Part shown: positions 1-64,000 of the stretch, in pieces
How positions within the stretch are numbered: the stretch's first letter is position 1
Layout: the number at the start of each line of letters is the position of its first letter
DNA from: Candidatus Hydrogenedentota bacterium
GTDB lineage: Bacteria > Hydrogenedentota > Hydrogenedentia > Hydrogenedentales > JAEUWI01
Direction: 5' to 3'
Assembly: GCA_034669905.1 (NCBI GenBank)
Contig: JAXMOL010000002.1
Coordinates: 160,001 to 224,000 of the forward strand
Length of the DNA: 64,000 nt
The notes under the pieces: model-generated
What the model was told of the DNA's origin: nothing
The model's input: only the letters and a program-made list of their open reading frames with translations
The model's database searches: none
Program-made: the position numbers and the translations under genes

Positions 1-200
1 ACCTGCGCGAGCGTGCCACCGACTACCGCGCACTGGACGAGCAGGATATCTTCGTCTTTCCCGATGAGGCCGCCGCCAATGATGCGGTGCAACAACTCCA
101 ACAACAGGGTGGACGCATCGTCCAATTTACCCCCATTCGGGAATCCCTCGAAGACTTTTTCCTCCGCCAACAGACACCGACCAACGAGGAGGCCTCCTGA
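1..200 (+). CDS. C-terminal fragment of ABC-2 type ATP-binding protein (PilH/XapD-like)
   Basis: Frame 3 reads LRERATDYRALDEQDIFVF...PIRESLEDFFLRQQTPTNEEAS*; SLEDFF is a typical ABC-2 ATPase tail; stop overlaps next ATG (TGATG). Confidence 0.65.
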   Translation, partial: LRERATDYRALDEQDIFVFPDEAAANDAVQQLQQQGGRIVQFTPIRESLEDFFLRQQTPTNEEAS

Positions 201-961
201 TGCGTATCCTCACCATTGCCCAGAACACCTTTCGGGAGTCCATCCGCGACAAAGTCCTCTATGTCTTGCTCTTCTTCGCAGCCGTCACCATATTTGGTTC
301 CAAGGCCCTGGGCTGGATCAGCATCGGACAGGACATCAAGATCGTCAAAGATATTGCCCTGAGTGCCACGTCTGTTTTCGGCATTCTCATTGCCATCTTC
401 GTGGGCACGAGCCTCATCTACAAAGAAATCGACAAGCGTACGCTCTACACCATCCTCGCCCAGCCCATGCAGCGCTATGAGTTTATTCTCGGGAAATACC
501 TGGGGCTCATTACCTTGCTGGCCGTGGTAACCGTCACCATGACGGTGGTGTCCTCAGTCTATATCCTCCTCCTCGGCGGCACGCTCCACACGACGTTTTT
601 CCTGGCTATCCTGCTGATATACGCCAAGCTCATGCTCATCACCGCCTTCGCGGTCCTCATGTCTTCCCTGACGTCGCCTATACTTGGGGCCATCATCGTC
701 TTCTCCGTGGCGGTCTTCGGCCATGCCACCGAGGTCTTCCGCGATTTGCCCCCCCAATTTGACGGAACCTCCGCCAAGGCCCTCCTCGAAGCGGCCTACT
801 ATGTCATCCCCAATCTGAGCAACTTCGACATCGCCCGGGAAGCCGCCAATGGCATCGATGTCTCCGGCGCCTACGTCGTCTGGGTCCTGGTCTACGGCCT
901 CATGTATACCGTGACGTTGCTCATCCTGGCGGCCCTTGCCTTTCAGGAAAAGGACGTGTGA
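200..961 (+). CDS. ABC-2 transporter permease (PilI/XapB/C-like)
   Basis: IAQNTFRESIRDK N-terminus, KEIDKRTLYTILAQP...FILGKYLG motif, six hydrophobic segments, FQEKDV tail. Confidence 0.85.
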   Translation: MRILTIAQNTFRESIRDKVLYVLLFFAAVTIFGSKALGWISIGQDIKIVKDIALSATSVFGILIAIFVGTSLIYKEIDKRTLYTILAQPMQRYEFILGKYLGLITLLAVVTVTMTVVSSVYILLLGGTLHTTFFLAILLIYAKLMLITAFAVLMSSLTSPILGAIIVFSVAVFGHATEVFRDLPPQFDGTSAKALLEAAYYVIPNLSNFDIAREAANGIDVSGAYVVWVLVYGLMYTVTLLILAALAFQEKDV

Positions 962-1983
962 CCATGGCCCGCCGCATCATCGCCGCCATCTGCGCCCTGG
1001 CCGTCTTTCTCGGAGCAGTGGCTGCCCAGCGCCAGGTCAATGCCGTCCGCGCTGCTGAGCAAGGGGAAGAGATCCTCTTTCTGCCCAATCAAAAACTCCT
1101 CAATCACTTCACGGGCGGCATGAATAACGTGGTGGCCGATCTGCTCTGGCTCCGCTGCATCCAATACATTGCCACCGAGTCCAAGGGCGACCGCAATTTC
1201 ACCTGGCTCAATCAGATGCTCAACACCGTCGTCCAGCTTGACCCCTATTTCGGCGATGCCTACCGCTATGGCGGCATGTTTCTCGCCGCCCTGAAATCTG
1301 ACGATGATGCCGGCATCGCCCTTCTGGAGCAAGGGGTGGTCGCCAATCCGCGCAACTTCCAGTTGCCCTATGAACTCGCCATGATCTTCCTCCTCAACCG
1401 GAAAGACGAGCCCGGCTCCAAAGAGCGCGCCACCTATTATCTCAGTATGGCCGCCGCCATCGACGGTTGCCCCGAATTCGTCCGCGATCTCGCCACCCAA
1501 CTGCAGGGACAATATGATCTGGCCGATGTGGAGCTCGCCATGTGGAACCGTATGGTCGACAGTGACGATAAGCTCCTCCGCGAAGTCGCCCAGCGAAAAC
1601 TCATCGAGATCGACATCCGCGCCCACACCGAGCAACTCAACCAGGCCATGCTGGCTTTCAATCAGCGTGCCGGACGCTTTCCCCAGTCTATCGAAGAGTT
1701 GGCCGCGGCCGGGATCATGCCCATCCCGGTTAATGATCCCCTGGGAGGAACCTTCTTCCTCGGTGAAGACGGCGTAATGCGTAACACCACCTTGCTCGAC
1801 GAAGAAAAGAAGAACCGGCTCAAGGTGATCAACAATCTCCTGAAGAGCTACAAGAACAAAGAGGACGACTGGCCGCCGACCCTCGACGCGCTGGTGGAAA
1901 AGGGGCTCATCCCCCAGCTACCGGAACACCCCTATCCCGGGCAGGCCTGGCGGTACGATGCCAGCAACGGGACCGTCGAGTAA
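958..1983 (+). CDS. membrane-anchored TPR protein, PilG/XapA-like
   Basis: N-terminal TM; ADLLWLRCIQY, LDPYFGDAYRYGG and ALLEQG..NP motifs; coupled to ABC permease by GTGA overlap. Confidence 0.65.
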   Translation: MTMARRIIAAICALAVFLGAVAAQRQVNAVRAAEQGEEILFLPNQKLLNHFTGGMNNVVADLLWLRCIQYIATESKGDRNFTWLNQMLNTVVQLDPYFGDAYRYGGMFLAALKSDDDAGIALLEQGVVANPRNFQLPYELAMIFLLNRKDEPGSKERATYYLSMAAAIDGCPEFVRDLATQLQGQYDLADVELAMWNRMVDSDDKLLREVAQRKLIEIDIRAHTEQLNQAMLAFNQRAGRFPQSIEELAAAGIMPIPVNDPLGGTFFLGEDGVMRNTTLLDEEKKNRLKVINNLLKSYKNKEDDWPPTLDALVEKGLIPQLPEHPYPGQAWRYDASNGTVE

Positions 1984-2099
1984 CCGGTCTCCCTGCGGGG
2001 TGTTGATAAGCAACTCTGTATACCCCCTTGCGCACGTCCGTACAACCCGCCGAACACCATCGTTCAAGCCGGCGCACCAACAGGTACCCCGGTTCATTC

Positions 2100-2128
2100 T
2101 TGACGGCGGCACGACGAGCCCGTATAGT
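2100..2128 (+). promoter_or_regulatory. sigma70-type promoter upstream of pckG
   Basis: TTGACG-N17-TATAGT. Confidence 0.6.
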
Positions 2129-2186
2129 GCACAAACACCGTATGAGCGCGGGTCAATGTGTCTGCTGGAGCACCCACCACCCCAGC

Positions 2187-2203
2187 TTGGCACGTGAATT
2201 GCA
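2187..2203 (+). promoter_or_regulatory. sigma54 -24/-12 promoter upstream of pckG
   Basis: TTGGCAC-GTGAA-TTGCA, exact RpoN consensus and spacing. Confidence 0.75.
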
Positions 2204-2277
2204 CTGCTAGCCATATAACGGCAAGAGAATGAACAGTATTGATCGCAAGGTGGGCCCCCCTGGAAAGAGAGGTAGTT

Positions 2278-4128
2278 ATGGAAACGCCGTCTTATGTGAA
2301 ACATCAACGGCTCATTGCCTGGGTGCAGGAAGTTGCTGCACGCTGTAAGCCGGAGCGGGTAATCTGGTGCGATGGCTCCAAGGAAGAATACGACTCTCTC
2401 ATGGGCGAAATGACCGCCTCGGGCATGGCCATTAAGCTCAATGAAGAAAAGCGCCCCAACAGCTATCTCTTCCGCTCTGACCCCAAAGACGTGGCCCGGG
2501 TGGAGGATCGCACCTTCATCTGCAGCCGCCGCGAGCAGGATGCGGGCCCTACCAATAATTGGATGCAGCCCGAGGAAATGAAGAAAATCCTCAATGGCCT
2601 CTTCGACGGATGCATGCAAGGCCGCCCCATGTATGTCATTCCCTTTTGCATGGGTCCCCTGGGCTCCGACATAGCCCACATCGGCATCGAGATCACCGAT
2701 TCGCCCTATGTGGTCGTCAACATGCACCTCATGACCCGCGCCGGAAAGGCGGTCATTGAACAACTCGGTGAAGACGGCGAATTTGTGCCCTGCATTCATT
2801 CCGTAGGCCAACCCCTCGCGCCCGGACAGGAAGACGTGCCCTGGCCCTGCAATAATGACGAAAAGTATATCGTCCATTTCCCCGAAGAGCGGGCCATCAT
2901 GTCCTACGGCAGTGGCTACGGCGGCAACGCCCTCCTCGGCAAGAAATGCTTCGCCCTCCGCATCGCCTCCTGCATGGCCCGGGACCAGGGCTGGCTCGCC
3001 GAACACATGCTGATCCTCGGCGTGACCGAACCCAGTGGTGCCAAGACCTATGTAGCGGCCGCATTCCCCAGTGCCTGTGGCAAGACCAATTTCGCCATGC
3101 TCATTCCGCCGAAAGAACTCGACGGCTACAAAATCACCACCGTGGGCGACGATATCGCCTGGATTAAACCCGGCGACGACGGCAAACTCTACGCCATCAA
3201 CCCGGAAGCGGGCTTCTTTGGCGTAGCACCCGGCACCTCCTACGACTCCAACCCCAACGCTATGGAATCCATCAAGCGTGACTCCATCTTCACCAACGTG
3301 GCCCTCACGCCCGATGGCGATGTCTGGTGGGAAGGCATGACCGACGAAACGCCTCCCGAATTGACCGACTGGAACGGCAACCCCTGGACCGCCGACTGCG
3401 GACGGCCCTCCTCCCATCCCAATTCCCGATTTACGGCACCCCTCGCCAATTGCCCCTGTGCCGACCCGGCCTATGAAGACCCCAAGGGCGTGCCCCTGGA
3501 AGCCTTCATCTTTGGTGGCCGTCGCAGCTCAACGGTTCCCCTGGTGATGCAGGCCTACAATTGGAACTACGGCGTCTACCTCGCCGCCACCATGGGCTCC
3601 GAGACCACTGCTGCCGCAACCGGCGCGGTCGGTAACGTGCGCCGCGACCCCTTCGCCATGCTGCCCTTCATCGGATACCACATGGGCGACTACTGGAGCC
3701 ACTGGATGGACGTAGGCCGCTCCATTTCCAATCCCCCCCGCATTTTCGGGGTCAATTGGTTCCGTAAAGACAAAGACGGAAAATACGTGTGGCCTGGATT
3801 TGGCGACAACATGCGGATCCTCAAATGGATTGTGGATAAAGTCCACGGCCGCACCTACGCCGAAGAAAGTCCCCTCGGTTGGGTGCCCCGTTACGAGGAC
3901 ATCGACTGGACCGGCCTCGATTTCACCGAAGCCGAATTCGATGAGATCATGTCTGTCGACCGCGCCATCTGGGAAGCGGAGATTCTCTCCCACGAAGAGC
4001 TCTTCATCAAACTCTACGATCGCCTACCCAAAGAGTTCATGATGATTCGCCAGCTCACCCTGTCCCAACTCTGGCGTGCCCCCGAACATTGGGAACCCAC
4101 CCACGTCACCGCGCCCTACGTGAAATAA
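2278..4128 (+). CDS. pckG: phosphoenolpyruvate carboxykinase (GTP)
   Basis: [62 protein letters not shown] motifs; GAGAGG RBS before ATG 2278. Confidence 0.97.
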
Positions 4129-4145
4129 CAGCCCCCAACGCCCAT

Positions 4146-4177
4146 CGCCCGGCGGTCCAACCGTCGGGCGTTTTTTT
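4146..4177 (+). terminator. intrinsic terminator of pckG
   Basis: CGCCCGGCGG-TCCAA-CCGTCGGGCG followed by T7. Confidence 0.85.
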
Positions 4178-4386
4178 CGACAGGAACTCGGACACTCCCA
4201 CCACTGGCGCGTCTTCGACCTGTCCGAGACAAAGCAAACACAAGACCGCAAGGGCAGTTGGCGTATGAACACAACACGCTGTGCAAGCCAATACCAACCT
4301 TCGCCCATCAACTTTATAACGAACGTCTATTCCTACCTACTGCTTATCGTAAACAGGAACTTGCCCCCCGGCAAATGTGCTCTTAC

Positions 4387-4899
4387 TCAAGTCAGAGGGA
4401 CCGATTTCATCGCATCCCGCAAAATCGCGTCTCCCTGCATTTGCAAAAATTGGTTGTATTTCGCGCTCGATAGCTGCTTCCCCATTGCATCGACACGCAG
4501 AAGCCACAGCGCTGCTTTTTCACCTTCCCCTTGGGCACCAAGCTCCTCGGCTTTCTGAATGGCCACATTCGCAAGGGCCCGGGCGGCTTTCCCGACGCTC
4601 ATGTTTTTGTCCTTTACGGAGGAGAGCTGGGGATCGACCGCCATTTGTTTAAAGTCCCATTCGCTTAGTCCAAGGCAGTCCACAATCTCCACGTCGGTAG
4701 CGTCCGCCTCGGTGCCCTCCAGCAGGAGCGGCACGGCCAGTTCCATATTACCCCCGAAACTCAGGGTGATGGCGCGTTCGATGACGTCAACTGTCAACCC
4801 CGCCGCCTTAACGGCTTCGTCGGCACTCTTGTCCGACGCACACGATGGGATAGTCAATACGGCAATAAACAAGACCGTCCCGCGATACCATTTTTTCAT
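4387..4899 (-). CDS. hypothetical lipoprotein
   Basis: AAGGAG RBS, MKKWYRGTVLFIAVLTIPSC signal with lipobox-like Cys. Confidence 0.6.
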   Translation of the reverse strand: MKKWYRGTVLFIAVLTIPSCASDKSADEAVKAAGLTVDVIERAITLSFGGNMELAVPLLLEGTEADATDVEIVDCLGLSEWDFKQMAVDPQLSSVKDKNMSVGKAARALANVAIQKAEELGAQGEGEKAALWLLRVDAMGKQLSSAKYNQFLQMQGDAILRDAMKSVPLT

Positions 4900-4999
4900 A
4901 GTTCCATACTCCTTTGGTAAAGTGAAGTGCGCTACACTTACCCAACCCTGCGGAACCTGTCCGCCCAGCCAGGCGTGTGATGCACTGTTGTAAATCCGA

Positions 5000-6307
5000 T
5001 TACTGCAGGATGTGTATTTCGCGTTCACGACTCCTGGGGGGGGCCCCCGCCCGCCACAGCCGAAAGCCGTCGCCGATGCGCTCGTACCGATAAGGAACGC
5101 CCAAGTAGGGATCCACGGGCAACGACGCAACATGACGCGGAACCAGTTCTTCCAAATCGTCGGGGTAACTGCCTTGTGCGATCTTGTATGCCCGGAGGGA
5201 AAGCGCGATGGTACTCAAGTCTCGGCAAATGGGTATATCAAAGTAACTCTCCACCGCCCGCACGTAGGCCGGAATAAGGATGGGGGGATAGTAGTAAAGC
5301 ACAAAGTTCAAATCGATGGCTTCGTGCTCTATTTTCTGGAGGTCTGCAGCGACATTTGTGGTCGGAGAATCCTTCAAGGTAACCAAAATACGGTCTGTCA
5401 GTTCGCCCATCTTCAAGAGCTGCATCGTATATTGGAGGCGGGTCGAATGGGATTCACCGGCAGGCCAGCCGTTCCACGCTTCGCTCACCATATGCCGGGT
5501 AAAGGTCGCTGGGTCCGCGATGCGGTCGAGTGTTTCGAGGTAGGCGGGTCCGAGGTCCGGCATGCTCGACGTGGCATTGAGCACGTGCTGAAGGGCACCG
5601 AAGTTTACTTTCACGAGTCCGACACGAATCATGTGGACCGCTAAGGTGGGATGCTTTCCTAGCAGCGCGACGAACTTGTTTCCCGCTTCCAGCCACGCGG
5701 ACGCGCTCTCCATACGTCCCGCGCGGGCCTCCACGATAGCCTTGGCCGCCAGACAATGGGCGATATCACGCATATGCTCTAATTCAGCAGGCCGTTTTCC
5801 CAGCTCGCTGAAATGCATTAGCACGCCTTGCTCAAGGCCCTCTGCTTCACGGAGCACGGCAAAGGCGGGTGCGAGCGCGGCCATTTTTTCCTGAACCTTG
5901 ACGTCGAGTTCCTCCGCCGTTGGAAGAGTAGCATCATCGCGACTCCCCCGCTTGTCAAACATACTCGGACCCATCACCAGGGCCTCATAGACCGACCAAT
6001 CGCCATGCGCTTCGTTCGCCTTGTCGATGAGATGGGTTGCATAGCCGTAGATGCGACCGGCGTCACGGGCGGGCTCCACCGGCTTTGGTACGAAGTCACG
6101 AAAATCCACTGCACCAAAGCGCGCGCGAAAGACTTCTCGCTGTTGTTGCAATTGGCGCCAGAGAATCTGGTCCGCGATGTGATAGCCGACAAAGAGCACC
6201 ACGACCAGTATCACAAGCACCCGGAAAAGCCGGATTAGCACCGGAATGAAGGGAGGCCAGGACTTGGTCGCTGACTTTTCTGTTGTTGAATGCATGCTGG
6301 ACTCCAC
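5000..6307 (-). CDS. membrane-anchored hypothetical protein with C-terminal pseudopilin-like motif
   Basis: N-terminal TM; C-terminal LRAYKIAQGSYPDDLEELVP...LPVDPYLGVPYRY. Confidence 0.65.
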   Translation of the reverse strand: MESSMHSTTEKSATKSWPPFIPVLIRLFRVLVILVVVLFVGYHIADQILWRQLQQQREVFRARFGAVDFRDFVPKPVEPARDAGRIYGYATHLIDKANEAHGDWSVYEALVMGPSMFDKRGSRDDATLPTAEELDVKVQEKMAALAPAFAVLREAEGLEQGVLMHFSELGKRPAELEHMRDIAHCLAAKAIVEARAGRMESASAWLEAGNKFVALLGKHPTLAVHMIRVGLVKVNFGALQHVLNATSSMPDLGPAYLETLDRIADPATFTRHMVSEAWNGWPAGESHSTRLQYTMQLLKMGELTDRILVTLKDSPTTNVAADLQKIEHEAIDLNFVLYYYPPILIPAYVRAVESYFDIPICRDLSTIALSLRAYKIAQGSYPDDLEELVPRHVASLPVDPYLGVPYRYERIGDGFRLWRAGAPPRSREREIHILQ

Positions 6308-6362
6308 GATAATCGTTTTTCTACCTATCGTTTCATTTCGTCAAGGAACCACACCCGGCTGG

Positions 6363-6731
6363 TTAGACTTGGGGAGGCCGCCGGAAGCGGAAGGGTCGAA
6401 CGAATGCATCCATCTCTTGGGCGATGATGAAATTTGCAATCGCTTCGTTCGACCGTTCCGGCAGTAGCGTTTCTACGTTTCGGGTCACCTCAGCTTGATA
6501 CACCGCATAGTCCGTCGCGCGCAGACTGCGGCGCACTTCCTCAGAGCCTTGTTCAAACCACGTGGCCCATGCCATCACCACCACCAACACGGCCGTTGAC
6601 CACTCCAATGTGCGTCTGAGACGGTGCCATTCCGATGGCCTGTGCGCCACGGCCTTCAAGACCTGTTCGCGAAGCGCTTCCGGAGGGGGCTGGAGCGCAA
6701 GAGCCTTCAGTTTCGTTTCAATCTCGACCAT
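6363..6731 (-). CDS. putative anti-sigma factor
   Basis: Overlaps ECF sigma 3' end; PPPEALREQVL motif then a single TM. Confidence 0.6.
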   Translation of the reverse strand: MVEIETKLKALALQPPPEALREQVLKAVAHRPSEWHRLRRTLEWSTAVLVVVMAWATWFEQGSEEVRRSLRATDYAVYQAEVTRNVETLLPERSNEAIANFIIAQEMDAFVRPFRFRRPPQV

Positions 6732-7284
6732 GGGGCACCTCCTCGCTGTTCAGGGTTGCCTTTAATTTCGCAAGACCGTAGCGATATCGGCTGGCCACCG
6801 TATTGTTAGAAATACCGGTAATATGCGCGATTTCCCGAAACGTCATCTCTTCGTATATCTTCAAGACCACTACCTCCCGCTGTTCGACGGGCAAGGCTGT
6901 AAGCGCCTGAGAAACACGTTCGGCTTCCTCGTTGGCCATTAGATTACCGTCGGCCCCTCGTAGAACAGGGGGACCATCCGTTAACTCGGATGCTGATTTA
7001 TTACGCACGGCCTGTTTGCGCAGACGGCCGAGCGCCTCGTTGCGCGCAGCCCGATAGAGATAGCCCACAGGGTTGCGCAGCCCCAGCCAGGTCCGCGACT
7101 GCTCTAAGGCACGCAGGAATACCTCTTGGACCACATCCTCTGTTTCCGGGGCGCTTGCCAATAGGCTGTACACATATCCATAGACGCCCCGCGCGTGGGC
7201 GTCATAGAGCGCAGCGAGCGCCTTTCTGTCACCTGAAATACCGATAGTCTACTAACCCCTGGCCGATCTGCCTTTGGCGCTCAT
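6718..7284 (-). CDS. ECF sigma-70 factor, 5' end disrupted or with non-canonical start
   Basis: GDRKALAALYD, EDVVQEVF, YLYRAARN, LPVEQREVVVLKIYEEMTFREIA..GISNNTVASR; in-frame TAGTAG at 7249-7254. Confidence 0.8.
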
Positions 7285-7485
7285 AGCATCCACTTTTACA
7301 GGAATAACGCGCGGACGTCTCTTTTTTGTCTAAGCAACCCAAAATTTCCATTCTTGATTGCCTGAGGAATACGTGAGCCACGATGCCGCCACAAATAGTG
7401 GCTTGAATCATACAGGCGGAATACTAAGGTGGTGGATAGAAGTCACCCAATTCTAGAATTTACTCCTCACCACAGCGAGTTTTCG

Positions 7486-7565
7486 CCCCTCCTTGAAGGG
7501 GCCGAGGGTGGGTCAGGTCACGAGAAGCGTTGCAAACCCACCCCTGCCCCCTCCCAGGAGGGGAA
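7486..7565. repeat. GC-rich palindromic intergenic element (CCCCTCC..GGAGGGG type)
   Basis: CCCCTCCTTGAAGGGG-GGGTGGGT ... ACCCACCCC-CCCCTCCCAGGAGGGG nested inverted repeats. Confidence 0.5.
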
Positions 7566-7679
7566 TTGTTCGGCGGGCTGAATGAACTACAGGGGCCTAA
7601 TAAACTCCCCTTAATTGGAATCAAACCACTAGCACGCCGGAGGAGGGCGTATCCAAGCGCCTCCGCGAGTCATAGGGCA

Positions 7680-9812
7680 TCACCCCTCCCGCACCACCAC
7701 GCCCCGCTCTCCGTCGATACGTACCATTTCCCCGTTGTGTATTATCGACACAATATCCGGCACGCCAATCACGAGGGGGACGCCATACTCCCGCGCCACG
7801 ATGGCGGCGTGGGACAGGAGTCCGCCCCGCTCGATAACCAGGCCGGCCACCCGCCCCATGATGGCCGTCGCAGCGGGGTCCAGACAGGGGAGCACCAGAA
7901 TATCATCCCTTTCCACCCGCGCCAGATCGGCACCCGACTCCAGCACCACCGCACGCCCCCGGGCCGTTCCCGTAGAGGCGCCGATGCCCGTAAAGGATTG
8001 GGCGCTCCCCCCGGCGTCGGGCATCGCGACTTCATCGCCCGGGGAGAGATGGGTGGGTCGCGAAACCGCGCGGTAAATCCGGGCGTGTCGTTGTCGTTGC
8101 GCGATAACCGACGGTGATGGGGTGGCTTTTCCCGCCAATGCGTCGACCACTTCGCTCCAATTCAGCCAGAACACATCCTCCCGGTGGGCCAGCTGCTCCC
8201 GCGCACAAAGGGTGTCCCCCGCCTGTAGTGCCAGCCGCCGCTGCCGGGCCAGAATCATCTCCCACACGAATCGCTGCTCTTCCCGCATCTCCAGAAGCCG
8301 TGCCAGCCCACCCCGCGCTTCCCTACGGCCTTTGAATGCAGCCGGGCCAGGCAAGGAGGGCAGCGCAAGGCCGCACATCGCTTCACCCCACGTGGGGTCC
8401 CCATAGTCGAGGGAGGCGGACCGGTGGCCGTAGGGCGAATCCGGTCCCAACTCCCCCTGCTCCCGGGCCCGGTTCGCTTCCAGGGTAATGAGGCATACCG
8501 TATCTTGGAGTCTGCGGTGGAGGGCAGCACGCCATCCTGCCGGAAGTCGACCGGTCCATCGGCAAAATACGCCGTATCCGCCATCGGCCAGGGCAATACT
8601 CCACCGGTGAATACGTAAGAACTCCGTGGTGAGTTGATCCAGGGCCTCCCACGCTCCACACCATTCCCCCACCTCCTCTCCGGATGGGTCGGGAATGGCC
8701 GCCAGCGCCTCTTCCAGCCGCCCACAGTACCCGCGCCAGGCGCTCCGGTTAATAAGGGCGTTGCGGCGCTCCTGCCAAAGGAGCGACAACCCCGCCCAAA
8801 GAACCCCGGGCCCAGGGAAGGACCTCGGTGCCACACGCCCTTCCGGGAAAAGCTGGGCCAGATCCTTCGTCAACCACCTTGAGGGCACCCCTTCCAACAA
8901 CGCCACGTAGGCCCCGTGGGCCACATAGACCTGACCCCCATAGTCGAAGACCAGGGGGGCCGGCGGGTCCGTGTGACGTAGCGCGAGGGCTTCCACGATA
9001 CCGGCCTCCACGATACGGGGCAGCAGGGCACTCCGGGTCAGGGGTGTGATGGGTCGGGAAAAACGCTGGTCGAAGAACCAGGAAGTGGCAGCCACGGGCG
9101 GACGGAATGTGCGGTCGAGGTAGAGGCGGGTTACGGGCCGCAGTTGCAAGAGCCAGAGCCCTTCCCCGTCGACGGCCCATTCGATGTCCACCGCCCGGCC
9201 CAAGGCCTCCTCAGCGCGGAGCAGCCACGTACATAAGGCACCCAGCACGTCGTCGGTCAAGGTCGAGGGCTCCGCCACCGCCCCCTCGACGATAGCCCCC
9301 GTAACGGGATCCAGCCAGGCGCAATGGGGGGCCGCAACACCATCCACCAATTTCCCCGGTACACCAACAACCGTCTCCACATAGGCTCGGTCCGGGTGGG
9401 CATTACTGGGATGGGCGGAAAACAAAACGCCGGAAACGAGGGCATCGATACGTTGCTGGATCACCACGGCCATGTCGGAGGAATCCGCCGGGGCAGGGCC
9501 GCTCGCCCGCACCGCGTCTATCGTCGCTGCGAGCCCCTCGGGTCCGTCGCAGAAGTGGGTGGCATAGGCCCCCGCATGGGAGGCCACGGTGCCATCTTCG
9601 TTACGGGCCGAAGAACGAACCGCCACCCCCGCCCCCCCATCAAGCTGTCGGAAAATTGCCGGGAGCCGTTCCGTCGCCACGGCGGCCCCCGCCGGTAGCA
9701 CCACCCAGGGTGGCACCGGCGCACCCAGTTCGTGCAATACCCCCAGCCCCACCGCCTTCCCACCGATTTCGGCAGGGTCACTCCGTTGCTCCGGTGTCAG
9801 GAAGGGGGTCAT
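7680..9812 (-). CDS. PEP-utilising enzyme, rifampin-phosphotransferase-like architecture
   Basis: GGKA, AVRSSA..ED...SHAG, DIEWA...LLQLRPVT ATP-grasp domain; C-terminal GGLLSHAAIVAREYGVP His-swivel domain. Confidence 0.85.
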   Translation of the reverse strand: MTPFLTPEQRSDPAEIGGKAVGLGVLHELGAPVPPWVVLPAGAAVATERLPAIFRQLDGGAGVAVRSSARNEDGTVASHAGAYATHFCDGPEGLAATIDAVRASGPAPADSSDMAVVIQQRIDALVSGVLFSAHPSNAHPDRAYVETVVGVPGKLVDGVAAPHCAWLDPVTGAIVEGAVAEPSTLTDDVLGALCTWLLRAEEALGRAVDIEWAVDGEGLWLLQLRPVTRLYLDRTFRPPVAATSWFFDQRFSRPITPLTRSALLPRIVEAGIVEALALRHTDPPAPLVFDYGGQVYVAHGAYVALLEGVPSRWLTKDLAQLFPEGRVAPRSFPGPGVLWAGLSLLWQERRNALINRSAWRGYCGRLEEALAAIPDPSGEEVGEWCGAWEALDQLTTEFLRIHRWSIALADGGYGVFCRWTGRLPAGWRAALHRRLQDTVCLITLEANRAREQGELGPDSPYGHRSASLDYGDPTWGEAMCGLALPSLPGPAAFKGRREARGGLARLLEMREEQRFVWEMILARQRRLALQAGDTLCAREQLAHREDVFWLNWSEVVDALAGKATPSPSVIAQRQRHARIYRAVSRPTHLSPGDEVAMPDAGGSAQSFTGIGASTGTARGRAVVLESGADLARVERDDILVLPCLDPAATAIMGRVAGLVIERGGLLSHAAIVAREYGVPLVIGVPDIVSIIHNGEMVRIDGERGVVVREG

Positions 9813-9834
9813 GGCCGAACCTTTACTTTATATC

Positions 9835-10359
9835 CTAAAGCGCTTTCCACTTCCCAAGTATATCATAGAGCACGATGCCAAAGGCGTTCGCCACATTGAT
9901 GCTGTTCTTATACCCGTGCATCGGGATCTTCACTACGTGATCACAGCGCTTCAGGTTCCGCTCGTGGATGCCATTCACTTCATTCCCAAACACAATGGCC
10001 ACCGGCCGGGACCACTCAAAATCGTGCAGGTCCTGGGCATCATCGGTCACTTCGATGGCCACGATAGGAATTCCCTCGGCCTTCAGGGCCGCCAGACAAT
10101 CCTTTGTGCGCTCGTAATAGGTCCACGGCACATACTCAAAGGCACCCAGCGCGGTCTTCTCCAATTTCTTGTGGGGCGGATGGGCCGCCATGCCACAGAG
10201 GTGAATATGGGCCACGGCACCGGCGTCACAGGTCCGGAAAATAGAGCCCACGTTAAAGGCGCTGCGGATGTTATCCACCACCACGTGGACCGGATTCCGG
10301 GGGATAGGCTCCAGGCTATTGATATCAATCTGGGCGTAATGGGGTTCAGGTTCGGCCAT
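9835..10359 (-). CDS. SpoU/TrmH family RNA methyltransferase
   Basis: DNIRSAFNVGSIFRT, VFGNEVNG, IPMHGYKNSINVA motifs. Confidence 0.92.
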   Translation of the reverse strand: MAEPEPHYAQIDINSLEPIPRNPVHVVVDNIRSAFNVGSIFRTCDAGAVAHIHLCGMAAHPPHKKLEKTALGAFEYVPWTYYERTKDCLAALKAEGIPIVAIEVTDDAQDLHDFEWSRPVAIVFGNEVNGIHERNLKRCDHVVKIPMHGYKNSINVANAFGIVLYDILGKWKAL

Positions 10360-10407
10360 CGTATTCTCACTCACACCTTCATTCGCCGCGGCGCAATCCG
10401 GCGGCAC

Positions 10408-10447
10408 CAAAACTAAAATGGCCTTCCCGCAGTAAACGGGAAGGCCA
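10408..10447 (-). terminator. intrinsic terminator of the ppiD-like gene
   Basis: TGGCCTTCCCG/CGGGAAGGCCA stem with T-rich tail on the minus strand. Confidence 0.75.
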
Positions 10448-10472
10448 GTGTACTCAGCACGTCATAACCGGC

Positions 10473-12473
10473 TCAGGAAGCCTCATCCGCCGCAGGCGTG
10501 GCCTCTTCTGCGGGCGCTTCTTCCGCCGCTGCTTCTTCTGCAGGGGCTTCCTCCGTCGTCGCAGCCGCTTCCTCCGTCGTGTCTTCCGACGAAATTTCGA
10601 TGATGTCCGTCGGCAGATCCGTCACCGGCTCGGCCTCTTCTTCACCGGCACTCACCATGGCGTTATAAGCCACTTCGTCCAGGGAAACGCTTACGAGGGG
10701 CAAGCGTTTTTCCTGCAGGTGGGTGGTGAAATCCTGGGTCAATTCGAAGCGGGCAGTCGCCAGCATCCGGTCCCGGATATCCTTCTCTTCTTCTTCCCAG
10801 TTTGCCTTCTCTTCTTCCGTCGCCTCGATACGATTCGTCAGGGCGATGAAATAGGTGCCGCCCAGGAAATCCGTGAGGGGGCCGGCCAACTGGTTTTCTT
10901 CTTTGTCCGCCAGCGCCGCGTAGATATCCTGCGTCTGCAGATAAATCTGGTCCTGGAAGAGATATTCCTTCTTGGTGAAGGGGCGGGTCTCTTTAATCTG
11001 GACGTTCAACTCGGGGAAGCTCGTCTTCACCTCGTCGAGGGTCTTGGCCTGGGCCGCGATCTTCTCGGCGTATTCCGTGGTGGCTTCGCGGTAGGACTCT
11101 TCGCCCTTCTTCGCGGCCGTCGCATCGGTGGTGACTTCCGCGCGCACGTCGGAAAGGGGCGGAATCGCACCCTCAACTTCGCTGGTCTTCTGGGCCACAT
11201 AGAGATTGTCGCGACCGGTAATCACGTTGAACTCGGGCGCTTCACGGCCCGCTTCTTCATCAATCGCCCGGCGGAACTGGAAGGAATCCACATTCGGAAT
11301 ACCTTCGATCTCCGTGGACTCCACATTGAAGCCGCTCGCCGTGGCCACTTCATAGCCCAACTCACTCGCCGCGGCGGCGAGATCTTTTTTCTCCCGCGTC
11401 AACGCAGCCAGTTTCTCGGCAGCCACTTCTTTCTCCAGCCGTTCGGAATCGGAAAGGGCCACGTTGATAAAGATGTGGCGGGCCTTGATTTCACGCTGCT
11501 GCGTTTCCTCGTTGGTACGCTCTTCTTCCACCTTGTAGATGTAGTAGCCATTCGGACCCTTTGCCGGGTCGCTGACTTCACCCACTGCCAGGGCGAAGAG
11601 GGGCTTGCGATAATCCAGTTCGGTTTCCCGCTCAGCCAACCAGCCGAGGTCCCCACCGTTTTTGGTTTCCAGGTCGGAAACTTCATCGGCCAGGGCCGCG
11701 AAGTCTTCGCCCCCACGGGCACGCTCGACAACCTTCGCCACTTCTTCACCGGGCCCACTGGGCTGGAGGGAAAAGGCCACATAGTTGGCCGTGTAAGTGG
11801 GCGGATCCTGATAGTTGGCCTTGTTTTCTTCGTAGTAGGCTTGCAGTTCTTCTTCGGAGAGTTCGACGGGCGGCTCGACCTTGATGTATTCCATCTGGAT
11901 CTTCGAGGTGTTGTCCACCAGCTCCTGCTTCACATCCTTGTCCAGAATGCGATTGGCCGAAGCGAGCTGTGCGCTCATATAGGCCTGGCGGGAGAGCTGC
12001 TCTTCGATGCTGGTGTAGACCGCGTCCCAATCCATATTCTGGTTGGCCTTCACCCACGCATTGAAACGGGCACCATTGAAGTTACCGGCATCATCCTGAA
12101 AGCTGGGATCTTCTTTCAACTGGTCTTCCAGAAAGCCCTGCTCCACGTGGAAGTTGCGCTTCTCCTCAATACTGGTGATGAGCGCCGACGTCAACATCTG
12201 CTCGAAGATTTCCCCCGCAACGCCCTGCTCCTGCAGTTCGGCGAAGGAAGGCACTTCCCCGGCGCCCTGGGACTGACGACGTCCCGCAGCCGTGAGGTTG
12301 CGATGAAACTCCGATGCCATTACCGGCACCCCCGCCACACGGGCCAGCTCCACGTCCTGTCCTGGCATGCCCGGCGCACCGCCCCAGGGAATGCCGAAGA
12401 ACAGCATGGGAACACCCACGACAAGGAATATGAAAATCAGCAACGCGCGTCTGTGCTTTCGAAAGAGATGCAC
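10473..12473 (-). CDS. ppiD: PpiD/SurA-type periplasmic peptidyl-prolyl isomerase chaperone
   Basis: N-terminal TM, SurA_N-like region, parvulin motifs GEDFAALADEVS..GGDLGW and IKARHIFI, acidic EA-rich tail. Confidence 0.8.
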   Translation of the reverse strand: MHLFRKHRRALLIFIFLVVGVPMLFFGIPWGGAPGMPGQDVELARVAGVPVMASEFHRNLTAAGRRQSQGAGEVPSFAELQEQGVAGEIFEQMLTSALITSIEEKRNFHVEQGFLEDQLKEDPSFQDDAGNFNGARFNAWVKANQNMDWDAVYTSIEEQLSRQAYMSAQLASANRILDKDVKQELVDNTSKIQMEYIKVEPPVELSEEELQAYYEENKANYQDPPTYTANYVAFSLQPSGPGEEVAKVVERARGGEDFAALADEVSDLETKNGGDLGWLAERETELDYRKPLFALAVGEVSDPAKGPNGYYIYKVEEERTNEETQQREIKARHIFINVALSDSERLEKEVAAEKLAALTREKKDLAAAASELGYEVATASGFNVESTEIEGIPNVDSFQFRRAIDEEAGREAPEFNVITGRDNLYVAQKTSEVEGAIPPLSDVRAEVTTDATAAKKGEESYREATTEYAEKIAAQAKTLDEVKTSFPELNVQIKETRPFTKKEYLFQDQIYLQTQDIYAALADKEENQLAGPLTDFLGGTYFIALTNRIEATEEEKANWEEEEKDIRDRMLATARFELTQDFTTHLQEKRLPLVSVSLDEVAYNAMVSAGEEEAEPVTDLPTDIIEISSEDTTEEAAATTEEAPAEEAAAEEAPAEEATPAADEAS

Positions 12474-12729
12474 CGATCTAAACCTCCGGTATCAGGATAG
12501 GTACCCGCCGCAACACCCGACAGTCGCTTGACTCGTGTTTGACGGCATAAAAAAGTACTGAGTGGTAAACCCGAGAACACTACCATATACCGTCTGATCT
12601 GTGCAAACCTATGGCGGATGGTGCGTTAAGTCGTGGAACACCCCCCGCGGCCCTTTACAGCGACCGACCCGCTTCCGTACCATAGGCCCCGGAATCAACC
12701 AGTGCACCCATCCGTGCCGGAGTCATCGC

Positions 12730-13494
12730 ATGTCCCGAAACCCGCACGTCACCGCCCTGTGCCTTTGCCTGGCGGTGGCCCCCCTGCTGAGCGGCTGCCC
12801 CACATCCGAGGGTCCGCCCCAATACACCGTGTTCATCGAAAATAACAGTAACCAACCCCTCGGACCCGTCGTGGCGGCTACCCACTCCACTGGCGTGGTC
12901 ATGTGGGAAGAAGGCCAACTCGCCAGCTCCGGCATGGGCTCCCTGGCGGAAACAGGTGAAATCGCCGAGCTCTTCAGCGAACTCCAGGCCCAATCCCAGG
13001 TCACCGACGTGGTCAGTTCCCGGATCCCCATGCCCTCCCAGGGCCGTGTCGTGCCGCGTTTTGCACCGGGCACGGTCGGAGGACCCGATCTCGTGGACAA
13101 CCAGCGCATCACCATTACGGCCCAACCCGGCGACGTCATTTCCCTCGCCAGCGGACTCTTGGGCACCAACGACGGCTTTTGGGGCCTCGACGCGGTGCCC
13201 CTGCCGGAATCGGGCTCCCTCATCTATTTCGCCCGGGGCTATGACGCCGGCACCGAAGAAAATAATGAACTGGAGGCCTTCGTAAACGATGACGCCTCCC
13301 GCCTGGGCCCGGCGGTCATCCCCGGCGACGACCCCGAGACGGAAGAGGAGCCCGACAACCGCCGGGAAGCCACGTCGCCGCCCCAGGGTATCCGTGCGCA
13401 CACCGGCATCACGGGAGAAAACGATATCCCGGCAGCCTTTGATTTCGACGGTATCCTCCTCCAGGTAACCATTACGGCGGTCGAAACCCCATGA
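12730..13494 (+). CDS. spondin-domain lipoprotein
   Basis: LLSGC lipobox; QPLGPVVAATH, LAETG, TNDGFWG, YDAGTEEN motifs of Spondin_N. Confidence 0.8.
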   Translation: MSRNPHVTALCLCLAVAPLLSGCPTSEGPPQYTVFIENNSNQPLGPVVAATHSTGVVMWEEGQLASSGMGSLAETGEIAELFSELQAQSQVTDVVSSRIPMPSQGRVVPRFAPGTVGGPDLVDNQRITITAQPGDVISLASGLLGTNDGFWGLDAVPLPESGSLIYFARGYDAGTEENNELEAFVNDDASRLGPAVIPGDDPETEEEPDNRREATSPPQGIRAHTGITGENDIPAAFDFDGILLQVTITAVETP

Positions 13495-13889
13495 AGTGGC
13501 GTTATTACGGCGCTATCGGGGCCTATTGCGCCTTTATTTTCTGGATCTCCCACCAGTCCCGCCCCCCCGGCTCCAGCATCGATTTCGAAAACTCGGACAA
13601 GGTCGCCCACTTTCTCGTCTATGCCGTTTTGGCGACGCTGATCTCGGTGGGGCTCCACCGCGCCCCCCGGACGTACCGCCCCGCTGTACTTCACGGGGTG
13701 CCGATCGTCTTTGCCTCGCTTTATGGCATCTCAGACGAAGTACACCAGCTCTTTGTGCCCGGTAGAACCTTTTCCTACCAGGATATGATGGCCGACGCAT
13801 TGGGGGCTGTGGCGGGGCACGGAGCCTGTCTCTTCTTCTTTCGAATCCGCCCCCAGGGAAACTTATCGGAAGAAGAGGGAACTTCCTGA
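13491..13889 (+). CDS. VanZ family membrane protein
   Basis: DKVAHFLVYAVL, YGISDEVHQLFVPGRT..DMMAD. Confidence 0.9.
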   Translation: MKWRYYGAIGAYCAFIFWISHQSRPPGSSIDFENSDKVAHFLVYAVLATLISVGLHRAPRTYRPAVLHGVPIVFASLYGISDEVHQLFVPGRTFSYQDMMADALGAVAGHGACLFFFRIRPQGNLSEEEGTS

Positions 13890-14057
13890 CCCGCGACCGG
13901 TATTAAATCAGGGAGTCGCCCAGGACAGCGGAGCCGAACCTTTGCCCGGATCTCGCCCTGAATGATAAACTGAAGGCAGTGGACATGGGCAGCTACCCGT
14001 GTGAATTCCCGCGCCTGCGGGTATGATTTGCAATTGAATGCGTTCTTGTCCGCTATT

Positions 14058-14311
14058 ATGGGCCGGACTTTCAGCCCGTATTCTATTTAACCTTGATTTC
14101 CTGGGGCGGTGCCCCAGACTGCTATGTCTCGCGCCTTTGGCGCTACGGAAGTAGGCGTGGTTGCATTGCGGATAACGTGTGCAGGGCCAACGGCCCCGTA
14201 AGATATCAGCATGGAGCAACGCCCCATGATTCGAGCCCATAAATGCGTAAAGGGCTGAAAGCCCCAGCCACCGCACGACGCAGCGACACCGAAACGTGGT
14301 GGCGATACGGT
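14058..14311. repeat. ~255 bp imperfect-palindrome REPIN-like element, copy A
   Basis: Colinear with 37361-37616 and 38136-38392; ends GGACTTTCAGCCC / GGGCTGAAAGCCC. Confidence 0.85.
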
Positions 14312-14405
14312 TTTCCAGCGGTGAATAGGCTGCGCCAGTGCGAACAACAGCCCATCTGCCTAAATCAGACCACGACAGGCACCCGCCCGATACAGGAAAA
14401 AGACC

Positions 14406-16580
14406 ATGGCCGAAGATACCAACGAAGAACTGAAAGAGGCAAAAACCAAACGGGGTTGTGCCGGACTTTTCTTTTTCCTCATGCTCGTCATGGGCTCCCT
14501 CTGGGGGGCCGGACTCGGCGTATTCGTCTGGGTCCTGGAAGACGCGAAAAGCACCATCTCGGCCCTGGAAGAGTTCCGACCCAATATCGGCAGTAAGATC
14601 TTCTCCAGCGACGGCGAATTGCTCGGCCAGTTTACCATTGAAGAACGCCAGCTCGTCCCCCTCAATGAGATGCCCCTCCACCTCATCAAGGCCTTTGTCG
14701 CCACCGAAGATCACCCCTTTTATGAGCACAAAGGTGTGCGCCCCGACGCCATCATCAATGCCGCGCTCCAGGGCCTCCGGACCGGCCACTTCCGCGGCGG
14801 CAGCACCATCACCCAGCAGGTCGTGCGTAACGTCAAAGATCTCTCTATCGGCAGCGAGCGCACCATTCAGCGAAAAATTAAAGAGGCCATCGTGGCCCTC
14901 CAGGTGGAACGGGAATTCACCAAGGACGAAATTCTTGAGCTCTACCTCAACCAGATATTCCTCGGCATCAGCGCCTATGGCGTCGAAGCCGCCTCCCTCC
15001 AATACTACTCCAAGAGCTGCCGCGACCTGACCCTCGGTGAAGCGGCCACCCTCGCCGGCCTCACCCGGGCACCCAATATCCAGGAACCTATCCACAACCC
15101 GGAAAACGCCCTGGCCCGGCGAAACATCGTCCTCGCCCAGATGCTGGACCCCCAGAACGGTTTCATCACCCAGGAAGAATATGAGGCCGCCATCGCCGAA
15201 GACCTGGACGCCTCGGTCATCACCCCGGAAGAACGCCTCGAGAAGGAAGCCAGGGGCGAAGGGGTGTGGGCACCGGCCAAGTTCAAGGCACCCTATTTCG
15301 TCGAAGAGGTCCGCCGTAAGATTTACAACGAATACGACAAGGAAGAAGTGCTCGAGCAGGGCATGGAAATCTACACCAGCGTCGATATGCGCATGCAGCG
15401 TGCCGCTGAGAAAGCCCTCCTCGATCGACTCGAACACTTTGACAACAACAAACGCACCTGGCTCACCAAGGTTGGGCGGGAAGATGAGTTTGTGCCCGTC
15501 TCCGGGGCCCTCGTCTGCATCGACAACCGCCCCGGATACGAAGGCATGGTCCGCGCCATGGTGGGCGGACGCGATTTCGACACCATTAAATTCAACAGCG
15601 CTACCCAGGCCAAACGACTCATCGGCTCCAGCATCAAGCCCTTCGTCTGGGCCGCTGCGGTGTCCGCCGGCCTCACCCCCTCCACGGTCATCATCGATGA
15701 GCCCTTCGTAAAACGCGACGCCATCGGCCGCGTCTGGCGCCCCAAAAACTTCGACGGAAAATTTCACGGGCCCATGCCCATTCGCTATGCCCTCGAGCGC
15801 TCCGTCAACATTGTCTCCATCAAGCTCGTCGAACAACTCGGCGTGCCCTATGTCCGCTCCTACCTCCAGAGCTGCGGTATCCAGACCGACGTGCAGGGCC
15901 TCACCATCGCCCTCGGCACGCCCCAGGTCTCCGTCCTGGAACTCTGCAGCGCCTATGGCACCTTTGCCAACAACGGCTGGCTCTACAGCCCGGTCTTGAT
16001 TACAGAAATTAAAGATCGCGACGGCCTTACCCGCTACGATTACACCGAAACCGCGCGCAAAGACAAGGCCATGGAAGAAGACGTGGCCTACGTCGTCAAC
16101 CACATGCTCCAGGGCGTTGCCACCCCGGCCGGCGGAAGCCTTGGCTACCAGCCCACCGCCTGGCGCACCCACGTCCTCGAACGCCCCCGGGGCGGCAAAA
16201 CCGGCACCACCAACGACAGCCGCGATGCCTGGTTCTCCGGCTTCACCAAAGACTTCACCTGTGTCGTCTGGGTGGGCTACTCCGACAACCGTCCCCTGGG
16301 CAAAGGCCGCGACCACGACGGCATGACCTTCACCGGCGGACACCAGGCCGCCCCCATCTGGATCGAGTTCATGAAGGAAGCCCAGAAGGGCATGCCCGTG
16401 CGCGACTTTGAAGTCCCCGACAACGTGGAGTTCTTCAACATTAATCGCCGCCGCGGCGACCTCGGCGGCAACTACCGCGAAGCCTTTATCAAAGGCACCC
16501 GCCCCCCGGAAGCCTGGTATGGCGATGTCTACGAGGCCATCCAAACCGTCGACGAAGAGCTCGAACTGGAGTCACTGTAA
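14406..16580 (+). CDS. mrcA: penicillin-binding protein 1A (class A)
   Basis: ATEDHPFYEH, GGSTITQQ, RKIKE, YLNQI transglycosylase motifs; GSSIKP, SVN, GKTGT transpeptidase motifs. Confidence 0.93.
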   Translation: MAEDTNEELKEAKTKRGCAGLFFFLMLVMGSLWGAGLGVFVWVLEDAKSTISALEEFRPNIGSKIFSSDGELLGQFTIEERQLVPLNEMPLHLIKAFVATEDHPFYEHKGVRPDAIINAALQGLRTGHFRGGSTITQQVVRNVKDLSIGSERTIQRKIKEAIVALQVEREFTKDEILELYLNQIFLGISAYGVEAASLQYYSKSCRDLTLGEAATLAGLTRAPNIQEPIHNPENALARRNIVLAQMLDPQNGFITQEEYEAAIAEDLDASVITPEERLEKEARGEGVWAPAKFKAPYFVEEVRRKIYNEYDKEEVLEQGMEIYTSVDMRMQRAAEKALLDRLEHFDNNKRTWLTKVGREDEFVPVSGALVCIDNRPGYEGMVRAMVGGRDFDTIKFNSATQAKRLIGSSIKPFVWAAAVSAGLTPSTVIIDEPFVKRDAIGRVWRPKNFDGKFHGPMPIRYALERSVNIVSIKLVEQLGVPYVRSYLQSCGIQTDVQGLTIALGTPQVSVLELCSAYGTFANNGWLYSPVLITEIKDRDGLTRYDYTETARKDKAMEEDVAYVVNHMLQGVATPAGGSLGYQPTAWRTHVLERPRGGKTGTTNDSRDAWFSGFTKDFTCVVWVGYSDNRPLGKGRDHDGMTFTGGHQAAPIWIEFMKEAQKGMPVRDFEVPDNVEFFNINRRRGDLGGNYREAFIKGTRPPEAWYGDVYEAIQTVDEELELESL

Positions 16581-16584
16581 CCGC

Positions 16585-16692
16585 TGGGACGCTCTGCCGC
16601 AAGACCACATCACCGTAATCAAGGGCACCGGCCCGCAAGAAGCCACACCCAACCCACGCACAAACACCCCAACGCGGCTGCGTGTCCCGGTG
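16585..16692. repeat. diverged copy of the GGGACGTTCTGCCGC...GCGGCTGCATGTCCCGGTGG element
   Basis: Same termini as 37149-37259 and 37834-37944. Confidence 0.6.
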
Positions 16693-16749
16693 GAAATGTA
16701 AACTCACTACGACCCCAGAAAAGCTTACCCCCAAAGCCCCTCTACACTC

Positions 16750-17316
16750 CTATCCCTCTGACGGCGGGCCCCAGGCCGGGGACTCCCCAACGGGCTCGGG
16801 TGCGGGGGCCTGTACCGGCTCGGCCGCAGGCGCTTCGCCACGTTGTGCGGCTTCGATGAAGGGCAACACGAGGGCGATGGCTTTTTCCGCAGCACGCTTT
16901 CGTCCGAGAGAATAAAGCGGCGCCTCGGAGGTCGCGGTGTAGAGGGTCGTCCGACAGGAGGGACCCAGCAAGAGATTCACAACCAGGCAAATGGCCGGTA
17001 GTACCATGAAAAAAGCGGTAACCGCGATGACCGACGCGGGAGAACCGGAGGCGGCCAAGAGGGCAATCAAAAGTCCCATGGAGACGAGCACCACCGTCAA
17101 TATGATGGTAAGCACCCGGGAGGCATTGGTAGGCCCACAGACGATGGCCTGTATGTCCCCATAGTAATAACGTTTCACCACTTCCCGATATCCGGATATC
17201 TCCCGATAAAGGAGATACTCGGGAGAAAGCCACAGCTGGTGCCGCTGTGAAGACCATCCAAAGGCCTTCACGGAACGTCCCGGTAACCGACTCATCTGTA
17301 TCATACTTGGGTCCAT
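16750..17316 (-). CDS. hypothetical membrane protein
   Basis: Two TMs after RYYYGDIQAI; last gene of the RDD operon. Confidence 0.7.
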   Translation of the reverse strand: MDPSMIQMSRLPGRSVKAFGWSSQRHQLWLSPEYLLYREISGYREVVKRYYYGDIQAIVCGPTNASRVLTIILTVVLVSMGLLIALLAASGSPASVIAVTAFFMVLPAICLVVNLLLGPSCRTTLYTATSEAPLYSLGRKRAAEKAIALVLPFIEAAQRGEAPAAEPVQAPAPEPVGESPAWGPPSEG

Positions 17317-17344
17317 TCGAGTTCACCGCACGCGGCACCACATG

Positions 17345-17926
17345 CTAGAAACTGATAAAAAGCGTCGTCAGGTAGGTGGCCCAGCCCGTCATCGTGACAA
17401 AGGCGAGCACCAGAGAAAAGATCATGCCCCACTTGCGATAAGGGACCGGCCGCCAGGGCTCGTTCCAATAGCGCCATCCCATGAAGAGCGCGACCGGTGC
17501 GATGAAGGCCCCCAGAAAAAAGAGCACGACGGAGAAGAGCGCCAGCCCGAACACGATGCGATCATAGTGAATATACTCCGTCCTTAAGTCGCTGTGCTTG
17601 CTTTCGTCACTGCCCCGGTGTTCAATACAATTGCTGCACAGGTGCTCCCCGTTCCAGTCAATATCGCACAGGGCACACAAAAATTTCCCGCACCCGTCAC
17701 AGACCGAGACCGCCCGCTTATTGGGGTGGTTCATGCAACTGCTGTGCCCCTCATCCAACACCACCTGCGCGGCTTCGCTCTTCTTGGTTTGATAGAGCGC
17801 CGGAAAAAGCCAGAGCCGGGTGGGCTTCTGACAATGGGCGCACGTCAATGTGCCGCCCCCCACGGCCTCGGGCAAACTCAGCGCATGGTCACAAGCGCTA
17901 CAACGAACTATGGTATTCCGCACCAT
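17345..17926 (-). CDS. zinc-ribbon/B-box-like membrane protein
   Basis: CSAC..CAHC ribbon, CMNH..CDGCGKFLCALC..LCSNC, C-terminal TMs. Confidence 0.75.
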   Translation of the reverse strand: MVRNTIVRCSACDHALSLPEAVGGGTLTCAHCQKPTRLWLFPALYQTKKSEAAQVVLDEGHSSCMNHPNKRAVSVCDGCGKFLCALCDIDWNGEHLCSNCIEHRGSDESKHSDLRTEYIHYDRIVFGLALFSVVLFFLGAFIAPVALFMGWRYWNEPWRPVPYRKWGMIFSLVLAFVTMTGWATYLTTLFISF

Positions 17927-17934
17927 CGGCCTCC

Positions 17935-18714
17935 CTATTTTCGCACTACGCGGGTATCACAAATATGATCATGCAGGGCCCGCTTCTCGCTGTCAAAGGC
18001 CGCGATGATATAGCCAATCATCAGCGTAAAACTACTCAACAGCGTTCCCAGATAGCGCCCGAAGGCACGCCAATAGCTTACCCGGGATCCATCACTCCGA
18101 ATGACCTTCAAGCCAAAGGCCATTTTCCCCGGCGTGGCACCATACTTCCCGATAAACCACACTTCGTAGGTGATGCCAATGGCCATAGAAAGCAGCGTCG
18201 CAACCGCGAAATACACATAGTCCGACGGGGCAGCGGCCGGTCCGAATAGACCAGCCGGGTCAGCAGGCCCAATCCCAAACAAGGCCTCGATGAGGCTCTG
18301 CAAGACCCCCACAAAACCCAGGATGCACCCATCAATGAAGCGCGCAAAAAAACGAACCCAGAAGCCACCGTAGTGCCAGTCGACAAGCGTACCGCCCCCT
18401 TCGCGGATACGTTGGAAGAATACGTCTTTACAGGCCGCACACACCCGATGCTGTTCATAAACTATCAGCTCATCGGTGGGAAAGGATAGGCCACACTCCA
18501 CACAGGGGGCCGTAGCCCCCGCTTCATCGGAGCCTTCGACGCCGGCTGGAATAACCGGCCTCCCCGCGATCGTGCGATAGGGTTGCCAATCGGCCATCCC
18601 TTCGCGCCAGACCAGGGTCTGACCTGTCACCGCCCCGGACGCGACGAGGGCGGTAAAATCCTCATCGTCAACCGGGCCGATACGCTCATCGCCCTGTGCG
18701 TAATACCACGCCAT
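17935..18714 (-). CDS. GYF_2 (DUF4339)-zinc ribbon-RDD protein
   Basis: WYYAQGDERIGP..LVWREGMADWQP; CVEC..CAAC; GFWVRFFARFID, ATPGK, RALHDHICDTRVV. Confidence 0.9.
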   Translation of the reverse strand: MAWYYAQGDERIGPVDDEDFTALVASGAVTGQTLVWREGMADWQPYRTIAGRPVIPAGVEGSDEAGATAPCVECGLSFPTDELIVYEQHRVCAACKDVFFQRIREGGGTLVDWHYGGFWVRFFARFIDGCILGFVGVLQSLIEALFGIGPADPAGLFGPAAAPSDYVYFAVATLLSMAIGITYEVWFIGKYGATPGKMAFGLKVIRSDGSRVSYWRAFGRYLGTLLSSFTLMIGYIIAAFDSEKRALHDHICDTRVVRK

Positions 18715-18771
18715 CGCTCCACCTCAATTTTCCCGGGCACCCACACGGCCCCCGCCCCCGGTCAATGCATC

Positions 18772-19581
18772 CTATTTATAGACCACCCGGGTATCACAAA
18801 TGCGATCATGAAGGGCCCGCTTTTCATCGTCAAAGGCCGCCATGATAAAGCCGATAAGCAGGATGATATAGCTCAGCCAGGTGCTGAACATGCGACCGGT
18901 GGCCCGCCCGTACGAAACCGGTGCGCCATCGCTCCGAATCACCTTGATACCCACCGACATCTTGCCCGGGGTCGCACCATATTTCCCGATAAACACAATC
19001 TCATAAACGATGGGCAGGATAAAACCGATCAGCCCGCCCAATATCCCTGCGACGGCATCAAACTCATCGCCGCCACCGGCCGCAGAATTGATTAACGCCC
19101 CGACGAAACCGACGACAAACGAGATCGCGAGGGTTGCGATATTAATAATGAATCCATCCACGATACGCGCACCGACACGAACCCAGAATCCCGCATAGCG
19201 AAAGGCGCCGCGGATTCCGCCCCCTTCGCGTACGCGCTGGAAGAACACGTCTTTGCACTCCGCACAGACCAGGTGCTCTTCATAGGGCACCATTTCATCG
19301 CGGGGAAAACTGCGTCCACACTCCACACAGCCCGCCACCGTCTGCTCGCCATACAATGATTCCGGCATCGCAGCGTCTCCGGCTGCAACGGGCGAGGGCG
19401 TGGAAGCGACCGGGGCGGACGCTCCAACCTGGGCCACACTGCCCAAGGGTTGCCAGTCGGCCATGCCCTCTTTCCATACCAGGGTTTCGGCCGTGATCGC
19501 GCCCGAACGGACCAGCTGATCCATGGCCGCGTCATCGACGGGTCCCATACGTTCATCGCCCCGTGCGTAATACCAGTTCAA
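18772..19581 (-). CDS. GYF_2 (DUF4339)-zinc ribbon-RDD protein, paralog
   Basis: Same architecture as adjacent gene; probable TTG start after GGAGGG. Confidence 0.9.
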   Translation of the reverse strand: MNWYYARGDERMGPVDDAAMDQLVRSGAITAETLVWKEGMADWQPLGSVAQVGASAPVASTPSPVAAGDAAMPESLYGEQTVAGCVECGRSFPRDEMVPYEEHLVCAECKDVFFQRVREGGGIRGAFRYAGFWVRVGARIVDGFIINIATLAISFVVGFVGALINSAAGGGDEFDAVAGILGGLIGFILPIVYEIVFIGKYGATPGKMSVGIKVIRSDGAPVSYGRATGRMFSTWLSYIILLIGFIMAAFDDEKRALHDRICDTRVVYK

Positions 19582-19817
19582 AGCAGCGCCCTCCCGGGAG
19601 TTCCCAGTCCGTTGATTCGTGGGTACAGTGGTGCGCACCCAATGCGCACCCGAAGTGTCCGCGTCATCCTACCCGAAGGGGACCGGGCTGATCGAATTTC
19701 GTGCCTTGCACACCTTATTTACCCCGCCACCGTGTGCGACGTATACTGGAGCCACGGTTGTCCAGGCCGAGATACCCCGGCACCCTGGAAAAGGCTGTCA
19801 CGAAAGAGGAGAGAGAC

Positions 19818-20597
19818 GTGCCCGAACCCTTTGATATCTCCAGCATCGAGCTTCCAGAGGATTCAGAAGTACATGCGTTGCTGCGCAAGTGCCCCGATGT
19901 GGAGGGAATCCGATTTACCAACGACGAGTTCCTGGTCCACGGCGAAGACACGGCCATGGACATCTTCCTCATTCTGCGCGGCAATTGCCTGGTAGAGCAG
20001 CCCGACGCCCCCCGCGAACGCACGCCCGGAAGTGAACTGGCCGTCATTCAGGCGGAGCCCGACTCCCCCGTTTTCATCGGCGAAATGGCCTACCTCGGTG
20101 GCGGCTACCGCACCGCTTCGGTCCGCAGCGTCATGGCCACCCATGTCATCCGGCTCCAACCCCACCATCTCGACACCATCATGGAAGAACTCCCCCGCTT
20201 AACGCGAATCCTCTGTCGGCAATTCGCACAACGGCTCGGGGAAGCCAACGCCTTCATCAAGAGCTACCAGGAACTGAACGCCATGGAGGCGTCCCAACGT
20301 TTCCTGAAAACGGGCGATATCCTGGTAAACGCGGGCGACCCTGCCGAGCGCCTGTATCAGGTCATTGACGGGTGTGTCGCGGAAACCGATGGCGGTGAAG
20401 CCGTCATCCAGCACGGAAATGGGCCGTCCACCTTCGTGCATGCGGCGGAGTTCTTCGCCGAAGGCACCCACCCCTTTGGCGTGGTCGCCCGCTCGTCCAG
20501 CATCGTGTTGGGACTCGAACGCTCCCGCGTGGAAGCCGTTGTCCGTAATTTCCCCGAACTGGCCCTGTCCCTGTTGCGCGGTGAAAACAGCCCCTAG
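19818..20597 (+). CDS. tandem cyclic-nucleotide-binding domain protein
   Basis: FIGEMAYLGGGYRTASVRS; second degenerate cNMP domain GDILVNAGDPAERLYQVIDG; no HTH. Confidence 0.8.
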   Translation: MPEPFDISSIELPEDSEVHALLRKCPDVEGIRFTNDEFLVHGEDTAMDIFLILRGNCLVEQPDAPRERTPGSELAVIQAEPDSPVFIGEMAYLGGGYRTASVRSVMATHVIRLQPHHLDTIMEELPRLTRILCRQFAQRLGEANAFIKSYQELNAMEASQRFLKTGDILVNAGDPAERLYQVIDGCVAETDGGEAVIQHGNGPSTFVHAAEFFAEGTHPFGVVARSSSIVLGLERSRVEAVVRNFPELALSLLRGENSP

Positions 20598-20604
20598 ACC
20601 GCGC

Positions 20605-21816
20605 CTATGGGACCATTGCCAGATGCCGGTTCGCCGCCTGGAGTGTTTTCAGGTAGCCGTTGCGGTGGTTGGTGGCCGTCACACTCATAGAGGCTTCCTG
20701 CCAGGAAAAATCGAAGACCCAGAATGCGGCCAATTGCACCGGGCTCGCAAGCAGCGCGGCGACCATCCGCTCCCCTTCTTCCCGGGCGCTCTCCCGCGTC
20801 CAGGGCGCAGCATTGTCCGGTGGCGGTCCGAATTCGCCGACGAAAAGTCCTTTCCCGGCCCCATCAGCGGCCTTCCGCGCCTCCCCGAATATGGATTCAT
20901 AGTCGACCGACGCCTCCCCGAATCGCTTGTGGCGGGCGTGGGGATACACGTGAATCGAAATCATATCGAGGGGGTCCGGGGTCATATACATTAGATTCTC
21001 CCGAAACTCCGCCGGGCTGTCCTGCGCCCACGTGCCCGCAACCCGTAGATGGTGGGCCGATGCACGGGAGATACTGTGCCCGGAAGTGACAGGCCGATGG
21101 GGATCCACGGCGCGCACGGCCTCGCCAAAAGCGACCAATGCCACCCGGACCATGTCGGAACGAAGATCGTCTTCCGGGCCGCGGGTTGCCGGAGAACCTT
21201 TGTGCACATGGGTCCAGGGCCGGTGCTCCGCCGCATTGGGCAGGTCCACGTTGAGGTTGTATTCATTGCCGAATTCCCACGCCCAGATGGCCGGTGAGTC
21301 CTTATACCGGGTCACCACCTCGGTCACATAAGTCGTCATAAACGCATGGGTCTTGCTCCCGGGCATGCCCCAACGGTTTCGTGGCTCGCCCACGAGATCC
21401 GGAATGCAGGCCGACCACCAGAACAGGGAGGGCACCAGACCCACGCCTGCCTCTTCGGCCGCCCGCACCACGCCATCCATCAAGCTGAAGTAGGCGGCCC
21501 GGTCCGTCTGGTACAGATCCCATTCAACGGGATAAAAGCCACCGAAATTCAACCGCGCAAAGGGGATGTCATGGGCCGCCAGAACCGCGAACCCATCCCG
21601 GTAACGCTGGTCCGCCGGATCTTTCAGACACCGTGTAAAGGCATCCATATAGTTCACCCCGATGGCATGAACCGGGGCACCGTCTTTCAGAATGCGCCCG
21701 TCCTCACCGATGCGAAGTCCCTGCCCCAGCACCGAAGCACAAGAAAAGGACAGGAGGCCTGCCAGGAAAACGCCCCGGCATGCACTCCTGCCCAAACACT
21801 GAAAATACCGCGTCAT
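20605..21816 (-). CDS. glycoside hydrolase family 5 (mannanase/cellulase-like), exported
   Basis: GVNY, RYKDSPAIWAWEFGNE acid/base, SIHVY, FVGEFG nucleophile. Confidence 0.85.
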   Translation of the reverse strand: MTRYFQCLGRSACRGVFLAGLLSFSCASVLGQGLRIGEDGRILKDGAPVHAIGVNYMDAFTRCLKDPADQRYRDGFAVLAAHDIPFARLNFGGFYPVEWDLYQTDRAAYFSLMDGVVRAAEEAGVGLVPSLFWWSACIPDLVGEPRNRWGMPGSKTHAFMTTYVTEVVTRYKDSPAIWAWEFGNEYNLNVDLPNAAEHRPWTHVHKGSPATRGPEDDLRSDMVRVALVAFGEAVRAVDPHRPVTSGHSISRASAHHLRVAGTWAQDSPAEFRENLMYMTPDPLDMISIHVYPHARHKRFGEASVDYESIFGEARKAADGAGKGLFVGEFGPPPDNAAPWTRESAREEGERMVAALLASPVQLAAFWVFDFSWQEASMSVTATNHRNGYLKTLQAANRHLAMVP

Positions 21817-21818
21817 GC

Positions 21819-24800
21819 TTAATCCCGACGATAGAGGGGATCGGCTCCCAAGGTACCTTGGAGGCTATCCAGGTACGCCGGCGAACTGACCTTTTTCAGT
21901 TCCTCTTTCGCGATCACGAGACGCTTATTCAAGTCCAATTGATGACTGTCATCCAAGAGCGCCGGCTTGGAGAGTGCAGCTTCCAGGTTGTCAATGTGCC
22001 GCTGCCACAGGGCGCAATCACGCTCCTGCTTGGTGCCCAGCCGCTCCTGGTACCAGTCACTGGCGATAAGGTATTCCCGGGTAAAGAGGGCCCGCACTTC
22101 GGGGTCCTGCACGGTCTTCCCGTTGTAGTCGCCATGGGCCATGATGTGCAACAAGGCCGCCAGGGGCGGACAGGCCGCTTTGATACTGCCGTCGTCCAGG
22201 AAGGCCTGGGCACACCGTTGCTGCGCCTCCACGATATTCTTGATACCGTCGACAAAGGCTTCCATGTCCTGCGTTTCCGGACGAAGCATCTCCGTGTTGA
22301 AGACCGATGACGGGCTGTCAAAAACCCGGCCAAAGTAATGCCGTAGAAAGGTCTTCGTCATGCGATAGCCCAGTCGACTGGCGGGAATCAGCTCTCCCTC
22401 GTACTCAAAGTCCTCGAGTTTCTCGAAACACCCTTCCGCGATCAATCGCGCCGGATCCCGCTCCGCGGCAGAGAGACGACACCACACTTCGGGAATCAGC
22501 AGGCTTACATCGTGGTCGACCCGGTACTTCGGCCCGATATAGCCGGCCGCCGTCGTAAATGATTGGTAGCCGGTCAAGATATACGAGACAAGGGCATTGT
22601 TCAGATCACTGGTGGGGGTCAGGCAGTTGAAAGGCCCCTTCGTAAGGGCCCCTTCCGACCCTGCACCGGTCGTCGAAGGCGACTTACCCGTCAAGCTCGC
22701 GATGAAATCCATGAAGAGCTCGGGGAGCTCCAAGTAGTGTATGGGATTGTACACGGCAAGCGGACGTATGCCGGCTTTCCGGTCCTGGGGATTGTTCCGG
22801 CGCCCGGGCAGCACGGCATTGACCGGCTGGATGAGCGGCTTATCCATGGGTACACGCCGGTGCAGGCGGGTGGCCACCTCCCCGAGATAGCGCTCCCGGG
22901 GCTCGACCAGATCAGGGCGCATCTGGAGATAACGGGGATTCTTCGTCGGCACCCCATCGACGATGCGGGGATGGGCCGACGAAACGAAATACGCGCAATT
23001 ACTGTCTGCTGCCACCCGATTGATGAGGCCCTGCATCGGCTCGGTGTAGGCATCGAAGCTGATGATTTCCCGCTTGAAGGCGTGGGCATCTTCCCGGGTA
23101 AGGGGCGCGAAATTGGAGATGAAATTGTTGTCTTCCGATAGATCCCATTCGGTCTGGCGATCATAGCCCCGGTGGATGGCCTCATCAGGACGCTGGAAAA
23201 GGCGCGTTTCACAGTTCTCCAGAATCTTCACACTCTCGTTCTTGTACTGCGGATTCAGGTATTCGAGCTGATTCGTCGGCACCACCACAGACGCCGAGAT
23301 GTCGTCTTCCGTCTGAATCTTTGCCGCCGGCATAAAGTCCTGCCGCAACTTGTAGGTCCGCCAGGAGCCATCGCCCAGAAGGCCTACACGCAGATAGCTC
23401 GCTACCAGCTTACGGCCGTGGAATTTCAGTTCATGACCCGGCTTGCCATTGATGATATCGGCACTGAAATGGCTCTGCCAGTCGTCTCCCCACTCAGGAC
23501 GGTAGAAGCGCTTGATGATAAAGACCATCGCCTTTACATAGTCGGGAATCGTTTGGAGCCAGGCATTGTATTCCGGCACGTACTCTTCTTCCGACACCGT
23601 CAACAGACGAATCACCGAACCCAGCGACCGGTTGCTGGCAAGCAACGGCCGGCCTTTCGACACGATCGATTTGTCGATGAAGCGGTTGCTGTAGTTCCGG
23701 TTCATGATCTCTTCGATCTTCTCGAAGTCCAGCTTGTAATCCGCCACAAAAAACGGTCCGTAGTGAACCGCATCCAGCAGGGACTTGGAAATCTCGGACT
23801 TGCCGCCGCCGGAAACGGTGCACGGCTTGTGACAGAAGGTTCCTTCTACCCCCGTTCCGATGAGACGCCACGAAGGGGCTCCCCGGTGCTTCTCCATGTG
23901 GACCTTGTAGCCATCGGGATTGACGTAGGTGTGGTTGGGCGACAGCAAGATCGACTGCTCCTCCCCGTCCTTCGTCCAACTCACCCGTTGGGCATTGAGG
24001 TCAATGTGCACATTCTCCGGCACATAAATAATGTCCGGATACTGCTTATCGATACCATAGCCCTCTGGCTGGATATCCATGAGCTCGCCATACTTTGAGG
24101 CCATCTCCCCAAAGGTGTGGTCATCTTTGGAATAGCGGGCGTCCATGTGAAACTTGTCGCCCAGATTGAATCGCGCATAGGCCAGCGCACCACCGGCGTG
24201 CTCTTCTTCACAATTGCCATACAAGTTGGCCGCATAGCTGAGCTGGGTCTTTACTTCCTTCTTGCAGTAACCAAAATAGTTATCCGCGATCAGGGTCACG
24301 ACGACGCCGCGCTCATCGCGACACGTAATCTTGAAGGCACCCCCGTCATTGTATAACTCGTCGGCATCCTTCCAGCACATCCCCTCACGACGCTGACGCT
24401 CCGTCGCGTGGTCATAATGGGGCAGACCCAGATCCTTCTTCTTGCACTGGGTCAAATGGGGGGCAAGGATCACGCAGCCCGTGTGGCCGGTCCAGTGTTC
24501 CACATCGAGTGCCGCGTCGTGCTCGGGCAGAGAGGGGTCACCGCCATTGCCAAAAATCGTCTCCACAAAGTCCAGATTACTTACCAGACTCGCCGGCGCA
24601 AAAAAACGGGTCTCCATCGTCTTGGCCGGCGAAATCCCCGGCACCTCCGGGACCACTTTGGGCCGAAGCAAGAGCGATACAACCACGTGGGCCTGCTCTG
24701 CCTGTTCCGACAGAAAGGGTAGTTGGGTATAAGTCTTGGGGGGATTCAATGCGGCGATAGCCAGATTGCCATAGACCTGTCGGGGCACTTCCTTCTTGTC

Positions 24801-25286
24801 CAGGGGAACCGGCAGCCCCCCGTCGGCCACGTGAAAGACCCCTTTCGTCGTGCGGCGGTCACTGGCAGGGTTGTGCAACACCCCCTGCTTGATTCGGTAA
24901 GACTCGATGATGTCATTCTTGAATTCGTGGCCATCCACCGGGAGTGAAAGCTCCCGGGCCAGTCCCGGACGGTCCAGGGTGAGCGTATCGCCCGGAAGCC
25001 GAAGGGTGCCATTCAAGGTCACGTCCGAAAGATAATCGTCCAGAAAGTTCTGGATGCGTGTATCGACCGGGCACAGGTAGTCCGCCAACAGGCGGTTCTT
25101 CGCTTTGTAACTCCGCACGAGGCCGTGGGTCAGACCAAGAAAATTGGAACTTGCCTTGGTGTAGGTCGGAAGTCCCAGTGCAGCCAGTTTCAGGCTGATG
25201 TACCGCACGATATGACGGCGCTCGTAACCGAGGTTTTCTCCGTCTCCGCTTTGGGTCATGTCGGATTCTGAGTGTGGGTTGGACAA
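21819..25286 (-). CDS. pyrophosphate-dependent PEP carboxykinase (PEP carboxytransphosphorylase)
   Basis: 1155 aa; GVLHNPASDRRTTKGVFH, DNYFGYCKKEVK, EEEHAGGA, CHKPCTVSGGGKSEISK, TGKSPSTTGAGSEGALTK motifs as in Entamoeba/Propionibacterium PPi-PEPCK. Confidence 0.88.
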   Translation of the reverse strand: MSNPHSESDMTQSGDGENLGYERRHIVRYISLKLAALGLPTYTKASSNFLGLTHGLVRSYKAKNRLLADYLCPVDTRIQNFLDDYLSDVTLNGTLRLPGDTLTLDRPGLARELSLPVDGHEFKNDIIESYRIKQGVLHNPASDRRTTKGVFHVADGGLPVPLDKKEVPRQVYGNLAIAALNPPKTYTQLPFLSEQAEQAHVVVSLLLRPKVVPEVPGISPAKTMETRFFAPASLVSNLDFVETIFGNGGDPSLPEHDAALDVEHWTGHTGCVILAPHLTQCKKKDLGLPHYDHATERQRREGMCWKDADELYNDGGAFKITCRDERGVVVTLIADNYFGYCKKEVKTQLSYAANLYGNCEEEHAGGALAYARFNLGDKFHMDARYSKDDHTFGEMASKYGELMDIQPEGYGIDKQYPDIIYVPENVHIDLNAQRVSWTKDGEEQSILLSPNHTYVNPDGYKVHMEKHRGAPSWRLIGTGVEGTFCHKPCTVSGGGKSEISKSLLDAVHYGPFFVADYKLDFEKIEEIMNRNYSNRFIDKSIVSKGRPLLASNRSLGSVIRLLTVSEEEYVPEYNAWLQTIPDYVKAMVFIIKRFYRPEWGDDWQSHFSADIINGKPGHELKFHGRKLVASYLRVGLLGDGSWRTYKLRQDFMPAAKIQTEDDISASVVVPTNQLEYLNPQYKNESVKILENCETRLFQRPDEAIHRGYDRQTEWDLSEDNNFISNFAPLTREDAHAFKREIISFDAYTEPMQGLINRVAADSNCAYFVSSAHPRIVDGVPTKNPRYLQMRPDLVEPRERYLGEVATRLHRRVPMDKPLIQPVNAVLPGRRNNPQDRKAGIRPLAVYNPIHYLELPELFMDFIASLTGKSPSTTGAGSEGALTKGPFNCLTPTSDLNNALVSYILTGYQSFTTAAGYIGPKYRVDHDVSLLIPEVWCRLSAAERDPARLIAEGCFEKLEDFEYEGELIPASRLGYRMTKTFLRHYFGRVFDSPSSVFNTEMLRPETQDMEAFVDGIKNIVEAQQRCAQAFLDDGSIKAACPPLAALLHIMAHGDYNGKTVQDPEVRALFTREYLIASDWYQERLGTKQERDCALWQRHIDNLEAALSKPALLDDSHQLDLNKRLVIAKEELKKVSSPAYLDSLQGTLGADPLYRRD

Positions 25287-25897
25287 GGCTCTGTTACTCC
25301 CAAGTCGTCGTTGGCGTTAGAGGTGGCTTCTGTCCGATCCCATACCCCGTACGGGCCCCGGAGAAGAAGAAATTTCGGGTCGAGGAACAATCTGCTGCCG
25401 GGACGCAGTCCAGACCATCCGCGGTTGTGCCTTGGAGATGTCGACGCCGTGACACAACGGACACGGGTCTTTGCGGTGGCCTGATCAGGGCCTCCGAATC
25501 ACACAGGGGTGTCCAAGCCCGACGACACGTTGCCTGTGGATAATTCGCCGTATTTCTACGGCCATCTACGCCCCACTATTCTACGAAATCTCAGGGCACG
25601 GTGTCGAACCGACGCCCCGCCCCAACGGGTTCCTGCGACACGACACCCACACATTCTATATATGCGCAGTATTCTTAGCCATGTCGCCCGTTAATTATGG
25701 TCTATACGTTCCGTTTTGTAATCCCCCTTACCGAAAAATACGCGCGTTTGGACAATACTGATAGCAGTGGTATGCGGAAATCTGTTCCCAGTTGATACTG
25801 GTTCGACGGATTCTGCAGGAGTCAAAGACCCGCTGCGCGAGCCATGATGGTTGGCACGGCCCAGCCCTGCCGGGCTGTAAATGGAGGATGAGAGCGT

Positions 25898-26995
25898 ATG
25901 AAATCACAATGGTTACTACCCCTGTGTGCCGCCGTAATACTGGTCGGTTGCCAGACCAATCGGGGCGTCCACGAATTGCCTATGTCGCGAGACTATCACG
26001 ATGTAGAATACTTTGATATCGACGAAGCCGAGGCCATGGTTCAAAAGGCCCACCGGGTGGGGGCCCAGCATCACGCCTCCTTTGAATACCAGTCTGCGAC
26101 CCGCTACCTGAAAATGGCCAAGGCCTCCAAGGCCGAAAACGATAAAAAAGGGCAGTGGGACTATGCCAAACTGGCCCACGATTACGCCGAGAAGGCCATT
26201 GCCAATGGATCCGGCATTGCCGATCGGGGTCCGTTCACCCAATACGCGGATAAGGAAGCCTGCGTGGCCGACTTTAATCGCGTAAAAGCCCGCCATGCCG
26301 AACTCGATCCCGCCAAGGCCGCCCTGGTGGCACCCGTCCTCTATGCCGATGCCACCTATCAGTTGAGTCGCGCCGAGCATGAACTCATCGAAGTGCGCCA
26401 CTGGCCCCAGGCCGGTCCCCGCATTCCCTCCGCCGAAGCCGACATTGATACCATCTGGTCGCAAGACGTAGATGGCGACGGCATCGTCGACATGAAAGAC
26501 GGGGCGCCGTGGGCCCCCGAAGATAAAGACGGCTTCGAAGACATGGACGGCATCCCCGATCCGGACAACGACCAGGACGGCATCCTCGACGATGATGACG
26601 TCAAAATCAACGACCCGGAAACCCACAACAACTGGCATGACTACGATGGCGCTCCGGATACCCCCGCCGCCCTCGACACCATCTACTTCGCCAGTGGTAG
26701 CGCCGCCTTCTCTTCTGAAACGAAGGGGTACCTCCGCGGCCTGGTCCATATCCTCCAGGAATGGCCCGCTATCAAGCTGCACGTAAAAGGACATACCGAC
26801 AGCGTCGCTGGTGAGCCCGCCAACCAGGATCTCTCCAAACGCCGCGCCGAAGTGATTCAGTCCTATCTGATTCAACGCGGCGCGCCGGCCGACCGCGTCA
26901 TGGTGTCCTTCTACGGCGAATCCATGCCCGTCAACGACAACAAGACCGCTGCCGATAAGGCCAAAAACCGTCGGGTCGAGCTCGTACTCGAGTAA
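25898..26995 (+). CDS. OmpA-domain lipoprotein with TSP3-like Asp-rich repeats
   Basis: LVGC lipobox; DVDGDGIVD..PEDKDGFEDMDGIPDPDNDQDGI; GHTDS, NQDLSKRRA, NRRVE. Confidence 0.9.
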   Translation: MKSQWLLPLCAAVILVGCQTNRGVHELPMSRDYHDVEYFDIDEAEAMVQKAHRVGAQHHASFEYQSATRYLKMAKASKAENDKKGQWDYAKLAHDYAEKAIANGSGIADRGPFTQYADKEACVADFNRVKARHAELDPAKAALVAPVLYADATYQLSRAEHELIEVRHWPQAGPRIPSAEADIDTIWSQDVDGDGIVDMKDGAPWAPEDKDGFEDMDGIPDPDNDQDGILDDDDVKINDPETHNNWHDYDGAPDTPAALDTIYFASGSAAFSSETKGYLRGLVHILQEWPAIKLHVKGHTDSVAGEPANQDLSKRRAEVIQSYLIQRGAPADRVMVSFYGESMPVNDNKTAADKAKNRRVELVLE

Positions 26996-27020
26996 GTATC
27001 ACCGGCTGACAAACCCATCC

Positions 27021-27055
27021 GGGCGTGGCTCCCATCGGAGTCACGCCCTTTTTTT
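27021..27055 (+). terminator. intrinsic terminator of the OmpA gene
   Basis: GGGCGTGGCTCC/GGAGTCACGCCC followed by T7. Confidence 0.85.
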
Positions 27056-27272
27056 GGGTACGTCGACGGGGCGTGTGTGGGCCGGAAGCAAGCTGCCGCA
27101 CGCCCGGGAAACGTCTCCGAGCCGGTCAGGCTTTATCGTTCACTCGAATTCCCTGGGGATGCCACCGATACGGACGTGGGGTAGGCGACGCGCCGCAGGC
27201 GGGTACGAACGGCCTGATGGTGCAAGACGTCTCTCCAATGTGAGGCTCCCATCATGCTCGCTCCCCCCAAAC

Positions 27273-27315
27273 AAAAAAACACCCCGGGATACCGCACAGT
27301 ATCCCGGGGTCTTTT
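27273..27315 (-). terminator. terminator of the LysM-M23 gene (possibly bidirectional)
   Basis: A7-ACCCCGGGATAC/GTATCCCGGGGT-CTTTT. Confidence 0.8.
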
Positions 27316-27369
27316 GTGCCCAGTTGCGCCTGAGACAAAAGTAAGGGTTATAAAAAACGCATATTCAGC

Positions 27370-28545
27370 CTAGTTGTCGCCGCCCGCATGGGCTCCATGA
27401 AGGGGGGCCGATTTCAAATGGGGCATGGGGTTGACCGCCTTGCCATGACGTCGCATCTCCAGGTGGAGATGCGGTCCGGTTGAGCGGCCCGTTGAGCCGA
27501 CTTCCGCAATAACCTCACCCGCCTGCACCGTATCCCCCACCGAAACCAGGGTCTTTGCCGTGTGGCCATACACCGACTCCAGTCCATCGTCATGACGGAC
27601 CACTACGGTATTGCCGTAGCCCCCCTTCCAGCCACTGAAAGTCACTTCACCCGCACGCAGAGAAGTAATCTCGGTCCCGCGGTTGGCTGCCAAATCGATG
27701 CCCCCGTGAAAAGCCAGGCGCCCCGAAAAAGGGTCTTTGCGCATGCCATATTCGGAACTCAATCGGGCCGTGCCTTTGAGTACGGGATGCCAGGGGCTTT
27801 CCGGCGGCGTGTTCACAACAGGGCTATGCTCCACGTCGATCAAACCACGCACCCGCGACAGGGCATCAGAGGTACCGTTTAAGAGCCGCTGCAGGGCGTT
27901 CGCCCGCTTCATCGCGCCACCCACCGCAAGTTCCTCGGCGAGGGGCTCGACGGCCCCTACCGGCTTCGGCGTCTCCGGCACAACAGGAGTAAGGCGGCGC
28001 GCCACGGGCATGGGCTTGGACGTCGCGGTCAGGTCTTTATCACGGAGCACATCCACTGGTGCCGTGGGCGGGGTGGCCGACGACATGGATGGGGGCGCGG
28101 AAAGGGGGCTTACCGTCAGGTGCTTCGCCATCGGTGTGGGAGGCGCCATGGGCACGGTGGCCATGGGTACGGCGGCCGAAGCCACCCGCCCCTGCAATAC
28201 GGAAAGGTTTAAGTCCTGACCAGGATGGATAAGATCGGCATTCCGCAGCCCATTGGCGGCGGCCGTTTTGCGGACCCCGTCGTACACTTCGCTCGGCGTG
28301 GGGCTTTTTCCGTCACGCTGCAAAAACTCCCGCACGATACGTGTCAGGTTTTCGCCACGCTGAACACGATGGGTCGCGTTGGGTGCCGGGTTGCTGTCGG
28401 GTGTGAGGCTGGCCGCAGTGGGATTTCTAAGAAATTCTTCGCCCGACCATCGCTCCGGGCTCCGTGCCGGCACCCGGGTATAGGTGGCCACACTTTTCGG
28501 GCGAACTGTGTTTTCTACTTCGTGGGGTATCCCATAGACAGGCAT
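27370..28545 (-). CDS. LysM and M23 peptidase domain protein
   Basis: HRVQRGENLTRI..NGLRNADLIHPGQDL; FHGGIDLA, YGH, STGPHLHLE; GGAGG RBS before ATG 28545. Confidence 0.9.
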   Translation of the reverse strand: MPVYGIPHEVENTVRPKSVATYTRVPARSPERWSGEEFLRNPTAASLTPDSNPAPNATHRVQRGENLTRIVREFLQRDGKSPTPSEVYDGVRKTAAANGLRNADLIHPGQDLNLSVLQGRVASAAVPMATVPMAPPTPMAKHLTVSPLSAPPSMSSATPPTAPVDVLRDKDLTATSKPMPVARRLTPVVPETPKPVGAVEPLAEELAVGGAMKRANALQRLLNGTSDALSRVRGLIDVEHSPVVNTPPESPWHPVLKGTARLSSEYGMRKDPFSGRLAFHGGIDLAANRGTEITSLRAGEVTFSGWKGGYGNTVVVRHDDGLESVYGHTAKTLVSVGDTVQAGEVIAEVGSTGRSTGPHLHLEMRRHGKAVNPMPHLKSAPLHGAHAGGDN

Positions 28546-28911
28546 TGTTTCGACCTCCATCACGACATCCGGGCAACAGAAGCACTGCGCAAGATTCGGA
28601 CCAGAACACGCCAAACCCCCTAACCCATTTATTGGCAGAGAGATAAGAACCCCTTCAAGTGAAAGACAGCGCCCCTCCAACCGGTAGAATCTGCAGGACG
28701 GGGAAAGAATGTCCCCCCACCGCCATCCCGTCGAAGTCACCAGGGATATCCTGCATCCGACCGGTATCAATTGCTTGTCGTTAAAAAGTATTTCGTGGAC
28801 CAAGGGCCCATCTGCCACAAACCCCAACATCGCCTTGCGGCAATGTTGGGGTCCATGACGTTGGGAAGGAAGGAAGATCGTTACTTCTTTCGGGCGTTCC
28901 CGATATATCAT

Positions 28912-29177
28912 AAAAAGAGGAGAGGGTCTCCCCCGAGCAGTGGGGGAGGGAGGAGTGGCTCGGGGGAGACCACGCCGAATGTTGCGGCTTGTGTTAATGG
29001 GAGAGAACCGCTACATGTCAGTTGGTGTGGGGCAATCGGGGGGTACTGACATGCTGGGGAGACATTCGACGCATTGGGAACCTCTTTAATGGTGCGCTTG
29101 TCTTATTCAACTGTCTTATGCATACCAGACGCTCATTTGACCGCCGGTATTCAATTTTTTTCTTTACTGCCTGAACT
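28912..29177 (-). ncRNA. candidate sigma54-dependent sRNA with C-rich loops
   Basis: RpoN promoter upstream; multibranch fold whose G-U pairs work only on the minus strand; 14-bp terminal hairpin with U-tail. Confidence 0.6.
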
Positions 29178-29187
29178 GCCTGTATAG

Positions 29188-29204
29188 AGCAATCGCTGTG
29201 CCAA
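29188..29204 (-). promoter_or_regulatory. sigma54 promoter for the candidate sRNA
   Basis: Minus strand TTGGCAC-AGCGA-TTGCT. Confidence 0.75.
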
Positions 29205-29501
29205 GTTTGGCTGATTCGACCTAAGTCCTTTAACTTCAACTGTACCTGCGCTCAACTGCTTCTACCTTATGTATACACAAGGGGCTCAATTCGGTTTCAC
29301 TTACCTGAAAATATCTCAATTGGGGTTTCTGCACCCCAAACCCGAAACCGGGTTTGCCTCGTAAATTGATTCAAATTGAAACGCGACTGTTTCAAGTTGG
29401 TGCAGGGTCGTGCCCGACACGGTGTACTTGAAACCTGACTTCCTCATCGCAAGCTTCACTTCTATAACGATTTAGATACCCTGGACGATGACAAAATTTT
29501 C

Positions 29502-29518
29502 TTGGCATCACTCTTGCC
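29502..29518 (+). promoter_or_regulatory. sigma54-like promoter of dnaK
   Basis: TTGGCAT-CACTC-TTGCC with correct GG-N10-GC spacing. Confidence 0.6.
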
Positions 29519-29597
29519 CTTATTCAGGCAAAAGAAATGTGCACCAACCCGCACCCCGCCCACCACAGCGCGCGGTGCCAGGAAAGGAATTCGAGAC

Positions 29598-31496
29598 ATG
29601 GCAAGAACCATTGGAATCGACTTAGGAACCACCAACTCCTGTGTCGCCGTGATGGAAAACGGCGAACCCGTTGTCATCGCCAACCCCGAAGGCAACCGCA
29701 CCACCCCCTCCGTGGTCGCGTTCTCAAAGAATGGAGAGCGGCTGGTAGGGGCCTCCGCCCGTCGGCAGGCCGTCACCAACCCCGCCAACACCCTCTCCTC
29801 GGTAAAGCGTCTCATGGGCCTCAGCTATTCCGAGGCCGCCCACGAAATCGAGCGCATGCCTTATGCCGTGAAAGCGGCGAAAAGTGGGGACTGTGAAATC
29901 CAGGCCCAGGGGAAAGGCTACCGCCCCCCGGAAATCTCCGCCATCGTATTGCAGAAACTGAAAGAATCGGCGGAAAGCTTTCTGGGCGAAACCGTGGACA
30001 AAGCCGTCATCACGGTGCCGGCCTATTTCAACGATGCCCAGCGCCAGGCCACCAAGGATGCCGGTAAAATCGCCGGCCTGGAAGTACTCCGCATCATCAA
30101 CGAACCCACGGCCGCCGCCCTCGCCTATGGCCTGGATAAAAAGGGCGACGAAAAAATCGCCGTCTATGACCTCGGCGGCGGTACCTTCGATGTGTCCATC
30201 CTCTCCATCGACGACGCCTCCTTTGAGGTCCTCAGTACCAACGGCGACACCCACCTGGGCGGCGACGACTTCGACCAGGTCATCATTGATTGGCTCGCCG
30301 ATGGCTTCAAAAAAGAATTCAGCGTCGATCTGCGCCAGGACCCCATGGCCCTCCAGCGCCTGAAGGAGGCGGCGGAGAAAGCCAAGTGCGAGCTGTCCTC
30401 CACCACCCAGACCGACATCAATCTGCCCTTTATCACGGCCGATGCCTCCGGGCCCCGTCACCTCAATCAGACCCTGAGCCGGTCGAAATTCGAGCAGTTG
30501 GCTGCCGACCTCCTGGAACGGAGCAAGGCCCCCTGTTACCGCGCCCTGGAAGATGCGGGACTGCGTGCATCGGACATCGACGAGGTCATTCTCGTGGGTG
30601 GTATGACACGCATGCCGGCCGTCGCGGAATTGGTCACCAAGCTGTTCAACACCGAACCCCACCGGGGCGTGAACCCCGATGAGGTCGTCGCCCTCGGTGC
30701 GGCCATCCAGGCAGGTGTCTTGTCGGGCGAAGTGAACGACGTCCTGCTCCTCGACGTGACGCCCCTCTCCCTGGGTATCGAAACCCTCGGCGGGGTGTGC
30801 ACCAAACTCGTGGAGCGCAACACGACCATTCCGGTGTCGAAGAAGGAGATTTTCTCCACCGCTGCCGACAACCAATCGTCGGTTACGGTTCATGTGCTCC
30901 AGGGTGAACGCGAACTGTCGAAGGACAACCGCACCCTGGGACGCTTCAACCTCGAGGGCATTGCACCGGCTCCCCGGGGCATCCCCCAGATTGAAGTCGC
31001 CTTCGACATCGACGCCGATGGCATCGTCCACGTTTCAGCCAAAGACCTGGCCACCGGCAAGGCCCAGAAGATTCGTATCGAGGCTTCCTCGGGATTGTCC
31101 GAAGACGAGATCAACGAACGGGTCCGTGAAGCCGAGGCCCATGCCAAAGAAGACGCCGAGCGTCGGCACCAGGTTGAATTGAAAAACCAGGCCGACCACC
31201 TGCTCTACACCACAGAAAAAACCCTGGCGGAACAGGGTGATGAAATTCCGGAAACCATGCAGCAAAACGTGAAGGAGAAACTTATGGCCTTGAAAGAATC
31301 CCTGAACACGGAAAACGGATTGACCATCGAAGCCGCCATCAAGGCACTGAATGGTGCCCTGCAGGAAATGGGCACCCAGGCCTATGCCAAGGCCCCCGGT
31401 CAACCACCGCAAGACGGGCCGGAGACGCCCTATGCCACGGCAACGGTGAAGGATGACGACAGCGTGGATGCCGATTACACGGTCATCAACAACTAA
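29598..31496 (+). CDS. dnaK: Hsp70 chaperone DnaK
   Basis: [52 protein letters not shown]. Confidence 0.97.
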
Positions 31497-31525
31497 TCCG
31501 GTACGCCACCGGTTGCCATAGAGAA

Positions 31526-31554
31526 ACCGCCCCGGTCACCCCGACCGGGGCGGT
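31526..31554 (+). terminator. hairpin after dnaK
   Basis: ACCGCCCCGGTC/GACCGGGGCGGT 12-bp stem; weak U tail. Confidence 0.5.
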
Positions 31555-31684
31555 CCCTGTCTTGGCCGGACCGGAAAAACAGGCCTGTCCGAATAAGGGA
31601 CGCTTTCGCCCTGCCGAATCCTGTTTGCACGCTCCCTTCCGTTGCGCGTATGATCACCTCAGGCCAAAACGGTAGAAAGCAGTT

Positions 31685-32140
31685 ATGATTCGTAGTTATG
31701 AGAGCGACGACTTAGAAGACCTTCTGGACACGTGGTATGCGGCGTCGCAGATTGCCCACCCCTTCCTCACCGAAGACTTCTTCGATTTGGAGCGCCACAA
31801 CATCCCCACCATCTACCTCCCCATGGCCGACACCTTCGTCTATGTGAAGGACGACCATGTCGTGGGCTTTATTGCCGTCATCGGCAACGAAGTGGGGGCC
31901 ATCTTCGTGCACCCCGAACACCACGGTCAGGGCATCGGCCGCGCCCTCATGGACCACGCCCGCAATCTCCGCGGCAATCTCGAAGTGGAAGTCTTTAAGG
32001 CCAACCGCATCGGTCGCGACTTCTACCGCCGCTACGGCTTCGCCTTCATGGAAGAACACATCCACGAAGAAACCGGCGAACCCCTCCTGCGTCTCGTCTA
32101 CGACACCAACCAGGCCCGCCGCTCCGAAGGCACCGTTTAA
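31685..32140 (+). CDS. GNAT acetyltransferase (YjaB/YiaC-like)
   Basis: IAHPFL, IFVHPEHHGQGIGRALM, N...FYRRYGF. Confidence 0.9.
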   Translation: MIRSYESDDLEDLLDTWYAASQIAHPFLTEDFFDLERHNIPTIYLPMADTFVYVKDDHVVGFIAVIGNEVGAIFVHPEHHGQGIGRALMDHARNLRGNLEVEVFKANRIGRDFYRRYGFAFMEEHIHEETGEPLLRLVYDTNQARRSEGTV

Positions 32141-32221
32141 CGCAGGCGCCCATCGGGAGCCACCAGCCACCAGGCTTGGGAACGTGGTCGGCGCACCTGC
32201 GGGACGTCGATGACGTCAACA

Positions 32222-34273
32222 TTACGTGCCCTCGTGATGCCTGTTCAACGCTGCCCTGACTGCGCCCAGGAGTGTACTGAGTCGGAAGGGTTTCTTGATA
32301 TAGGCCAACGCACCGGCATCAAGCATCGCCTGGGATTCGCTATCAAGGGCATAGCCACTGCATAAGATTATGCCCGTGTCTGGCCGCGCTTCCATGAGCA
32401 GGGGAAATGCCTCGGGACCGCCGAGCACAGGCATACGCATATCGAGAATGATGAGGTGTATGTCACCCTCAAAATCCCGGGCGATGGCCACCCCCTCTTC
32501 ACCGTTGCGCGCCTTGAGAACCGTGTACCCATTGATCTGAAGGATGGTTTCGGTGATTTCGATAATCCTCTCTTCATCGTCAATAAGGAGAATCGTTTCG
32601 CTTCCATCGAGATTCTGGTTGCCCGGATCGGTCGAATGGGGCATCTCGCGGGTGGTCGCGGGGAGGTATACGCGGAACGTCGCGCCTTCGCCCGGCTTAC
32701 TGTCCACATAAATCCCCCCCTCGTGACTCTTTACGATGCCGTATGCGGCAGCAAGTCCGAGCCCCCGACTACGCCCCATCAAGCGTGACGTGAAGAACGG
32801 TTCAAAAACACTGGCACAGGTTTGCTCATCCATGCCGCGCCCCGTGTCTTTCACCGTAAACAGCACATGAGCTCCTGCCCGAAGATCGGGGAGCCCAGGG
32901 CACTCTTCTTCCGACACCGTTACGTTGGAGGTGGAAAGCAGGATGTGACCCGTTTCGCCCATGGAGTCGACGGCATTCTTGAGAAGGTTAATGACCACCT
33001 GCTCGATTTGAGACGGGTCGGCAAATACGTTTTTTATGGTGGAATCAAAATGACATTCTACGTGGATCTCAGGCGGGATACTGACCTCTTCTTTTCTCAG
33101 GGCCGCACGAATCGTTTCGTTCAGATGGATAACGGTGGGTGCGTATTTCCCACCGCGTGCATAGGCCAACATTTGTGACGACAATTCGTCGGCCTTCACG
33201 GCGGCCGCTTCAATGTGCTTCAGCCGCCGGGTGGCCGTATGCTCGTCTGGCAACTCCAACAGGGCCAGTGAGGCATTCCCGAGGACAACCGCCATGAGAT
33301 TGTTAAAATCGTGGGCGATCCCTCCCGCCAAGGTGGCCGTAGCCTCCATTCGGGCAGCCGCACGCACCGCCTCTTCCGCACGCCTTCTGGCGGTAATATC
33401 CCGGGTAACCCCAACAATGGAAAAGTCCTTCCCGTCTTCACTCGGAATAAAGGATACCCGGTGTTCACTGGTAATCGGACTGCCGTCCGCACGGAAGTCT
33501 TCCCGAATTATCGTTTGCGAAGGGGGGATGTCTGGAAAACACGATCGACCATGCTCAACGATGTCCAGTATGGCCTGATGCAGCGTGGACTCGTTGGGGT
33601 CACCGGCAACGAGTTCTCCCCACTTCTCCTTCACTTCACCGGGCGAAAGACCGAGGAGGTCAACGATGGCGGGGTTGACGTACACCAGGTTCAAATCGGT
33701 ATCAATTGACCAGATGACATCCGAGACGTTCTCCGTGACCGATCGAAAACGGGTTTCACTATCCCGCAGTGCCGCGTAGAGATCTTTCTGTTTCGCAAGG
33801 CTCTCGTTGAGAGAAGCTGTCTTCTCCGCCAATTCAGAACGTGAACGCGAAATTTCAAGAATAATAAAATAGCAGGCATAGAGGAGGGTGAGCACGCCGA
33901 AAACGATAATGCCGGTGTCAACCTTCGCCGAGTGAACTACACCGTGGTTACCGTAAAAGGGATGAGAGGCAATCCCGGGAAGGTCCTCCACCAAATTCAT
34001 CATCAGGCCGATCAGGATTAACAGACTCCCCAACCGCACCGCCGGGGTCACCCGGGGAATATACGAGACGTTGCGCGCAAGATACCACGTGCCCAAGAAA
34101 AGCACCCACCCCAGCACAGCCCCGAAGGAATCACGCAGCAGCTTGGCGTCCCCGAATGTCTTGTCGATACAAAGGACAATGACCAGCACACCTGCCGACA
34201 CAAATGCCATGGCGCGCACAACACGTTGGACGTTTCGGATATCCGACGTCGAAGATGCCGTATCGTTTGACAT
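32222..34273 (-). CDS. membrane PAS hybrid sensor histidine kinase/response regulator
   Basis: TMs, PAS, AGGIAHDFNN H-box, NLLKNA, DTGRGM, FEPFF, GLGL, receiver LDMRMP..KPF. Confidence 0.93.
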   Translation of the reverse strand: MSNDTASSTSDIRNVQRVVRAMAFVSAGVLVIVLCIDKTFGDAKLLRDSFGAVLGWVLFLGTWYLARNVSYIPRVTPAVRLGSLLILIGLMMNLVEDLPGIASHPFYGNHGVVHSAKVDTGIIVFGVLTLLYACYFIILEISRSRSELAEKTASLNESLAKQKDLYAALRDSETRFRSVTENVSDVIWSIDTDLNLVYVNPAIVDLLGLSPGEVKEKWGELVAGDPNESTLHQAILDIVEHGRSCFPDIPPSQTIIREDFRADGSPITSEHRVSFIPSEDGKDFSIVGVTRDITARRRAEEAVRAAARMEATATLAGGIAHDFNNLMAVVLGNASLALLELPDEHTATRRLKHIEAAAVKADELSSQMLAYARGGKYAPTVIHLNETIRAALRKEEVSIPPEIHVECHFDSTIKNVFADPSQIEQVVINLLKNAVDSMGETGHILLSTSNVTVSEEECPGLPDLRAGAHVLFTVKDTGRGMDEQTCASVFEPFFTSRLMGRSRGLGLAAAYGIVKSHEGGIYVDSKPGEGATFRVYLPATTREMPHSTDPGNQNLDGSETILLIDDEERIIEITETILQINGYTVLKARNGEEGVAIARDFEGDIHLIILDMRMPVLGGPEAFPLLMEARPDTGIILCSGYALDSESQAMLDAGALAYIKKPFRLSTLLGAVRAALNRHHEGT

Positions 34274-34558
34274 GGGCTCTAGTCCCCTTGAATCGCCCCA
34301 GGAGCAACAATTCGGAGCATCAAGTCACGAACCGGACGCCCCCAGCTAGCTATAAGTCTAAACGATTACACTCGGATAGCACAATAGAATGCATCCGACT
34401 GAATTCGTTGATAAACGAGGGATCGGACATCGCCCATTCATCCCCCACCCGACACCGATTCTGGATCGGCCCGCATCTCGTCATAAAACATTTTATGGCG
34501 CGCTTTTCTGCCACCCAGTCCGCTAAGTCCTCGTACGCTCAGTCGGTTAGTTTTCCCG

Positions 34559-35062
34559 TCACTTTCCCTGAACCGTCGAAACATGGGATGCAAGCTTGTT
34601 TAATGTCTGGGCGCCGTATTCAACGGCACCAAAACGGATAACGGTGTCGCGACGTTCTCTCGTCGGATGCATTTGCCGCAACGTAACGACCGTCTTGCCA
34701 TTATCTTGTTCATCGAAGGTAACCAGCATCCGAAAGCTATCCGGGTCGTTCTCAACGTCTGCGCCGTGATGGACTTCGAGCAATCTCGGCGACTCGATTC
34801 GTAGAAACGCCATGCGATTGGAGTAAGCGGTACCGTCTGGCGCTATCATATCAAAGCGCCACACACCACCGACGCGCAGGTCGGCTTCATGTGATTCGAT
34901 ACGAAACCCATCCGGTCCAAACCACAGCACCAACTCCGATGGATCACGCCATGCCCGAAATGTCCTGTCGCGGTCTGCGTCAACAACACGGGCAATAACG
35001 ATTTCTCTTTCCAGGGGAAATGACGCCCATTCTGAGGCACTGTTTTTGGCTTGTTCAACCAT
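34559..35062 (-). CDS. SRPBCC/AHSA1 family protein
   Basis: REIVIARV, W.DP..L..WFGPDGF, DLRVGGVWRF; GGAGA RBS. Confidence 0.88.
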   Translation of the reverse strand: MVEQAKNSASEWASFPLEREIVIARVVDADRDRTFRAWRDPSELVLWFGPDGFRIESHEADLRVGGVWRFDMIAPDGTAYSNRMAFLRIESPRLLEVHHGADVENDPDSFRMLVTFDEQDNGKTVVTLRQMHPTRERRDTVIRFGAVEYGAQTLNKLASHVSTVQGK

Positions 35063-35242
35063 CCGATTTCTCCAGACCTGCATTGAAAAACCACGGAACA
35101 CTACATAGCACAGACCGCACCGGCGTCGCCCATGGTAAAACCAGACGCGACTTCCGAGATCGGCGCGGCGTTTGCCCCGTTGCTTTCAAGCGCATCTACA
35201 ACAGGTATCCGCCCCCCGACAAGGGCAGGTTAAACGGGCACG

Positions 35243-36982
35243 CTAATATCCAAGGGACGCGCCATCCTTACGCGCGTCAGATCCGCCGAAGTAGCGAAGC
35301 GGGTCGTCCTCACGCCAGATGGCCTGGTAGCCGCCATGTGCACTGTTTCCCGCGCGCACGCGGTGTCCCATCTCGGCGAGCTTCAGACGCACTTCATCGC
35401 TAATGCCATGTTCAAATACCAACTCGCCACCATCTTCCATGCGCGAACCCCGGGGCCGCGAGCTACCGCTGTGCCCCAGGCGGGGTTGGTCGGTTGCCTG
35501 TTGGGGCGACAGACCGAAATCAATCATATTCATCACGACCTGCGCGTGGCCCTGCGGCTGGAAGTCGCCGCCCATCACGCCGAACGCCATCACGGGTTTC
35601 CCGTCACGGGTCATGAAGGCCGGGATAATGGTGTGGAACGGTCGCTTGTGCGGTTCCAGTTTATTGCGATGGCTCGGATCGAGCGAGAACGCCTCGCCCC
35701 GGTTCTGCATGACAAAGCCCACCCCGTCGGGACAGATCCTCGAACCAAAGCCGGCGTAGTTACTCTGAATAAACGAAATCATATTGCCTCCGTCGTCCGC
35801 TGCGGAGAGGTAAACCGTGTCGCTGTCCAATTCGGGGTCCCCGTAGGAAACGTCGGTGCTCGCGCGACCGGGGTCGATTAGGGCGGCGCGCTTCTTCGCG
35901 TATTCCTTCGCGAGCAGCGCATCGATGGGCACGTCCGCAAAGGCGGGATCCGCGTAGTACATCGCGCGATCCTCAAAGGCCAGTTTTTTCGCCTCGGCGA
36001 AGAGGTGTAAGTGCTGCGCCGAGTTGGGTGCCAGGCTGCCGATATCAAATTGCTCGAGGATGTTCAGTATCTGTAAGGCCGCGATGCCCTGGCCGTTCGG
36101 CGGGATTTCCCACACATCCCAGCCACGGTAGTTGCTGCTCACCGGCTCAACCCAGTCGGCGCGGTGGTCGGCCAGATCCTTCATCGCCATGAAGCCATCC
36201 ATTTCTTTCGATTTCGCGACAATGGCCTCGGCTATCCAGCCCTCGTAAAATGCGGCGGGGCCCTCCGCGGCGATGGATGCATAGGATTTCGCGAGCATGG
36301 GATTCTGGAATATTTCGCCGTAGGTCGGCACACGTCCCCCCGGGTGATACACGGGGGCCAGGTAGGGCGCGTCTTCGCTCTTCCAGGAGTCGAATTGCTC
36401 CGTGATGATGGGCGAGATCGGGAAACCCTCCCGGGCCGTGGCGATGGAACCTTCGAGGCACTGTGCCAGCGAGAGCTTTCCAAAGCGCTCGCTCAAAAGA
36501 CCCCATCCACTCACGCAGCCCGGTACGCTCCAGGAAAGGGGCGATCGCCCCGGGATGGACGTGAGACCGAGCTTGCTCGCTTCGTCCAGGTTCCACGCGT
36601 AGGGTGCACGACCGCTCGCATTGAGCCCATAAAGGCGCTGCTCCTTTTCCACCCAGAGGATGGCAAAGAGGTCACCGCCGATTCCATTGCTCGCCGGTTC
36701 CGTCAAACCCAACATGGCGTTGGTCGCGATAGCCGCGTCCACACAATTACCGCCTGCCTTTAAAATATCGATTCCCGCCATGGCGGCGAGCGGTTGGCTG
36801 GCACAAACCATACCATGCCGTGCGACCACGGTCGATCGGTTCCGGTTACGTGCGTCCAGACGCGACATATCGATACGTGGGCCAAGGCGACTGGCCAGGT
36901 CTTCTGCCCCGGCCGATTCCGCCGTGACCATGGCCGTTGTGGAGGCGGCTGCGAGGGAGCGTAGGAACATGCGACGATTCAT
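35243..36982 (-). CDS. ggt: gamma-glutamyltransferase with Tat signal
   Basis: MNRRMFLR twin-arginine signal; GGNCVDAAIA, GIGGDLF, PPNGQG, DTVYLS nucleophile Thr, KRPFHTIIP, GVMGG. Confidence 0.93.
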   Translation of the reverse strand: MNRRMFLRSLAAASTTAMVTAESAGAEDLASRLGPRIDMSRLDARNRNRSTVVARHGMVCASQPLAAMAGIDILKAGGNCVDAAIATNAMLGLTEPASNGIGGDLFAILWVEKEQRLYGLNASGRAPYAWNLDEASKLGLTSIPGRSPLSWSVPGCVSGWGLLSERFGKLSLAQCLEGSIATAREGFPISPIITEQFDSWKSEDAPYLAPVYHPGGRVPTYGEIFQNPMLAKSYASIAAEGPAAFYEGWIAEAIVAKSKEMDGFMAMKDLADHRADWVEPVSSNYRGWDVWEIPPNGQGIAALQILNILEQFDIGSLAPNSAQHLHLFAEAKKLAFEDRAMYYADPAFADVPIDALLAKEYAKKRAALIDPGRASTDVSYGDPELDSDTVYLSAADDGGNMISFIQSNYAGFGSRICPDGVGFVMQNRGEAFSLDPSHRNKLEPHKRPFHTIIPAFMTRDGKPVMAFGVMGGDFQPQGHAQVVMNMIDFGLSPQQATDQPRLGHSGSSRPRGSRMEDGGELVFEHGISDEVRLKLAEMGHRVRAGNSAHGGYQAIWREDDPLRYFGGSDARKDGASLGY

Positions 36983-37148
36983 ATCGAAATCTCCTGGTAG
37001 CAACCCACCCTTTCCAATCAGACGTGTTCGCACCCAAGGGGAGCAGGTTTTCCTCCATACTAGAGATGACCGTTCCCCGTTGCAATAAAGCATTCTCCTT
37101 GCTGAACCGCGCTGACCGTGCCCTGCCGCGGATACGGCACAGGGACTA

Positions 37149-37616
37149 CAGGAACGTTCTGCCGCAGGCGGTCCAGGAAACGGAACACTCCCCGCAATTC
37201 CTCCAAGAGCTCCGGCAGCACCAAAGAAAACCCCAAGGCGGCTGCATGTCCCGGTGGGCCATGAAAAAGAGACGACGCTTCGAGAGCAGCACACTACCCA
37301 TCCAAATGACGACAATTGGGCTGACCACACGCCTTCCGTCCCTCGCTACAACATGTCATGATGGGCCGGACTTTCAGCCCTTGTTGTAACCAACCTTGAT
37401 TTCCTGGGGCTTCACCCCAGGCTGGTATGTCTCGCACCTTTGGCGCTATGGAAGTAGACCGGGTCGCATCGCGGAGAACGTTTGCAGGGCCAACGGCCCG
37501 GTAACATATCAGCATGGGGCAACGCCCCATGTTTTCGGGACCTACAGCTTCACAAAGGGCTGAAAGCCCGCTCCATCGCCCTCCGACGACACACCGAAAT
37601 GAGGTGGCGATACGGT
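37149..37616. repeat. composite repeat unit B (contains REPIN-like copy 37361-37616)
   Basis: Near-duplicate of 37834-38392. Confidence 0.85.
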
Positions 37617-37833
37617 ATACTTGGGCCATGGCAGAGGGATGGCGCTTCGAGAGCAACCCTCTTGCGTAACTACAGGGTGAGCAAGCCTACTGCCACCGGG
37701 ACGGGAACGCGCGTCCGGGCGGCAGGCGCCACCGCCAAGTTTCCCGTGCTGGCTCCACATCGCTTGGGGTTACCTTAAGCGCCCCTGCGCGATACCGTCC
37801 CTATGGAGCGCCGAACCCTTTCACCCACGACGG

Positions 37834-38392
37834 CAGGGACGTTCTGCCGCAGGCGGGCCAGGAAATGGGACTCTCCCTGCAATCCATTCAAGAGACCCGG
37901 CGGCACCAAAGAGAGCCCCAACGCGGCTGCATGTCCCGGTGGGCTAAGGGAAAGCGGCGTACTATCCCATACACCACGTGGGCGGGCCTTCCGTCCCTAT
38001 GGAGCGTCCTCGGCCCGACGGCACCGGTGCCAAAGGCACCGAATCGCATCGAATGGTCCTGCACATTTCAACCCCATCCAAATGACGACAATGGGCTGGC
38101 CACACGCCTTCCGTCCCTTGCTACAACATGACATGATGGGCCGGACTTTCAGCCCTTGTTGTAACCAACCTTGATTTCCTGGGGCTTCACCCCAGGCTGG
38201 TATGGCTCGCACCTTTGCCGCTATGGAAGTAGACCGGGTTGCATCGCGGAGAACGTTCGCAGGGCCAACGGCCCAGTATCATATCAGCATGGGGCAACGC
38301 CCCATGTTTTCGGGACCTACTGCTTCTTAAAGGGCTGAAAGCCCGCGCCAACGCCCTCCGACGACACACCGAAATGAGGTGGCGATGGCGGT
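37834..38392. repeat. composite repeat unit C (contains REPIN-like copy 38136-38392)
   Basis: Near-duplicate of unit B with a different internal spacer. Confidence 0.85.
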
Positions 38393-38826
38393 ATTCCCGA
38401 CGGTGAATTGGCTGGCCCCACGCCTTCCGTTACTCTCCATCCCGCCCCGCGACGACGCAGTTTCGGTTGACTTCCGAATTAAGACGCCATTCAGGAGTGG
38501 ACTTGCACCACTCTGGCGGGGTACGCGCAAAGGCGTACGAGCGCCGTCGGCCCGACGGCACCGGTGCCAAAGGCCCGCGTCTCGTGGCGTTGAATTCCGT
38601 CCACCTCCCCCTGCCATGCCATCGCCAGTTTTTCTATTCGAAGCGTGTCCCATAATTTCACATAGCCCGACTACCGGTTGAATCCTACCCACAACTCTGC
38701 TCTAATTGCATTAGAATTTATTTCCTGCGTAAGCAGGAGGGTCCGCGCATTTTCCGACTCATCTATCTCATTCCAAGATAATCGATGTGTATGGAGCATT
38801 GAACCACTACTCATAGGATGTGAGCC

Positions 38827-39699
38827 ATGAATGTCTTGCAGCGAAACTGTAGTATTGGGCAAATTTACACCTTCCTGGTGTGCTTTCTGGTAACTCTCCC
38901 CGTTTGGCAGGCGCATGGGCAAGGGGCTGAAGTTCGCCCTGCCGATTCAAGCCCAACATATGCCGAGGCCCACATCCGAGGGCACGACGAAACCCGTGGA
39001 ACAGCCATATTGAGTGCCACCCTGTTTCTATTGGTCGTGGACCAAGTGACTGGATTGCCAATTCCAGCAGTCGAGGCGGTACTCCTGTCAAATTCAGATG
39101 AGGAAATAGAATTTGTAGGGCAGGAGGAGGGGGGCTACATCACCTTTGTGGCGATTCCCTACGACGACTATACGTTAATGCTCAATGCAGAGGAGTACGA
39201 TCCACTCACGGTGCAAATCGAAATCGAAGTCGGCACCCTAATACGGGAAGAGGTGCGTCGGGTCCTGCCAATGATGCCAAAGAGTGGTGGGCCCGGACCC
39301 GGAATGCAGCTCTACATAACGATTCTTGATGAGATCACCGGAGTGCCGCTAACCAATCCTGAAATCCGTATAACCCCGCCGGTCAGTGCCATTCCTATCG
39401 AGGTGAAAGTGGGAGTCTACGCATACCTCGGAGTGGACATTCAGGAATATGACATCATGGTGAGTGCCGCTGGTTATGATGACAAATTATTTCGGCTGAC
39501 AAATCCAAATTTGTTCGCAGACGTGGTAATAGAATTGACACCCGCCAACGTGTTGACTAGCTTGAACTGCAACGGCAGCAAGACACTTGTTCTCGGAAAC
39601 CTTCACAATGCCTTTGCTGACCTATTTGTTCTTGGATTGTCCCTCGTATCGCTTACCGCTATCGGCCGCGTGGGCGATTCGTCAAAGCCGCATCCCTGA
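38827..39699 (+). CDS. exported protein with two carboxypeptidase-regulatory-like beta domains and C-terminal anchor
   Basis: Signal peptide; VVDQVTGLPI..YTLMLNAEEY and ILDEITGVPL..YDIMVSAAGY repeats; C-terminal Cys followed by TM. Confidence 0.65.
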   Translation: MNVLQRNCSIGQIYTFLVCFLVTLPVWQAHGQGAEVRPADSSPTYAEAHIRGHDETRGTAILSATLFLLVVDQVTGLPIPAVEAVLLSNSDEEIEFVGQEEGGYITFVAIPYDDYTLMLNAEEYDPLTVQIEIEVGTLIREEVRRVLPMMPKSGGPGPGMQLYITILDEITGVPLTNPEIRITPPVSAIPIEVKVGVYAYLGVDIQEYDIMVSAAGYDDKLFRLTNPNLFADVVIELTPANVLTSLNCNGSKTLVLGNLHNAFADLFVLGLSLVSLTAIGRVGDSSKPHP

Positions 39700-39719
39700 G
39701 AAAGGCTTATACGAGAACG

Positions 39720-39765
39720 GCCACACGCCTTCCGACCCTCGCCACAACATGACATGACAGGCCGG
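39720..39765. repeat. partial copy of the CCACACGCCTTCCG..ACAACATGACATG module
   Basis: Matches 37325-37369 and 38099-38144. Confidence 0.7.
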
Positions 39766-39834
39766 AGGCCTATCCCACGATGGGCCGTTCTTCTTTGCAA
39801 GGTCTGGCCCGAAACCGCAGGCCGAGACCGCCCC

Positions 39835-40941
39835 TTAGTTCGCGCGGGCCTTATCCATCAGGTCGGTGAAGCGCTTGAAGAGATAGCGGCTGTCATGGGG
39901 GCCGGGCGATGATTCGGGGTGATACTGGACGCTGAATATGGGCTTGGTCTTGTGGGCCATCCCCGAGCAGGTCTGGTCGTTGAGGTGGGTGTGGGTCACG
40001 GTGAGCTGGCTGGCGTCCAAGGATTCGGGATCAACCGCGAAACCGTGGTTTTGTGCGGTGATTTCCACCTGGCCGCTTTCATGGAACTGGACCGGCTGGT
40101 TGCCGCCCCGGTGTCCAAACTTCAGTTTGTAGGTCGAGCCGCCGAGCGCATGGGCCAGAATCTGGTGGCCCAGGCAAATGCCGAAAAGGGGCTTGCCACT
40201 CTCAATCAGCGCTTCCACCGTGGGGTAGATATAGGGCAGGGCCGAGGGGTCGCCGGGGCCATTGGACAGGAAGACCCCGTCAGGATTGTGGCTGAGCACG
40301 TCTTCTGCCGAGGCCGTCGCCGGGAGCACGGTCACCTTGCAGCCTGCGGAGTCGAGCAGACGCAGGATGTTTTCCTTCATCCCGAAATCGAGGGCCACCA
40401 CGTTGTACGCACCCGAACCCGAGCCCGCATACTCATAGGCCGCATCGATAGTAACCTCTTTCACAAAGTCCGAACCCGCCATATCCGGCGCATCCTGGGC
40501 CTTCTTCACGAGGACGGCGTGGTCGCTTTCCACCGTGCTGATGACACACTTGAGGGCACCCTTCACGCGGAGAATCTTCGTAATGGTCCGCGTATCCACC
40601 TCGTCGATGGCCACAATGTTGTTGGCCTTGAGGTAATCGGGGAGGCTCTGGGTCGAGCGCTGATTGCTCGGCTCGAAGCAGCACTCCCGCATGACGAATC
40701 CGCGCACGAAGGGCTGGCGGGATTCGATATCGTCTTCGTTGACGCCGTAATTGCCGATATGGGGGTAGGTCATGGTAACGACCTGGCCGGCGTAGGAGGG
40801 GTCGGTCAGGATTTCCTGATAGCCCGTCATGCTGGTATTGAATACCAGTTCTCCCGTGGCTTCACCTTCCGCACCAACGGCGCGGCCTTCAAATACGGTA
40901 CCATCTTCCAGGGCTAGCAAGGCTTTCACGACAGACTCCAC
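39835..40941 (-). CDS. carA: carbamoyl-phosphate synthase small subunit
   Basis: GELVFNTSMTGYQE, LSNGPGDP, GICLGHQ, FGHRGGN, QYHPE. Confidence 0.97.
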   Translation of the reverse strand: MESVVKALLALEDGTVFEGRAVGAEGEATGELVFNTSMTGYQEILTDPSYAGQVVTMTYPHIGNYGVNEDDIESRQPFVRGFVMRECCFEPSNQRSTQSLPDYLKANNIVAIDEVDTRTITKILRVKGALKCVISTVESDHAVLVKKAQDAPDMAGSDFVKEVTIDAAYEYAGSGSGAYNVVALDFGMKENILRLLDSAGCKVTVLPATASAEDVLSHNPDGVFLSNGPGDPSALPYIYPTVEALIESGKPLFGICLGHQILAHALGGSTYKLKFGHRGGNQPVQFHESGQVEITAQNHGFAVDPESLDASQLTVTHTHLNDQTCSGMAHKTKPIFSVQYHPESSPGPHDSRYLFKRFTDLMDKARAN

Positions 40942-41065
40942 TCGGGGTTTATTTGCGACAAAAATCGGGCTAGTATAGCAAATATTCGCGGGTGAAATCC
41001 CGCTTTACCTGTTTGGGCGGTGGGCCAAACCGGAACAGGGCCCTTCCCGCCACCCCTTCACGGGG

Positions 41066-41797
41066 TCATGCGCATGACTGGGCGTCGCCCATGAGGACGC
41101 CCCATTCGGTCACTTCCCGCACGAGGGGCACCGAGGTGGTCAGGTCCATCTGGGCACAATAGGCCACATCCGACGCCATGTCGATGGCCCGCAATTTGGC
41201 GGCATGGGGCGCTGCGGCAAAGAGCGCTTCAAAACCGGCATCGTTGATACGTTCCCGCCAATCGGCGAATACATCGGCTCCTTCGCCGATTTCACCCCCC
41301 GCCTTCATGGCAATGGCCACGGCCGCGCAGCGGTCTTCCTGGGCATCGAAGTCCGGCTGTCCGGTCAGTCCGGCCGGAATGAGCACGGCGTTTCGCTCCA
41401 GATTGGCCGCATACCGGGCCACCGCCGACGCGTTGACCGTGGTCCCCATGAGAATGGTGGGTGCGCCCGCCGAAGAGACCAGCCGCCCCGCCCCGGTAGT
41501 GGTGGTAAAGATGACGTCCCGGCCGTCGGCGTGATGGGCTTCCTGGGGACTGTTCCCATAGTGGAAACCTTCGGGCGGAATACCACCCCGCTCCCCATAG
41601 AGGAGGGCCTCTGGGTAGGCCTCCCGGGCACGCAGGGCCTCTTCCACCTCGCGCACCGCCAGGATGGACCGGGCACCGCAATCAAAGAGCATGGCGGCCG
41701 TGGCGCTCGCCCGCAGGGCATCCACCACAATCGCCGTGCACTCATGCTGCACCGCAAATTCGCACCCCGCCTCCCCTTCAATAATATGCCAACGCAT
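41066..41797 (-). CDS. comB: 2-phosphosulfolactate phosphatase family
   Basis: VVDALRASAT, GERGG, GNSP, FTTTTG, EDRCAA motifs. Confidence 0.85.
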   Translation of the reverse strand: MRWHIIEGEAGCEFAVQHECTAIVVDALRASATAAMLFDCGARSILAVREVEEALRAREAYPEALLYGERGGIPPEGFHYGNSPQEAHHADGRDVIFTTTTGAGRLVSSAGAPTILMGTTVNASAVARYAANLERNAVLIPAGLTGQPDFDAQEDRCAAVAIAMKAGGEIGEGADVFADWRERINDAGFEALFAAAPHAAKLRAIDMASDVAYCAQMDLTTSVPLVREVTEWGVLMGDAQSCA

Positions 41798-41941
41798 GAT
41801 AGGTTCTGCTTTCTCTGGTCGCGGTGATTCCACGGGGACTGCACCGACGTGATGTTGAGGGTTGGGGTAAGCCTGCGGCGTGGCGTACTCCGCCACGTGG
41901 GCAAGCACATTCAGCCTGGACGTCGGGGCTGTCCCCCTCTT

Positions 41942-42406
41942 CTACCGCGGCACCGTGCCGTCAATCACATAACGCAGGATCTGAACAATCTGTTCGGTCG
42001 ACGAGGTCACTGCCAGGGCCGCCGCGTCGATTTCTTTCAAGGCATGATTCAGCGCGGGGTCGTGATAGGTAATCAGGGGCTTGTCATTTGCCACTGCAAA
42101 ACCCGCATCAAAGGCCGCATTCCACTGGCGGTACTGATCGCCAAAACGTACGATCACCAGATCCGCTTCCTGAATCAGGGTCCGGGTCCGGATGGCATTC
42201 AGCTTGGCCGCCTTGTGGTCCTTCCAGAAATCATTGGACTCGGCACCCAGAATCGCCACGCCACAGTCGTCGCTCGCACCATGGTCCAGGACGGGTGTGT
42301 TGTAGTCCACCGGCAGGTCCGCTTCGATGGTGGCGTCCGTCAGTTCTTTCCGCCAGTTGCTGTGAATTTCACCCGCCAGATAGACGGTCCAGGCTCTCTC
42401 TTCCAT
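41942..42406 (-). CDS. ytoQ: YtoQ family protein
   Basis: VYLAGEIHSNWR, HGASDDCG, RFGDQYRQWNAAFDAG, HALKEID. Confidence 0.9.
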   Translation of the reverse strand: MEERAWTVYLAGEIHSNWRKELTDATIEADLPVDYNTPVLDHGASDDCGVAILGAESNDFWKDHKAAKLNAIRTRTLIQEADLVIVRFGDQYRQWNAAFDAGFAVANDKPLITYHDPALNHALKEIDAAALAVTSSTEQIVQILRYVIDGTVPR

Positions 42407-42452
42407 GGGATTGTTCCTTAATGCACCAGGCGTATCGTACGATGTGCCTTGG

Positions 42453-42538
42453 TGCGGGCCATCAGCCCTTTTTGAAAAAATTACAGCTAACCCGGGGCGT
42501 TGACCCCAGGCGGATAGGTCATGCACCGTTGGTGCCCG
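42453..42538. repeat. single arm of the REPIN-like element
   Basis: GCGGGCCATCAGCCC..CCGGGGCGTTGACCCCAGGC..GCACCGTTGGTGCCC resembles the left arm of copies A-C. Confidence 0.55.
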
Positions 42539-42602
42539 TCTTCCAGCTGGCTGGACGCAGGCGCGCAGGAGGAGCAAAGGCCCGAATCCCTGCCCCCGTG
42601 GC

Positions 42603-43610
42603 TCAGCCCGCGGGGACGGTGGCCTGTTGCGCAAAAATATGGTCCACAATGGCCGGGCCGTGTTCGCGGCTGTTTTCCACGAAAACCACGTTGGACTCAC
42701 AACCCGCGCACAGGGTGCCGGCCACATAAATGCCCGGCACCGTCGTTTCGTGGTGTTCCGTCAACACGGGCTTCCCGGTGGAATGGTCCACATCGGCCCC
42801 CGTGCTCTCCAGCAACGTGGTGTCCGGCTCGTAACCGGTCATGGCCAACACAAAATCGTTGGGCACCTCCACCAGCTCGCCCGATTCCGTCCGCACGATC
42901 ACGTCGTCCATCCGGATTTCTACCACCTCACTATTCCGAAAGGCGCGAATGGACCCTTCCTTGATGCGGTTTTCAATATCCGGCTCCACCCAGTATTTGG
43001 TGTGAAACCGGTCCCCCCGCATCATGATAGTCACATTGGCTCCCTCGCGATAGAGCTCCAGCGCCACCTCGGCCGCCGACGATCCCGCACCCACAATCAT
43101 GACATCGTGATCCGCGTAAAAATGCGCTTCCGAATAGCGGTGGGTCACCTTGGGCAAATCGCCGCCTGGGACATCCAGAGGCCGGGGGCTGTCATAGAAG
43201 CCCGTCGCGAAGACCACGTTCCGCGCCTGCCAGACCAGATCCCGCCCATACAGATCACGGGCGGTGACACCAAATACGTCACCCTGCTTCTCAATGGCCA
43301 CCACCTCGCGGTACGTGACCACTTCGAGTCCAAAGTAGTTGACGAAGGCGCGACAATAACGAAGATACTCGCGGCGGGTGGGATTCTTCTCGTCGATCAG
43401 GAGGGGAAAACCGCCCAGCTCCAACTTGTCGAAGGTGGAAAACCAGCGCATGTACGTGGGGTGCTTCAGCAACGCGCCGCATACCGGTCCCTTATCGATC
43501 GCCACAGCACGCAAGCCCTTGGACTGGGCTTCGTGGAGCGCCACCAGGGCCGCCGGACCGGCACCCACCACCAGCAGATCGAGGGTTTCATCGATTCCAT
43601 AATTTTTCAC
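42603..43610 (-). CDS. ypdA: YpdA/Bdr-family FAD-dependent disulfide reductase
   Basis: GAGPAAL, YMRWFST..LELGG, PTRREYLRY, ATGFYD, KYWVEPDIENRIKEG, VFVENSREH; GTG start after GGAGGT. Confidence 0.85.
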   Translation of the reverse strand: MKNYGIDETLDLLVVGAGPAALVALHEAQSKGLRAVAIDKGPVCGALLKHPTYMRWFSTFDKLELGGFPLLIDEKNPTRREYLRYCRAFVNYFGLEVVTYREVVAIEKQGDVFGVTARDLYGRDLVWQARNVVFATGFYDSPRPLDVPGGDLPKVTHRYSEAHFYADHDVMIVGAGSSAAEVALELYREGANVTIMMRGDRFHTKYWVEPDIENRIKEGSIRAFRNSEVVEIRMDDVIVRTESGELVEVPNDFVLAMTGYEPDTTLLESTGADVDHSTGKPVLTEHHETTVPGIYVAGTLCAGCESNVVFVENSREHGPAIVDHIFAQQATVPAG

Positions 43611-43805
43611 GGGAACTACCTCCAAAAGGCCATTTTAACATAGGAAGGAGGCGACGGGCACCGTGGGCACCGGTCCACAGAGAAACGTGCTATACTGAAA
43701 GTGCGCGGGCACCCCTACCTTCCCCGGATACCGTCCGGGTCTTCGGCCCACTTACACGGGCTCGATGCGCATCATCAACCGGTAACGGACCGGTGGAGTA
43801 TTGCC

Positions 43806-44819
43806 ATGAAGGTTGCCATGATTTCCCCCATCGCCTGGCGCACGCCCCCGCGACATTACGGCCCCTGGGAACGGGTTGTCTCGCTCCTGACCGAAGGCCT
43901 GGTGGCACGCGGCATCGACGTGACCCTCTTTGCCACAGGCGACTCACAGACCACCGGAACCCTTTCCAGCGTCTGCCCGCGAGGCTATGAGGAAGACCGC
44001 ACCGTCAACGCCAAGGTATGGGAATGCCTCCACATCGCCGAGGTATTCGAGCGGGCCGATGCCTTCGACATTATCCACAACCATTTCGACTTTCTTCCCC
44101 TGAGCTATTCGCGCATGACGAAGACACCCCTGGTCAGCACCATCCACGGCTTCTCTTCGCCGGAAATTCTCCCCGTCTACAAAAAATACAACGACACCAC
44201 CCACTATGTGGCCATCAGCGACGCGGACAAATCCCCCGCCCTGAAATACGCGGCCACGGTTCACCATGGCATCGATTTACAGGAGTTTCGCTTCCGCGAC
44301 GAGTCGGAAGGCTACCTGCTGTTCTTCGGGCGCATTCATCCCCACAAGGGCACGAAGGAATGTATCGACATCGCCCGTAAGACCGGGAAGAAACTGGTGC
44401 TCGCAGGCATCGTGCAAGACACGCGCTATTTCGAGGAGGAGATTCAGCCCCACCTCGACGAGGACCGCTGTGTCTACATCGGCAGTGTGGGACCGGAAGA
44501 GCGGGATGCCGTTTTTGGCGGTGCCCTGGCCCTCCTCCACCCCATCCACTTTGATGAACCCTTCGGCCTCTCGGTGGTGGAAGCCATGGCCTGTGGCACA
44601 CCGGTGCTGGCGATTAACCGGGGCAGCATGCCCGAAGTCATCGATCCCGGCGTCACCGGGTTTCTCGTGCACGATGCCGCACAAATGGCCGACGCCGTGT
44701 CTCATGTGGCCGCGCTGGATCGTGCCGCATGTCGCCGTTGGGTCGAGGCACGCTTCACTGTCGACCGAATGGCCGCAGATTATGAAGCGGTCTACCGACA
44801 GATTATTCAGGAATCGTAA
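43806..44819 (+). CDS. GT4 glycosyltransferase
   Basis: TPPRHYGPWE, GRIHPHKG, EPFGLSVVEAMACGTPV. Confidence 0.92.
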   Translation: MKVAMISPIAWRTPPRHYGPWERVVSLLTEGLVARGIDVTLFATGDSQTTGTLSSVCPRGYEEDRTVNAKVWECLHIAEVFERADAFDIIHNHFDFLPLSYSRMTKTPLVSTIHGFSSPEILPVYKKYNDTTHYVAISDADKSPALKYAATVHHGIDLQEFRFRDESEGYLLFFGRIHPHKGTKECIDIARKTGKKLVLAGIVQDTRYFEEEIQPHLDEDRCVYIGSVGPEERDAVFGGALALLHPIHFDEPFGLSVVEAMACGTPVLAINRGSMPEVIDPGVTGFLVHDAAQMADAVSHVAALDRAACRRWVEARFTVDRMAADYEAVYRQIIQES

Positions 44820-44837
44820 ATCGGGACACTGGGCAAA

Positions 44838-46298
44838 TCATCCGCCAAGCAATGCGGCGAGCAATTCGTCCAGATTCACGTTCGCCACCGACGTGGTACG
44901 GTCGCTCATGGCGTAAGGCAAAATGATTTCGTTGCCGTGCCGCAGCGAACCACAGCTGTAGACCACATTGGGCACATAGCCTTCCCGGTCCTCGCCCTCG
45001 GGGCGGAGCAGGGGTTCCCGAAGACGTCCTATCACACGGGTCGGGTCGTCCAAATCCAGCAGAACCGCACCAATGCAATAGGTCCTCATGGGGCCCACCC
45101 CGTGGGTCATCACGAGCCATCCGGCATCCGTCTCGATGGGTGAACCACAATTTCCCAACTTCACCGACTCCCAGACTTCCGCAGGGCGGAGCAACATTTC
45201 GGGATCACTCCAATAGTGTGGGTTCGGCGACTTCATGATGAGGATGTTTTCATCGTCCTGCCGCGACAGCATCATGTAATTGCCGTTGATGCGGCGGGGG
45301 AAAAGGGCCATGCCCTTGTTTTGGGCGGCCCGGCCATTGAGGGTAAGCACGCGGAAGTGGAGAAAATCGGCGGTCTCGATAAGCTGGGGCAGAATATCGC
45401 GGCCGTTGTACGCCGTGTAGGTCGCATAGTAAACACTCCCCCCATCCTCCTCGACAAAGCGCACAAACCGGGCGTCCTCGATCCCATTGCTTTCATTGGT
45501 GGACACCGGAAAAATAATGCGCTCGCTCAGGGCAAGGGATTCGGGGAACTGCAATTCGTAGTTGGAATCGGCCAGCCACTGGATACACTCCAGGGTATGC
45601 CGCATGTCGTGGTGCATGGGCAGGTTCTCCCATTGGACATGAGCAACACGGGCGGAGAGTTCCGTGCGGGTGAATGTATCGCTGAGGGGCGCCATCACCG
45701 ATTCGGCGCAGTCATTGTGAAACCCCATCTCATGCAACTTGAAGATGAAAATACGTTTCCGGTAGTTGGGATTGGGTAACAACTGCGGCTCTTCCACAAA
45801 ACGCGAGGACGCAGGAACCTCGATGTCTCCCGTGGGCGTTATAACACCCTCCCGAAACTCGATGGAGGAAATGTGCCCCTCGCCGGTCGCACGAAGGCTC
45901 ATGATGAACCGCAGGGCCCCGTCCGCCACGCCGGACTGGTCGGGATGGGGAACCAGGGAAGGATTGAAAAGCGCGGCCGATTCAAGGGAGTACTCACCGG
46001 AAAAAAGCGCGCCTATGAGCAACGTACGGGCGGTCGAAATGGGTTTCTGCGTAAAGATATGGGCTTCCACCCGTTGGAAGTTTGCCAGCAGTTTCTCTTC
46101 GAGATTTTCATGCCGTTCGTCAAAAGCGCTGCAGACCTGTTTGAGTTCCCGCTCCACTTCCTCTTCGGTCAGCGCCAGGGTGCGCCCGATTATGGCCGCG
46201 ATGTGCGCCGTGTTTCCGGGAATAAACGGTCGAACGATTACCCGCGATACGTCTGGAAGCAACCGAAAGGATTGTCGCCGAATGGAGATTGCGGTCAT
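44838..46298 (-). CDS. GH130 glycosidase/phosphorylase
   Basis: AALFNP, GIEDARF, YATYTAY, NKGMALFP, KLGNCGSPI, GYVPNVVYSCG. Confidence 0.9.
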   Translation of the reverse strand: MTAISIRRQSFRLLPDVSRVIVRPFIPGNTAHIAAIIGRTLALTEEEVERELKQVCSAFDERHENLEEKLLANFQRVEAHIFTQKPISTARTLLIGALFSGEYSLESAALFNPSLVPHPDQSGVADGALRFIMSLRATGEGHISSIEFREGVITPTGDIEVPASSRFVEEPQLLPNPNYRKRIFIFKLHEMGFHNDCAESVMAPLSDTFTRTELSARVAHVQWENLPMHHDMRHTLECIQWLADSNYELQFPESLALSERIIFPVSTNESNGIEDARFVRFVEEDGGSVYYATYTAYNGRDILPQLIETADFLHFRVLTLNGRAAQNKGMALFPRRINGNYMMLSRQDDENILIMKSPNPHYWSDPEMLLRPAEVWESVKLGNCGSPIETDAGWLVMTHGVGPMRTYCIGAVLLDLDDPTRVIGRLREPLLRPEGEDREGYVPNVVYSCGSLRHGNEIILPYAMSDRTTSVANVNLDELLAALLGG

Positions 46299-48568
46299 AC
46301 GCTGGCACGCAGCGGGTGTTCCGCGTAACTCATGTCTGCCAGGGCAAGATGAAACGCAAGGGTTGATTCGGCACCCTGGTTTTCATTGACCCGATCACAG
46401 TGCAGTCCATCCCCACAGCCACCCGTGCCAGGGTCGTAGAGGGGCAGCCCAAGATCGTTACGCCCCAGAAACCATTCAAAGGCACGACGGGCTTCTTTCG
46501 ACCAAACCGATTCGCCGGTGGCACGAAAGGCCTCCAGACACGCGGCCACCATGGCCTGGGCTTCGACGGGCTGCTGGTCAAAGTCCGCGCGGGCTCCATT
46601 CCGGACATAGAATCCATCGCTACCAATAGGCCGGAAATGCTCTGATTGCGTCGTCTGCAACGAGGTCAGCCACCGCAACGACTTCAGGCCGATTTCGAGG
46701 GCTTCCGGTTTGGAGGAGTTGTTGCCGCTCACAATAAGCGCGTGACAGAGACGGGCGTTGTCGTAGGTGACACTGGGCTCGAACCAGGGCCAGTCTTCCG
46801 TCGCACTGTTCTTCCAAAGCGCAATCAGTTTTTCGGTAAGCACGCCATAGGCGTCGCGCGCCTGTGCTGAGCCTGGATATTGCCGCAGATATTCATGGAC
46901 GCCCAACAGCGTGAAGGCCCACGCCCGCGGGGAGGTAAAGGAGAGTACGACGTTGAGGGCCTGATCAAAAAGCTGGGCGGATAACTTCCGCCGCCCGTCA
47001 TCACGGGAGCGGGCCGCGCCGACGCCCAGGGCCCAAAGGGCGCGGCCATGACTATCCTCGCTGCCCGCTTCCTCCAGCCATTCTCGTCCATGGCTCATAA
47101 AATTCCGAAAACGGCAGGTATCTTCGTTAAATGCCGCCGCAAGAAAAGCGAGATAACTGGTCGTGAGCACATCCAGATTTCCGGATGGGGTGGTCCCACC
47201 GAGCTCCGTCAGATGATTGCACAGTATGAAGGCACGGGCGTTGTCATCGACGCAATAGCCGTGGTGAAAGTTGGGCACGTTGAAAATCGCGTGTTGAAAA
47301 ATACCGGTACCGTCGCTCATGCGCAGAATGTGATCCAGCCGGAGCGGGGGCAACTCGTAGGGACGACTGGCGAGCGTCCATTCACGAAATGCCGTGCGGG
47401 GTATGGCTTTGCGGTCGGCGCACGCGTGGGTCATCGATGCCAGATAGTTTTTGGCCACGGCCGGCCAGATCATTTCCCGGCCCATTGCGTAGGCCTCGGT
47501 GCGGGTCTTTGTCATCTTTTCCGGGTCGCCGAGATACTCGCAGACTGCGGCCGCAATCGCCCCCGAATCGTTGAAGGGCACAAGAATACCCCGCCCGTCT
47601 GCCAACAACTCTTTCGCATGCCAGTAGGGGGTGGAAACGACCGCCTTACCCGCGCCAAATACATAAGCCAGGGTTCCCGACGTAATTTGTCCCTCATTGG
47701 GGTAGGGGGTCAGGTAGACATCGGTGGCGCATATAAATTCGCTCAGATCTTCCAGGGAAACAAATTGGTTGTAAAAAATGACGTGGTCTTTGACCCCCCG
47801 CTCCTCCGCCAGCCGTTCGAGACCTAACCGGTAGCGCTCACCCTCGCTGGCCAGCAAGTGGGGATGGGTTGCACCAAGCACCAGGTAAACCACCTCGGGA
47901 TGGGCCTCCACAATCGCCGGAAGGGCTTCGATGACATGCTCGATGCCTTTCCCGGGACCAAGCAGCCCAAAGGTGAGTAGCACCGCACGGCCCTCTACGC
48001 CAAACTGCGCCTTCGACAACTCGGAATCCGCAAAGGGGATGTCGGGAATGCCGTGGGCAATGATATCGATTTTACTTTCCGAGACCCCATAGGTGTCACG
48101 AAGTATCTCCGCACCTTTGTTTGCCATCACCACCAACCGGTCACTGCGATTCACCAGTTCATCCATCACGGCGTGTTGCACCGCACTGGGCTCACTCAGG
48201 ATGGTATGGAGGGTCGTGACCACGGGCATGCGGACTTCTTTCAGCAGGGCCAGCAGATGACTGCCCGCCGGACCGCCGTAGATCCCGAATTCATGTTGCA
48301 CGCAGAGCAGGTCGGTATTGTGAAAATTCAGGTAGTCTGCCGCCCGCCGATAGGAATTCAGATCTTTTTCCTCGATCTCGAAACGAACACGGGGGGGATA
48401 TTCGTACCCTTCCGAGCGGTCGTTGACCGCGCCCGCGAAACACTGGGCTCCCGGAAACGTTTCGCTCACGGCTTCACAGAGATCGTGGGTGAAGGTAGCA
48501 ATGCCGCAAAGTCTGGGCAGGTAGTTACCCAGAAACGCGATGTTTTTGGGAACAGAGGCGTTGCTCAA
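46295..48568 (-). CDS. GT4 glycosyltransferase fused to a C-terminal six-hairpin-like domain
   Basis: PRLCGIATFT, QHEFGIYGG, FGLLGPGKG, TSGTLAY; C-terminal GYCVDDNARA, EDSHGRALW, FDQQPVE, NQGAES. Confidence 0.88.
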   Translation of the reverse strand: MSNASVPKNIAFLGNYLPRLCGIATFTHDLCEAVSETFPGAQCFAGAVNDRSEGYEYPPRVRFEIEEKDLNSYRRAADYLNFHNTDLLCVQHEFGIYGGPAGSHLLALLKEVRMPVVTTLHTILSEPSAVQHAVMDELVNRSDRLVVMANKGAEILRDTYGVSESKIDIIAHGIPDIPFADSELSKAQFGVEGRAVLLTFGLLGPGKGIEHVIEALPAIVEAHPEVVYLVLGATHPHLLASEGERYRLGLERLAEERGVKDHVIFYNQFVSLEDLSEFICATDVYLTPYPNEGQITSGTLAYVFGAGKAVVSTPYWHAKELLADGRGILVPFNDSGAIAAAVCEYLGDPEKMTKTRTEAYAMGREMIWPAVAKNYLASMTHACADRKAIPRTAFREWTLASRPYELPPLRLDHILRMSDGTGIFQHAIFNVPNFHHGYCVDDNARAFILCNHLTELGGTTPSGNLDVLTTSYLAFLAAAFNEDTCRFRNFMSHGREWLEEAGSEDSHGRALWALGVGAARSRDDGRRKLSAQLFDQALNVVLSFTSPRAWAFTLLGVHEYLRQYPGSAQARDAYGVLTEKLIALWKNSATEDWPWFEPSVTYDNARLCHALIVSGNNSSKPEALEIGLKSLRWLTSLQTTQSEHFRPIGSDGFYVRNGARADFDQQPVEAQAMVAACLEAFRATGESVWSKEARRAFEWFLGRNDLGLPLYDPGTGGCGDGLHCDRVNENQGAESTLAFHLALADMSYAEHPLRASV

Positions 48569-48783
48569 TAGTTCTCGCTTCGTTTACGTATCCGCGTGCA
48601 GAGGGGCCAACTCTTTAGTTGGAATCACGTTTTGATCAGGGAGTTCCCGTGGCAGGCCTGTAAGCAGACAACCTGCGTGGGCAAAGCACGTGGGCGGACA
48701 CCCCAAAAAGATGAACCCACCGCATCAAGCTATCGGCAGCCCAATCCTGGTCCGGGGGGGACTGCGGAAGAAGTTCTGCCACC

Positions 48784-48912
48784 TTATTTTTTGGGCAAGG
48801 TAGAGATGGCCGATTCGGCCTGTTTGGCCTTCTTCTTTTTCAGGTCTTTGGCGTTCTGAACGCTCTTCTGCTTCTTGTCTTTGTTCTTGCTTTTCGGACT
48901 CTTGTCACCCAT
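48784..48912 (-). CDS. small lysine-rich protein (42 aa), absent from the ORF track
   Basis: GGGAG RBS; MGDKSPKSKNKDKKQKSVQNAKDLKKKKAKQAESAISTLPKK*. Confidence 0.7.
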   Translation of the reverse strand: MGDKSPKSKNKDKKQKSVQNAKDLKKKKAKQAESAISTLPKK

Positions 48913-49303
48913 GGTAGGACTCCCTTACTATCACATACCTATTGATCCACCCGACCTCGGAGTGAGATCGCGGCAGCAACAGGGGTATGGCGTGATTCGG
49001 TGTGCGCATTCCCGATCGTCGGCATAATGACGATCCGGTGGGGCCCGTGGTGATGGCCGGAGGATAATCGTCTCAGATGTGAAGAGAAGACGATTGAAGG
49101 AAGGCAGAAAGCACAGCAAACGTAGTGGGGCTGTGGGAACTGTCGCTCAAGCAACCTACGGTCAGTATACGCCTTCGCCCGAGAAAAAGCTATAATCGCA
49201 TTTTTTGAAGCCAGGGACCGCGGCCCTCCCCTAACGCCGCCATCCCTGATCACCGCTACGCCCATACGGCAAGCACACCGCCTTATTACAGAAATGGAGT
49301 ACA

Positions 49304-49933
49304 ATGCGCCACCAGGGAACTATCACAGAATGGAATGACGAACGGGGCTACGGATTCATCACCCCAGACACGGGCGGGGGACGGATCTTCCTTCACATCA
49401 AGGCATTCGCCAGGCATTCAACGCGCCCCGGTGTGGGCGACGTACTGACCTACGAAGTGACAAAGGACCCCCGTGGAAGAATCCGTGCTGAGCGCGCCAC
49501 GGTCCCCGGCACGCCCTATTCCAATGGCAGGCCTGCCCCATGGGGACGGCATTGTGGAACGGCATTGGCCCTGGCGGTCATCGCCATCTTGTTGGGCGCC
49601 ATGTTTCTGGGCAGACTACCCATCTTCGTACCCATCCTCTATGCCGTGACAAGCCTCCTCGCCTTCGGGGCCTACGGCAAAGATAAATGGGCCGCCCGAA
49701 CCGGCTGTTGGCGAACTGCGGAGAGCACCCTCCACCTCCTGGGGCTGTTGGGCGGATGGCCGGGTGCCCTGGCAGCCCAACGGGTATTCCGCCACAAGTC
49801 GCGTAAGCCATCCTTTCAGTTGGCGTTCTGGCTGACCGTGCTGCTCAACAGTGTGGCCCTCGCCTTATTGTTCTCACCCGAGGCCGACATCCTGCTCCAT
49901 CGGCACTTCATCGACGCTATGTGGCTGCGCTGA
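49304..49933 (+). CDS. cold-shock domain plus DUF1294 protein
   Basis: GTITEWNDERGYGFI..FLHI; YGKDKWAA..WRTAESTLHLLGLLGGWPGA..RHKSRK. Confidence 0.9.
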   Translation: MRHQGTITEWNDERGYGFITPDTGGGRIFLHIKAFARHSTRPGVGDVLTYEVTKDPRGRIRAERATVPGTPYSNGRPAPWGRHCGTALALAVIAILLGAMFLGRLPIFVPILYAVTSLLAFGAYGKDKWAARTGCWRTAESTLHLLGLLGGWPGALAAQRVFRHKSRKPSFQLAFWLTVLLNSVALALLFSPEADILLHRHFIDAMWLR

Positions 49934-50047
49934 GGGGACGAGAGCAGAAGAATGGTTTTTTCCCAATGGGCCGTGCCCTGGACCGACCGGTTAAATTCTG
50001 GTTGATTCCGGATGACTATACACGTGCTCCCGGGGGCAGACGATACT

Positions 50048-50074
50048 TTTGTGTTCTTTGCGTTCTTTGTGGTT
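50048..50074. repeat. short 9-bp-period intergenic repeat
   Basis: TTTGTGTTC TTTGCGTTC TTTGTGGTT. Confidence 0.5.
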
Positions 50075-50283
50075 CCGAAAAAAAGCGTGACCGGCTCATA
50101 GTTCAGTCGCCCGCCTCCGTATTGTGTGTGATGTCTCAACGACGCATACGCTCCGCGCGCTTGAACTCCACCCAGCTCGTCCAGACTCGTTTGCCAGCGC
50201 TCGCGCGGTACGATCACGTGTTCCTTTTTGAGCGGGGTACTCTAGTTCATCCGCAACGACGAAAGGGGTGCCGTCCATGAATG

Positions 50284-50314
50284 AAAACGCCCCGGACCCA
50301 TGGCCCGGGGCGTT
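50284..50314 (-). terminator. terminator of htpG
   Basis: AACGCCCCGG/CCGGGGCGTT stem with short T tail on the minus strand. Confidence 0.7.
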
Positions 50315-50339
50315 GATATCTATTCTGCTTGTGGGGAAA

Positions 50340-52289
50340 CTAACCCGCTTTCACCATGAGGTCAGCAACCAGCTTGCTGAACTTGCCGGGGTTCGGCAGG
50401 TCGCCGCCTTCGGCCAACACCGCCTGGCCATAGACCAGCTGCGCGTAGTCGTCCAACTGGGTGTCTTCCGGGTTGGCCTCGAAGAGGTCGTGGAGTTTCG
50501 CGAGGATAGCGTGGTCCGGGTTCAGCTCCAGGATGCGCTTGGAGGTCGGCACGTCCTGGCCCATCTGCTTCATCATCTGTTCGAGCTGGGGCGTAAGGTC
50601 CGCGCCATCGGTGACCAGACAGGCCGCCGAGCTGGTGAGACGATTGGAAAGACGTACTTCCTTCACATTCGCTTCCAGCTTGCCCTTCAGGCATTCCAGC
50701 AGGGACTTGTATTCTTTTTCTTTCTCCGCACGCTTTTCCTCGGCTTCTTTTTTCTCTTCTTCCGAGCCCAGCTCCACGGCACCCTTGCTGATGGACTTGA
50801 AGTCAAAGTCCTTGTGCTTGAAGACCTGCTGGCACCAGATTTCGTCGACCGGGTCGGACAGAATCAATACTTCGTAGCCCTTTTCGAGGAAGCTTTCCAT
50901 GTGGGGAGATTCTTCAATCTTCGCACGGGATTCGCCGGTCATGTAGTAGATGGCGTCCTGGCCTTCCTTCATGCGTTCAATGTATTCCGCCAGCGTCGTG
51001 TACTCTTCGTTGCTGTTGGTGGAATTGAAGAGACACAGCTCCAAAAGGGCTTCCTGGTTTTCGCGATCCTGGAAGAGGCCTTCCTTGAAGACCCGGCCAA
51101 ATTCGTTCCAGAAGGCGATGAACTCATCTTTGTCCTTCTTGAACTGGGTCTTCAGGAAGCCGAGCACCTTGCTGACGATACCCTTGCGCATCCGCTCAAT
51201 CTGGCGGTTCTGCTGGAGGATTTCGCGGGAAATGTTCAGCGAAAGATCTTCCGAATCCACCACGCCACGAATAAAGCGCAGGTACTCCGGCAGCAGCTCT
51301 TTGCAGTCATCCATGATGAAAACGCGCTTCACATAGAGGTGCACGCCATGGCGAACGCCCTGGTAGTAGAGGTCCATGGGCGCCTTGCCGGGAATGTAGA
51401 GCAGCAGCGTATATTCGAGGGTGCCCTCGATCTTCGCCTGGATGCGCGACGCAGGGTCGGTCCAGTCGTGGGAAATGTGCTTATAGAACTCGTTGTATTC
51501 CTCGTCCGTCACGTCTTTCTTGTCACGGAGCCAGAGGGCCTTCATGGAGTTCAGCGTCTCGGTCGTGATGACCTTTTTCTCTTCGGCCCCTTCGACCGGC
51601 TTCCCTTCCTCATCGCGCTCCACTTCCGTGCGCTCGATGTCCATCTGGATGGGATAGGCCACGAAGTCGGAGTACTGCTTGACGACCTGGCGAATCTGCC
51701 ATTCCTGGGTGTAGTCGTTCATGCCGTCTTCGGTGTCGGTTTCCTTAAGGTGCAAGGTGACCGTGGTGCCCACTTCGTCGCGCTCGGCTTCTTCCAGGGT
51801 ATAGGTGCCATCGCCCGCCGATTCCCAACGGGTCGCCGTCTCTTCCCCGGCTTTGCGTGTGACCAGGCTCACCCGGTCCGCGGCGATGAAGCTCGAGTAG
51901 AAGCCCACACCAAACTGACCAATAAGGTCGGCGTTGACGCTGTCTTCTTTGCTCTGCTTGATCTTGTTGATGAACTCTTTCGTACCCGACTTGGCAATAG
52001 TACCAATCAGGTCCTTCACCTCATCCCGGGTCATCCCGATGCCGTTATCGATGATGGAAAGGGTGCGCGCCTCGCTGTCCACCTCAATGAAGATGCGGAG
52101 CTCCGTGCCCTCTTCCAGCAATTCGGGCTGCTTGAGGGCCTCGAAACGGCGTTTGTCCAACGCGTCGGAGCTATTGGAAATCAGCTCACGCAAGAAAATG
52201 TCTTTGTTGGAATAGACCGAGTGGATCATCAAATCGAGCAATTGACGTGCTTCGGTCTGGAACTCAAAGGTCTCAATAGTGTCTGTCAT
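50340..52289 (-). CDS. htpG: Hsp90 chaperone HtpG
   Basis: YSNKDIFLRELISN, DNGIGM, IGQFGVGFYS, DLSLNISRE, ILELNPDH. Confidence 0.97.
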   Translation of the reverse strand: MTDTIETFEFQTEARQLLDLMIHSVYSNKDIFLRELISNSSDALDKRRFEALKQPELLEEGTELRIFIEVDSEARTLSIIDNGIGMTRDEVKDLIGTIAKSGTKEFINKIKQSKEDSVNADLIGQFGVGFYSSFIAADRVSLVTRKAGEETATRWESAGDGTYTLEEAERDEVGTTVTLHLKETDTEDGMNDYTQEWQIRQVVKQYSDFVAYPIQMDIERTEVERDEEGKPVEGAEEKKVITTETLNSMKALWLRDKKDVTDEEYNEFYKHISHDWTDPASRIQAKIEGTLEYTLLLYIPGKAPMDLYYQGVRHGVHLYVKRVFIMDDCKELLPEYLRFIRGVVDSEDLSLNISREILQQNRQIERMRKGIVSKVLGFLKTQFKKDKDEFIAFWNEFGRVFKEGLFQDRENQEALLELCLFNSTNSNEEYTTLAEYIERMKEGQDAIYYMTGESRAKIEESPHMESFLEKGYEVLILSDPVDEIWCQQVFKHKDFDFKSISKGAVELGSEEEKKEAEEKRAEKEKEYKSLLECLKGKLEANVKEVRLSNRLTSSAACLVTDGADLTPQLEQMMKQMGQDVPTSKRILELNPDHAILAKLHDLFEANPEDTQLDDYAQLVYGQAVLAEGGDLPNPGKFSKLVADLMVKAG

Positions 52290-52554
52290 GATAGTCTCTC
52301 CAATGCTTTGGTGCACAATGCAATTTGGGCAAGCAATGTAGGAAAACGTAGAAAAAGGGCACAGGAAGGCCCCTACGAACCGTGTATTTTAGCGCACTGA
52401 CACCCTGAAAGGGAAGTTTCGTACCCCCGGAACGTTTCCATCCCCCTTCCCAACCCGGACGGAGCGGGGCCCTGTCCCTAAAACTTACCCCCCGCACGTT
52501 GCTATACTGAGCGCACCTGTCCATACCTGGATCATGAGAGGAATCTTCCCCCCG

Positions 52555-53373
52555 ATGGAACGCATACTATTTGCCTGCACCCTGATTTTCGCCCTGGCAA
52601 CAGGCCCCGCGCCGGCCTACGCCGCCGAGGCCCCAGCCCCCACCGGGGTGCTCTGGGTAGACTGGGCGGCCGAACAGGTCGCCTTTGCCCTGGAAGAAGC
52701 CGATCCGGCCGACGCCACGGGGGACCCCTCCCGGATGCCCGCCACCCACTCCATTGAATCGGTGGAAATCAACCGGCTCCGGGAAGAAATCCGGCTGCTC
52801 CGTGATCTCCTGGAACAAGGCGTTGTGGGCCGCATCATTTCCCTGGAAAACGAAGTGCGCATGCTCCGGGGCGCCCTCCAGCAGCAACAGATTGCCGCCT
52901 ATGGCAACGGCACCATCGTGCCCCAACCCGGCGACACCCCTGCCCCCATGCCCCAGGCCTTCCCCCAGAACCCATCCCCCTCCCAGCCAGCCCCCGCAGC
53001 TGCGCCGGAAACGCCCTTGCCCACCGAGGCCTTTCGCTTCACCGTGGTCGATGAATGGGGGCGCAGTCCCGAAGTGGCCGCCGACCTCGGCGGCAATGCT
53101 TCCAGCCTGATCGGTATGGCCGGCCTCGTGCCCGCACGCAGTGCCCGGGAAGACGTCATCGCCCTGGCCCGGGAGTTACGCGCCGACTACGAAACCTACG
53201 ACAACATCAACATCGAGATCTTCGATTCTGAACGGGCCGCGCAAGACTTTGCCGCCGACCAGTCGGTGGACCCGGCCCATCACGTCGCCAGCATTTCCCG
53301 TCACAAAGGCTCGGGCCGCGATCTCATCCTCTATCTGGCCAACGAAAAGCCCGAGGCCATCGCTCCCGAATAA
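52555..53373 (+). CDS. exported hypothetical protein with coiled coil and Pro-rich linker
   Basis: Signal peptide ending AYA-AE; heptad region; PAP-rich linker. Confidence 0.7.
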   Translation: MERILFACTLIFALATGPAPAYAAEAPAPTGVLWVDWAAEQVAFALEEADPADATGDPSRMPATHSIESVEINRLREEIRLLRDLLEQGVVGRIISLENEVRMLRGALQQQQIAAYGNGTIVPQPGDTPAPMPQAFPQNPSPSQPAPAAAPETPLPTEAFRFTVVDEWGRSPEVAADLGGNASSLIGMAGLVPARSAREDVIALARELRADYETYDNINIEIFDSERAAQDFAADQSVDPAHHVASISRHKGSGRDLILYLANEKPEAIAPE

Positions 53374-53511
53374 GGCAACGGGGACTGCCCAGTCACGGCG
53401 TGCCAGCGCCAGGCTGGACCGCCCGGGGGAAAAACCGCATAGGCCCGCCGTCAACGCCCGATCCGAGGGAATACGTTCATGGGCGGTCCCGTTGACCTTG
53501 TGCTCCCCCCC

Positions 53512-53554
53512 AAAAAAAGGAATCGGGCGGCGAGGCTGGTTGCCTCGCCGCCCG
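53512..53554 (-). terminator. terminator of the pilin gene
   Basis: CGGGCGGCGAGGC/GCCTCGCCGCCCG stem followed by T7 on the minus strand. Confidence 0.8.
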
Positions 53555-53593
53555 TATTCGGACCCATAATGCGCCGTAGTTAGTCGTTAGTGA

Positions 53594-54025
53594 TTATTCA
53601 CCAATCGGGTTGCTGGTCGCGTCGGCATCGGCGCCGTCCGCGTAGCGAATCACCCCGCTGGAGTCGGTGAAGAAGCCTTTACCACCGGTCGTGCCATAAG
53701 CCGCAGCGTTGGCGTTGGCCGTGAAGGCGTTGGCGTCACCGCCGAGTACGAAGTTGTAGCCACTCTTCGTGCCACCCCAGTTACCATCGAGGAAGGAGGG
53801 GGTTGCGCCGGTCAGGTCCGCGAAGTCGGCGGTGTAGGCGTAGTTGGCGGCGTGGTAGGCCACTTCGGCACCCACGATAGTGCGCAGGTTACCAATGGCA
53901 CTGGACTCATTGGACTGCATCCGCGAACGGAGCAGGTTGGGAATGGCGATAGCCGCAATGATAGCGATAATGGCCACAACAATCATCAATTCAATCAACG
54001 TGAAACCTTTGTTAGCTTTTTTCAT
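53594..54025 (-). CDS. pilA: type IV major pilin
   Basis: MKKANKG|FTLIELMIVVAIIAIIAAIAIPN class III signal; monocistronic with AGGAGG RBS, sigma54 promoter and terminator. Confidence 0.9.
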   Translation of the reverse strand: MKKANKGFTLIELMIVVAIIAIIAAIAIPNLLRSRMQSNESSAIGNLRTIVGAEVAYHAANYAYTADFADLTGATPSFLDGNWGGTKSGYNFVLGGDANAFTANANAAAYGTTGGKGFFTDSSGVIRYADGADADATSNPIGE

Positions 54026-54118
54026 GGCGAATCCTCCTGTGGATTGGTTTGGTTTAATCTTTCAAATGAAGGCCGCGCGGCCCGCATCGTACTTCGTTTC
54101 AACTGTTGCCAACTATAA

Positions 54119-54135
54119 GGCAAGGGCCGTGCCAA
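54119..54135 (-). promoter_or_regulatory. sigma54 promoter of the pilin gene
   Basis: Minus strand TTGGCAC-GGCCC-TTGCC. Confidence 0.85.
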
Positions 54136-54254
54136 ACAGGCATACCACTTTCTTAACCATCTTCATGGCAATAACTTACGATGCAAACCAGGCACCTTAT
54201 GACGGCCGAACCTGGCGGAATGCGCCCTCGCTCATCGCCCTGTTGGGACCCCAC

Positions 54255-54271
54255 GTGACAATATTTGTCAC
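54255..54271. promoter_or_regulatory. candidate PilR-type enhancer palindrome
   Basis: GTGACA-ATATT-TGTCAC about 120 bp upstream of the -24 box. Confidence 0.55.
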
Positions 54272-54374
54272 TTCCCCCCTCGCACGGCAGGGATAGTTGA
54301 CCTTCTCTCCAGAAATTGGGAGAATGTGGCGACCTGTTGACGCGCGACGTCGGCTCAAAAAGGAATTCTCCCCC

Positions 54375-55205
54375 ATGGCATCCATTATCGGCCTCCTCGT
54401 CATTGTGTTGCTGTCGGTCATCGTGAACCGAATCGCCACCGTGGCCCTCACGCTGACCGGGCTTTCCCGCGAAATGGCCCGTTTCCAGGCCCGCTCGGCC
54501 TTCAGCACGACCGGCTTTACGTCAAACGAGACCGAAGCCATTGTGAACCACCCCGTTCGTCGCCGCATTGTGTTCACCCTGATGATGATTGGCAACGTGG
54601 GCCTCATCGGCGTCATTGCCACGACCGTATCCTCCGTCACCTCCGTCGAGACCGGGGATAACTACAGCCTGTGGGTCCGGATTGCCTACCTGGTCACCGG
54701 GTTAAGCATCCTGCTGGCCTTCTCCATGAGCAAGTGGGTTGATGACCAGCTCTTTAAATTCATTGGATGGGCATTGCGACGGTGGACCCTGGACGACATC
54801 CACGACTACCGTCACCTCCTAGCACTGGGCGAAGGCTACAGTGTGACCGAACTCAAGATGGACCCGGGCAACTGGCCGGTTGGTAAGCGCCTCGACGAAT
54901 TACGCCTTTCCCACGTGGGTGTCATCGTGTTGGCCATTCATCGGGCCGATGGCGATCTGGTAGGTTCGCCGATAGGCGCCACCTATATCCGCGCGGGCGA
55001 CCGCCTGACCGTATACGGCTTTAAGAAGGATGTGGCGCGGTTTAACCATAGCCGCGACGCGGAAGACGGGCCCAGGGCCTATCAGGAGTTGGTGGATGCA
55101 CGGGCCCCCGAAGTGGCCGCCGCCCAGGCCCGTCGTATGGAAGAGGAACGGCGCCGCCTCAAGCGGAGAACAGCCCGGAAGGCCTCAGATTCTTCTGGGG
55201 ACTAG
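54375..55205 (+). CDS. membrane protein with TrkA-C (RCK-C) domain
   Basis: LTGLSREMARFQARSAFSTTGFTSNETE..HPVRRRI; GKRLDELRL..VLAIHR..GDRLTVYG. Confidence 0.85.
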   Translation: MASIIGLLVIVLLSVIVNRIATVALTLTGLSREMARFQARSAFSTTGFTSNETEAIVNHPVRRRIVFTLMMIGNVGLIGVIATTVSSVTSVETGDNYSLWVRIAYLVTGLSILLAFSMSKWVDDQLFKFIGWALRRWTLDDIHDYRHLLALGEGYSVTELKMDPGNWPVGKRLDELRLSHVGVIVLAIHRADGDLVGSPIGATYIRAGDRLTVYGFKKDVARFNHSRDAEDGPRAYQELVDARAPEVAAAQARRMEEERRRLKRRTARKASDSSGD

Positions 55206-56383
55206 CTGGCTTCCCGCTTGGACGTGCCGAGCTCGACGACGTTTTCAGAATCGATGCCGTGCGCTTCCAACTTCTTCGCGAGATTGGAATAGGCTTCCTC
55301 GTGCTGTTCCAGAGTCGCCTCGTGACGGCGCGCCGCCAGCACCATCAGGATAATGACGATGGTCACGATCGCAAGCCCCTGAAAGAGCGCCAACTGGCTG
55401 TCGACCAAACTGGAGGTATTGCGCAGCAGGATGCCGCTGATGCCCAGGGTAATCGAGATCAGGTAGATAAAGAAGACCGCCTGACGCTGGGTAAATCCAA
55501 ACCAAACCAGACGATGGGAAAGGTGATCCGGTGCGCAGTGATCGATGATGTCGCGCAAGGTCCGGGTTTCGCCCTTGAGAATGCGCGCCATGATGACATA
55601 GCCAAAATCAAAGAGCGGCACCCCCAGAATCAGAATGGGTATGGTGCAGGAAATGATACGGTTTTCGGTCCATTCTCCCATCACGCCCAGGGCCGCCAGG
55701 GTAAAGCCCAGGAAGAAACTCCCCGAGTCGCCCATAAAGATGAGGGCCGGCTTGCTGTTGTAAATCAGGAAGCCCAGGTTGGCCCCAATCAACCCAATCG
55801 CCAACATGCCAAACCACGAAAGGCTCGTCTCAGTGTTGGTAAGGGCGTAGGCCTGCAAGGCGATGACCAGAAACATGCCGGCCACAATAACCGACAACCC
55901 CGAGGCCAACCCGTCCATATTGTCCGTGCCATTGAAAGCACTCGTGACCCCCACAATCCAGAGTATGGTCACAGACACATCAAGCACTTCATTCTGAAAC
56001 ACATTGATACGCACGCCATACTGGGAGAGTATCAGGGTCGCGGCCACCAGGGTGATGAGCTTGTAGAACCCGGCAATCCCGCCCACGTAGTCGTCTACCG
56101 CCCCTACCACGAGGCACATGAAGGCCCCGAGCAGAATCCCGTTCATACCGTCACTGCGGTAATCGGGCAACAACACGGCCACCGCAAAGGCAATGAAAAT
56201 CACAATGCCACCACCGCGCGGGACGGGCTGTTTGTGGATCTTGTTGTCCGCTACGGCATCCATCATCCCCACCCGGCGAAGCAGCATGATGGCCAAAGGC
56301 ATCAGCAGGGCGGAAATTATAAAGGCACTGCACCCCACCAGAATATAGGTGCGGGGCCAGTAGTCGGGCAAACTGAATAACAT
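55202..56383 (-). CDS. wecA: WecA/TagO-type undecaprenyl-phosphate GlcNAc-1-P transferase
   Basis: KIHKQPVPRGGG, GAVDD, DNMDGL, IFMGDSGS, DHLSHRL. Confidence 0.88.
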   Translation of the reverse strand: MLFSLPDYWPRTYILVGCSAFIISALLMPLAIMLLRRVGMMDAVADNKIHKQPVPRGGGIVIFIAFAVAVLLPDYRSDGMNGILLGAFMCLVVGAVDDYVGGIAGFYKLITLVAATLILSQYGVRINVFQNEVLDVSVTILWIVGVTSAFNGTDNMDGLASGLSVIVAGMFLVIALQAYALTNTETSLSWFGMLAIGLIGANLGFLIYNSKPALIFMGDSGSFFLGFTLAALGVMGEWTENRIISCTIPILILGVPLFDFGYVIMARILKGETRTLRDIIDHCAPDHLSHRLVWFGFTQRQAVFFIYLISITLGISGILLRNTSSLVDSQLALFQGLAIVTIVIILMVLAARRHEATLEQHEEAYSNLAKKLEAHGIDSENVVELGTSKREAS

Positions 56384-56431
56384 CCGTGTTATTCCTCATT
56401 TCATGGGCACGGGCTCACGGGCACAGGCCCA

Positions 56432-57424
56432 TCAAGAGCGGGCCTCAAAGAACTGTTCTATGGATTCTACCACAAGCGCGACTTCTGCATCAGTCATTGC
56501 GGGATATATGGGGATGGACACATGGTGCTGGTGCGCCTGCTCGGAACGGGGAAAGCACCCCCCCAGCGTGTGATGGGCCGGATGGTGCACCGGGCGTCCC
56601 GCGCCAATGCCGCGCTGGTTCAACCACTCCATCAGGGCGGGGCCTTCGGGTGTCGATACCACATACCGGAAATACACGGCGCCACCCGGTGCGGGCAAGA
56701 CCAGGGGCGTATTCTGAAACGCCGTATGGTATCGACCGGCGATCGCCCGACGGCGTTCCAGAAACTCCGGTAAACGGCGGAGCTGAACCCGACCAAGCGC
56801 CGCCTGAAAATCCGTCATCTTATAGGCATAACGTATTTGGAAATCCCCTCGGTTATCGTAGTCCCGCCGATCCCGGATGAAGTCCGCCAGGGAGCTGTCG
56901 TCCGTAAAGACCATCCCCCCCTCCCCCGTGGTCATGAGCTTGGTGGCGTAGAAGGAGGTCATGGCAATCAAGGTGGCACGCCCCGTCTCTCCACCGAAGG
57001 ATTGGGCCAGATCTTCGACCACCCGGGGATGATCGGGCAGGGCCGCCGTCGCACCAAACATATGGGGCACGACCACGGCCCGCACCGATGCGGGGACCAT
57101 CGCGGGATCCAGATTGTGTTGGGAATCGATATCACATAGAACCGGATGCGCATGTTGCCACGACACGGCCTGGGCGAGAGAGGCACAGGCATACGAGGGA
57201 ATGGCCACGCTGTCTTCGGGGCGTACGTTGAGCCCCACGAGTGCCAGGTGCAGGGCCGCCGTGCCGCTGTTCACCGCGATAGCATGACGGCGTCCCAGAA
57301 ACGCGGCGCACTCTTCCTCAAAGGCGGCCACTTCCTTACCTTGCGCCAGATGGCCACTGGCCACCACACGGGCCACGGCCGCGCCCTCCTCGTCACCGAC
57401 GGTCGGCTTACTGTGGGCAATCAT
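56432..57424 (-). CDS. DegT/DnrJ/EryC1/StrS sugar aminotransferase
   Basis: NSGTAALHLAL, EDLAQS, SFYATKLMTTGEGG, YKMTDFQAALG. Confidence 0.92.
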   Translation of the reverse strand: MIAHSKPTVGDEEGAAVARVVASGHLAQGKEVAAFEEECAAFLGRRHAIAVNSGTAALHLALVGLNVRPEDSVAIPSYACASLAQAVSWQHAHPVLCDIDSQHNLDPAMVPASVRAVVVPHMFGATAALPDHPRVVEDLAQSFGGETGRATLIAMTSFYATKLMTTGEGGMVFTDDSSLADFIRDRRDYDNRGDFQIRYAYKMTDFQAALGRVQLRRLPEFLERRRAIAGRYHTAFQNTPLVLPAPGGAVYFRYVVSTPEGPALMEWLNQRGIGAGRPVHHPAHHTLGGCFPRSEQAHQHHVSIPIYPAMTDAEVALVVESIEQFFEARS

Positions 57425-58106
57425 GGGGCACCCCCTCAAGAATCGTGCGGGCGTCGGAACCGCAATGCATCATCAAGTCAATAATCGACAGCTCCGGCAA
57501 AAAGGGCCCGGGCCCCTGGGGATACTCGGGCGCCGTCCACGATTGGATCTGAAGCGCGATTCCCGACGCTTCCAGGGCGTCCACATCCAGGTAGCTGTCC
57601 ACCGCATGGGCTCCACTGAGATAGGTATCGCCTTTCACTGCGTGAATCAGATGAATCAAGCGCTCGGTCGCCTCCCCCCGAACATGCAGTTCAGACGCGT
57701 AGACCACGGGCGTGTCGATCTCGAGCCGCAGCAGAATTCCCGTCAACAGGGAGCGGTTGAGATCGTTAAGATACTCCCAGGGCTGCTCGTAGACTTCCTC
57801 AAGCCAATCGGCGTAGCGCGAAAAGTACGGGGCCTTCCCATAGTGCTGGGCAATTGTGCGCCAATGCTTTCGCGCCCAGGGCCCCTTGTTGTCAATCACC
57901 ACTTCATCCAGGCGTTGGCCCAGCCGATCAAAGACGGGGACGGTCAGCGTGCGGGCGCCCTGTGGGGTCTTGATACGGTTCCGGTTCTGGTGGCCATTCT
58001 TGTTGTATTGAATGTTATCCAACACGATGAAGACATCAGCGCACAGTATCTTATGGATGTAGCGCAACCAGGGAAGATAATGTAACTGATGGATTCCCAC
58101 AAGCAC
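57408..58106 (-). CDS. WbqC family protein
   Basis: HQLHYLPWLRY..K, QNRNRIKT, YGKAPYF, YLSG, YPQ..F.PELSIIDL. Confidence 0.9.
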   Translation of the reverse strand: MLVGIHQLHYLPWLRYIHKILCADVFIVLDNIQYNKNGHQNRNRIKTPQGARTLTVPVFDRLGQRLDEVVIDNKGPWARKHWRTIAQHYGKAPYFSRYADWLEEVYEQPWEYLNDLNRSLLTGILLRLEIDTPVVYASELHVRGEATERLIHLIHAVKGDTYLSGAHAVDSYLDVDALEASGIALQIQSWTAPEYPQGPGPFLPELSIIDLMMHCGSDARTILEGVPHDCPQ

Positions 58107-58298
58107 GGCGGCGGACCCTCTCTGTCGCAATTCGTTGCACACACCATTCAAACAGGTTGACATACACCCCGTCCGACAATGATTCTACCTGAGTCATTTA
58201 TCGACGGCAACAGCCGGAAACTGAAACTATCCCGGCCGGCATTTCACGTAGGCCGCCCCCGTGGAACATGACCGGTTAGCGGAGAAAAGGAGTAATCC

Positions 58299-58892
58299 AT
58301 GAGCGAATACGTCCCACGCATTCTCGCCTTCGCCGGCAGCACCCGTAGCGATTCCTACAATAAGAAGCTGGCCGCCGCCGCGGCAGAGGCCGCCCGGGCT
58401 GCCGGAGCCGACGTGACCCTCGTCGACCTTCGTGACTACCCCATGCCCTTATTTGATGAAGATCTTGAATCGGCAGAAGGGCTTCCCGAAAGTGCGGTCA
58501 AGCTACGGGAATTGTTCCTGCGTCATGACGGACTGATCATCGCCTCACCGGAATACAACGGTTCCCTGAGCGCGGTGTTGAAAAACACCATTGACTGGCT
58601 GAGCCGTCGCCAGGGCGATGAAACACCGCTCATCTGCTTCCGCGAAAAGGTGGCCTTACTCCTCGCCGCTTCCCCCGGTGGCCTCGGCGGCCTCCGTGCC
58701 TTGCGACACCTCAACACCATCCTCCACGGGATTCAGGTCATCGTGCTCCCCGAACAGAAGGCCATTCCTGCGGCCCACAAGGTCTTCGACGACACGGGCA
58801 TCGCCGATGCCAAAGTGGCGAAATCCGTCGCCGATCTCAGCACCCGGCTCGTTGAAATGACCACGCGCATCCACCAGAAAAACAACGGCTAA
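58299..58892 (+). CDS. NADPH-dependent FMN reductase (ChrR/YieF-like)
   Basis: GSTRSDSYN, SPEYNGSLSAVLKNTIDWLSR, ASPGGLGG. Confidence 0.93.
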   Translation: MSEYVPRILAFAGSTRSDSYNKKLAAAAAEAARAAGADVTLVDLRDYPMPLFDEDLESAEGLPESAVKLRELFLRHDGLIIASPEYNGSLSAVLKNTIDWLSRRQGDETPLICFREKVALLLAASPGGLGGLRALRHLNTILHGIQVIVLPEQKAIPAAHKVFDDTGIADAKVAKSVADLSTRLVEMTTRIHQKNNG

Positions 58893-58916
58893 AGTCCAAC
58901 CGCCCCCTGCCGATAA
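58889..58916 (+). promoter_or_regulatory. sigma28 promoter 1
   Basis: TAAA-N15-GCCGATAA; the -35 box overlaps the FMN reductase stop codon. Confidence 0.85.
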
Positions 58917-58922
58917 GTAAAG

Positions 58923-59104
58923 CACAGGCCAAGACACGGAAGTCGCGGCGACGAATTGACACGGAGGTCAACGGAGGTGGCGAAAGAGACTAGATGAACC
59001 GTCGGGTGTCATCCCAACACCAACGCGATCGACGTTTTGTCCCACAGTCTTTCCATCCATGAGAGGCGCCATAGCACACGCTGTTGTGGCGTTTTTCTAT
59101 TTTA
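58923..59104 (+). ncRNA. candidate sigma28-dependent sRNA 1 (antisense to flagellin 2 RBS, CsrA-type loops)
   Basis: Promoter, GAC-ACGGA-GTC hairpins, AUCCC hairpin, 26-bp complement of 62168-62196, terminator at 59066-59104. Confidence 0.75.
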
Positions 59105-59191
59105 TCCGCCCTTTTTCCCGCGTACGCTGCCCCACGCCCCCCGACTTTTCGCCCACGCCCCAGCCGCCCATCCAACGCCGGCACATTTCCG

Positions 59192-59219
59192 CTAAAGGTT
59201 CTCGCTCCACCGCCGATAC
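59192..59219 (+). promoter_or_regulatory. sigma28 promoter 2
   Basis: TAAA-N15-GCCGATAC. Confidence 0.8.
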
Positions 59220-59225
59220 TCTAAT

Positions 59226-59393
59226 CACAAGGCGACGACACGGAGGTCAACGCCGGCACGACACGGACGTCATTGCTACTTATCCTGGATACATACTCAC
59301 AGGGTGGCCAATCCCACCACCTGCTATTGGGAGTGCCCCAGGGTCTTACCTCTGAAACGCGTTGCGGTCTACACTGCAACGCGTTTCAAATTT
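59226..59393 (+). ncRNA. candidate sigma28-dependent sRNA 2 (antisense to flagellin 3 RBS, CsrA-type loops)
   Basis: Two GAC-ACGGA(G/C)-GTC hairpins, AUCCC hairpin, CCCAGGGUCUUACCUCU seed, 13-bp perfect terminal stem at 59353-59388. Confidence 0.72.
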
Positions 59394-59425
59394 ATGGGGC
59401 ATACTCCACCGATCCCATATTTCTG

Positions 59426-59453
59426 CTAAAGTTTTCTGCGGCACCGCCGATAC
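59426..59453 (+). promoter_or_regulatory. sigma28 promoter 3
   Basis: TAAA-N15-GCCGATAC. Confidence 0.8.
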
Positions 59454-59459
59454 CATCAT

Positions 59460-59590
59460 ATTAAGAGACAGATTTAACGTGTTCTTCAAGGAACGCTGGG
59501 GTGTCTATCCCGCACCGTATTCCAGCCGTTAATCTCTGCTTCTTACCTCCCCTGGTTGCGTCATGGCATTGAACCATGGCGCATCTTTTA
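59460..59590 (+). ncRNA. candidate sigma28-dependent sRNA 3
   Basis: AUCCC hairpin, UCUUACCUCC seed, terminator TGCGTCATGG/CCATGGCGCA-TCTTTTT. Confidence 0.68.
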
Positions 59591-60361
59591 TGTGGGCTCC
59601 ACACCGTCATACAGCACTTCCTTCATGACTAGCCCCTGGGGCGGTGCGCAATGCCCCAGAAATGGCCCCCCCGACACCAACGCCTCCTGAAGAAACTCCG
59701 GACCAAAACGCCCCCGCCCTATCTCCACCAACGTGCCGGAAAGATTACGCACCATCTTATAAAGGAATCCATTGCCAAAAAACTCGATGTGCCACAGGTT
59801 CTGGCCGTCCCGGGGGCCCACCACCGCCCCTTGATGGAGCGTCGCGGCGTAAATCGTACGCACCGTCGTCTTCATCTGACACCCCGTGCTCTGAAACCCT
59901 GCGAAGTCATGGGTCCCCTCCAGTTGAGGCAAGAGCGACCGAATAAGGTCGATATCCACCCCGTAAGGAACCTGCCAGCTATAGGGAGCACTGAAGGGGT
60001 CCATTTCCCGACTGAAGTGAAAGGTATAGCAATAGCGCTTGGCCTTCGCTGAAAATCGGGCGTTAAAATCGGCAGAAACCGCTTCCAACGCCGTAATTTG
60101 GATTTCCGGCTCTAACATGCGACACAACGCATGGCGCAACGTGGGCGGCACCGCCTTGGGCCATTCACAGGAAAAGACCTGTCCCAGGGCGTGGACCCCC
60201 GCATCGGTGCGGCCGGCCCCCTGAATGCGGATAGGCTGAGAGGCAATCCGGCTCATAGCCGCCTCAATATCCCCTTGAACCGTCCGTTGGTCCTGTTGGG
60301 CTTGCCAGCCGGAGAAGGGCGTTCCAAGATAGCGCACAGTGCCTTTGAGTGTGGTGGTCAT
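59588..60361 (-). CDS. truA: tRNA pseudouridine(38-40) synthase
   Basis: FSGWQAQ, AGRTDAGVHALGQ, FNARFSA, GTHDF, GFLYKMVR, APPQGL. Confidence 0.96.
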   Translation of the reverse strand: MTTTLKGTVRYLGTPFSGWQAQQDQRTVQGDIEAAMSRIASQPIRIQGAGRTDAGVHALGQVFSCEWPKAVPPTLRHALCRMLEPEIQITALEAVSADFNARFSAKAKRYCYTFHFSREMDPFSAPYSWQVPYGVDIDLIRSLLPQLEGTHDFAGFQSTGCQMKTTVRTIYAATLHQGAVVGPRDGQNLWHIEFFGNGFLYKMVRNLSGTLVEIGRGRFGPEFLQEALVSGGPFLGHCAPPQGLVMKEVLYDGVEPT

Positions 60362-60672
60362 GGGCCTATTGTAATCGAGCCACGGATCCACCTACCACTT
60401 TCCGAGGGCCCGGAGAGCCAACGGTCGCGCTCTCACCCCACCATTTCCCGGCAGCCCCTCCACTGGGCGCAATACCTGGCGTCCATTCGGGGACTTATTT
60501 TCGGTTATCCGGGCCAGGCCGTGCACCGCATACCCCGGATGGCATCCAAAAAAACGAGGAAATTTTTCATTTTTTTTGCGGTGCGCGGTCCCGTATTGGC
60601 TGTTTCGGATTATTCGAAATCGTTTATGTCGGATTGAATCGGTGTGGGTCGGTGATTTTTTTTCAGAAAAAA

Positions 60673-60700
60673 CTAAAGTTGTCGCTCAAGTTGCCGATAA
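60673..60700 (+). promoter_or_regulatory. sigma28 promoter of the flagellin array
   Basis: TAAA-N15-GCCGATAA preceded by A/T tracts at about 60545-60672. Confidence 0.9.
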
Positions 60701-60706
60701 ATACTA

Positions 60707-61145
60707 CAGGTAAGCCGAAACAGGCCTTATTCAGGACAGTTTAAAAAAGTGAAATACGGAGTCCAGGGACGGGTTTCCGCGACATCATGGAGGATGGCGC
60801 ATTCAGCGCGGGGTATGCACCCGCACGACGGCCTCGAGGCCGACGACAACAATTGAATCACGTTGATCGAATACTTCGGTATGGATGAAGGCAGAGCAGG
60901 ATGCTCAACGGCTTCATCAAGAAGAAACGTCGCAGTTAACGAATTGCCTGAAGCACGGGACATGCCTCAGGGATAACGGAGACTGCTTTCGAAATCAATG
61001 GGACCAATCGATTTCACGTAGAAATCGGTTTCTGACGCACCGGACCATGGGACGGTAGCCGCCACACCGTGGTGGGTTACCCGGGATGGGACGTCAGAGG
61101 GAGCGCAAGGATGCGCTCTACCAACCACTCACGGAGGAATACATC
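60707..61145 (+). promoter_or_regulatory. long GGA-rich structured leader (multiple CsrA-type sites)
   Basis: About 19 GGA versus 2 TCC by hand count; GAGCA-GGA-TGCTC and GAGCGCA-AGGA-TGCGCTC hairpins. Confidence 0.7.
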
Positions 61146-61961
61146 ATGGGACTTCGAATCAACACCAATGTGTCTGCGCTCAACACGGCGCGGGTCTTAC
61201 GTAGCTCAACGCTGGACTTGAACAAGAGCCTGCAACGGCTCTCCAGCGGATTGCGTATCAACCGTGCGGCCGATGACGCCGCAGGCCTGGCCATCGCCGA
61301 GGGTTTTCGCTCGGTGGTACGCGGCACGCAGGTTGCCCAGCGCAATGCGCAGGACGGAATCAGCCTGGTGCAGACGGCGGAAGGCGCATTGAGTGAAACG
61401 ACCAACATACTGCAGCGTATTCGCGAGCTCGCCGTACAGGCAGCCAACGGAACGCAGAGTACGGCAAACCGCGTATCGCTGGATGCCGAAGTCGATCAAC
61501 TGTTAGCCCAAATCGATGATATCGCGTTTGACACGGAATTCAACGGTGTCCGGGTACTCAGCGGCGGCACTGTGCTGACGCTTCAAACCGGCGCTTTCCA
61601 GGGACAAAACCTGTCGATTGTGGTGGGTGCTGCGGGTCAGAACCAGATCGGTGTTTCGCCGGTTAACCTGCAAACCGCTGCCGGTGCCATCAGTGCACTC
61701 AGTACGGTAGACGGTGCCCTGCGCTCGGTGAACACGCTCCGGAGTAATCTGGGTGCCTTCCAGAACCGTCTGGAGTTCACCATCAGCACGCTCGCAATCC
61801 AGGAAGAAAACTCTTCCGCGTCCGAAAGCGCTATACGAGATGCCGACATCGCCCAGGAAACGATTCGCTTTACGCGGAATCAGATCCTGGTAAACGCCGG
61901 TACATCGATCCTGGCCCAGGCCAACATCGTGCCACAGACGGCACTGCAGTTGCTGGGTTAA
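61146..61961 (+). CDS. fliC: flagellin 1 (271 aa)
   Basis: MGLRINTNVSAL, RLSSGLRINRAADDAAGLAI, LGAFQNRLE, IRDADIA, QLLG. Confidence 0.97.
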   Translation: MGLRINTNVSALNTARVLRSSTLDLNKSLQRLSSGLRINRAADDAAGLAIAEGFRSVVRGTQVAQRNAQDGISLVQTAEGALSETTNILQRIRELAVQAANGTQSTANRVSLDAEVDQLLAQIDDIAFDTEFNGVRVLSGGTVLTLQTGAFQGQNLSIVVGAAGQNQIGVSPVNLQTAAGAISALSTVDGALRSVNTLRSNLGAFQNRLEFTISTLAIQEENSSASESAIRDADIAQETIRFTRNQILVNAGTSILAQANIVPQTALQLLG

Positions 61962-62189
61962 TACACGTCGACAACCAGGGCGGCCGAACCTCAAGGGATA
62001 CGAGGGGCCGGAAACGGAATTTATGGCCACCGGCCGCCCTGATAATCTTCAACGTAGAGAAAGGAGAACATAGGACTGCGAGTACTTAACGAGTCGCGTC
62101 GTTGAGCATTCGGTTTTTGTCAACTATCACGGAAGAATGAATAACAAAGGGATCGGGAATCCCTTTGGCCACTCATGGAGGAAAGTACT

Positions 62190-63008
62190 ATGGGACTTCG
62201 AATCAACACCAACGTGGCGTCGCTTAACTCGGCGCGTACCCTGAGCCGCTCTACGAGCGCGCTTAACAAATCGCTGGAACGTCTCTCCAGTGGTCTCCGC
62301 ATCAACCGCGCAGCCGATGACGCTGCCGGTCTGGCCATCGCCGAAGGATTTCGGTCGGTGGTGCGGGGCACCCAGGTCGCCCAGCGCAACGCACAAGATG
62401 GGGTCAGCCTCGTGCAAACCGCGGAAGGGGCGTTGAGTGAAACCACCAACATCCTGCAGCGGGTACGCGAACTGGCCGTACAGGCCGCGAACGGAACGCA
62501 GAGCTCTGAAAACCGTGCGGCCCTGAACACCGAAGTATCGCAGCTGCTCGCACAGATCGATGATATCGCCTTCGACACCGAATTCAACGGTGTGGCGGTA
62601 TTGAGCGGCAGCAGCACCCTCACCTTGCAAACCGGCGCCGAATCGGGTCAGACCCTGCAGATTGCTATCAGCAGTGGTGCGGGCCAGGCCGCCATCGGCG
62701 TGAGCACCGTCAACATTTCCACCTCGGCCGGCGCCGTCAGTGCCCTCAGCCAGGTGGACGTAGCCCTGCAGCGGGTCAATTCCCTCCGCAGTAACCTCGG
62801 TGCCATCCAGAATCGTCTCGAATTCACCATCAATACCCTGGCGATTCAGGAAGAAAACTCGGCCGCCTCAGAGAGTGCGATCCGGGATGCGGACATTGCC
62901 CGCGAAACCATTCAGTTTACGCGGAACCAGATTCTGGTCAGTGCCGGCACGTCGGTACTTGCCCAGTCCAATGTGGTTCCCCAGACGGCGTTGCAGCTTC
63001 TCGGCTAA
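62190..63008 (+). CDS. fliC: flagellin 2 (272 aa)
   Basis: Same flagellin motifs; GGAGG RBS. Confidence 0.97.
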   Translation: MGLRINTNVASLNSARTLSRSTSALNKSLERLSSGLRINRAADDAAGLAIAEGFRSVVRGTQVAQRNAQDGVSLVQTAEGALSETTNILQRVRELAVQAANGTQSSENRAALNTEVSQLLAQIDDIAFDTEFNGVAVLSGSSTLTLQTGAESGQTLQIAISSGAGQAAIGVSTVNISTSAGAVSALSQVDVALQRVNSLRSNLGAIQNRLEFTINTLAIQEENSAASESAIRDADIARETIQFTRNQILVSAGTSVLAQSNVVPQTALQLLG

Positions 63009-63227
63009 TTCGCCATCCATAGTTTAAACCGGTTGTAACGTGGTGGCTCCGGCCCTTCCTTTGGAGGGGTCGGAGCAGCACCGTAACTATACGGAAGGAG
63101 TGCATCAGTCGGCCGATTTGCCGTCCATTTACCCACCGCGGGGATAAATAGACGATGAGAAGGCCACGAAGAACATACACCGGGTTGGTTAGGGATACCC
63201 GACCGGGTGATCTTGGAGGTAAGATCC

Positions 63228-64000
63228 ATGGGATTACGTATAAATACGAACATCCCGGCTCTCAACACGAGCCGGGTGCTCGATCGTTCCAGCCGTGCCT
63301 TGAACCGCAGTCTGGAACGGTTGAGCAGTGGTCTCCGCATCAATCGCGCAGCCGATGATGCGGCAGGCCTCGCTATTGCCGAGGGCTTTCGCACCCAGGT
63401 GCGGGGCACCCAGGTGGCGCAACGCAATGCGCAGGATGGAATCAGTCTCGTACAGACGGCCGAAGGGGCGTTGAGCGAAACGACCAACATCCTGCAACGC
63501 ATTCGAGAACTCGCGATTCAGGCCGCCAACGGAACCCAGAGTTCCGCCAACCGCCAGTCACTCAACAACGAAGTGCAGCAGCTGATTGCCCAGGTGGAAG
63601 ACATCGCTTTGGACACTCGGTTTAATGGCATCAACGTGTTGAGCAGCAACCAGTCCATCACGCTCCAGACCGGAGCCAATCCGAGCCAATCCCTTCAGGT
63701 GACCATCGGCGGCGCACGCAGCACCGATCTGCGCGTAAGCGCCGTCAATATTTCGGCCGCGGCAGGCGCTATCAATGCCATCAGCCAGGTCGATATCGCG
63801 CTGGCAAGTGTGAACACCTTACGGAGCAGTCTCGGTGCCTTTCAGAACCGGTTAGAATTCACCATCAATACCCTGGCCATTCAGGAAGAGAATTCGGCGG
63901 CCGCCGAAAGTGCTATCCGGGATGCCGACATTGCCCGGGAAACGATTCAGTTTACACGGAATCAGATCCTCGTGAATGCCGGTGTCAGTGTATTGACCCA
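63228..64000 (+). CDS. fliC: flagellin 3, truncated by window end
   Basis: MGLRINTNIPALNTSR..RLSSGLRINRAADDAAG..LGAFQNRLEF; GGAGGT RBS; open to 64000. Confidence 0.95.
   Translation, partial: MGLRINTNIPALNTSRVLDRSSRALNRSLERLSSGLRINRAADDAAGLAIAEGFRTQVRGTQVAQRNAQDGISLVQTAEGALSETTNILQRIRELAIQAANGTQSSANRQSLNNEVQQLIAQVEDIALDTRFNGINVLSSNQSITLQTGANPSQSLQVTIGGARSTDLRVSAVNISAAAGAINAISQVDIALASVNTLRSSLGAFQNRLEFTINTLAIQEENSAAAESAIRDADIARETIQFTRNQILVNAGVSVLT

Follow-up and report, generated by a model that had tools for sequence, protein, structure and literature searches.

Candidate sigma28-driven small RNAs with CsrA-type hairpins and predicted flagellin-pairing seeds in Candidatus Hydrogenedentota

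Organization of the array and its promoters

In the 64-kb stretch of DNA analyzed here (the window), three candidate small RNA (sRNA) units lie in tandem downstream of an FMN-reductase-family gene and are followed by truA, which is convergent with them, and then by three flagellin genes (Table 1). The units and the flagellin genes are preceded by the same motif, TAAAG-N14-GCCGATA, which we take to be the FliA (sigma28) consensus form. Its four copies in the window, at 58890, 59193, 59427 and 60674 (the last preceding the flagellins), were matched by none of 100 shuffles (shuffle mean 0.00), and strict copies number only nine in the 7.4 Mb of the genome, bearing out the earlier note's observation of three promoters identical in form to that of the flagellins. 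The idea that promoter 1 is a by-product of the upstream stop codon was rejected, as the promoter is kept in relatives in which this stop lies further upstream. The flagellin genes flaA, flaB and flaC (start ATGs at 61146, 62190 and 63228) form a cluster under the fourth sigma28-type promoter, and the motif scan found no sigma28 promoter between them. A further close flagellin paralog, flaD, has its own promoter on contig C15, and a divergent flagellin is found on contig C39.

The earlier note had assigned a terminator to every unit. Terminator hairpins are indeed present in all three, but the terminator scan accepts those of units 1 and 3 and rejects that of unit 2, whose weak T-run means that read-through from unit 2 into unit 3 may occur. 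Folding z-scores are -4.6 and -4.7 for units 2 and 3 and -1.66 for unit 1, for which 15 of 200 shuffles fold equally well. The genus copies share no conserved small ORF, in agreement with the earlier description of units without a credible ORF; those of at least 10 codons differ between genomes and are absent in several, and a small-protein reading was rejected on this ground. Having their own promoters, intrinsic terminators (with the weak T-run in unit 2) and no conserved ORF, the units are built like trans-acting sRNA genes. Rfam 15 gave three matches in positions 57500-62000, all far below the gathering threshold, and only tRNAs passed that threshold at eight loci of relatives. A weak RsmY match (E 0.75) was discarded because it falls in the flaA leader, outside the array.

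Table 1. Features of the sRNA array and the neighboring flagellin cluster (positions in the window; energies in kcal/mol)
Feature	Position	Strand	Remarks
Unit 1 promoter, sigma28-type	58889..58916	+	-35 box overlaps stop codon of upstream FMN-reductase-family gene
sRNA unit 1	58922..59104	+	~183 nt; start placed from the -10 box; covariance-model match
Unit 1 CsrA-type module	58928..58969	+	hairpin with 2x2 internal loop 58928-58949; second GGA hairpin 58958-58969
Unit 1 central hairpin, predicted kissing loop	59005..59021	+	ATCCC loop 59011-59015
Unit 1 seed	59039..59063	+	antisense to 62172-62196 (flaB ribosome site and AUG)
Unit 1 intrinsic terminator	59061..59104	+	hairpin 59061-59097, -21.2
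Unit 2 promoter, sigma28-type	59192..59218	+	motif match
sRNA unit 2	59225..59396	+	~172 nt; fold, seed, covariance-model match
Unit 2 GGA hairpins	59232-59253 and 59260-59271	+	motif
Unit 2 central hairpin	59303-59321	+	ATCCC loop (59311)
Unit 2 seed	~59337-59355	+	antisense to 63213-63232 (flaC), ~19 bp
Unit 2 terminator hairpin, weak T-run	59353-59388	+	-25.0
Unit 3 promoter, sigma28-type	59426..59452	+	motif match
sRNA unit 3	59459..59592	+	~134 nt, without GGA hairpins; fold, seed
Unit 3 central hairpin	59500-59516	+	ATCCC loop (59507)
Unit 3 seed core	59541-59550	+	antisense to 63215-63224, 10-bp core on flaC Shine-Dalgarno sequence
Unit 3 terminator, converging on truA stop	59557-59590	+	hairpin 59557-59583, -15.1
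truA (tRNA pseudouridine synthase), neighbor only	59588..60391	-	TIGR00071 over cut-off
Flagellin-cluster promoter, sigma28-type	60673..60700	+	motif match
flaA leader, 440 nt, GGA-rich	60706..61145	+	CsrA-type hairpin 61103-61116; GGA in ribosome site
flaA (first flagellin)	61146..61961	+	not a preferred pairing target
flaB leader target site	62146..62196	+	GGGA-loop hairpin 62146-62166, followed by ribosome site and AUG (62190)
flaB (second flagellin)	62190..63008	+	predicted target of unit 1
flaC leader target site	63180..63232	+	hairpin 63180-63207 (GGGAT loop 63192-63196), followed by ribosome site and AUG (63228)
flaC (third flagellin)	63228..64000	+	predicted target of units 2 and 3; runs past window end

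The genome encodes FliA (TIGR02479 over cut-off), so that FliA-consensus promoters and their sigma factor occur together, as expected of sigma28-dependent sRNAs, and fliW and csrA are present and adjacent. Neither Hfq (PF17209) nor ProQ (PF04352) gave a match in this genome, which at 95.7% completeness does not prove their absence. The units are covered by RNA contigs of close relatives (four libraries, three studies), unstranded and without a DNA control. Some of these contigs end at terminator 1 or start near unit starts, but one, spanning 58822-59401, includes both promoter 1 and terminator 1, a pattern expected of DNA or read-through. The RNA runs reached shares of 0.05-0.11 only. Three flagellin RNA contigs, taken from two studies, have their first base at 60715-60726, close to the start predicted at 60706, which is a weak hint without a DNA run for comparison. 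From the sequence features, we consider it very probable that the units are real, transcribed sRNAs. Stretches left uncovered in the RNA runs (60444-60711 and much of truA) are uninformative.

Conserved hairpins and spread of the RNA family

Units 1 and 2 each carry two GAC-ANGGAN-GTC hairpins and unit 3 carries none, matching the 5' GGA hairpins described earlier for the first two units; that these are CsrA-type sites had not been named. Their loops are close to the CsrA SELEX consensus RUACARGGAUGU (PMC7652899), as in CsrB/RsmZ-type RNAs. The hairpins are invariant in 18 of 18 aligned RNAs and together make up the most invariant part of the alignment. In both units the first one is part of an extended stem that contains a 2x2 internal loop, a shape shared with the CsrA hairpin of the fourth, unlinked flagellin, flaD. 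This 2x2-loop GGA hairpin recurs in 45 of the 62 family RNAs and in all 12 flaD-type leaders, and was found in none of 33 first-in-cluster leaders and none of 59 downstream leaders. With their pair of CsrA-type hairpins, which resemble the flaD leader in shape, units 1 and 2 most likely bind CsrA. Most family members join the CsrA module to a seed, and some short ones contain little beyond the two hairpins (115 nt in genome G033; 65-nt RNAs at loci L051 and L113).

The central hairpin, given before as GGUG-AUCCC-CACC, turns out to have been simplified: all three units have the ATCCC loop, but the stems differ (GGTGT/ACACC, GGTGG/CCACC and GGTG/CACC in units 1 to 3) and the loops measure 7-9 nt. 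A pyrimidine-rich seed just before the terminator, also proposed earlier, was found in every unit.

We compared the locus with relatives by a covariance model, as the earlier note had suggested, and both its promoters and its hairpins proved to be conserved. The three-promoter array stands beside truA in six of eight same-genus genomes; with another (G008) that has all three units slightly further off, it is kept in seven of the eight, and the last (G003) has units 1 and 2 elsewhere. The units are constant, and the DNA between them varies freely in length and content. Among 30 truA loci fetched, our own included, at least two promoters flank truA in one other genus.

The covariance model, R1, was built from 18 unit-1-type RNAs. 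In its own genome it finds all three units (unit 1, a member of the training set, at 218921-219105 of contig C2, and unit 3 weakly, with E 8e-5) as well as a fourth copy on contig C63. Across Candidatus Hydrogenedentota it matches 101 of 135 genomes. When flagellin presence is scored at E<=1e-36, 95 genomes have both RNA and flagellin, 28 have neither, six have only the RNA and six only flagellin, a co-occurrence that is suggestive only and not independent, since 21 of the 28 double-negative genomes belong to one family. Of the 378 pair cells in the 18 RNAs, 99.5% fit the four consensus helices, and six pairs changed in a compensatory way; none of 500 shuffles scored as high, and slid controls gave 16-56%. 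Unit-3-type RNAs show compensatory pairs too. In a scan for the RNA layout, in which the best 80 of at least 120 loci were read, the loci were mostly from Candidatus Hydrogenedentota among the matches listed; a Nitrospirales label on some was taken as unreliable because their RNAs are near-identical. One of 63 called units, a flagellin leader (L187), was dropped before counting; the seeds of G038 and G049 were re-anchored by hand; and the terminator rule called no unit for unit 3 of G004 or at loci L189, L215 and L220. By these comparisons, the layout with three genes in a row belongs mainly to this genus and family, and the wider entity appears to be a set of stand-alone sRNA genes found phylum-wide.

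Complementarity to flagellin start regions

Each seed is antisense to the start region of a downstream flagellin. The unit 1-flaB duplex comprises about 24 bp, interrupted by two single bulges, and covers the Shine-Dalgarno (SD) sequence and the AUG. We ranked 13,848 SD-bearing candidate starts, called by a simple ORF rule and many of them spurious. With 25-nt seeds, flaB ranked 2 for unit 1 and flaC ranked 6 for unit 2 and 29 for unit 3, and flaA ranked 1105, 4888 and 4695 for the three units. Longer seeds of 35-37 nt gave ranks of 3, 433 and 31, so that the rank depends on the seed window, flaC moving from 6 to 433 for unit 2. Net binding after the cost of self-structure was -22, -11.6 and -7.9 kcal/mol for units 1, 2 and 3 and -4 to -9 for non-cognate pairs, in a model that cannot score kissing loops. 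Any anti-SD RNA pairs with many genes, and the other top-ranked starts remain candidates.

The preference for particular paralogs holds across relatives. Within the genus the best flagellin was flaB in all 9 cases for unit 1, and flaC in all 9 for unit 2 and in all 7 called for unit 3. More widely, 46 of 51 RNAs (34 genomes) preferred a downstream flagellin over the first (18 of 23 with one genome per genus); five preferred the first, and one RNA of G016 pairs equally with all three. When 25 RNAs, from one genome of each of 14 genera, were swapped among downstream flagellins, own-genome pairing summed to -720 kcal/mol versus -628 +/- 19 for swapped pairs (permutation p ~1e-5, a generous value as genera within a family are related). 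In G042, where the flaB spacer is quite different, the seed follows it (-41.3). The first flagellin of this genome was missed by the start pattern, and the divergent flagellins (contig C39 and G009) were left out of the pairing and loop tests. All 46 strong duplexes cover at least four of the five SD bases. A conserved seed complementary to the ribosome site of its target and covarying with it is what is expected of a base-pairing sRNA, and pairing of these RNAs with the flaB and flaC start regions is, on this comparison, quite likely. Seven of 53 family RNAs, the C63 copy of this genome among them, lack a strong flagellin duplex, which implies other targets; for the C63 copy no clear one emerged (flaB rank 178), and a two-mismatch search gave no convincing site. 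A toehold model, with the anti-SD part of the seed open and the rest masked, was not established: 31 of 46 RNAs fit it, at a mean unpaired value of 0.50 versus 0.36.

A second contact is predicted between loops. In each unit, the UCCC loop of the RNA complements a GGGA loop in the target leader. Among the 46 of 53 RNAs with a seed energy of -25 or lower, both loops are predicted open (0.87 for UCCC and 0.93 for GGGA) and could form 4-7 bp (46 pairs); in its own genome, unit 1 makes only 4 bp. The fifth loop position, counted over 40 RNAs with a GGGA core, is Watson-Crick in 15 of 18 representative pairs versus 9.8 expected (p=0.002) and in 13 of 18 distinct genus combinations (p=0.016), with A-U swapped for G-C in three genera.

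The leaders themselves fall into two kinds. Upstream of the SD, flagellins that come first or stand alone mostly have a CsrA-type loop, CA[ACT]GGANG (40 of 45, versus 3 of 59 downstream flagellins), whereas a GGGA[TCA] loop is typical of the downstream ones (51 of 59, versus 10 of 45). The flaA leader holds nine ANGGA motifs versus 1.7 expected, and further GGA motifs lie upstream in the flaB and flaC leaders. In the flagellin protein tree, flaA and flaB group by lineage and not by position; the paralog classes are thus defined by position and leader rather than by protein sequence.

Proposed function and relation to known systems

Sequence comparison establishes the promoters, the modules, their conservation, the paralog-specific complementarity and the covariation. 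The best reading of these features is that the array encodes dual-function sRNAs, which would pair with two flagellin paralogs to repress them and would also bind CsrA. We hold it probable that they are stand-alone, sigma28-driven, trans-acting sRNAs that repress by pairing, and, if they pair, repression is the likely effect. FliA would turn on the flaA-flaB-flaC cluster, the unlinked flaD and these RNAs simultaneously. The UCCC loop would first touch the GGGA loop, which lies 30-40 nt before the start codon, and a duplex of 10-25 bp would then close over the SD, and for units 1 and 2 also over the AUG, blocking translation, with unit 1 acting on flaB and units 2 and 3 on flaC. The flaA and flaD leaders, with a CsrA-type loop at the same place, would instead be controlled by CsrA-FliW, a mode of flagellin control described in B. 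subtilis and C. jejuni (PMC4894983). For the outcome of CsrA binding, a sponge effect comes close to an even chance, a cofactor or stabilizer role is somewhat less probable, and little effect would be a rather unlikely result. In the simplest outcome, the RNAs would lower FlaB and FlaC, soak up CsrA and relieve FlaA and FlaD, a delay circuit that decides in what ratio or order subunits enter a multi-flagellin filament. Such a ratio or order is the likely output whether CsrA is sponged or serves as cofactor. Minor flagellins often lie near the base of mixed filaments. The proposal of the earlier note, paralogous sRNAs co-induced with flagellins and tuning which paralog is translated, gains from the conservation, the covarying structure and the paralog-specific, covarying complementarity.

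An alternative that we regard as doubtful makes CsrA an obligatory cofactor in the stead of Hfq. Free CsrA (with flagellin export blocked and FliW held by flagellin) would bind the 5' hairpins and stabilize the RNAs or bridge them to GGA sites in the target leaders; swappable loop-plus-seed modules would thereby bring the FliW-CsrA export checkpoint to chosen paralogs, shutting off flaB and flaC under the checkpoint of flaA, while unit 3 would provide basal repression independent of CsrA. The missing Hfq and ProQ matches in the 95.7% complete genome, the joining of CsrA module and seed in most family members, the upstream GGA motifs of the flaB and flaC leaders and a seed that is in part tied up in a stem of the RNA itself (mean unpaired 0.36) all speak for it, as do the promotion of SR1-ahrC pairing by CsrA in B. 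subtilis (PMC6546359) and the protection of CsrB from decay by CsrA (PMC7652899). However, unit 3 and its relatives retain loop and seed although they have no GGA hairpin, so that at least one class can pair independently of CsrA. A kissing loop followed by a long duplex, moreover, needs no chaperone in principle, as antisense RNAs illustrate. Were CsrA obligatory after all, the phylum would program subunit order along the filament with modular RNAs derived from a flagellin leader, under a one-base leader-hairpin code in which an ANGGAN loop means direct CsrA control and an AGGGAN loop control by RNA.

Pairing might also act mainly on the fate of the three-gene mRNA, by RNase III cleavage or Rho-dependent termination, uncoupling the downstream cistrons, the gene after flaC included. 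The lack of a sigma28 promoter between the three flagellins and the length of the unit 1 duplex with its two single bulges fit this, and RNase III cuts RNAIII-coa duplexes (PMC2837412), but coverage of the SD by every strong duplex is the usual mark of an initiation block, and we judge such a main role improbable; the two outcomes are compatible, not exclusive. Slightly less probable still are pure CsrA sponges, small CsrB/RsmZ-like decoys whose complementarity to flagellin starts would be a by-product of anti-SD-like or leader-derived sequence: near-consensus hairpins as the most invariant part of the RNAs and the short two-hairpin members suit decoys, but the RNAs have two or three GGA sites where CsrB/C carry 13-22 (PMC6546359), unit 3 has none, and the seeds are paralog-specific and covary with own-genome targets. 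That the units are non-functional relics of duplicated flagellin promoters and leaders is hardly credible. Their 5' module does have the shape and spacing of the flaD leader, but compensatory stem changes, dedicated terminators, a 3' half with antisense rather than sense likeness and presence in 101 of 135 genomes already largely refute a relic. Under the preferred reading, repression by pairing together with CsrA binding, the array would give a concrete, testable explanation of how several near-identical flagellin genes that share one promoter can differ in the amount or timing of their products. A further gain would be a compact, Hfq-independent design of kissing loop, seed and protein dock, in which natural variants already display the pairing code.

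What appears new, judged from the sequences, is the union in stand-alone sigma28 sRNAs of CsrA-type hairpins, a kissing loop and paralog-specific seeds, the parts of which resemble known systems. Vibrio cholerae FlaX is likewise co-expressed with flagellin and represses a secondary flagellin mRNA, pairing at several 5' UTR sites including the ribosome site and so setting filament composition (PMC11879080). It is described there as an RNase E product of the flaA 3' UTR, of RpoN/FlrC class III and ProQ-bound, whereas the units of the array lie upstream of truA with their own sigma28-type promoters, not in a flagellin 3' UTR, and form paralogs with different seeds and CsrA-type hairpins in a genome in which ProQ was not found; the term CsrA is absent from the main text of that paper. 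Flagellar-cascade sRNAs, some of them FliA-dependent, also tune filament synthesis in E. coli (UhpU, MotR, FliX and FlgO; PMC10578931), but these are described as UTR-derived and as pairing in coding regions or with regulators. CJnc170 and CJnc230 act inside the flagellar cascade of C. jejuni (PMC11187230), and the abstracts of these two papers describe no CsrA-binding, paralog-specific anti-flagellin RNA.

Similar parts occur in RNAs of other circuits. The earlier note knew of no equivalent array, but tandem paralogous sRNAs have a precedent in Listeria, where LhrC1-4 form one locus with a promoter each and LhrC1-5 carry UCCC motifs (PMC4132741); the LhrC copies, unlike the distinct seeds here, are reported there as nearly identical and additive, with neither a CsrA module nor a flagellar role. 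S. aureus RNAIII recognizes coa mRNA in two parts, through a loop-loop contact and an imperfect duplex spanning the SD, again with UCCC motifs (PMC2837412), but there the loop contact lies in the coding region, here upstream of the SD, and RNAIII is described without a CsrA module or flagellar function. The literature found includes no paper on the family itself or on sRNAs of Candidatus Hydrogenedentota in general, although subscription papers, bioRxiv supplements or motif tables of RNA-discovery studies could hold the motif. The array would represent a conserved family of sRNAs whose targets can be named, in a phylum on which the searches turned up no sRNA work. McaS and GadY of E. coli are Hfq-dependent and are not known to be sigma28-driven. 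Each pairs with mRNAs and binds CsrA (PMC7652899, PMC4132741), but as described they are gammaproteobacterial, act without FliW and do not target flagellin paralogs, and no sequence likeness was found (no Rfam match).

The Hag/FlaA-FliW-CsrA checkpoint shares with this genome the fliW-csrA pair and, in flagellin leaders, two GGA stem-loops (PMC4894983). A two-hairpin flagellin-leader RNA of C. jejuni (flaA_mini) can titrate CsrA (PMC4894983); the titrator there is an mRNA leader, whereas here dedicated sRNAs carry the CsrA-type sites. They differ from CsrB/RsmZ RNAs in having two GGA hairpins (units 1 and 2) or none (unit 3) in place of many sites. CsrB/RsmZ-type RNAs are under BarA-UvrY (GacS-GacA) control; the promoters of the array are of sigma28 form. 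CsrB/C sRNAs anti-correlate with FliW (PMC4894983), and the array, which puts sRNAs with CsrA-type sites in a FliW genome, would place CsrA-binding sRNAs in the type of bacterium where they were thought unneeded.

Family members with divergent seeds

Besides the three units of the array, the genome encodes a fourth family RNA on another contig (C63), with homologs in genomes G005 and G007 (loci L236 and L237). Its seed differs from the other seeds, and no target was found among the candidate starts of its own genome. Two family RNAs are exceptions in their predicted pairing with flagellins: the one in G010 is complementary to the start region of the first flagellin (-30.6), and one in G016 pairs equally with all three (-42 to -48). 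Three more seeds, in L014, L202 and L208, matched none of the flagellins compared, and these RNAs probably have other targets.

Coordinates of the features described here (L, compared loci; G000, own genome)
Feature	Location	Remarks
Fourth family RNA	L233 1359-1575 = G000:C63:15858-16073	own sigma28-type promoter, GTCCC loop
G010 RNA	L211 1007-1166	
G016 RNA	L196 1110-1291	
RNAs with unmatched seeds	L014 426-600; L202 1292-1467; L208 1106-1279	
Short family RNA, ~115 nt	L229 1069-1183; also L102, L104, L115	
65-nt sigma28-type unit	L051 1501-1600; also L113	Bacillota-titled records
flaA leader, 440 nt	window 60706-61145	
Terminator-like hairpin	window 62085-62106	between flaA and flaB
106-aa ORF	G000:C2:224166-224490	after flaC, just beyond window
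Genes upstream of array	window 55202-58163 and 53594-54025	

CsrA-type hairpins in shorter RNAs and mRNAs

The short family RNAs retain two GGA hairpins and lack both the central hairpin and a flagellin-matching seed; most flagellins of the genus carrying them have CsrA-type leader loops. The 65-nt unit, adjoined by tRNA genes in L051, contains nothing besides a pair of GGA hairpins and its terminator; it is a candidate minimal CsrA decoy beyond Ca. Hydrogenedentota. GGA motifs also occur in mRNAs. The flaA leader holds nine ANGGA motifs versus 1.7 expected and gives a weak RsmY-like Rfam match (E 0.75); it may be an mRNA-embedded CsrA sponge. Recurring in the phylum (L093, L107, L111, L080 and L071) is a small sigma28-type gene with the start M(T/K)(V/I)QCC(V)CK, whose ribosome site is covered by a GGA hairpin; it likely encodes a cysteine-rich flagellar-regulon protein controlled by CsrA.

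Surroundings of the array and flagellins

Within the flagellin cluster, the terminator-like hairpin could attenuate the downstream flagellins, and the ORF 3' of flaC is, we presume, FlaG-like. Upstream of the array lie genes for a WecA/MraY-like transferase, a sugar aminotransferase and WbqC, possibly a glycosylation cluster (55202-58163), as well as a type IV pilin-like gene (53594-54025). Among relatives, G008 (L009, L231) carries ~1.6 kb of DNA, transposase-like as judged by eye, between the array and truA, and G005 (L004) has a long palindromic element between units 1 and 2.

Follow-up and report, generated by a model that had tools for sequence, protein, structure and literature searches.

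A conserved family of small RNAs with seeds complementary to flagellin start regions in Candidatus Hydrogenedentota: predicted paralog-specific control in trans

The locus studied here raises the question of whether a free-standing small RNA could single out one flagellin among several by pairing with its start region. In this study, we performed a computational analysis on a 64,000-nt stretch of a Candidatus Hydrogenedentota genome (the window), which holds three of the five flagellin genes of this genome in tandem and, also in tandem, three of its four paralogous sRNAs. An initial annotation had noticed that a segment of sRNA 1 (58923-59104, + strand, ends predicted from promoter and terminator), located at 59039-59067, is antisense to 62168-62196 around the start of flagellin 2 (62190-63008, +), and had claimed 26 Watson-Crick pairs over a distance of about 3.1 kb. 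Re-reading confirmed the letters of both stretches, and antiparallel alignment recovered the 26 pairs (26 identities in 30 columns), with two mismatches and one bulge per strand. The stretches lie 3100 nt apart and form the longest inverted pair within 58800-64000. The claimed coverage of GGAGG and AUG held for GGAGG (62177-62181) and for the U and G of the start codon (62190-62192), but the A is unpaired: it faces a C of sRNA 1 here, and seven of nine genus members have a U at that place of the sRNA.

When the sRNA 1 seed was searched against the whole 7.44-Mb genome, blastn returned E=3.0, and the match is therefore not significant on sequence alone. Candidate start regions, 15,502 in all, came from a crude gene set of 5,812 ORFs; we ranked them with our own simplified, IntaRNA-like script rather than IntaRNA, using nearest-neighbour stacking values and opening energies from ViennaRNA. 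By hybridisation of the whole sRNA 1 alone, flagellin 2 was eighth of the 15,502. With both opening energies included (a scan of all 15,502 starts, with rescoring of the 447 still able to win), it came first at -16.3 against -14.2 for the next start, a lead of only 2.1 kcal/mol in a simplified model and a crude gene set. The 38-nt seed window likewise placed flagellin 2 first among all 15,502 starts (-38.8 against -30.9), as well as among the 2,440 starts with a strong Shine-Dalgarno (SD) sequence. The top position anticipated by the initial annotation was thus reached with accessibility and for the seed. Its remark that flagellin 1 (61146-61961, +) matches sRNA 1 poorly was also borne out, with -20.6 and rank 403 for the seed and -1.6 with accessibility; the four other flagellins scored from -4.2 to -0.2 when accessibility was included. 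The seed is partly held in the own stem of sRNA 1, its 5' half being paired and its 3' half mostly open, at an opening cost of about 15 kcal/mol. Unconstrained duplexfold of the whole RNAs was uninformative.

sRNA 1 has its own promoter and terminator and lacks a conserved reading frame. Specifically, a strict pattern match (TAAAG ... GCCGATAA; 58890-58916, +) to what we take to be the sigma28 consensus precedes it, and the -35 box begins with the stop codon (58890-58892) of the FMN-reductase-like gene that lies upstream. Two small CsrA-type hairpins follow within 58933-58969 (+; 58933-58944 and 58958-58969, each with a 3-bp GAC/GUC stem and an ACGGA-containing loop), then a long central stem that ends in a loop rich in C (UCCC; 59005-59021, +), the seed and a predicted intrinsic terminator (59061-59104, +). 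This RNA was conserved in all nine genus genomes and in two more family genomes of the alignment. Both-sided changes were found in 11 of 48 sRNA 1 pairs among 11 homologs, a count reached by none of 500 shuffles, for a structure derived from the same alignment and homologs that are related kin; folding alone was modestly better than shuffles (z -1.82). Rfam gave no gathering hit anywhere in the window and, at E<=1, no match to the sRNAs, and a sigma70 promoter scan found no promoter for them. A peptide from sRNA 1 was rejected: the ATG of its sole small ORF (ATG 58995, 22 codons) is missing in two relatives (G004 and G010), and indels shift the frame. RNA-library contigs of close relatives (three studies, mostly 85-95% alike) cover 58752-59675 piecewise and, starting near 60715, the flagellin cluster, indicating presence only, without strand, ends or level and with DNA possibly included. 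This comparison used contigs of four of eight runs, all eight of which contained at most 0.11 of the words; 58300-58681 and the larger part of truA are bare of contigs, a gap that carries no weight.

The flagellin cluster lies beyond truA (tRNA pseudouridine synthase, TIGR00071 above cut-off; 59588-60391, -), which separates it from the sRNA cluster. It begins with a sigma28-type promoter (60674-60700) and a 439-nt GGA-rich leader (together 60674-61145, +), followed by flagellins 1, 2 and 3, the last (63228-64000, +) extending 46 bases beyond the window end. The strict sigma28-type pattern occurs 11 times in the genome and four times in the window, at sRNAs 1, 2 and 3 and at the flagellin cluster; TAAAG-N15-GCCGATA promoters together with FliA in the genome predict a sigma28 regulon. 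No strict sigma28-type motif was found upstream of flagellin 2 or 3, and these genes are therefore probably transcribed from the promoter of the cluster. Sense-strand GGA occurs 19 times in the leader at 60707-61145 (twice on the other strand), 10 times in 61962-62189 and seven times in 63009-63227, so that the leader and both intergenic regions, full of GGA hairpins, resemble a message-embedded CsrA sponge. The RsmY model matches the leader weakly at 60885-61015 (E=0.39, under the gathering threshold), and the long leader is kept in relatives. Before flagellin 2, a hairpin with a GGGA loop (62145-62167, +; a candidate CsrA and loop-loop site) adjoins the target site (62168-62196, +), in which a CsrA-type AUGGA motif overlaps GGAGG and is followed by the spacer and the start codon. 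In addition, a terminator-like hairpin (62085-62110) between flagellins 1 and 2 could add transcriptional polarity. A 107-aa ORF just outside the window after flagellin 3 (L004:2441-2761) had no NCBIfam hit and presumably resembles FlaG. The fifth, divergent flagellin (51% identity; G000:C39:65835, L005) has neither a strict sigma28 motif upstream nor a good match among the four sRNA seeds.

Neither the paralogous family of sRNA 1 nor the CsrA-type hairpins figured in the initial annotation. A family model built from 19 sequences of eight genomes matched in 54 of 61 relatives, all named relatives being Ca. Hydrogenedentota; flagellin was likewise found in 54 (weakly in G012). The same seven genomes lack the sRNA, flagellin and CsrA, and CsrA is missing from four more. 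Six of the seven are more than 90% complete, and five come from one family, so that the joint absence amounts to approximately three events rather than seven. In a sample of the phylum, the sRNA was present in 101 of 135 genomes and flagellin in 104; within one family (f11), each was present in 2 of 23. Two genomes of the phylum outside the order contain flagellin without a match to the sRNA model (R1), which also had no match in five additional genomes, a run without positive control. Of 153 model matches in the 61-genome sample, 113 members were analyzed; the strict promoter motif preceded 81 of them and 13 of 17 in a held-out set. Genomes carry one to five sRNA paralogs with differing seeds. 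Literature searches, covering the top-ranked matches and mainly openly readable papers, brought up no account of this sRNA family or of any sRNA from the phylum. We regard the family as a real, conserved feature that lies outside Rfam and is separate from FlaX, the flagellin-regulating sRNA of Vibrio. Several unusual flagellin frames appeared in the relatives. The third cluster position of genus g17 holds short flagellin-like ORFs of 164-167 aa (G026:C8:75525, G033:C4:8806, G050:C44:60931, G055:C13:56786 and G059:C93:21994), and two frames with early stops (G038:C52:17322, 97 aa, with TAG inside the match; G057:C46:5417, 61 aa) are broken or misassembled.

Covariation between seed and target, on which the initial annotation had made its proposal depend, was observed across the relatives. 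Seeds were taken by a fixed rule (the 36 nt ahead of the terminator stem) and compared with 160 flagellin starts from 44 genomes, of which the test used the 42 with two or more starts; flagellin sets are incomplete in some genomes, and kin are not fully independent even between families. Seeds paired better with flagellin starts of their own genome than with those of swapped genomes across 22 genera (-29.9 vs. -24.9 kcal/mol, sd 0.6) and across 11 families (-32.1 vs. -26.4 kcal/mol), with p<=0.0005 in all 200 resamplings at either level; the own genome ranked best for approximately 10.5 of 22 genera and 6.7 of 11 families. For 11 new, held-out genera, all from a single family and comprising 17 RNAs and 40 starts, the values were -32.3 vs. 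-29.2 (p=0.0007), and the own genome was best in only three of them. Pairing with an own flagellin reached -20 or better in 90 of 106 RNAs, and the gap between best and second flagellin was at least 5 kcal/mol in 66 and smaller in 40. Less favourably, the seed of sRNA 1 hardly varies across the genus, while the spacer of the flagellin 2 target drifts. In one relative (G011), seed and target are altered together 5' of the SD. Another relative has a 321-aa flagellin with an atypical SD (G030:C35:46342, L136) and a matching sRNA at G030:C183:1-153. A further family member of G011 (C1:59285-59463, L065) carries four ANGGA motifs and a seed without a good fit to any of the five flagellin starts examined in G011 (-8.6), and may have a different target or be a pure CsrA binder.

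These comparisons also bear on whether the antisense match belongs to RNA or to DNA. In relatives, the sRNA and flagellin loci are unlinked; the one-contig genome G025, for instance, places them about 780 kb from each other. This agrees with the action in trans first suggested; the complementarity thus concerns the ribosome-binding site (RBS) of an unlinked gene and is imperfect, conserved and accompanied by compensatory changes. Among mismatches in seed duplexes, all scored alike, G-U outnumbered A-C by 81 to 33 (65 distinct seeds in the 83 pairs that passed, out of 106), with 14 genera for the excess, five ties and two opposed. A decaying DNA copy should give equality, and the excess therefore points to selection acting on RNA pairing. 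The two stretches do form an inverted pair 3.1 kb apart, as the inverted repeats of an invertible segment would, and TldR systems, which employ TnpB/TldR-type guide RNAs, have a connection to flagellin. We nevertheless consider a DNA-level element of either sort extremely improbable. DNA inversion and a guide RNA against flagellin DNA were both rejected on the gapped arms, the unlinked or distant loci in relatives and the G-U bias; in addition, the TnpB/Cas12f zinc-ribbon domain PF07282, the single Pfam domain searched (control positive), was not found in this genome and no TnpB-family protein stands beside the sRNA.

A second contact may add to the seed pairing. Leaders with GGGA 18-52 nt before the start were best targets in 53 of 80 cases, compared with 12 of 78 for the remaining leaders, and UCCC lies 5' of the seed in 56 of 60 confident RNAs. 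In a post hoc comparison over 16 genera, loop complementarity was slightly higher in own than in swapped genomes (5.45 vs. 4.99 nt, median p 0.013). The loop-loop contact is weaker evidence, because it was noticed after the fact, and for sRNA 1 in this genome it would comprise only 4 bp.

The sibling sRNAs fit flagellin starts less closely than sRNA 1 does. sRNA 2 (59193-59394, +) has its own sigma28-type promoter (59193-59219), two CsrA-type hairpins, a hairpin at 59353-59388 and a seed (59336-59352) complementary to the flagellin 3 start (63216-63232). sRNA 3 (59427-59592, +), with its own sigma28-type promoter (59427-59453) and terminator (59557-59592), lacks the 5' CsrA hairpins, and its seed (59541-59550) is complementary to 63215-63224. 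Flagellin 3 was the best flagellin for sRNAs 2 and 3 (ranks 46 and 121 of 15,502), and flagellin 2 for sRNA 4 (rank 215 of 15,502). With accessibility, sRNA 3 did not favour flagellin 3 (-1.9), its best flagellin being beaten by 428 of 1,250 rescored starts out of 14,032 candidates. The assignment of sRNAs 2-4 to flagellins rests on the family-wide covariation, and they may have other targets. The fourth paralog (G000:C63:15884-16072, L073) has a sigma28-type motif upstream. Its terminator loop (AGUCCCAU), found repeatedly in the genus, is complementary to the start-codon region of flagellins 1 and 2 and might provide a third point of contact or regulate flagellin 1.

The 5' hairpins raise the role of CsrA, whose gene adjoins that of FliW in this genome. 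They are the best conserved 5' feature of the sRNA, and their motif agrees with the CsrA SELEX consensus RUACARGGAUGU (PMC7652899); the two hairpins of sRNA 1 probably bind CsrA. Among the 113 members, the CANGGANG motif occurs twice in 83, three times in four, once in one and not at all in 25. One reading of these features, together with the co-occurrence of sRNA and CsrA, is an RNA that works mainly as a CsrA sponge of the CsrB/RsmZ type, its antisense stretch being a relic of an inverted duplication of a flagellin leader. This seems very unlikely to us: CsrB/C carry 13-22 GGA motifs (PMC6546359), whereas sRNA 1 lacks both the many GGA hairpins of CsrB, RsmZ and RsmY, having two, and any Rfam Csr/Rsm match, the seeds follow the leaders of each genome, and G-U exceeds A-C by 81 to 33 where a decaying DNA relic should show equal numbers. 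Another reading gives CsrA a part in the pairing itself. A CsrA dimer would bridge the 5' hairpins of the sRNA and the leader hairpin, would be required for pairing and would replace Hfq, so that the sRNA would serve as a specificity factor of CsrA, active only once FliW releases CsrA. In this 95.7% complete genome, neither Hfq (PF17209; control positive in five of 14 genomes) nor ProQ (PF04352; E. coli control positive) was found while CsrA and FliW stand side by side; two or three motifs are present in 87 of the 113 members, GGA hairpins lie immediately 5' of the target sites, and in B. subtilis CsrA promotes the pairing of SR1 with ahrC (PMC6546359). We still hold obligatory CsrA assistance to be rather doubtful. 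The motif is absent from 25 of 113 members, including sRNA 3-type RNAs with well-matched seeds. For this reason, we favour a CsrA module that serves a second purpose separable from pairing, such as titration or stabilisation, over an obligatory matchmaker. Moreover, a duplex of at least 25 bp may need no chaperone.

Starting from the complementarity, the ranking, the conservation, the co-occurrence and the covariation, all of which are established by computation, the best explanation as a whole, and in our judgement a likely one, is that sRNA 1 is a free-standing RNA driven by sigma28 that represses flagellin 2 in trans, with its paralogs directed at others. Ranking, covariation and unlinked loci support the paralog-specific translational control in trans that had been proposed at the outset, of which repression is the part that we infer. 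Each sRNA of the family probably matches the start of one flagellin copy and lowers its production. In this model, sigma28 would make both the flagellin message and the sRNAs. sRNA 1 would nucleate through the unpaired, C-rich part of its seed on the SD region of flagellin 2; its own stem would then open and pairing would zip across the start codon, with a second contact between its UCCC loop and the GGGA loop of the leader. With SD and start codon covered, 30S binding would be blocked and translation of flagellin 2 reduced, perhaps with a contribution from RNase III cleavage of the duplex. Flagellin 1 would be spared by sRNA 1, and paralogs would use different seeds for different flagellin paralogs. 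As sigma28 would drive both the sRNAs and fla1-fla2-fla3, apparently from one promoter for the latter, the arrangement would constitute an incoherent feed-forward loop, which may set the ratio of flagellins from a single message.

The target site overlaps a CsrA-type motif, and pairing could therefore act otherwise than by repression: it might evict CsrA, protect or process the polycistronic message, or let the flagellin leader capture the sRNA and thereby bring about degradation of its CsrA-binding module, a form of feedback. RNase III is encoded in the genome, duplexes are imperfect across the whole sRNA family, and some flagellins are activated by FlaX (bioRxiv 10.64898/2026.08.28.747715). 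An outcome of this kind appears unlikely to us, as SD, spacer and start lie within the duplex in almost every confident pair (pairs selected for strong pairing, and hence illustrative), leaving no space for 30S binding, and activation by FlaX opens a structure that hides the RBS rather than covering the RBS (bioRxiv 10.64898/2026.08.28.747715).

Parts of the preferred model, repression of flagellin 2 by sRNA 1, are already known from other bacteria, namely RBS silencing of one flagellin paralog (FlaX), paralogous sigma28 sRNAs (CjNC1/4) and pairing RNAs that bind CsrA. First, FlaX of V. cholerae and V. parahaemolyticus blocks 30S binding on flaB and changes filament composition (PMC11879080; bioRxiv 10.64898/2026.08.28.747715). 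Like the family here, as predicted, it pairs in trans with the leader of one flagellin paralog at several contact sites. In contrast, FlaX is released when RNase E cleaves the 3' UTR of a sigma54-dependent major flagellin, and it requires ProQ (PMC11879080), whereas the present RNAs are free-standing genes with sigma28-type promoters, one to five paralogs and CsrA-type hairpins, in a genome where ProQ and Hfq were not found. sRNA 1 lies upstream of the flagellins and beyond truA rather than in a flagellin 3' UTR, and the search of G000 for the ProQ domain PF04352 argues against ProQ association, as that for PF17209 does against an Hfq-dependent sRNA. By this comparison, the family is functionally FlaX-like in its predicted action, without the defining features of FlaX, and separate. 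Second, CjNC1 and CjNC4 (FlmE) of Campylobacter are likewise paralogous, sigma28-dependent sRNAs in a CsrA-FliW organism (PMC4626219; PMC11187230) and repress flagellar 5' UTRs independently of Hfq (PMC4626219). They differ in being about 44 nt long and in their predicted targets, which are flagellar genes under sigma54 rather than a separate flagellin paralog for each RNA, and their summary does not mention a CsrA module (PMC4626219). Third, the sigma28-controlled UhpU, MotR, FliX and FlgO of E. coli also pair with flagellin mRNA, but are described as UTR-derived and Hfq-linked and as pairing within the coding sequence of a single flagellin (PMC10578931). Fourth, McaS, GadY and SR1 combine mRNA pairing with CsrA binding in one RNA, as proposed here (PMC7652899; PMC6546359), without flagellin-paralog specificity in the cited accounts, unlike the present family. 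Finally, the Hag-FliW-CsrA switch of B. subtilis shares the adjacent CsrA and FliW genes and a GGA over the flagellin SD, but as outlined in the source it involves one flagellin and no sRNA (PMC7652899), compared with five flagellins and four sRNAs here.

There is also a broader proposal, which we put forward tentatively as a possibility somewhat short of even. It envisages a phylum-wide RNA address code, in which the seed and C-rich loop of every sRNA paralog would evolve in step with a single flagellin leader and the CsrA module would couple the RNA to the FliW-CsrA secretion checkpoint. If true, one RNA would free or recruit CsrA while silencing a chosen flagellin paralog, and sRNAs and FliW would act jointly on CsrA without Hfq or ProQ. 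A 2020 review describes joint action of FliW and sRNAs on CsrA in any species as remaining undetermined (PMC7652899). With the family described here, such joint action could be examined using no more than short synthetic RNAs plus two small proteins, and the dozens of natural seed/target pairs in the family provide built-in compensatory controls.

Taken together, 101 of the 135 genomes sampled from a phylum that is known here through genome assemblies alone contain an sRNA family outside Rfam, and the target of such an sRNA can be deduced from co-evolution alone. For these bacteria, the family would offer a route to tune the make-up of a multi-flagellin filament from a single message.

Follow-up and report, generated by a model that had tools for sequence, protein, structure and literature searches.

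What is the role of a row of putative small RNA genes that lie upstream of tandem flagellin genes and have the same type of promoter, and does each RNA serve one flagellin? These questions are raised by a 64,000-nt stretch of DNA (the window) from a Candidatus Hydrogenedentota bacterium, whose genome is G000 in our comparisons. In the window, we found four matches to a sigma28-type promoter motif (at 58890, 59193, 59427, and 60674), versus 0.01 expected; the consensus that we used is one that we take to represent this promoter type. The first three motifs each precede 130-180 nt that end in a hairpin, and the fourth precedes flagellin 1. The genome also encodes FliA, so that both of the features we looked for in sigma28-dependent sRNAs, the motif and the sigma factor gene, are present. 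The predicted RNAs and their parts, all on the + strand, are:

58890..58915, +: sigma28-type promoter of sRNA 1 (motif search)
58923..59100, +: predicted sRNA 1 (putative ends); seed at about 59039-59065 matches flagellin 2, terminator at 59061-59097
59193..59218, +: sigma28-type promoter of sRNA 2, kept in 9 of 9 genomes of the genus
59226..59395, +: predicted sRNA 2, about 170 nt (putative ends); fold z-score -4.52, with a consensus structure
59231..59277, +: two hairpins with ANGGA loops, predicted CsrA-type sites (from the fold, the consensus, and likeness to SELEX sites)
59282..59344, +: central stem of sRNA 2, whose 3' arm contains the 5' half of the seed
59308-59316, +: apical loop with conserved UCCC, mean unpaired probability 0.83
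59337..59353, +: seed of sRNA 2; 59345-59352 is single-stranded (the anti-SD toehold) and the remainder is in stems
59353..59395, +: terminator-like hairpin of sRNA 2 (16-bp inverted repeat), with a weak U tract
59427..59452, +: sigma28-type promoter of sRNA 3 (motif search)
59460..59592, +: predicted sRNA 3, without GGA hairpins; seed at about 59530-59556 matches flagellin 3, terminator at 59557-59583

sRNA 2 is predicted to fold into two ANGGA hairpins, a long stem capped by the UCCC loop, eight unpaired bases, which are the seed's anti-SD half, and the terminator hairpin. The other half of the seed, which faces AUGGG, is held inside the central stem. The consensus structure has two-sided changes at 13 of 33 pairs. 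sRNA 2 is intergenic and has a promoter motif and a terminator-like hairpin of its own, although its U tract is weak and a terminator scan of the window did not call the hairpin. A 63-codon frame that begins with TTG at 59273 is broken by 1-2-nt indels among the orthologs, as expected for a non-coding RNA. Across 64 members of the RNA family that we describe below, openness is 0.57 for the 8 nt next to the terminator and 0.34 for positions -20 to -10, which suggests that the RNA docks on the SD first and then pairs further by strand displacement.

In four RNA runs of relatives, from three studies, contigs cover both sRNA 2 and the flagellin cluster, and these contigs carry no strand, ends, or level. 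They offer two weak hints: most of truA is uncovered in all four runs, and three contigs begin at 60715-60726, just 3' of the promoter of the flagellin cluster. Transcription would start from the predicted promoters. The flagellin cluster is arranged as follows:

60674..60699, +: sigma28-type promoter of the flagellin cluster (motif search)
60706..61145, +: flagellin 1 leader, 440 nt with 9 ANGGA motifs; sub-threshold RsmY hit (E 0.39)
61146..61961, +: flagellin 1, which no sRNA of the four prefers as its target
62170..62196, +: start region of flagellin 2, which sRNA 1 targets (seed match, rank)
62190..63008, +: flagellin 2 (gene call)
63177..63209, +: leader hairpin with an AGGGA loop before flagellin 3, a predicted CsrA-type site that the UCCC loop might contact as well
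63215..63232, +: flagellin 3 SD and AUG, the target that sRNA 2 and sRNA 3 share (ranks, motif search)
63228..64000, +: flagellin 3, which ends just past the window; flaG is next

The motif search of the window found no further sigma28-type match between the flagellin genes of the cluster, so the cluster is probably a single operon. The RNA contigs bridge flagellins 1-3, which does not establish one transcript. Hairpins lie between the flagellin genes at 62085-62106 and 63046-63075, and one of them is terminator-like according to the scan; such hairpins could make the operon more polar or more stable.

The first-pass annotation had claimed that the seed of sRNA 2 pairs with the ribosome binding site and start codon of flagellin 3, and that it occupies the same place before the terminator as the seed of sRNA 1. 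We reconfirmed the pairing: as read from the window, the seed (59337-59353, CCCAGGGTCTTACCTCT) and the target (63215-63232, GGAGGTAAGATCCATGGG) form 17 base pairs, including two G-U pairs, with the A of AUG (63228) bulged. The target comprises the SD and AUG of the third in a row of three tandem flagellins. Similarly, the seed lies directly before the terminator hairpin, as does the sRNA 1 seed, which matches flagellin 2 (inverted repeat I1). The last seed base, U59353, already belongs to the terminator stem as its first base (arms 59353-59368 and 59373-59388, a 16-bp inverted repeat), which leaves 16 pairs without competition. Both the seed and its target are conserved, and the seed is accessible in its 3' half only.

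The match between sRNA 2 and flagellin 3 exceeds chance. We called 5,511 genes and ranked 19,725 candidate start windows, so that the ranks refer to candidate starts. With a 21-nt seed, flagellin 3 was 6th of 19,725 at -30.0 kcal/mol (mean -12.5, standard deviation 3.9), a rank that is somewhat favoured because this seed was picked around the stretch named in the earlier finding. With the same seed, it was 4th among the 4,789 starts with an SD-like motif and 5th among the top 250 once accessibility was corrected for. With a 33-nt seed, flagellin 3 was 98th of 19,725, flagellin 2 was 1,057th, and flagellin 1 was 3,074th.

Does the seed merely recognize any start with GGAGG? The complement of the free 8-nt toehold is found at just 5 candidate starts, and flagellin 3 leads them by 7.5 kcal/mol (-30.0, next -22.5). 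When we shuffled the ten 5' bases of the seed and kept the anti-SD part, the energies were -18.8 ± 2.8, and 1 of 2,000 shuffles was equally good. Furthermore, the target motif GAGGTAAGAYY(N)ATGGG has 13 matches in 41 genomes, every one at a flagellin start, an outcome that is favoured by the conserved flagellin start that the motif contains. Together with the 21-nt rank, these tests support a specificity beyond generic anti-GGAGG pairing, as the first assignment to flagellin 3 implied. Co-folding of the whole molecules leaves a thin margin for sRNA 2 (-12.3 on flagellin 3 versus -11.1 on flagellin 5).

It had also been claimed that there is one sRNA for each of three flagellin paralogs, as an addressable code. 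The genome has five flagellin genes (two more are on contigs C15 and C39), so the count of three does not hold. In the ranking with 33-nt seeds, flagellin 2 was first of 19,725 starts for sRNA 1, and flagellin 3 was first of 19,725 for sRNA 3. A fourth paralog, sRNA 4, lies elsewhere in the genome (G000:C63:15858-16075; L232/L234); it has a sigma28 motif, a GGA hairpin, a UCCC loop, and a terminator, and every one of the 9 genus genomes has a match to it. For sRNA 4 (33-nt seed), flagellin 2 was 491st, the best of the five flagellins but a moderate fit, and its real target is uncertain. (The 7th-ranked start for sRNA 4 belongs to what is presumably a flgF-like gene, judging from its N-terminus.) Co-folding gave -26.6 for sRNA 1 and -16.6 for sRNA 4 on flagellin 2. 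For sRNA 3 the value on flagellin 3 was only -7.3, short of the -10.3 on flagellin 1, so this match is weak once the RNA's own fold is counted. We also considered sRNA 3 as a regulator of flagellin 1, and rejected this given a rank of 3,922 with the 33-nt seed.

Within the genus, sRNA 1 has flagellin 2 as its preferred target in 9 of 9 genomes, and sRNA 3 prefers flagellin 3 in all 8 genomes in which it was found. For sRNA 2, flagellin 3 beats flagellins 1 and 2 in 9 of 9 genomes and every other fetched leader in 7 of 9; the leader of the fifth flagellin, which was fetched for six genomes of the genus, fits slightly better than flagellin 3 in G001 and G008. The fifth flagellin (G000:C39:65835, + strand) is divergent (49% identical), and its start fits the orthologs of sRNA 2 or sRNA 3 in G001, G008, G023, and G025; we found no sigma28 motif in the 700 nt upstream of it. 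The solo flagellin (G000:C15:22701, - strand) and its orthologs have a short sigma28 leader of their own and are the preferred target in no case.

In 9 of 9 genomes of the genus, sRNA 1 and sRNA 2 divide flagellins 2 and 3 cleanly, as a strict one-to-one code, with an sRNA for every flagellin paralog, would predict. Relatives also offer some support: in G020, the second and the third tandem flagellin each have an RNA of their own and one more RNA fits the first or fourth, and paralogs in G030 and G036 fit the first gene of the cluster. Nevertheless, we consider a strict code improbable, because in this genome two RNAs each fit flagellins 2 and 3 while none fits flagellins 1, 4, or 5 best, and because, among 58 UCCC-type members from genomes with tandem clusters, 45 prefer a downstream gene and 0 prefer a short-leader solo flagellin. 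(Another 7 prefer the first gene, 5 a divergent flagellin, and 1 an unclassed gene; "downstream" here also takes in first genes of G027 and G040 for which no promoter was called.) Thus the addressing itself stands, given the seed specificity, the split between sRNA 1 and sRNA 2, and the co-variation across genera that we describe next, while one sRNA per flagellin fails. The code is addressable yet many-to-one, and it is biased toward the downstream genes of the cluster. Seeds that match the cluster's first flagellin are seen in paralogs L086, L089, L064, and L019 (from G030, G036, G037, and G021).

If the seeds act on flagellins, then they should track the flagellin starts of their own genomes. 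All 64 seeds have generic anti-SD and anti-AUGGG parts, and our test isolates the genome-specific part. We used one genome per genus, for 18 genera with 33 UCCC-type sRNAs and 72 leaders, and excluded genomes without a UCCC-type RNA or with fewer than 2 fetched leaders; kinship is reduced, not removed, by this design. The double-centred fit to the own genome was -3.21 kcal/mol, which 0 of 20,000 permutations reached. With one genome for each of 11 families, it was -3.2 to -4.7 in five draws, reached by 0-1 of 5,000 permutations. Shuffled seeds gave +0.17 ± 0.71 (n = 22, minimum -1.76), and a 22-nt seed free of terminator sequence gave -2.29 versus -0.11 ± 0.37 for its shuffles (n = 89). Other controls were the upstream leader (-0.79), the 5' part of the sRNA (-0.65), and the reversed seed (-1.32; 75 of 10,000). 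The own genome was best in only 8 of 18 genera and ranked 8-13 in four. Individual positions also illustrate the pattern. In the sRNA 2-like members, one pair is C-G in G001-3, G006, G008, and G038, U-G in G000, G007, and G020, and U-A in G025; and in G029 and G035, one extra base is present in the SD and in the seed alike. A seed change breaks a pair in G004 and G005, and G018 and G035 have mismatches. Overall, these comparisons support co-variation of the seeds with the flagellin starts of their own genomes across the 18 genera.

This bears on whether the complementarity could be a relic, left by an inverted duplication of a flagellin leader, or a matter of chance. A leader origin is plausible in that the 5' end of the family resembles the flagellin leaders of other phyla (promoter plus GGA hairpin), and the sRNA scaffold may derive from such a leader. 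However, the complementarity has been kept with two-sided changes across 11 families, and the structure co-varies as well. The co-variation test and the shuffled-seed controls largely refute a relic or chance, and we give this explanation very little credence.

The promoter-plus-hairpin pattern was found in 35 of 41 genomes, versus 2 hits for a reversed control; some of the hits are mRNA leaders. It is absent from 4 of the 5 genomes without a flagellin match; the fifth, G012 (60% complete), has the pattern. G026 (L052) and G033 (L056) have four-flagellin clusters and no match to the sRNA pattern, and form a natural contrast group. In the fetched loci, our script called 79 terminated candidates, of which we dropped five (four within flagellin loci and one with a doubtful terminator in G022), leaving 74 in 35 genomes; the terminator in G023 was reset by hand. 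UCCC is present in 64 of the 74 members and two GGA hairpins in 56. A separate clade of sigma28 RNAs (L017, L070, L078, L080, L082, and L084) has two GGA hairpins, no UCCC loop, and a poor fit to flagellins; the sRNA tree served only for viewing groups. Several members (the second of G011, and those of G017, G019, and G040) fit no fetched flagellin well, so other targets are likely. In G021, the target motif is present and an sRNA 2 ortholog was not found. Another sigma28-type promoter lies at G000:C21:12743 (+ strand).

The family does not appear to have been described. At the gathering thresholds, Rfam (including its Csr/Rsm models) had no match within the window, and at E ≤ 1 over 58850-61150 the only hit was the weak RsmY hit in the flagellin 1 leader. 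Our searches of the openly accessible literature listed no prior description; a genome-wide ncRNA screen could hold this motif. A scan with one genome per species found 109 stretches, of which 80 had titles: Hydrogenedentota or Hydrogenedentales is named in 32 and uncultured Nitrospirales or Nitrospiraceae in 16. Most of the latter, taking their titles as given, have the same terminated RNA. Judged by pattern only, most hits from Bacillota, Spirochaetia, Nitrospirota, and Kryptonium are without this anatomy, and several run into frames that start like flagellins. The phylum of the family is probably Hydrogenedentota. L123 (titled Hydrogenispora) and L230, from other records, are possible minimal CsrA sponges: both are very short RNAs of the sigma28 type that have two GGA hairpins and end in a terminator-like structure.

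What might the GGA hairpins do? The genes for CsrA and FliW are adjacent on contig C20, while neither Hfq (PF17209) nor ProQ (PF04352) was found in the genome, which is 95.7% complete. The loops of sRNA 2 resemble the CsrA SELEX consensus RUACARGGAUGU, as given in PMC7652899. ANGGA loops are present on both partners (except for sRNA 3), so that CsrA could bind and assist the pairing, as with SR1, or be titrated. Leaders about as long as the 440-nt leader of flagellin 1 recur across the order, and the flagellin 1 leader itself (60706-61145) is a possible CsrA sponge. The sRNAs might also be CsrA sponges only, with an anti-SD stretch that is incidental or serves internal folding. Dedicated GGA-loop sponges are well known (PMC7652899), and CsrA is present alongside the two CsrA-type hairpins of most members, yet we think this unlikely: sRNA 3 lacks a GGA hairpin, the seeds co-vary with flagellin starts, there are two motifs per RNA, and no Csr/Rsm model matches the sRNAs. 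Internal folding fares no better, as only 6 of the 56 members with two hairpins, and none from the genus, are predicted to pair the seed with the RNA's GGA loops. A CsrA-gated release of the seed from these loops was rejected as a general mechanism on the same counts.

For the UCCC loop, two candidate partners fit equally: a GGGA loop in the leader (run of at least 5; 39 of 51) and UGGGA at the start codon (44 of 51). GGGA loops are found in 48 of 62 downstream leaders versus 5 of 61 first or solo genes. Also, 88 of 95 tandem genes have GGA, the rarest glycine codon in this genome, as codon 2, and 26 of 28 solo genes have GGT there. The leader loops and the GGA codons fit a contact with UCCC, and inheritance could explain the codon. 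In C. jejuni, flaA likewise has GGA at codon 2 (PMC4894983).

We propose that the sRNAs, made by sigma28, keep the downstream flagellins of a single operon from being translated, possibly with help from CsrA, and we consider this to be the probable explanation. sRNA 2 would belong to a family of sigma28-driven, trans-acting base-pairing RNAs that have a scaffold in common and differ in their seeds. In sRNA 2, the eight free anti-SD bases would dock on the SD of flagellin 3, and the pairing would then open the central stem and cover the start codon, which would block translation. (A duplex over the SD and the start codon leaves no room for the 30S subunit.) With flagellins 1-2-3 and flaG apparently under one promoter, flagellin 2 would be repressed by sRNA 1 (and sRNA 4) and flagellin 3 by sRNAs 2 and 3, so that these two downstream flagellins would fall relative to flagellin 1. 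As the RNAs accumulate, driven by the same sigma factor as their target, they could form a delayed brake that favours flagellin 1 and sets the composition or the timing of the filament. In two-flagellin species elsewhere, the minor flagellin is found mainly at the base of the filament (PMC8306008); that a delayed brake would produce such a basal minor flagellin here is our conjecture by analogy.

The pairing could instead be real but activate or stabilize its target, by displacing CsrA from the SD, opening a hairpin at the SD of flagellin 3, or guiding the processing of the polycistron. That SD is indeed predicted to lie within a small hairpin, and FlaX induces flaD while repressing flaB (PMC11879080). 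But the duplex spans the SD and the start codon themselves, and we regard activation as unlikely too. Building on translational repression, we can imagine, more speculatively, a programmable platform in which the two GGA hairpins of a fixed scaffold load CsrA as a stand-in for Hfq, the UCCC loop reads a mark common to flagellin mRNAs, and a swappable toehold picks the paralog. Seeds would be re-aimed as clusters change across the order, and a CsrA-FliW checkpoint would be tied to an ordered switch of subunits. Repression of this kind would explain how several near-identical flagellins on one transcript are dosed separately, which is a question for many multi-flagellin bacteria. It would also be a rare case in which co-evolution of an sRNA seed and its target can be observed over a whole order, and a direct test of whether CsrA can be a general matchmaker for RNAs in the absence of Hfq and ProQ. 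The compact scaffold is possibly useful for synthetic sRNAs.

The closest known counterpart is FlaX of Vibrio cholerae, which represses flaB at its ribosome binding site and alters the composition and timing of the filament. As predicted here, an sRNA pairs with the ribosome binding site of a secondary flagellin and blocks initiation. In contrast, FlaX is a single, ProQ-bound RNA that is cut from the 3' UTR of flaA (PMC11879080), whereas here there are several free-standing paralogs, with their own promoters and different seeds on one scaffold, and ProQ was not found in the genome. In particular, sRNA 2 is upstream of truA and has its own promoter motif, rather than arising from the 3' UTR of a flagellin. 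The E. coli RNAs UhpU, MotR, FliX, and FlgO are also made by the flagellar sigma factor and tune flagellin levels, but they are UTR-derived, Hfq-bound, and non-paralogous, in a bacterium with one flagellin gene (PMC10578931); and MotR and FliX pair within coding regions, unlike sRNA 2 at the SD and AUG. CJnc170 (FlmR) of Campylobacter jejuni is similarly FliA-dependent and unprocessed, has a paralog (CJnc10), is found in a host with CsrA-FliW, and has been suggested to act on flagellar genes including flaB. It differs in being 47 nt long and in that its suggested targets are RpoN-dependent, and the available part of PMC11187230 describes no CsrA hairpins or paralog-specific seeds.

As to CsrA, the matchmaking for SR1 and ahrC in Bacillus subtilis, with GGA motifs on both RNAs, would fit the anatomy of sRNA 2, although SR1 has a single metabolic target (PMC6546359) and the role of CsrA here is predicted from motifs alone. 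CsrB/RsmY, McaS, GadY, and the flaA and hag leaders share the ANGGA motifs in hairpin loops; McaS and GadY combine pairing with a sponge function, and two-hairpin flagellin leaders bind and titrate CsrA (PMC7652899 and PMC4894983). The RNAs described here are unlike these in combining only two motifs per RNA with a sigma28 promoter, a co-varying anti-flagellin seed, and no Rfam match. sRNA 2 is thus not FlaX, not Hfq- or ProQ-associated (by gene content), and not a CsrB-type sponge; instead, it would work like FlaX does on flaB.

Follow-up and report, generated by a model that had tools for sequence, protein, structure and literature searches.

A structured flagellin mRNA leader with conserved GGA sites and neighboring candidate small RNA genes with sigma28-like promoters in Candidatus Hydrogenedentota

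The closest described counterparts of the locus reported here are the flagellin mRNA leaders of Bacillus subtilis hag and Campylobacter jejuni flaA. As described for hag (PMC7652899, PMC13443453, bioRxiv 10.1101/2021.05.06.443043), a flagellar sigma promoter is followed by a GGA hairpin and a second site at the Shine-Dalgarno (SD) sequence, fliW and csrA are adjacent, and CsrA carries N55; the present locus is alike in each of these respects. The C. jejuni flaA leader, as described in PMC4894983, offers further likenesses in its ANGGA loops, the presence of FliW in the organism, and GGA as the second codon, and it sets a precedent for mRNA-borne titration within the flagellar regulon. A third group, the CsrB/CsrC and RsmX/Y/Z RNAs (PMC7652899, PMC4005645; RF00018, RF00195), is similar in carrying many GGA, several of them in loops on covarying stems. 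In a review of 2020, the joint action of FliW and small RNAs on CsrA in any species was given as still to be determined (PMC7652899), and the organisms with FliW are described in a paper of 2026 as devoid of CsrB-type RNAs (PMC13407953).

The window, i.e. the whole stretch of 64,000 nt analyzed from a Candidatus Hydrogenedentota genome, includes three flagellin genes arranged in tandem on one unit of the + strand, flagellin 1 (61146..61961; 271 aa, starting at ATG 61146) being the first, followed by flagellin 2 (62190..63008) and flagellin 3 (63228..64000, extending beyond the window). The promoter of this cluster (60674..60700, +) reads TAAA (60674)-N15-GCCGATAA (60693-60700), which matches the sigma28 consensus, and its position sets the predicted transcription start near 60707. 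A sigma28 promoter likewise precedes the first flagellin in relatives, and none was detected by scanning the spacers between the flagellins. The initial annotation had placed a leader of about 440 nt between the sigma28 promoter and ATG 61146, and these limits were borne out. RNA contigs of relatives of about 91% likeness from four studies start at 60715, 60721, 60726, and 60730, i.e. 8-23 nt past the predicted start and far upstream of the ATG, and the segment 60335-60628 is covered by none of them; both are weak hints, the runs providing contigs alone, from relatives at shares of 0.05-0.17 and with no DNA control, in which depth, strand, exact ends, and processing are unreadable. Two of these contigs from relatives run from the leader into the third flagellin gene. 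Within the leader, neither a terminator-like site nor, on the + strand, an internal sigma70 promoter was found.

Several other observations were made around the cluster. The spacer 61962-62189 holds 10 GGA against 1 TCC, with a fold z of -3.2, and the spacer 63009-63227 holds 7 GGA against 5 TCC; both terminate in a GGGA-loop hairpin ahead of the SD. A FlaG-like ORF of 106 aa with GGA in its SD follows flagellin 3 just outside the window (contig C2:224167), and an ORF resembling type IV prepilins, with a methylation motif at its N terminus, is located at 53594-54025 (-). In one relative (G027, contig C20), no sigma28 promoter was found in the 1.5 kb preceding the first flagellin, although a GGA-rich leader is present.

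The analysis shows 60707..61145 (+) to be a genuine 5' leader of flagellin 1 that is structured and does not code for protein. Its folding z is -4.62, a value matched by 0/100 shuffles. Among nine genomes of the genus, 29 of 72 leader pairs covary with changes on both sides (0/500 shuffles), and 92.6% of the cells of the consensus pair versus 34-43% in slid controls, the structure having come from the same alignment that was used for this pairing and covariation test. A leader peptide was considered and rejected, because no + strand ORF of at least 15 aa is common to more than three of the nine genomes and most indels are not multiples of 3; the region thus encodes no peptide conserved in the genus. 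A search of the genome returned no further copy of the leader. Among known RNA families, the best match in Rfam was RsmY with 16.6 bits (E 1; cut-off 57), and CsrB gave no match at the locus.

Recounting of the leader agreed with the 19 GGA and 2 TCC noted before. The ANGGA form occurs nine times on the + strand versus zero on the opposite strand. The excess is modest, however, with a mean of 14.3 GGA after dinucleotide shuffling (p=0.049; p=0.002 after mononucleotide shuffling), yet only 0.4% of the 439-nt windows of the genome hold at least 19 GGA. The conservation of these GGA is bimodal: 10 GGA, forming eight sites, are invariant in 9/9 genus genomes, and the remaining nine are kept in at most 2/9. 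Several of the unconserved GGA are paired in the predicted fold. The statement that many GGA are in loops could not be upheld, as this is the case for just 5/19 in the predicted fold, one of these five being unconserved. Of the four hairpins proposed at the outset, those at 60894-60906 within GATGAAG/CTTCATC, 60947-60971, and 61101-61118 were retained, the first two being backed by covariation as helices 7 and 9. The fourth, GAAATC..ATGGGA..GATTTC, is not the conserved fold because its GATTTC pairs with a downstream GAAATC (helix 10), leaving CAATGGGAC as a linker. The loop at 60899, given as GGA, is actually AGGAY, since relatives have lost the A-U pair.

The eight conserved sites are all on the + strand. 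Site 1 (60764..60771) is a C-AGGGAC-G hexaloop of the CsrA type with GGA in 9/9 genomes on a covarying helix (helix 1), and site 2 (60783..60796) is a CAUC-AUGGAG-GAUG hexaloop, also of the CsrA type, with conserved GGA and an ATG that is not a start, being missing in relatives. Site 3 (60884..60919) is an AGGAU pentaloop, belonging to the lower affinity class of CsrA-type sites, in which 5/5 pairs of helix 7 change on both sides. The next three sites are devoid of the CsrA core A: site 4 (60947..60971) is a YGGGACA heptaloop on helix 9 (7/8 pairs covarying; GGA 9/9) that is complementary to (U)GUCCC, site 5 (60996..61004) is the linker CAAUGGGAC, invariant in 9/9, and site 6 (61047..61054) is AUGGGACG, invariant in 9/9, which repeats the AUGGGAC found at the flagellin start. 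Site 7 (61101..61118), a C-AAGGAU-G hexaloop in which GCGCANGGAYGCGC is invariant in 16 genomes, is the equivalent of BS1 of B. subtilis hag, and site 8 (61131..61138), ACGGAG with an invariant core over the Shine-Dalgarno GGAGG, is the equivalent of BS2. In addition, sequence comparison identified a conserved GCGGG-N7-CCCGC hairpin without GGA (60808..60824), of which the loop could possibly form a 3-bp pseudoknot with an upstream GCA (60799-60801), three pair types occurring at one of the pairs, and the motif A[GAU]UUGAA (60851..60857), which recurs across long leaders.

In the framework described for RsmE (Duss 2014, PMC4005645), the core is A(N)GGAX, best in a hexaloop, and the core A is sequence-specific. 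Five sites of the leader (60767, 60789, 60899, 61109, and the SD) fit this core, sites 1, 2, 7, and 8 belonging to the ANGGAX hexaloop class and site 3 to the AGGAX pentaloop class, and the CsrA load of the leader is therefore likely to be 2-3 dimers versus about nine for CsrB. The other three invariant sites (60958, 61001, and 61050), which had been overlooked as a group not fitting the CsrA core, keep GGGAC exactly.

A single csrA gene is present in the genome, overlapping fliW. L4, R44, and N55 are kept in 30/30 CsrA sequences examined, and CsrA also has a C-terminal extension; as described in PMC7829508, N55 binds FliW and R44 binds RNA. The features of a CsrA operator of the hag/flaA type are thus found side by side, namely the flagellar sigma promoter, the ANGGA hairpin plus GGA over the SD, and fliW/csrA with R44, N55, and the C-terminal extension, and the cognate fliW-csrA pair together with the conserved GGA loops supports the link of the leader to CsrA that had been postulated. 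By analogy with these systems, CsrA very probably represses flagellin 1. Among the 135 genomes of the phylum, csrA is present in 104 and fliW in 105. In one family (f11), 22 of 23 genomes are without csrA and fliW and 21 of 23 without the flagellin start pattern, and among 41 relatives all four flagellin-less genomes are without csrA and fliW. The loss of csrA together with flagellin argues against a global role of CsrA, and the proposal that the leader couples to global CsrA activity found no support in this distribution; the gene contents fit a CsrA that would be mainly flagellar rather than global in this phylum, the independent losses being few.

Elsewhere in the genome, a sigma28-like promoter (contig C34:6914, -) is followed by a short gene (MTVQCCVCKK...) of which the SD lies within a GAC-AAGGAG-GUC hairpin; it is conserved in relatives and likely another CsrA target. 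Sigma28-like promoters at C49:23176 (-) and C35:22025 (+) precede short ORFs that look FlgM-type by eye.

Upon scanning the genome for sigma28 promoters, four were found that lead into no protein gene, three of them in the window (58890, 59193, and 59427) and one on contig C63. The three in the window represent candidate small RNA genes in tandem, flanked by an FMN reductase gene and truA and located 1.1-1.8 kb upstream of the leader. Small RNA 1 (58890..59099, + with its promoter) consists of two GAC-ACGGAN-GUC hairpins, a UCCC loop, a seed (59037-59066), and a terminator; small RNA 2 (59193..59391, +) is of the same design with its seed at 59336-59357; and small RNA 4 (59427..59589, +; model match E 2.4e-7) has the UCCC loop and seed with no GGA hairpins, shares its terminator with truA, and is present at seven loci of the genus. 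The fourth, on contig C63 (C63:15885-16067), has UCCC in its P3 loop and again in the loop of its terminator. The predicted RNAs are about 135-185 nt in length and end at terminators; three of the four have two hairpins of the GAC-ANGGAN-GUC type, and all share the UCCC loop and, ahead of the terminator, a stretch rich in C and U. At the level of sequence, these neighbors show what is expected of trans-acting small RNAs, i.e. their own promoter and terminator, a conserved structure, and no conserved ORF. No match at E<=1 to the 4227 families of Rfam was obtained for six small RNA loci.

The two-hairpin pattern was detected in 93/135 genomes of the phylum (reversed control, 0), in 88/105 FliW-positive versus 5/30 FliW-negative genomes. 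In an alignment of 34 small RNAs, 13/20 consensus pairs covary, and the model built from this alignment finds the four members in the genome. The loops of the hairpins are ACGGA or AAGGA in 138/154, and RUCCC is present in 65/77 RNAs. The better two-site CsrA hairpins of this locus are found in separate, neighboring candidate sigma28 small RNA genes, which escaped the initial annotation. In two low-GC relatives (G033, G026), members without GGA hairpins are near-continuous antisense to one flagellin start, and a separate short two-hairpin RNA without UCCC is also present; the two functions appear to be split there.

The seeds were ranked against 20,904 candidate start regions of the genome. 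The seed of small RNA 1 gave flagellin 2 (RBS and start at about 62165-62197) as rank 1 of 20,904 with both seed windows, the other flagellins being at rank 253 or worse. Small RNAs 2 and 4 are both predicted to target the RBS and start of flagellin 3, which ranks 27 with the seed of small RNA 2 (rank 1 with a trimmed seed, trimmed seeds having been chosen post hoc) and 94 with that of small RNA 4. The C63 RNA showed no clear target (flagellin 2 at rank 76-292, flagellin 1 at rank 1392-5119). The predicted duplexes span the SD and AUG, with a cofold gain of -25.4 kcal/mol for small RNA 1 with flagellin 2 and -14.4 kcal/mol for small RNA 2 with flagellin 3.

The comparison was extended to 62 of 77 RNAs (37 genomes), namely those for which the seed could be located and two or more flagellin starts were available. 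In 15/19 genera, pairing is stronger with the flagellins of the own genome than with those from other genera (mean -3.4 kcal/mol; Wilcoxon p=0.004, kin not being independent), and in 4/19 it is no better; among seven further RNAs found by the model, four were in the top third, two were no better, and in one the seed was mis-picked. Complementarity to a particular RBS was observed for small RNAs 1 and 2, but not for the C63 copy, and it co-evolves across genera. GGGA upstream of the SD is found in 52/57 downstream flagellins versus 1/29 orphans, and GGA as second codon in 54/57 versus 2/29, both by heuristic classes chosen post hoc. Orphans across the order avoid GGGA close to the start; an orphan flagellin of this genome (contig C15:21889-22701, -) is preceded by a sigma28 promoter of its own and an 87-nt leader with two sites, and its second codon is GGU. 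Taking the predicted pairing as a whole, the small RNAs probably repress flagellins 2 and 3.

The reading that we favor on balance is that the sigma28 leader is subject to CsrA repression at the last hairpin and the SD, holds 2-3 dimers on its five fitting sites, and has three GGGAC sites that are predicted to serve the UCCC loops for docking or as decoys. As in B. subtilis and C. jejuni, from which this part is drawn, accumulating flagellin would bind FliW, leaving free CsrA to block the ribosome at sites 7-8, and upon flagellin export FliW would remove CsrA. Sites 1-3 would likely add one or two dimers, either as recruiters or as a modest local buffer. The small RNAs, under the same sigma factor, would cover the RBS and AUG of flagellin 2 or 3 by pairing, the case being less clear for flagellin 1, and CsrA on their 5' hairpins may protect these RNAs or bridge them to the message. 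The export checkpoint would in this way be extended to flagellins 2 and 3 and set the ratio of the flagellin paralogs. That FliW and the CsrA-binding small RNAs form one circuit, in which the leader is a landing pad or decoy for both and the checkpoint sets the filament composition, is a speculative extension that we doubt more than we trust.

The docking of small RNAs on the leader is a tentative element, judged somewhat short of probable. The invariant CAAUGGGAC at 60996 is complementary over 9 bp to the loop of the C63 RNA terminator, and in other genera (G017, G020, G030) loop-leader matches of 9-12 bp are kept with changed letters. The overall matching of loops to leaders is weak, with p=0.037 for the P3 loops and p=0.20 and p=0.34 for the terminator loops (18 RNAs from eight genera, a corrected set); docking through the terminator loop was therefore rejected as not significant. 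Moreover, the loops often find a match in the AUGGGAC start that equals or exceeds the one in the leader. With weak tests across genera and an equal match to AUGGGAC, docking and decoying are therefore put forward as a hypothesis.

The same equal match of loops to start codons favors an alternative in which CsrA binds each of the eight conserved sites with graded affinity, so that flagellin 1 is repressed in cis in a cooperative and switch-like manner, and the UCCC complementarity is a by-product of AUGGGAC targeting. Upstream sites of high affinity can recruit CsrA to a weak RBS site, as described in PMC4005645, and the CsrA of this lineage may favor other loops, since CsrA specificities are described as variable (PMC13443453). 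Sites 4-6, however, are without the core A and yet keep GGGAC exactly, the clearest CsrA hairpins of the lineage avoid GGGA, and the matches with changed letters in the three genera would not be expected; this alternative is considered doubtful.

Returning to the favored reading of CsrA repression with GGGAC docking sites, its setting was examined in the long leaders of other genomes. The pattern of last hairpin plus SD was found at 51 loci, every one before the same flagellin type (47 were read directly; at four, the start picked by the script was off by a few bases), with a sigma28 promoter 113-614 nt upstream in all 51. Of these records, 36 are titled Hydrogenedentota; the other 15, labeled Nitrospirales/Nitrospiraceae, Bathyarchaeia, uncultured, or metagenome, have the same flagellin type and promoter, and these are probably submitter labels. 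The leader of the first flagellin, measured in 31 genomes, is 206-614 nt in 30 and 113 nt in one; orphan flagellins have leaders of 75-91 nt with two sites. In the bodies of 40 non-redundant long leaders (the leader minus its last 45 nt), GGGA[CU] is enriched (157 versus 69), and ACGGA (30 versus 28.5) and AAGGA (26 versus 22) are not. Since AGGGA is likewise described as a good CsrA site (PMC4005645), the GGGA enrichment does not require small RNAs. The motif A[GAU]UUGAA is located 60-180 nt into 30/40 leaders, and AGTTGAA was observed 25 times versus 0.7 expected. Its sequence agrees with the RNase E core RN|WU described in PMC5222698, and it may be a cleavage or protein site; FlbT was considered as a reader of AUUGAA and rejected, its gene not being found in the 96% complete genome.

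The initial annotation had regarded the leader as a sponge of high capacity like CsrB, and in this form, whole or cleaved at A[GAU]UUGAA, it would set the free CsrA of the cell. The 19 GGA favor this proposal, as does the leader ranking first among 450-nt windows of the genome for GGA hairpins combined with the motif, the motif having been picked after seeing the leader. The 40 leaders hold 538 GGA versus 432 in shuffles, with 137 TCC, the weak RsmY match points the same way, weak sites are also used by RsmZ-type RNAs, RNase E/G and RNase Y are encoded in the genome, and the C. jejuni flaA leader is described as titrating CsrA (PMC4894983). The capacity, however, falls far short of such a role, with nine of the 19 GGA unconserved and several paired, five conserved A(N)GGA sites left, and, across the 40 non-redundant long leaders, 106 of 663 GGA in the form A(N)GGA on a 3-bp stem, the median being three per leader. 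Nor is a processed fragment indicated, as the leader is without a terminator and single RNA contigs cover the leader and continue into the genes. The loss of csrA along with flagellin and the existence of dedicated two-hairpin RNAs speak in the same direction. In B. subtilis, a high level of hag mRNA is described as leaving another CsrA task undisturbed (PMC6546359), which weakens the case for sponging by flagellin leaders. A cell-wide sponge is thus unlikely. That the leader acts as a modest CsrA buffer within the flagellar system is a matter on which we are nearly evenly divided, leaning slightly against.

A relation of the leader to the small RNAs by descent was also weighed, in which the message acquired a small-RNA-like or older flagellin control module by fusion, the first 150 nt of the leader being cut off as a separate RNA. 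Two GGA hairpins followed by A[GAU]UUGAA are found in the leader and in several small RNAs, the C63 RNA has ACAACAAUUGAAU in common with the leader, and the leader of one relative (G013) matches the small-RNA pattern. Membership of the leader in the small RNA family was nevertheless rejected, as the family model (R1) gives no match to it, and the shared motif is not kept in all C63-type RNAs; such a fusion is distinctly unlikely. A riboswitch or attenuator in which GGA is incidental, suggested by the strong fold and by the conserved non-GGA hairpin and possible pseudoknot in the 5' domain, is highly improbable given the absence of an Rfam match and of a terminator, the lengths of 113-614 nt with little common core across families, and a conserved part that consists of GGA loops.

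The favored reading, in which CsrA represses at the last hairpin and SD and the leader and small RNAs act on one flagellin unit, may finally be compared with the known systems. The hag leader is described as short with two sites, and the C. jejuni flaA leader as 45 nt in length with two sites for one dimer, acting without antagonist small RNAs (PMC4894983); the present leader is 445 nt long with eight conserved sites, and is accompanied by three flagellins and partner small RNAs. CsrB/CsrC and RsmX/Y/Z are described as free-standing, terminated, and driven by BarA-UvrY (PMC7652899, PMC4005645). The promoter of the Hydrogenedentota leader is of the sigma28 type, and the leader matches no Rfam family. 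With about five fitting sites, it is in the range of the small Rsm RNAs and far below CsrB, for which binding of about 18 CsrA subunits is described.

Individual parts of the system have precedents, but the combination was not found by searching the open literature, in which no paper on Hydrogenedentota small RNAs or long multi-site flagellin leaders came up; supplementary RNA-motif tables could hold these RNAs. The co-occurrence of a FliW-type CsrA with phylum-wide sigma28 RNAs bearing two ideal CsrA hairpins bears on the question of FliW and small RNAs acting together. The small RNAs also suggest, at the level of sequence, how flagellin paralogs lying in tandem on one unit might come to be expressed at different ratios, and the parts of both leader and small RNAs are short enough for reporters in B. 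subtilis or E. coli and for work in vitro.

With respect to the predicted pairing, Vibrio cholerae FlaX (PMC11879080), E. coli UhpU/MotR/FliX/FlgO (PMC10578931), and C. jejuni CjNC1/CjNC4 (PMC4626219) are also linked to sigma28 or flagellin and are described as pairing with flagellar mRNAs, FlaX repressing one flagellin paralog (PMC11879080) and CjNC1/4 being paralogs of each other (PMC4626219). An unpaired UCCC aimed at a G-rich RBS is likewise described for Staphylococcus aureus RsaE/RNAIII (PMC2790875), and for B. subtilis SR1-ahrC, CsrA is described as a matchmaker promoting the pairing of small RNA and mRNA (PMC6546359); these cases are from other phyla and, as described, neither flagellar nor of sigma28, so that the likeness is one of mechanism alone. 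In the descriptions of FlaX, UhpU/MotR/FliX/FlgO, and CjNC1/4, the partner is ProQ, Hfq, or no named chaperone, and not CsrA hairpins, whereas the small RNA paralogs of Hydrogenedentota are predicted to combine two CsrA-type hairpins with a seed for a different flagellin each.
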